Assembly (NCBI GenBank): GCA_043228905.1
Contig: JBHGNT010000618.1
Location: 1 to 19,055 of the forward strand
Source of the DNA: Azolla caroliniana
Taxonomy: Eukaryota; Plantae; Polypodiophyta
Direction: 5' to 3'
Length of the DNA stretch: 19,055 nucleotides
Shown here: piece by piece, positions 1 through 19,055 of the stretch
How the letters are laid out: the number at the start of each line of letters is the position of its first letter
Numbering within the stretch: position 1 is the first letter of the stretch
Notes under the pieces: generated by a model
What the model saw: the letters and a program-made list of their open reading frames with translations, nothing else
What the model was told of the DNA's origin: nothing
Database searches by the model: none
Made by a program: the position numbers and the translations under genes

Positions 1-664
1 ACACCTATCTAGACATCAAGAAAAGGAAATAACAATGGAAAGCATAAGCTTTGTAATGAGACACTAAATACTATGTTAGTTATAAAATTATGTCCATTTC
101 GTTGCCTTTGGTGGTCATGATTTACCTAATCATAACCGCTAAAGGTAGGTATCCCTAAAGTGGGTGGGGTAGTAATTATGAGGTTATATAGTATTGGACA
201 ATGAGGTGATAATGATACATAAGATATTGACAAGGCTTTTAGTTTGCTCCACATATTTCAAACCACAATTGAGAAGTTTTGGAGACCATGAGCAACCTTG
301 ATGGATAACATATGGTATATTATGAACATATCAAAAGCTCATCTTCACTCAAAGTAAAACAATATCCTCTGGTAAATTTTTTTATTCCATAAATAAACAA
401 ACAAACAAACACATTATTTTATGGCTAGTTGAACAACAACATATGTGATGGCATAATTTTGATGTAAAAAATAATTATGCAACTAACTTAGCTCAGCAAC
501 ACTGTGTGCAATGCTATCGATGCATTCAATTTCAAAGATCGATTAATAACAACTCATACATTCATCAAAATTATAGGATGCTCTTCACAAATCAAAGTAA
601 TCTATCAAAATCCATTCCACGTTACGTTGAATGTGGACTCAATCAATGTATCTAAGTTTGCCTC

Positions 665-716
665 GTGGTCTAAATTCTTCTTGTAATCTAGTGGTCTAAA
701 TTCTTCTTGTAATCTA
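665..716. repeat. Perfect 26-bp tandem duplication
   Basis: GTGGTCTAAATTCTTCTTGTAATCTA occurs at 665-690 and 691-716. Confidence 0.95.
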
Positions 717-1122
717 GAGATAGAGAGGAAAGGCACATTAATATAGAAAAAACACTTAATGAGCATGCAATTCTGTGTCCATTATACATCAAGCATTAAA
801 ATAATGAATGAAACTCATCACACATACATAATTTAGTATGAAAAGAATAAATGATCACTTAGAGACATACAACAAATCCATCAACTTTCCTATTTAAGTG
901 AAAAAAGTTACAACATGTAATGTACCTACATTGCTTTGCCCATTAATCAATGATCATTCTCTTTAAGGTTCGTAGGATACACCCATAAAAGCATACAATA
1001 CACCAACATCCCCCATAATTGAGGAATTTGGGGGTCTCATCACTAGATGTCTTGCTTGAAAACCTTTATTGTAAATTAAAACTAAAACTAAAAGAACTGA
1101 ATGTATTTGAACAATGTAAGGA

Positions 1123-2604
1123 TCAATAGTCCCATAACAACAAGTCTTGGTATACTGTACATCCCTCATCAAATCCATTTCCATAAGATGGACATCCATT
1201 GATCTCATAGCTATTTAATGCATATTCAGTCACAGAAATGATCTCCCTAGACACAACACTCATGCTCTCTGGTATGATGAGTTGATCAAACACATGCCAA
1301 CAATGGTGTTCTTCCGGCGCCAGTGATGCCATACCGCCCCCAAAGCCGTCGATGATGAATGTGTCAGGATGTTCATGACAATGTAATATGCTTGATGTCA
1401 CCATGCCATCATGGCAAGATCTAGTTTCACCATCATTGTCCAACTTGTTTGATGTCATTGGGCAAGATATTGTTGATGGGTCGTCATGATTTTTGGTTTC
1501 TAGTGTTAATACATGCATGGTATCATGTGTACTACTACTACTACTACTACAATTACTAACAATGGATGTATCACAGCTAACATCATGTGCACTACTAACA
1601 TCATTGGATGATGGGTCATCTAGAGTGAAGCCATTAAGGGATGCAGCTGCTTTAGCGGCTGCCTGGATGTCTCTCGGGGCAGTCGAGGTAGGACGAGGAA
1701 GAATGTTGATGAGGCCAGGGAAATTGAGTTGAGCTTGTTTCCCTTTAAGGAAATGGGCAGCCACATCATAAGCGCGAGCCGCCATCTCGGGTCTAGGGTA
1801 AGAGCCAAGCCAAATGCGGGTTTTCTTGCGTGGCTCTCGGATCTCGGATACCCATTTGCCCCAACTCCTCTTCCTCACACCATGATATACGAAACCCGTG
1901 TCGGTCGATTGTGGGTCAATTGTATTGTTGCTCTCTTTTGGCAATAATCGATTAGCATCACATTCATTGGGAGCATTTAAATTTGAGGAGGATGAGGCCA
2001 TTGCCATGAGCAATGATGATACTCCCAAGCTCGCCGATTGAATCTCCGGTCTCTCCCTTGTTGTAGACAATGATGTCAACAAGTTAAGCTGTGTTTTCAC
2101 TGATGTTGGTGATGAGATTGGAGTTCCTATGTAGGAAGTTGATGAAGAACCATGAATCATGGAATTAAAGGAGCCTTCATTAGCCTCATACTCATATAAA
2201 ACACAATGGCTAGATGGAGCTACAATTTTAGTGGGTGTGTATGTATCATATGCATCACATTCATTGAGAGCATTTAGGTCTGAGGAGGAGGAGGATGCCA
2301 TTGCCATGAGCAATGATGATATTCCCAAGTTCACCGATTGAATCTCCGGTTTCTCCCTTGTTTTATACAATGATGTCAACAAGTTCAGCCGTGTTTTCGC
2401 TGATCTTGGTGATGAGATTGGAGTTCCTATGTAGGATGTTGATGAAGAACCATGAATCATGGAATGAAAGGAGCCTTCATTAGCCTCATAGTCATAAACA
2501 CAATGGCTAGATGGAGCTACAATTTTAGTGGGTGTGTATGTATCATATGCATCACATTCATTGAGAGCATTTAAGTCTGAGGAGGAGGAGGATGCCATTG
2601 CCAT
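1123..2604 (-). CDS. AP2/ERF transcription factor, DREB subfamily (group III / A-4, TINY-like), intronless, with a tandemly repeated N-terminal extension
   Basis: AP2 domain [57 protein letters not shown] at ~1717-1887, with the DREB-diagnostic V14/E19. It is followed by the [13 protein letters not shown] motif and a C-terminal LLWDY; stop TGA at 1123-1125. The ORF-track start (2697) is GTG. The first in-frame ATG is 2604, with equivalent ATGs at 2307 and 2007, so the true start is uncertain. Confidence 0.9.
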
Positions 2605-2851
2605 GGGTAATGATGATACTCCCAAGTTTGCCGATTGAATCTCCGGTCTCTCGCTTGTTGTAGACAATGATGTCAACAAATTCAGCTGTATTTTCACTGA
2701 TGTTGGTGATGAGATTGGAGTTCACATGTAGAATGTTGAGGAACAACCATGAATCATGGAATTAAAGGAGCCTTCATTAGCCTCATACTCATATAAAACA
2801 CAATGGCTAGATGGAGCTACAATTTAGTGAGTGTATACGTATCACATGCAT
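1955..2851. repeat. Three tandem copies of a 297-299 bp unit covering the 5' end of the AP2/ERF gene
   Basis: Copies start with GCATCACATTCATTG at 1955, 2252 and 2549. Similarity ends at GCAT 2848-2851. The protein repeat [16 protein letters not shown] / [17 protein letters not shown] is visible in the ORF. Confidence 0.97.
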
Positions 2852-3010
2852 GGTCTATTACAAATAAGGGAGAAGTGCTAGGGCATTAATAAATTAGGGT
2901 GCCAAGGATAAATGCGAACATTTAATGAGCATCAATGATCACAATATCATGACTTTTCTTGGGTTTGAGTGGCTTACTTACATAACCCTTGATGTCTGAA
3001 GAAGGGTAGA

Positions 3011-3018
3011 TATTTATA
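3011..3018 (-). promoter_or_regulatory. Candidate TATA box (TATAAATA) of the AP2/ERF gene
   Basis: TATTTATA on + reads TATAAATA on -, about 160 bp upstream of the repeat array. Motif match only, in AT-rich DNA. Confidence 0.45.
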
Positions 3019-4922
3019 CTCCACACACAACATAAAGGAATTTCCCAATCTAGAAACCCATGTTCCCTTGATCTCTCTTAGTGAAGCAAAGTATTGGACC
3101 TATGTGCACTTTTTGGGTGTTAACAAGAAAGGATCATGCACATTCATGCCAAAGAATGCGTGTCCATATATTGGCCTACCATATTGCAAGTGTGTAAATT
3201 CAGCACATGATCTTGACATGCTTTCTTGGTAAGCCTTCCATCAATTTCTTTAATTCAAACTTTTCATTGCTATTGTCGTTCAAGGACTTTTCTAATAACT
3301 TTGTCTCCTAATTTTTTAGATGATACTATAATGTGTTGGACAATATTAGAGTTTTCATACCAGCAATACGTAAGCTTAGAATGAACTAAATACAATATAT
3401 AATGATGCAACATGAAAAGGTGAGCTTTCAAGTTTCACCAATTCTTGCTAAGATGAAGCTCTATAAAGATTAATTATACTAGACATTTGGATAGGCTTAA
3501 ATGTAAGGGTTCTACTTGTCGTCTTTGACTTTAAACTTTTCGTGTTTATATAATGAGCACATGCACATCAATGAGATCTCATAACTTCACTTTATCAAAG
3601 TTTGCGCCTTAGGTTTGTACTACTTGACCTATGTTTGTGGGACCGAAGAATCTCATTTTCCAAAGGATACAAGTAAGTAAGGATACATCCCACTTAATAA
3701 GTAAGAATTGGTTAAATGTGTGTAGGCATGGTACTGATCATAGCGTGAACCATATGTGCATTCGCATTTGAGTATGTTTTGCTTATTTGAGTATGGTAAA
3801 CAAACTCGAATGTATGGTAAATACTATACTTTTGTATTCATTATTTATTTACCCTTGAAGGACCGAGAGGGCAAAGTAGTGGAGGCAAATTGGTGGAATT
3901 GCACCAGTTCCATTCTATGGTAGTACTACATATGGCTATGGCAAACTGTTACATCTCCATACATACATTCTAGAGCTTTCTTGTGAACGCAAGTTGTAAA
4001 CATCACATGAATATTCGTGGATAATGCAGCAAACCCATCATCATGCGATCCAACCTCACCCCACAGATCAATCACAACAACAACAACAATATTATTAGTA
4101 CTAGTGATAATAATGTTATTATTTTTATTATTAAAGAGATCACACTCGTCTTTTTAAGTAGATGTTTGTCGTGGCCACTAATCACATCCAAATTACTAAT
4201 TGGCTATACATAAATACGTTGATAATTAGCGACTACAAGATACTCTCTTGCTCGGTGTGCTGGTCATGCCCTAATTACTAGAAACTTATCATTTGGAGTT
4301 GTCCTAATCAAGGACAAGGTTCACTGGGTGCTAATTCTATCCTAATTAGGAAAATCATCATGAATTAATCCACGCCTCCATTAGAGAGTGGTAGAGAGGC
4401 GTGGTGAAGGTGGAGGCGTCTAGTTTGACCAACGAATTCATATATAATTCATTTTCTTATTTAATCTTGTATTGTTGATAATAAAATGAAACATGAGTTG
4501 CATTCATGGCTGGTTTTAATCATTATTAGATTGAATTAGTCGTTTTAGTATATGTAGATGTTGAATCTCTAATTGCATATGGTCGGTTTCTCACACACTA
4601 ATATATGAGTACATATAAAATAATGAAATGTCTTTTAAATTGAGAGTGTGCACCAATTTACTTAGGACATTTGTTGAAACTATATAATTGTCTTTTTATG
4701 CCTTGGTTCTTGACAGGCATTGGTAAAATCCTCATTTAGGGCAATACATGGAGGTTTGCAATGGATACGAAAAGTAGTTAAACACTATTGATACTTAGGA
4801 CTAATGAATGATAGATATTAAGGAACACTACTATGTATGTGACATTTTGGTAGATACATATCCTTAACGAGCACAATAACATATCCTTTTGTGTTATATG
4901 GTATACAAAACAACAAAAAGAG

Positions 4923-5200
4923 CTTTTTATGGAATGACGATGAAGATCTCTTTTAATATAGTTTCTTGAATCTTTCAAATGTCACTACGTCTAAATTGCC
5001 CATGATTGGCCTTTATTCCAACTAATACCCTATTTATAAGAGTGGAAATTGATGTGCTATAGAAAACAGAAAAAAACAACTTTTTATGGAATGCCGATGA
5101 AGATCTCTTTTAATATGGCTTATTGCCTCGTTGAGAGGTCACTACTTCTAAGTTGCCTTTGATTGGTCTTTTCTTCAACTAACACCCTACTTTTAAGAGA
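4923..5200. repeat. Diverged two-copy direct repeat, period 157 bp
   Basis: CTTTTTATGGAATG(A/C)CGATGAAGATCTCTTTTAATAT at 4923 and 5080; GTCACTAC.TCTAA.TTGCC...GATTGG at 4981 and 5138. Confidence 0.9.
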
Positions 5201-5636
5201 TTCTACTACTAGACTAACAATTTTATAATGTGCGTTCATCATTATTCAATTAATACTCTATTATTTAGAGACTAGTAGTTTTAAATTGACCATTATTTCC
5301 CCTAGTGTATCCTACTCATGCATTTATCCATTACTTTTTTTCTTCCCAAGCTTATTGTATTTTTCAATGGAAAATTATTGCCTCAAGTATAATATCATGC
5401 GATGATAGTTCTAACTTATTTTATTGTCCCAAGTTTATCCTACTCAAACACCCCAATTTTATTTGCACCACTTGGCATGCAAGACAAATGGCTTTTACAT
5501 TTTGAGGCATATTCCATTCATAACTAGGGTTACAATTCAAGACATTAATAATTGCCAACGCATAACATGATATGAATTGCCAGGAACACCACATGCATAA
5601 TCAACATTATGCTTTTGACAAGGAAATTTAGTAATG

Positions 5637-6020
5637 GCATGGCTTAAAATAGAAACACCAAATGATATGCCCACTTTTGTAGTAGGATGCTACATTCGTC
5701 ATCATGATTCTTAATTTTATGCTTGTTTGGATGACTACCAACTCTTTTTTAATCTAGAAGATTATATTACTTATTTCAAAGCTAAGGGGGAACGTGACAT
5801 GAATGCACAAACAAGAAGTTTGCAACTTGATGCACAACAATCACTCTTCTATTGATGAAAAAGATCCGGGTCGATTTCCAAAGTTACTCCTATAAATGTG
5901 CAAGAGTACTTGATGCTTATTGCAAATTGTGTGTCAGTATGACCCAACATTAGTGGTTATACATGTAGAAAACAAAATGGAAATAGTGTGATTGACTATG
6001 TGCTATGTTCCAAAGGTGTT
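5637..6020 (+). pseudogene. Degenerate non-LTR retrotransposon (LINE) APE-type endonuclease fragment
   Basis: Manual translation across stops and frameshifts gives, in order: AWLKIETPNDMPTFVVGCYIRHHDS*FY, NLEDYITYFKAKGE, DMNAQT (cf. GDFNART) and GYTCRKQNGNSVIDYVLCS (SxIDY motif). Confidence 0.75.
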
Positions 6021-6528
6021 TTGATCAATTCACATACAAGAAAGGTCACACTCACACGACAATCCGAAATGTATTGTTACTTCCGCGATAGAAACCTAGT
6101 GCCAAATTTAGCAGCACCTACGAGCACTCCAAAGTCAACAATTTGAATCCAATCCATCCTCTTTGGTTTAGGTCCTTAGTGGCCCCATTTGCATTTAACA
6201 AGCACATGCGTATTAGCGTGACATTACATCCCTCATGAAGGTCATCATTGAAATCTAATGTTTTGTATGCATTGTTGAATGTCTGAACGTGACACACCAA
6301 GTTGGAAAATATGGTGTTGCTTGTTTGGGAGAGGTTTACTGTATGCATAATGGCCGATGATACAAAACGAAGGATCATATGTGAAAATAGTTGGTTGTAC
6401 CTCAAAGGTAACAATGCTTTGTGAGTGAGGATAATACTATCTTACATCAAAATGCTTGGTGTAAAGCATACAAAGGAAAATTGGAAAATAAGGTTGAGTA
6501 TGTACCCAAAGATGAAACATAGGTAAAT

Positions 6529-6828
6529 TTTCATGAATATTGTCTAAAAAGGATTTGAACCAATGACCTTATGATACACATGTCAAAGCCTTACTATTGA
6601 GATACTTATTATAATACATATATATATTTGTTATCATGATTATTTCAGCTAGGTTCTAAAACTTTTTAGAATAATCTAGAAAATTCAGGAATATCCTAGA
6701 ATATTGTTGAACATTCTAGAAAATCTAGGAATACTCTTGAAGACCCTATAATTGAAAAATTGAATTTCTCAAACCAATTTGGTTCAATGCTAGTGTTAAT
6801 ACTCCAAAAACCTATTTTCTATACTTTG
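6529..6828 (+). mobile_element. Truncated LTR (LTR1) related to the LTR of chromovirus A, cut by the copia C insertion
   Basis: Start TTTCATGAATATTG resembles TGTCATGATATTG (reverse complement from 9033). Shared ATGACCTTATG; AAACCAATTTGGTTCAATGCTAGTGTTAATACTCC resembles GAACCAAATCGGTTCAACGCCACTCTTAAGCCTCC; similar CTAGAA-type repeats. Confidence 0.7.
6551..6604 (-). other. tRNA-like module 1 (Pol III A/B box) at the start of LTR1
   Basis: Minus strand TATCTCAATAGTAAGG...GGTTCAAATCC; A-box to B-box offset 43 nt; no intact acceptor stem. Confidence 0.7.
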
Positions 6829-7397
6829 TGTTGGGAAATCGGTCCCTCCGGATGGGATCTGGATGAGAACTGGAGGAGCCGGATCGGAGGAGCCGGATGA
6901 AGGAACCGGATCCGAAAGGGTTCTAGATGAGACCCGGAAACCGGATCGAGTGAATCTGGATGGATGTGGTGCAAACCGGATCCAAGGACATATGTGTAAA
7001 TATGTTTCATGGTGAGCCCATGGAGGCTATATTTGTAAATAGCCCTAAAGTCATATAAGTATAAATATGACTTAGGGCAATCACTTTATGTAGTGAGGTG
7101 TTGTTGTTGTATATTGTTGTATACACAAAGTGAGATATATATATATATATATATATATACAGAACTAGTTTTCTGTTGTAACCGCCGGTTTGGCGAAGAC
7201 ATAGAACTCGAGGTTGTTGCATCTGAGTCTCACATTGTATTCCTCCTCTCATAGTGATAGTTGGAGTTTGTGGGCTCCCGTAGTTTTTCCCGTTTAGGGT
7301 TTTTTCCACGTAAACATCTTGTGTTATCTCGGTTTTAGTTTGTTCTCTTTTATTCCTTGTTGAAGACTCGGTTGTGGCCGAGCGTTATTTCCGCACA
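6829..7397 (+). repeat. 5' LTR of copia C (~569 bp)
   Basis: Begins TGTTGGG and ends TTCCGCACA just before the PBS. Has a CCGGAT-rich U3, TATAAATA near 7061 and an internal (AT)n tract. The partner LTR is not in the window. Confidence 0.75.
7135..7159. repeat. (AT)12 microsatellite within the copia C LTR
   Basis: Direct reading of the sequence. Confidence 0.95.
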
Positions 7398-7400
7398 AAC

Positions 7401-7412
7401 CGGTATTAGAGT
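7401..7412 (+). other. Degenerate primer-binding site (tRNA-iMet) of copia C
   Basis: CGGTATTAGAGT versus consensus TGGTATCAGAGC, lying between the LTR end and the gag ATG at 7423. Confidence 0.7.
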
Positions 7413-7422
7413 GAACAAGAAA

Positions 7423-8553
7423 ATGGAAGAGTCATTCGGAAGCATGTTCAAGCTCACCGGCTCCAACTACTCAGTGTGGAAGTCGAAGATGAGGGACATG
7501 CTCATGGTCAAAGATCTCTGGTTGCCGATACAGTTCAGGGACAAGAAATTGGATAAAATCAATGCCGCGACATGGGAGGTGATGCACATGAAGACAACAA
7601 CATACATCCGGTGCTTCATCGACATGAGCCTGTACAACAACTTCAATGAAGAAAGTAAGGCTCATGTGCTATGGGAAAAAATCTACATGAGCCGTAAATC
7701 GGGTTTCGATATTCCGGAAGTTAGTGAGACTCCGGTACCAGAATGGATCCAACATGGCAGAGCACATGAATGCATAAATCAAATAACTTGGCTTTAAGTA
7801 CCTTTGGCCGATGAGGTACTTGCATTGCTCTTGCTCGGTTCCCTCCCGGATAGTTGGGAGACGTTGGTTGTCACTTTGGGCAATACCGGGTCGGAAGGAA
7901 AGTTCTTGTCCCTAGCAAGGGTAAAATCAAGCTTGCTCGATGAAGAAGCTCGCCGGAAGGACCGGGAGTCCGAAATAGACCCGAAGGCCTTGGTTGCAGA
8001 AGATGACCATAACTGGGGGAGAAACCGGTACCGGAGTCCTCAGAACCGGGAAAAGTTGGGGACAAGGTCGAAGTCAAAGGGGAGCCCTACTTGCTTCTAT
8101 TGTGGGAAGCCAAGGCACTTCCAGAAAAACTATCCGCATTTCCGGAAAGAGAAAGGAATCGACAGTGCCGATTCGAAGAAGGGTTCAGACTGGAAAGGCT
8201 CGGATCGGAAGGGAACGTTGGCAATCACGACAAGTGAAGAAGAACTACTGATAATTGCCGAGGACAATGAGTTAAACCTTGTCGGTGACGAGACAACGTG
8301 GGTTGTCGATTCCGGAGCGTCGTTCCACCTGACACCGGACCGAAGATTCTTCTCATCCTACACAGTCGGAGATCACAGTTGTGTTCGGATGGGGAATGAA
8401 GGAACCTGTCGAATCATTGACGTAGGAGATGTGTTGTTGACGACATCAACCGGATGCAAGTTGCTGTTGAAGGATGTCCGACACATTCCAGAGGTTTAGT
8501 TGAACCTAATATCAACTGGTCGGCTAGATGATAAAGGCTACACGGGTAGCATC
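7423..8553 (+). pseudogene. Copia gag-protease, frameshifted
   Basis: MFKLTGSNYSVWKSKMRD, LLLLGSLPDSWETLV, zinc knuckle CFYCGKPRHFQKNY (last Cys lost), protease WVVDSGASFH and LKDVRHIP. Broken by frameshifts and stops. Confidence 0.92.
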
Positions 8554-8702
8554 TGTCAGGAGCAGTACTAAGACATAGAAGTATTGTCAGGAACAATACT
8601 AAGACAGAGAATGAATTAGTACTAAAAGATGAGGATTAATACTAAGGGAGGTGTAGAACTCTCGAGAGAAGGAAAGAGTGAGTGAGAGAGAGATATCGAG
8701 AA

Positions 8703-8707
<5 letters not shown>

Positions 8708-8733
<26 letters not shown>
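8708..8733. repeat. (GA)n microsatellite within LTR2
   Basis: Direct reading of the sequence. Confidence 0.95.
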
Positions 8734-8963
8734 ATGATGATATCAAAAGATATATATTATGTTAAGAGAATATACAATAGTAGGTAGGAGGCTTAAGAGT
8801 GGCGTTGAACCGATTTGGTTCAAAATAATGCCTTGTACCTCTTTTGATAGTGTTCTCAGGAGTACTCCTGAAGTTTCTTGAATGTTCTGGAGAAATCTGG
8901 AATATACATCAATTTTCTATAGTAAAACTTAAATGAAAATTATATCCTTTCTATTACAACAAA

Positions 8964-9021
8964 TAGTTTAATGGTCAAGAGCTCGACCCATGTAACATAA
9001 GGTCATGGGTTTGAGTCTTGC
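8964..9021 (+). other. tRNA-like module 2 (Pol III A/B box) at the start of LTR2
   Basis: TAGTTTAATGGTCAAGAGC...GGTTTGAGTCT; A-to-B offset 44 nt. Deviations from TAGCTCAATGG and GGTTCGAGTCC are C>T changes. Confidence 0.7.
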
Positions 9022-9025
9022 AATA

Positions 9026-9544
9026 TCATGACACTATCTCCCCTTTAAAACGACGAGTGTCACGAGTCGTTTTGGATTGAGGACCCGGTTTGTCTGGATA
9101 TTGACGATGGAAGTCTTCAAGAAGAGCACGAGCATTGCTCACATTCTCTATTGGTTCCCAAGTACACTCCCTGGGACTATATCCTAGCCAATCAACTAAA
9201 TAGTAGAGCTTGTTATGAAGAATCTTGGAATCGAGGATGGCGGCAACCTCGTACTCAGGTCCATCTTCAAGTTCGATCGGGGGTGGACGTTGTTTAATAC
9301 CGACCTGGGATGGTGCTGTCTTGATAGGGTTCGAGGAGAGAACTATGAAACACCGGATGTATCCGAAGTTGTGGAGATAGATCGAGATGAAAAATGACAT
9401 CATTAATTTTTCCGATAATACGGAAAGTACCTAATCGCCGATAATCCAACTTCTCGCATGGGTGAGTAGTCTTGATGTGTCGTCGAATTAGCCATACCTG
9501 ATCTCCAATGTTAAAACTGGATGGAAGCCGATGAAGATCCACGT
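9026..9544 (-). pseudogene. Integrase C-terminus and chromodomain of element A (one frameshift)
   Basis: ORFs 9294..9593 and 9026..9403 supply consecutive parts. The stop codon lies a few bases inside the LTR. Confidence 0.9.
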
Positions 9545-9572
9545 TGTCGTGCCTTTCGGCTCCGGATCGTTG

Positions 9573-10283
9573 TGTGACTCTGGTGGGAACCATTGAGGTT
9601 TTGGACTAGGAGAAAGAAGAATTTGAGACAAGTTTATAGTTATGGATAGATTATTAGAAAGAGAGATAGAAACTTGTGAATCCCACAAGTATAATGTATT
9701 AGATTAACCAACATTCAAATAAGAATATGAATTTAGATTGAAAGAGAGATATAAGAAACTTGTGAATCCCACAAGTATAGATTATTAGATTTATTAATAT
9801 TTAGAATCCTAATTACAATTTATCATAGATTGGAAGTGAGAGATATGGAAACCTTCGTGAATCCCACGAATATAATTTATTAATTATAGGTGTTTTAGGA
9901 AATATATCCAATTTCCCAAATATTTCACACACTTATTACATTGTGCTCCCCATCCTTATATAGTGATGAGAGAGTCTTAATAATCCATGCTTTTTCTATA
10001 GATAGACTCTATGCTTTCTCTAACATGCTTTTTCTAAAGTGATCCTACTTTTTCTAACTTGATGTGTTTTGATCGATTATGGTGTTCATGCACGCTACAT
10101 GTGCATGCGTAACTTTTTCTTTTATCATGCATTTTCTTCTAACTAAAGTTTATCCTAGCGTGAACTTACGTTTCTATGTGGGACGTTTACTTTTTTAAAC
10201 TAATGATATGCTAGTGTAATGGTAAGGCTTTATATTATAAACATGGAGGTGCAAGGTTCAAATCTTGCCCTATGCATGTAATA
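9573..10283 (-). mobile_element. Probable solo LTR (LTR3) nested in the gypsy B LTR
   Basis: AT-rich block between GC-rich LTR parts, with a tRNA-like head, TATATAA at ~9956-9962 and pyrimidine-rich downstream repeats. Termini TATTAC...GTCACA are approximate and no TSD was found. Confidence 0.6.
10212..10268 (+). other. tRNA-like module 3 (Pol III A/B box) at the start of LTR3
   Basis: TAGTGTAATGGTAAGGC...GCAAGGTTCAAATCTTGC; A-to-B offset 43 nt; GCAAG/CTTGC stem around the B box. Confidence 0.75.
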
Positions 10284-10535
10284 TGTACTTTTATAATTTC
10301 TTCTATTTACAAATACGTCTCTTCATCCGGTTCTCACCAGTTCTCCTTATTGGTCCTCTTCGTCCGTTTCTCACCGACTCTCACCGGCCTTCTTCATCCC
10401 GCTCTTGCCGGTCTGCTTCGTCCCATCCGGAGGGATCAAAAATGCAATTTTCTCAGAGTGTGCGATTTACACTACGACACTCGCCCCCTCCAAACCCACA
10501 CATCCTTCGGTATGTGCCGTAGTTCCCGATGCTCA

Positions 10536-11987
10536 TTATTCACCTTCATCCGTAACACTCTCCGATTCTCCCCTTATGTCGACTACGAGTTGAAGTCCAC
10601 TTTCTTCGCTTTTCGCATCACCGCACTCTTTGTCCAGTTGCTCCTCGTTGTCGGTCTTGTCTATGGTTACATAGGGTTCGTCGTCAGTCCGCTTCTTGAA
10701 TATCTTTACCCGTTTCCCCGCTATAGGCACTCGTAGTATCGTTCCATCCAACTCACATAGTCAGTAAGTTCCATTGTCGAAAACTGTCCGAACCTCGTAT
10801 GGCCCCAACCACCTTTTCACAAACCACCTTTTCGCAAACTTTTGTATCGTTTTGTGTTGATGATTGAAACTACTGTCATAGACAATCACCCAATCTCCTT
10901 CTTCAATCTTCCGTGGTCGTAATCGGTGGTTTGTGTCGAACTGGCGTTTGTTACGGAATCACGCTTCTTGTTGTCGGTGTGTTGCTTCCGCTATGTCTTC
11001 CGGTCTTCCCTATAGTTGTCGTATCCGGACCGTTAGTAGTTCTTCCCGGCTCATCTCTTCCTTCCACGGTAGCATTCTCCATGTCGCGATCGCGGTTTCC
11101 GTCGGCATTACCGGTGGTTGTCCGGTCATAAGTTTTGTTGGCCTATAACCGGTTACGGAGCTATGCGTCGTCCGATCCACCCATAGTGCATACGGGAGCA
11201 TCTGCGGCCAATCTTTCACCCTTCTGTCGCATGCTTTAGCAAGTGCTTTGACGATCGGACTATGTCCTCGTTCGATTTTCCTGTTGGCCTCCGGATTGTA
11301 TGCCGTTGTTAGTGTTAACCAAACTCCATGTTTGGTGAAGAGTTCCCTAGCTTTATCAGAGTCAAGTTCTCCCTGATCCGCAATCACTTGTCCTACGCAC
11401 CAGTACCTGCAAAACACCTCCTCCAAAAGAAATTGGCATACCACAGAACCCGTTTTCCTTCGTAACGCCCTTTGTGAGATCTTCCCGAGCTAGCACCAAG
11501 TACTTCTTTTTTCTGATCCTGGTTGGCATGGCTACAATGTCGACCATCCATTTGAAGTTGATTGTCGGTGAGAATGTTGGATGTAACTCATCTCGATGTC
11601 GAACTCCGGAGTAGATTTGACACTTCTCGCAGCTTTCCATGAACTCCGCTATATCTTTGTACATATTCTTCCACCAATATTTTTGTTTGATTTTCACAAA
11701 AGTTGCCCATGTCCCTCAATGTCCAGCCCAATCGGATTCGTGAAACTCGGACATTATCCGGTTTCATTGCTCTTTTGTCCCGACTACCCGAAGTGGTATG
11801 CCATCCGGTCTTTTCGGCTCCCTCCATATTAATCCATTTTTCAAGAAGAACTTTTGGACTTGCCTCTTCTTCCTTCGGATCTCAGCTCTCTTCTCTTTAT
11901 CGTCCGTTGATTCCTCAATCTCTTGTAGCACCTTCCCGATCATCAAGATTTCTCCTTCGTATTCTTCTTCTCGGAATTCTCGGATTA
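10536..11987 (-). pseudogene. Gypsy B integrase region (zinc finger, core, GPY), multiply disrupted
   Basis: YWWKNMYKDIAEFMESCEKCQ, KWMVDIVAMP, VIADQGELD, TTAYNPEANRKIERGH, GPYEV and LDGTILRVPIAGKRVKIF. Confidence 0.9.
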
Positions 11988-11992
11988 CATTT

Positions 11993-12372
11993 TGTTGAGC
12001 AACAAGCTCAACCGGATCGGCATCCAGAAGGATGAGCTGGTGAGCAAGTGAGCCGGTGAGCTGGGGAGCCAGTTAGCTGGATCAAGCAGTAACCGGAAGC
12101 CAAGTAGCAGCTAGTCTACTAGGGAGTTAATATCTCGTAGTTAGTGTCAAACGCTCGTGTGAGCATTGAAGTACACAATACTTCTGTCAGTCCGTATGGA
12201 CTTGTATAAAAGTGCTCACTGAGCACATCCTATGTACAGACTCAGTAGTATTTTTTATTTGAGTTTCTGTGTGCTCTCTCTCTCTATCTCTCCGGAGTAC
12301 TGTTAAGCTCTCCATTAAACCTGTTCCCTGTTTTTTGTTTTCTATTGCTTTCGCACGCTATTTGTTTCTACA
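11993..12372 (+). repeat. 5' LTR of copia D (380 bp)
   Basis: TGTTGAGC...TTCTACA; aligns with 17325-17694. Confidence 0.97.
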
Positions 12373-12384
12373 TGGTATCAGAGC
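12373..12384 (+). other. Primer-binding site (tRNA-iMet) of copia D
   Basis: TGGTATCAGAGC directly after the 5' LTR. Confidence 0.95.
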
Positions 12385-12466
12385 GAGAGGGTTGAGAACC
12401 TCTGCAACCGACATTCGCTTTCGCAAGAAGAAAACCTAACCTTTGTAAAGAACAAATAAAAAACAA

Positions 12467-15400
12467 ATGGATAGAGGAATGCCTAGCTCGCTTCCGGTGG
12501 AGAAGCTCGATAGATCCAACTACGCACCTTGGTCATACAAGGTGCATCAATACATACTTGGGCATGGTTACTGGAGCTATGTCGACGGAGCTAACGACAC
12601 AACACCTGATGCGGCACACAAGGACTTCCCGATGTGGGAACAATCAGCAAGTAGAGTGATGTACTGCTTTGCGTCCAGTGTCGGAGACCAGCTGCTGAGC
12701 CACATCCGAGATGCCAAGACGCCGAAACAGGCTTGGGGAAACCTGAAGAAGGTGTTCGCCACAAGCACTACAGCCCGAAAGCTGCAACTCCGAAAGGAGT
12801 TGAGCAATGTACGACAGAAGGACATGTCGGTGGCTGATTACACGGCGCGAATCAAAGAGATCTGTGACTCGCTTGCCTCTATCAACGTCACTATAGAGGA
12901 AGACGAGATGGTACAGGTCTGTCTTAGGGCTTGGCGTCTAAGTTCTGAGCTTTCCGGACAATAATATGTACGAGGGAGAATACACCATGATTTTTTGACT
13001 TACAATCGATGCTCCTTGTAGAGGAGAACCACGCCGGTGCATCAACAAGTGCACCCACCGACAGCCGGATGCTGTACAGGGAGGCGGATCGGCCCCGTGG
13101 GCGTGGTGGACGAGGCGGGTTGGCATGCAATGGACGCGGCCGGCAAGGGCAAGACCGACGGCACAGAGACCGTGCCAATAGCAGTTCCGGGACCTCCACA
13201 ACCACGGGGAGTCAAGGTGGCGCTGGAGGCCGGCAAAACAAATCCACCACGGAATGCTGGTACTGTGGTAAAAAGGGCCATAGAGAAAGTGAGTGCTAGA
13301 AGAAACACGCCGAGTCGGACGAATCCGGATTCGGTAGAGAGAACCGGCAATACTCGCACTACGCAGAAGGATCGGGAGGATCCAAAACCGGAAAAGCCGG
13401 TAAAGGGCCAGCCTTGGTGATGAAACACGTGGCTAACTCGATGAAGAAAACCACTTCCAAATCGGAGGAAGTGTGGTACGTTGATTCCGGTTCATCAAAT
13501 CACATGACGAACCATAAAGAGTGGTTCTCCTTCCTGGAGAAACCGGAACAACCGGGAGTTGTCGAAACTGGAGACGACACTCACCCAATCGTGCATATTG
13601 GTGAAGTCCCTTGGAGCCACGTCGGACAGAGGGGGAAGCTGATGAACATATTACGCGTTCTGACTATCACGAAGAACCTGGTGTCGGTCGGACAAATCGT
13701 CAACCAGGGAATGCAGGTGCGGTTTACGCACCTCAGGTGCTTCATCGAGGAGGGCCAGATTATTGCGCAAGGGCGCAGAGACGGGAGGATGTTCATCCTC
13801 GACACCAATGACGTCGGCACAGCTTTGTTCGCCAAAGGACAGAAGATTGAATCGAACATCGATCTCTGGTAGAAGCGGATCGGCCACGTCAATTACCGGA
13901 GGCTTCAAGACCTACAAATGAAACAAGTTGTTTTCGGTTTGCCAAAGTTTAGTGGCCGGAAGGCCCAAGTATGTGAAGCCTGCAAACTCGGGAAGCAACA
14001 CCGGCTTCCATTCCCCACCGAACGAAACCGTAGCCGTAACAAGCTCGACCTTATTCATTTGGATGTATGGGGACCGACACAGAACGCGAGTCTTGGCGGG
14101 AGTCGATACTTCGTCTCCTTCATCGATGACTATAGCTGACACACATGGATCTACCTCATTGAGTGGAAGAACGAAGTCTTCGACTGTTTCCAGAACCTCC
14201 AAAGCATGGTGGAGCGGGAATTGGAGACGAAGATCAAGTGCCTACAGTTAGATGGCGGAAAAGAATATTTTTCCGGCTAATTCTACAGTTCTCTGCAGTA
14301 AACAGGAATTCGGAGAGAGTTCAACTAAAGATACACACCGGAGCAAAACGGTGTGGCCGAAAGGAAGAACCAATCACTTGTCGACGCGGCAATGGCAATG
14401 CTGGAAGAGAAGAGCATGCCCCATTTCTACTAGGCGGAGGTGGTCCGGACGGCCGTCTACATCCAAAACCGGATCGATGACAAGGTGTCCGCGCATGAGT
14501 TGTATTTCGGGTGCAAGCCGAACTTGAGACACCTTCGGATTTTCGGCAGCATAGCATATGTGCATGTGCCGGATGAGAAGCGGAGGAAGCTGGATGCAAA
14601 ATCGGAGAAGTGCATCCTCCCCGGCTACTCACATGAGCAAAAGGGGTATAAGAGTTATAACCCCCGGACGAAGCAGGTCCGAGTTAGCTGCGATGTTGAG
14701 TTTGATGAGACGGCATCATGGTATGCCTTACCGGCTTCGACTTCCGACCTCGACCCGATACCGGAGGATGAGGCTAGTGAGCCTGAACCGGTCTAGATAG
14801 AAGATGATGAATCCGGGCCTCAAGAAAAGAGTCCGGAATCGTTTCGGTTGAGTGGGCCGAATGAGAGACTGGGTCAATACGACCAGTCAGAAGAGGAACC
14901 GACGAGTAGTGAAGACGGTTCACGCGCAAGGAACCGAGGAGACGGTTCACGTGCAAAGAGAAGGGGAAGAAGAAGATGTCGGATTATGAAACCGGTAATG
15001 ATGAGTCGGATCAGAGTTGATCCGACTCCGGAAAGAAAAATGACGGTTCTTCGGCATCGAAGACCGAACCGGCCAAGAAGGGCCTCAAACCGGGTAATAG
15101 TGGGTTACGTTGGTCAACCCGCAAGAAGGAACTTGTTAAGCGGTACGGGTACAATGAGTACATGGCGCATCACTATGCGTACATGACCAAGGTGGCGGAA
15201 GTGCGTGAGCCGGAGAGCTACACAGAAGCGGCAAGGGATGCAAATTGGCGTGTCACTATGGAGGAAGAGATGCGGGCACTTGATGCCAATGAGACATGGG
15301 ACTTGGTTGACCCTCCCCGTCACTGTAAACCGATCGGATGCAAGTGGGTGTATAAGGTAAAGTACAACGCCGACGGTTCAGTTAACCGGTACAAGGCCCG

Positions 15401-17037
15401 GTTAGTGGCGAAGGGATACGCACAAACCCACGGAATCGACTACGATGAGACCTTCGCTCCGGTAGTGAAGATGACGACGGTCCGTGTGGTGGTGGCGGTT
15501 GCTGCGGCAAGGGAGTGGCATCTTCACCAGATGGACGTGACGAATGCATTTCTTCAAGGCGATCTAGAAGAAGAGGTCTTTATGACCCAACCTCCCGGTT
15601 TTCAGTCGGAACTAAACAAGTCGGCTGTATGCCGGCTGAAGAAGTCACTTTATGGCCTGAAGCAAGCCCCCCGAGCTTGGAATGTGAAGATTACACACCG
15701 GTTACGTAAGTTGGGGTTTGCAGCCTCCAAGTCCAACTCTTCGTTGTTCATCCGACAAGGTCCGGACGGTCCGGTTTGCATCTTGTTGTATGTTGATGAT
15801 GTAGTCATCACCGGGCCCGGACTCGATGAAATCCGCCAAGTCAAGTCCCAGCTGTCAGACGCATTTGAGATGAAGGACCTGGGGGACCTTCCCGATTTCC
15901 TTGGGATTGAGGTGATCCGAACCCCCGACGACATATTGCTCTCACAAAGACACTATGTGTTCAATATACTGTACAAGTTCGGCATGACAGAATGCCGATC
16001 TGTCTCTACACCCTTGGACCAGAAACAGAAGCTATGTCCCAACTTCAGACTGGCCTGCGATGAGAAACGGTTCTGCAATTTGTCGGAAGCCTTATATATT
16101 TGACCATCACCCGACCCGACATCAACTATCCGGTCGGTGTGATTAGCCAATTCATGCAGAAGCCGACCGTAGAGCATCTTCAGTGCGCGCACTGAATACT
16201 GCAATATATGAGCGGTACGAAGGACCGGGGACTGTTATACCGGCGAGGTATGACCGAAGAGCTAGTCGGCTACACGGATGTCGTATGGGCCGGCGATGCA
16301 TCAGATCGTCGTTCAACTTCCGGCTATATGTTTTCCCTCGGTAGCGCGGTTGTTGCATGGAGCAGCAAAAAGCAGCCAACAGTGGCTCTGTCGAGCACCG
16401 AGGCTGAGTATCGGGGCGCGACCGTTGCCACCTGTGAAGCCATTTGGCTTCAACAACTGCTGCAAGACCTGCGGATCGAGGTGTCGACCCCAATCCTGAT
16501 CTACTGCGACAACATAAGCAGCATGCAGCTCGCCAAGAACCCCGTATTCCATGCTCGCACAAAGCACATCAAAGTGCACTACCACTTCGTGCGTGAGCAT
16601 GTCCTGAGCGGTGAAGTCGAACTTTGGTATGTTCATATGGATCGGCATGTTGCTGACATCTTCACCAAACCGCTCGGATCAGACAAGTTGCAACACTTCA
16701 TCTCGACGTGCCACACTTGAGGGGGAGAACGTGCAAAGACACCGGAACGGGCAAAGACAAGGAGAATGCCGATTGCGCCAGTGAGGGAAGAACCGATAAA
16801 GGGAGAGACAAGAAGAAGAAAGGAGCCGAGTCAACAAAGGAATTTGACACATCCGAACAAGTCAGAACAAACAGCAACGGAGGCAGAGTCAAGAAGGACA
16901 GAGCCGACTGGAAGAAGAAGGCCAAGACCCGGACATGGTCCGATATTGTGAAGGGTTTGGAACCGGAAGACGAATCGGGAGCAACCGATTCGGACAAGAG
17001 CGGGAACGAATCAGAGACAGCCGATTTGGTTCTATAG
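12467..17037 (+). pseudogene. Copia D gag-pol polyprotein with many stops and frameshifts
   Basis: Gag EKLDRSNYAPW; zinc knuckle CWYCGKKGHRESEC; protease WYVDSGSSNHMT; integrase IHLDVWGP / FIDDYS; RT YKARLVAKGY, QMDVTNAFLQG, LYVDD; RNase H SSTEAEY, YCDN, ARTKHI, ADIFTKPL. Confidence 0.96.
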
Positions 17038-17312
17038 AAGGATTCAGAAGAACCGGATCAATTCAAGGTCAGGAGGACGAGAAGGCACCAAAAGTTGACG
17101 CCAACACGAAGGGATCGGCGAATCGGCAAAAGCCAAAGTCACAACAGTGAGGGAGCTGAATTGGAAGTCGACCAAGGAAGTCGAGGTGCGCAGGAACAGA
17201 AGGGTCACGACAAACGGGACCGGACCGGACGAGGAGGAGTGACGCCAGAAGGAGCCAGGTAGAAGGGCTGGGTGCCATGGAGACTGACACTATGATCCGA
17301 CCTCAAGTTGAG

Positions 17313-17324
17313 CTTGAGGGGGAG
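17313..17324 (+). other. Polypurine tract of copia D
   Basis: CTTGAGGGGGAG abutting the TG of the 3' LTR. Confidence 0.9.
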
Positions 17325-17694
17325 TGTGGAGCAGCAAGCTCAACCGGATCCGGATCGGCATCCAAAAGGATGAGCCAGTGAGCTCGGGAGTCGGTTAGCT
17401 GGATCAAGCAGTAACTGGAAGCCAAGTAGCACCTAGTCTACTAGGGAGTTAATATCTCGTAGTTAGTGTGAGACACTCGTGTGAGCATTGAAGTACACAG
17501 TACTTCTGTCAGTCCATATGGACTTGTATAAAAGTTCTCACTGACAACATCCTATGTACAGACTGAATAGTATTTTTGAATTGAGTTTCTGTGTGCTCTC
17601 TCTCTTTGTCTCTCCGGCGTACTATTAAGCTCTCCATTAAACCTGTTCTCTGTTTTTTGTTTTCTATTGCTTCCGCACGCTATTTGTTTCTACG
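17325..17694 (+). repeat. 3' LTR of copia D (370 bp; terminal CA changed to CG)
   Basis: Aligns to the 5' LTR with roughly 28 substitutions, one 6-bp indel and one 16-bp indel (hand count). Confidence 0.97.
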
Positions 17695-17699
17695 CATTT

Positions 17700-18484
17700 A
17701 CTCAGCATATGTGCTCTAAAGCAAAGTAGTCTTCAGAAACTTCTTCATTATCGGATTTGGCTATGTCATCTCCGGAATGCAATCTCGAAGCACCTTGTTC
17801 ATCGCGTTCATCATATGTGCAACTGAGTTTGTCGCTCCTTATGGTAGTGTGCACATTTGGACTAATCCTATCTGTGTTTGCATGGTAGTGATGTCTCGGC
17901 TCTCCACGGCTAGTTGGAATTGGTCATACCCCGAGTATAGGTCTCTGATGGAGTATATCGCATGACCGGCAAATGCTTCCGCAAATTCGTCCACTATTGG
18001 ACTAACTCCGGAGTTCCGGATCGTGACCTTGTTCACCTGTTGCAAGTCTTCTATAAATCGGAGTGACCCATTCTTCTTCGGAACCGTAAACCATCGATTT
18101 GAGTATGGAGCGTTTGATAGCTCTAGAATCCCCATCGCCACCTTCTCTTTGAGCAAGTCGATGATTTTGGGAATATGCACCCACGGCACCGGAATCGGCT
18201 TCAGGTTTTCACGGCACATGGTCAATCGTGAAGATCACCATCGGCTCCACTATCTTCATATCAACGCACCCTATCTCCTTCAATATGAATGCAAATGCTT
18301 TCCCATGTTGTTCCAACATCCCATGAAATCGTTCTTCTTCATTTTGTAAAAGGAAACCACCTCCCCTGATCTAAAGTTTCTTCGGGGTCTCATCTGTGAA
18401 GGCATGTCCGATATCCACGGACATCCGAAGTGTTGGATCTCCCGAGACTTCTTTCCTCTTTTGCTCACTATTGGCGGGTAACGG
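17700..18484 (-). pseudogene. Gypsy B reverse transcriptase, N-terminal half
   Basis: HGKAFAF..KEIGCVD, NLKPIPVP, SNAPYSNRWFTVPKKNGSLRFI.DLQ.VNKVTIR, DLYSGYDQFQL, TLP*GATNSVAHM. Confidence 0.9.
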
Positions 18485-18590
18485 TGTCGTGACGATTTTC
18501 GGCTACGGTGTGAAACCGAGTGAGACGAATAAACCAAGGATGTGCAACATTGCACATGCACTTAGCAAATAAACCTAGCCTAGTGGCACT
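18485..18590 (-). mobile_element. Probable 3' end (U5) of an LTR related to gypsy B, abutting the B pol region
   Basis: Minus strand ends CCGTAGCCGAAAATCGTCACGACA, resembling the B LTR end CCGGAGCCGAAAGGCACGACA. Pol coding sequence follows with no PBS. The boundary near 18590 is approximate. Confidence 0.55.
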
Positions 18591-19055
18591 TGAGTTCATA
18601 CAGAGGGGTGCAAGCAAGGATTGAACCTTGCACCTCTAACATACAAGATAATTGCCTTACCACTAGGACAACTATCATATAGTGTAGATTATATGTATTT
18701 CCTTTTCATATACAAATTATAGACGAAACAACCATAGAAAACCATGTGCACAAAACCATGGTTTTAAACCCATGGTTTGTGCATGACATAAGCAAAACCG
18801 TGTGCACAAAACCATGGTTTTAGCCCATGGTTATGTGCATGTCACGAGCATGGAAAGACCTATAAAAGCCTCTAGTTGGGCTTGTGTAAGGGGGGCTCAA
18901 TATGTGATATCACCAACACCATTATCATCAATATAATATTTGTCTTTATCTTCTTCATATTTTTCTACTTCTCAAGTGTACAATTTTTCTTCTTCTCAAG
19001 TAAACCATTTTCATTTAATCTTACATTGATCGTCATCTAGCGTCGATAATTCCGC
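18591..19055 (+). mobile_element. Probable LTR (LTR4), related to LTR3 in its head, running off the window
   Basis: tRNA-like head, palindromic 56-bp repeats, TATAAAAG at 18861 and a pyrimidine-rich tail. Start coordinate approximate. Confidence 0.6.
18614..18670 (-). other. tRNA-like module 4 (Pol III A/B box) at the start of LTR4
   Basis: Minus strand TGTCCTAGTGGTAAGGC...GCAAGGTTCAATCCTTGC; A-to-B offset 43 nt; 6-bp GCAAGG/CCTTGC stem. Confidence 0.75.

What the first reader, a model, noticed from the sequence alone, without database searches (positions are those of the whole stretch)
6529..18670. Four LTRs from two families each begin with an antisense tRNA-like Pol III promoter module
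Seen: tRNA-like segments at 6551-6604(-), 8964-9021(+), 10212-10268(+) and 18614-18670(-). Each has an A-box-like and a B-box-like motif, 43, 44, 43 and 43 nt apart. Each is antisense to its LTR and points out of the LTR's 5' end; for LTR1-3 the B box ends ~15-22 bp from that end. Modules 1 and 2 share CATAAGGTCAT.GGTT; modules 3 and 4 share GGTAAGGC...GAGGTGCAAGGTTCAA..CTTGC. Established: this offset matches positions 8 to 52 of a tRNA; Cassandra TRIMs carry 5S rRNA-derived Pol III sequence in their LTRs; TFIIIC-bound B boxes can act as chromatin insulators. Inference: these lineages captured a tRNA or SINE head as a fixed U3 component, possibly an insulator against silencing, an outward Pol III promoter or a small-RNA source. 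I know of no description of this arrangement but cannot check the literature.
Basis: partly seen in the sequence, partly recalled or inferred. Interest (0 to 1): 0.85.

Follow-up and report, generated by a model that had tools for sequence, protein, structure and literature searches.

The report
Backward tRNA promoters in Gypsy LTRs
Protein-coding jumping genes of a likely non-seed plant keep a backward-facing copy of the two short signals that mark tRNA genes in their end repeats, without the tRNA fold, and these signals likely recruit the tRNA-gene transcription factor to shield or tune the element's own promoter, a use not found in the papers searched.

Summary
All four modules are real: A and B boxes 43, 44, 43 and 43 nt apart, antisense to their LTRs. 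The anatomy needs correcting. Modules 1-2 lie 23 and 16 nt from the 5' end of Tcn1-like chromovirus LTRs. Modules 3-4 lie 215 and 133 nt inside Phygy-like Gypsy LTRs. The window's two Copia families have none.

In related chromovirus loci, 42 of 53 non-redundant LTR heads carry the antisense pair (sense 0 of 53; shuffles 0.1). This holds across clades with 68-76% Pol identity, including 12 of 13 contigs with a whole pol frame. Boxes and spacing are conserved; the cloverleaf is not. The elements are self-primed, so the module is unlikely to be a primer site. One clade has a second antisense module inside pol.

Best reading: a TFIIIC/Pol III landing site acting on LTR chromatin (0.5, untested). 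Closest known: Helenus, which is non-autonomous and sense-oriented. The scan earlier noted antisense tRNA-like stretches in retrotransposons of other genomes, not this arrangement.

The parts
6529..6828 (+). LTR1: 5' 300 nt of a Tcn1-like chromovirus LTR (TG start decayed to TT, no PPT before it), interrupted by Copia-A
   Evidence: 78% over 275 nt to the LTR that follows chromodomain and PPT in L036; matches to L024/L025/L029 stop at 6827; 66-70% to LTR2
6552..6604 (-). Module 1: A box 6594-6604, B box 6552-6561, spacing 43, B box 23 nt from the LTR end, T5 run right after the B box
   Evidence: 38.0 bits with a profile built from the loci only
6829..7397 (+). Copia-A 5' LTR, no module; decayed PBS at about 7401, gag/protease remains to about 8500
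   Evidence: no A/B hit
8554..9033 (-). LTR2: 480-nt 3' LTR of a Tcn1-like chromovirus; PPT at 9034-9043; self-primer motif about 223 nt in
   Evidence: contigs bridge chromodomain and PPT into the module
8964..9017 (+). Module 2: A box 8964-8974, B box 9008-9017 (position 56 is T in this copy), spacing 44, B box 16 nt from the LTR end
   Evidence: 44.4 bits
9029..9544 (-). Integrase C-terminus (SH3) and group I chromodomain with the three aromatic residues; frameshifted copy
   Evidence: Pfam PF00385 and PF24626; translation
9545..10479 (-). LTR3: 935-nt 3' LTR of a Phygy-like non-chromovirus Gypsy; PPT 10480-10490; NCGN target bases at 9541-9544; TATA about 517 nt in
   Evidence: 19 contigs continue as integrase DNA behind 9540. 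The 5' start rests on PPT, TG and the terminal inverted repeat, not on read ends
10212..10264 (+). Module 3: A box 10212-10222, B box 10255-10264, spacing 43, B box 215 nt inside LTR3
   Evidence: 0 mismatches; RF00005 11.8 bits; 19.5 bits, E 1.9e-5, with the chromovirus-only profile, best of 20 shuffles 8.2
10491..18484 (-). Deleted internal part of the Phygy-like Gypsy (integrase about 11010-11715, RT fragment 17839-18234), split by Copia-B
   Evidence: named RT relatives from Adiantum and Riccia; no chromodomain among the Pfam domains of the 120 listed hits
11993..17694 (+). Nested Copia-B, LTRs 88% alike, 5-bp target duplication; no module (internal negative control)
18485..19055 (+). LTR4: likely Phygy-type LTR running off the window; same six first letters class as LTR3, NCGN bases at 18481-18484, TATA at about 18860
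   Evidence: 24-30 contigs continue as the host element behind 18485; purine-rich loose ends before it in X3 (6 contigs, agreement 0.55); X11 record 14 bridges 18485-18665
18618..18670 (-). Module 4: A box 18660-18670, B box 18618-18627, spacing 43, B box 133 nt inside LTR4
   Evidence: 1 mismatch; 73% over 75 nt to module 3; not detected by the chromovirus-only profile

Best explanation
The modules are conserved tRNA-type A/B box pairs in the U3 of protein-coding Gypsy elements, pointing away from the element's TATA promoter, and they likely work as DNA landing sites for TFIIIC (probably with TFIIIB and Pol III) that would shield or tune that promoter rather than make a functional RNA.

Shown: presence, antisense orientation, U3 position 130-290 nt upstream of the R start, lineage-wide conservation of boxes and spacing, loss of the cloverleaf, no conserved terminator, self-priming of the host element.

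Inferred: origin by capture of a tRNA gene or SINE head; binding of TFIIIC; a barrier or open-chromatin effect between flanking chromatin and the Pol II promoter of the 5' LTR. The backward orientation would keep Pol III from running through that promoter. A chromodomain element that likely inserts into heterochromatin would gain most from such a barrier.
For: 1. Frequency. 42 of 53 non-redundant chromovirus LTR heads have the antisense pair at up to 2 mismatches, against 0 of 53 sense, 0 of 48 in LTR nt 130-260, 0 of 53 in upstream coding DNA and 0.1 in shuffles.
2. Independent anchoring. With the B box alone as anchor, an exact ARTGG lies 37 or 38 nt upstream in 36 of 48 (search range 25-59).
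3. Spacing. A-B spacing SD is 0.75 (n=44), against 9.4 for LTR end to B box and 38 for A box to R start (n=28).
4. Identity. Mean pairwise identity is 0.90 and 0.92 in the box cores, 0.45 in the spacer and 0.39-0.41 in the flanks (41 modules).
5. No fold. Cloverleaf pairing is 55.0% against 54.7% shuffled; anticodon stem 37%; acceptor stem 36%; RNAalifold finds no pair.
6. No fixed product end. T4 lies within 60 nt of the B box in only 24 of 41, at scattered places.
7. Variation pattern. Position 59 takes all four bases and 57 only A or G, as in the generic B box. T47, T54, T55, G53 and A58 show no wobble-type change.
8. Autonomy. 13 of 23 loci of 3 kb or more carry a 1183-1235-aa pol frame ending at the LTR; 12 of these have the module.
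9. Recurrence. A chromovirus only 38% identical over 39 chromodomain residues also has it (L052), and a second antisense module sits in the protease-RT linker of one clade.
10. Precedent. TFIIIC at tRNA genes and ETC sites acts as a heterochromatin barrier in yeast and as an insulator in human cells (PMC12409998, passages). A group I chromodomain of a fungal element binds H3K9me2/3 (PMC3350952, passages).
Against: No binding, chromatin or expression data. TFIIIC tolerates A-B spacings of 32-93 bp, and ETC barrier sites are B-box sites, so a pure barrier does not need the strict 43/44 spacing or a conserved A box; those fit real Pol III initiation or an RNA-level constraint better. G46, T47 and T35 (40, 41 and 40 of 41) lie outside the classical boxes and are unexplained. 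Phygy-like LTRs also carry the module but their relatives show no chromodomain. 11 of 53 heads fail the 2-mismatch test, one of the 42 (L011) is an off-register hit, and two dropped loci (L069, L072) appear to lack the module. The A-box pattern was chosen after I had seen the loci, and the 41-module statistics are on box-selected rows. The loci come from one series of assemblies, and the long ones are probably collapsed multi-copy contigs. Barrier evidence comes from yeast and mammals, not plants.
Confidence: 0.5

Rival explanations
1. The module is an active outward Pol III promoter whose RNA is the point. From the 3' LTR it would make antisense RNA over U3, PPT and the integrase end; from the 5' LTR it would read into the flank. 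The RNA could feed small RNAs, self-limit the element, or damp the neighbouring Pol II promoter until stress.
For: A box, B box and tRNA-length spacing are all conserved, more than a B-box barrier needs. An AT-rich tract lies upstream of the A box. Heat-shock-element-like dimers (recalled motif) number three or more in 28 of 53 LTR heads.
Against: No conserved terminator (T4 within 60 nt in 24 of 41, T5 rarely), no conserved fold, and a CAA start motif in only 17 of 41 (motif recalled).
Confidence: 0.22
2. The module works in the genomic RNA, where it is complementary to the D loop and T loop of tRNAs. It would bind host tRNA in U3 to help packaging, dimer formation or strand transfer, as the U3 half of the Ty3 primer site does.
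For: It explains the antisense orientation, the U3 position next to the PPT, the tRNA-length spacing and the conserved variable-loop letters. Precedent: Ty3 bipartite site (PMC5371799, passages) and a tRNA-Lys3-like stretch in HIV-1 U3-R (title and one sentence in PMC6468702; original not read).
Against: The chromoviruses have no tRNA primer site. In 12 loci the bases after the LTR pair with the R start, and this pairing covaries in one clade while the U3 B box stays unchanged. Position 59 takes all four bases and the stems are free, which fits no single tRNA. Wobble-allowed changes are nearly absent, and the invariant A58 is usually methylated and cannot pair (established knowledge, recalled).
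Confidence: 0.13
3. TFIIIC bound near the U3 end of the cDNA helps integration: it tethers the intasome to Pol III sites or makes each copy a landing site for later copies.
For: In the chromovirus family the B box lies 11-63 nt from the integrase-bound end. Ty3 integrates at Pol III genes (bioRxiv 2021.07.27.453949, search listing only).
Against: The offset is variable, and is 133-215 nt in the Phygy-like LTRs. The Copia-A insertion in LTR1 is about 225 nt from the A box, not at the predicted start site.
Confidence: 0.07
4. A neutral relic of an old SINE or tRNA insertion, carried along by LTR copying.
For: No tRNA fold is left; some copies have lost the module.
Against: Boxes are 0.90-0.92 identical while spacer and flanks are near 0.4 across clades of 68-76% Pol identity. 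Indels are common on both sides but rare between the boxes.
Confidence: 0.05

Closest known systems
Helenus (TRIMp3; Kojima 2024, PMC10886601; main text parts 1-4 and 6 of 6 and one supplement passage read)
   Same: tRNA-derived sequence inside LTRs, with conservation centred on boxes A and B and little functional tRNA left; one plant family (Selaginella). The paper also says that 'not a few LTRs' in Repbase contain part of a tRNA, without describing the non-TRIM cases.
   Different: Helenus is non-coding, 311-1263 bp and tRNA-primed. In the five LTRs I saw in the supplement the tRNA part is sense and is proposed to transcribe the element. Here the hosts encode gag-pol (about 5.3 kb), have a TATA promoter, are self-primed, and the module is antisense and outward.
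Cassandra and Ajax (5S-derived TRIMp3; as described in PMC10886601)
   Same: A Pol III internal promoter taken from a small-RNA gene and fixed in LTRs.
   Different: 5S type, not tRNA type; non-autonomous; Cassandra is transcribed from it.
Tcn1 clade chromoviruses (PMC2864245, PMC6317226, PMC3350952; passages)
   Same: Group I chromodomain, gag and pol frames of about 400 and 1200 aa, LTRs of 415-535 bp, no tRNA primer site, self-priming, non-seed plants.
   Different: The passages read mention TATA and CAAT boxes but no tRNA-like LTR module. Clade membership was not tested on a reference tree.
Phygy non-chromovirus Gypsy (PMC6317226, passages)
   Same: NCGN target bases beside LTR3 and LTR4; no chromodomain in relatives; named RT relatives in a fern and a liverwort.
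   Different: No module described; assignment is by features only.
tRNA genes and ETC sites as TFIIIC barriers (PMC12409998, passages)
   Same: A/B or B boxes that act through TFIIIC occupancy.
   Different: Host loci in yeast and mammals, not carried by a retrotransposon.
Ty3 bipartite primer site and HIV-1 U3-R tRNA-like stretch (PMC5371799 passages; PMC6468702 citation)
   Same: U3 sequence complementary to tRNA arms.
   Different: Those pair with one specific primer tRNA; here there is no tRNA primer and the variation is generic.

Membership tests
Helenus / TRIMp3 | tRNA-derived A and B boxes inside the LTR | tested here: met
Helenus / TRIMp3 | Short non-coding element (about 300-1300 bp) | tested here: not met
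   gag and 1183-1235-aa pol frames in 13 of 23 long loci; coding remains in the window
Helenus / TRIMp3 | Module in sense, able to transcribe the element | tested here: not met
   0 of 53 sense, 42 of 53 antisense; sense in the Helenus LTRs seen
Helenus / TRIMp3 | tRNA primer-binding site | tested here: not met
   self-priming pairs in 12 chromovirus loci; not testable for the Phygy-like elements
tRNA gene | Cloverleaf with four stems | tested here: not met
tRNA-derived SINE | Own body, A-rich or repeat tail and target duplications, mostly outside LTRs | tested here: not met
   Of 72 profile hits in the loci, 62 at the 3' LTR head, 8 at other chromovirus LTR heads, 1 a local duplication, 1 in an unknown repeat; share of contigs running on unlike 0-0.05. 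The loci were chosen for their chromodomain, so a free SINE elsewhere is not excluded
Type 2 Pol III promoter | A box and B box consensus at workable spacing | tested here: met
Type 2 Pol III promoter | TFIIIC/TFIIIB binding and Pol III transcription | not testable with these tools
   no raw-read RNA or ChIP data available
Tcn1 chromovirus (hosts of modules 1-2) | Group I chromodomain with aromatic cage at the integrase end | tested here: met
Tcn1 chromovirus (hosts of modules 1-2) | Self-priming, no tRNA primer site | tested here: met
Tcn1 chromovirus (hosts of modules 1-2) | RT-RH-INT tree placement with reference Tcn1 elements | not tested
   no reference set held; the tree has only the fetched loci
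Phygy (hosts of modules 3-4) | NCGN target preference, no chromodomain | tested here: met
   2 of 2 junctions NCGN
Phygy (hosts of modules 3-4) | Tree placement; internal region of LTR4's element | tested here: inconclusive
   only similarity hits; LTR4's element lies outside the window

The most novel reading that the evidence does not exclude
Autonomous Gypsy retrotransposons of non-seed plants have captured tRNA-type promoters at least two or three times (chromovirus U3, Phygy-like U3, the pol linker of one clade), always backwards, and use them as portable TFIIIC boundary elements. Each insertion brings its own insulator against the heterochromatin it lands in, and the genome carries very many extra TFIIIC sites as a result.
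Probability: 0.33. Interest if true: 0.87.

Novelty: new variant of a known kind. Interest (0 to 1): 0.7.

Why it matters
Pol III promoters in LTRs were known from non-coding miniature elements, where they drive the element's own RNA. Here they are kept backwards in coding, Pol II-type elements across a whole lineage, so they must do something else. If they bind TFIIIC, a high-copy transposon supplies its own chromatin barrier. That would offer a testable answer to how heterochromatin-targeting chromoviruses stay transcribable, give a first handle on TFIIIC insulation in plants, and mean that these LTRs scatter TFIIIC sites genome-wide. A one-base B-box mutant in an LTR reporter tests it directly.

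Tried and rejected
No whole genome is held for this window, so genome-wide copy counts and a both-LTRs test on single intact insertions could not be done. Contigs with two LTR copies (L020, L028, L029) have the module in both, but they look collapsed or chimeric.

No RNA holder listed. Both read-laying runs used contigs only, so they give no information on expression or strand, and depth is no copy number.

Viral-contig scans gave nothing useful: one distant locus, no pattern match, no confirmed relative. The prokaryote scan gave one weak unrelated hit. As a result the Phygy-like LTR families have no locus set; evidence for modules 3-4 is two LTRs plus read tables.

The AP2/ERF search did not place the host.

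Rfam on the pol-linker module of L028 gave no tRNA hit; L073 gave 12.1 bits.

Rejected ideas:
- Real tRNA genes.
- Module 1 as part of the Copia-A LTR.
- LTR4 as the minus-strand 5' LTR of the deleted Gypsy; it is a separate insertion at 18485.
- The U3 B box pairing with the self-primer; the two do not covary.
- Tandem arrays in long contigs; likely assembly collapse.

Literature: ten searches found no description of an antisense tRNA-type module in LTRs of autonomous plant elements. The library lacks most subscription journals and Repbase Reports. PMC6786969 (passages and a supplement search) and PMC13570524 (passages) added nothing beyond citing Helenus. Supplements of PMC2864245 and PMC6317226 were not read and may hold Tcn1/Phygy LTR sequences that bear on taxonomic range.


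Full report
1. THE WINDOW. It is a nest of plant LTR retrotransposons beside an AP2/ERF gene. No genome is held. The element types and the named RT relatives (Adiantum, Riccia) suggest a non-seed land plant; this is inference. From left to right: a chromovirus LTR head (6529-6828); a Copia-A 5' LTR from 6829 with gag remains; a minus-strand chromovirus 3' end (chromodomain, PPT, LTR2 8554-9033); a Phygy-like Gypsy inserted in its integrase (LTR3 9545-10479, deleted interior to 18484); Copia-B nested in that (11993-17694, LTRs 88% alike, 5-bp duplication); and a further LTR inserted at 18485.

2. THE OBSERVATION. The four A/B pairs are at the stated places, with spacings 43, 44, 43, 43 and 2, 1, 0, 1 mismatches to the recalled consensus. 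A whole-window scan finds these four plus one overlapping hit, against a mean of 0.47 and a maximum of 2 in 30 shuffles. All are antisense to their LTR. The distance from B box to LTR end is 23, 16, 215 and 133 nt, so only modules 1 and 2 begin their LTR. LTR4's start is fixed by 24-30 contigs that continue as the host element behind 18485, and its orientation by purine-rich loose ends before it and a TATA box at about 18860. LTR3's 3' end is supported by 19 contigs behind 9540; its 5' start rests on PPT, TG and the terminal inverted repeat. Neither Copia family has a module. ARAGORN finds no tRNA. RF00005 gives about 12 bits at best and nothing for module 2.

3. FAMILY TEST. The chromodomain abuts the 3' LTR, so a search with it samples LTR heads without regard to the module. 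It gave 77 loci (best 80 of 119 confirmed stretches). 65 had a callable PPT and TG start with at least 110 nt behind it. 12 were dropped: 5 too short, 7 without a call. Of the dropped, L010 and L013 carry the module, and L069 and L072 appear to lack it. 53 were non-redundant below 95%. Of these, 42 have the antisense pair at up to 2 mismatches and 47 at up to 3. Controls at 2 mismatches: 0 of 53 sense, 0 of 48 in the next 130 nt of LTR, 0 of 53 in coding DNA, 0.1 in shuffles. One of the 42 (L011) is off register. Because I chose the A-box pattern after seeing the loci, I also anchored on the B box alone. 49 of 53 have it at up to 1 mismatch (15 of 53 on the sense strand), 30 perfectly (0 sense). 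In 36 of 48 an exact ARTGG lies 37 or 38 nt upstream. A profile built from loci only scores modules 2, 1 and 3 at 44.4, 38.0 and 19.5 bits, against at most 8.2 in 20 shuffled windows; it misses module 4, which matches module 3 at 73% over 75 nt. In runs of organisms A, B and C, contigs cover module 2 like the rest of LTR2 and some bridge chromodomain and PPT into it. Contigs from four runs join module 4 to one or other flank.

4. THE HOSTS ARE AUTONOMOUS AND SELF-PRIMED. 13 of 23 loci of 3 kb or more have a 1183-1235-aa pol frame ending at the LTR, most with a gag frame of about 400 aa; 12 of the 13 have the module. Their clades are 68-76% identical in Pol. These contigs are probably collapsed multi-copy sequence and come from one series of assemblies. 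In 12 loci the bases after the LTR are complementary to the R start behind the TATA box. One clade changed both sides together while keeping its U3 B box. This fits the Tcn1 clade, predicted to self-prime (PMC6317226, passages; PMC2864245 found no primer site in SM-Tcn1, passages). The NCGN bases beside LTR3 and LTR4 fit Phygy. Neither assignment was tested on a reference tree.

5. WHAT IS CONSERVED. Among 41 box-selected modules, T8, A14, T16, G18, G19, G53, T54, T55, C56 and A58 are each kept in 37-41; position 57 is A or G, and 59 is free. Mean pairwise identity is 0.90 (A core), 0.92 (B core), 0.80 (variable-loop letters), 0.45 (spacer) and 0.39-0.41 (flanks). A-B spacing has SD 0.75, against 9.4 and 38 for the distances on either side (the A box was sought within 38-50 nt there). 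The cloverleaf is gone: 55.0% paired against 54.7% shuffled, anticodon stem 37%, D stem 61.5%, T stem 67.7%, no covariation signal; acceptor stem 36%; no consensus fold. Ten of 41 single modules do fold below z = -2, mostly T-arm-like hairpins by eye. There is no fixed terminator. G46, T47 and T35 are also nearly invariant, which I cannot explain.

6. RECURRENCE. A divergent chromovirus in L052 (38% over 39 chromodomain residues) has the same antisense head. In one clade (L021, L021b, L024, L028, L029; 5 of 15 pol stretches examined) a second antisense A/B pair with spacing 42 lies in the protease-RT linker, where the B box keeps three residues constant inside a divergent peptide. It scores 0-3 mismatches; scattered hits at 3 mismatches occur by chance (14-16 in shuffles against 26 observed), but this one recurs at one position. 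Whether the chromovirus and Phygy-like modules share an origin is open.

7. MECHANISM. Shown: a type 2 promoter signature under selection, back to back with the Pol II promoter, in elements that need neither a Pol III promoter for their RNA nor a tRNA primer. Inferred: TFIIIC binding and a chromatin role (0.5). TFIIIC-bound tRNA genes and ETC sites are barriers in yeast and insulators in human cells (PMC12409998, passages). A group I chromodomain of a fungal element reads H3K9me2/3 (PMC3350952, passages). In the 5' LTR the module sits between the flank and the promoter. Against a pure barrier: TFIIIC accepts 32-93-bp spacing and ETC sites are B-box sites, so the strict spacing and A box suggest true initiation (RNA rival, 0.22). 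Pairing of U3 with tRNA as in Ty3 (PMC5371799, passages) would explain orientation and spacing, but self-priming, the free position 59 and the lack of wobble changes argue against it (0.13). An integration role (0.07) and a neutral relic (0.05) are weak.

8. KNOWN SYSTEMS AND NOVELTY. Helenus is the closest: tRNA-derived boxes in LTRs (PMC10886601). It fails three membership features here: non-coding, sense orientation and tRNA priming. That paper notes that other Repbase LTRs contain partial tRNA sequence, so the bare fact may be on file. Ten searches found no account of this arrangement. Earlier scan notes report antisense tRNA-like stretches in Gypsy or Copia elements of other genomes, nothing by sequence, and a different tRNA-related feature in this genome; none was tested here.

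9. VERDICT. The feature is real, lineage-wide and under selection in the chromovirus family, and less fully documented in the Phygy-like LTRs. It is a new variant of a known kind with untested function. Interest 0.7.

Noticed in passing
L028:2954-3005 (-), L021:1011-1062 and 6335 (-), L029:2654 (-), L023, L024, L025: A second antisense A/B module (spacing 42) lies inside the pol frame, in the protease-RT linker, of one chromovirus clade. The same clade has changed its self-primer away from a B-box-like sequence.
   Followed up: partly
window 8802-8811 (-) and the R start of most loci: The self-primer at the R start itself matches the B-box consensus on the sense strand, without a good A box. 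It is lost in one clade, so it may be coincidence.
   Followed up: partly
window 6660-6745; first 300 nt of 28 of 53 LTR heads: Arrays of heat-shock-element-like repeats (recalled motif) lie between the module and the TATA box, suggesting heat-inducible LTRs.
   Followed up: partly
tRNA position 35 of the module (alignment A3 column 36): T is kept in 40 of 41 modules, 11 nt before the conserved G46/T47, outside any known box. Unexplained.
   Followed up: no
window 6872-7002 and 10304-10423: The Copia-A LTR and the Gypsy LTR3 share a CCGG-rich stretch (63% over 132 nt): possible exchange of U3 sequence between superfamilies.
   Followed up: no
L027:290-540: An unrelated repeat holds several partial A-box- and B-box-like motifs, one A box resembling module 4's; possibly another LTR family with such modules.
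   Followed up: no
window 1123-2721 (-): An AP2/ERF reading frame with three or more copies of a 297-300-nt repeat upstream of the AP2 domain.
   Followed up: no
window 18738-18849: Two 56-nt palindromic repeats in LTR4's U3 give weak, below-threshold microRNA-like Rfam hits.
   Followed up: no
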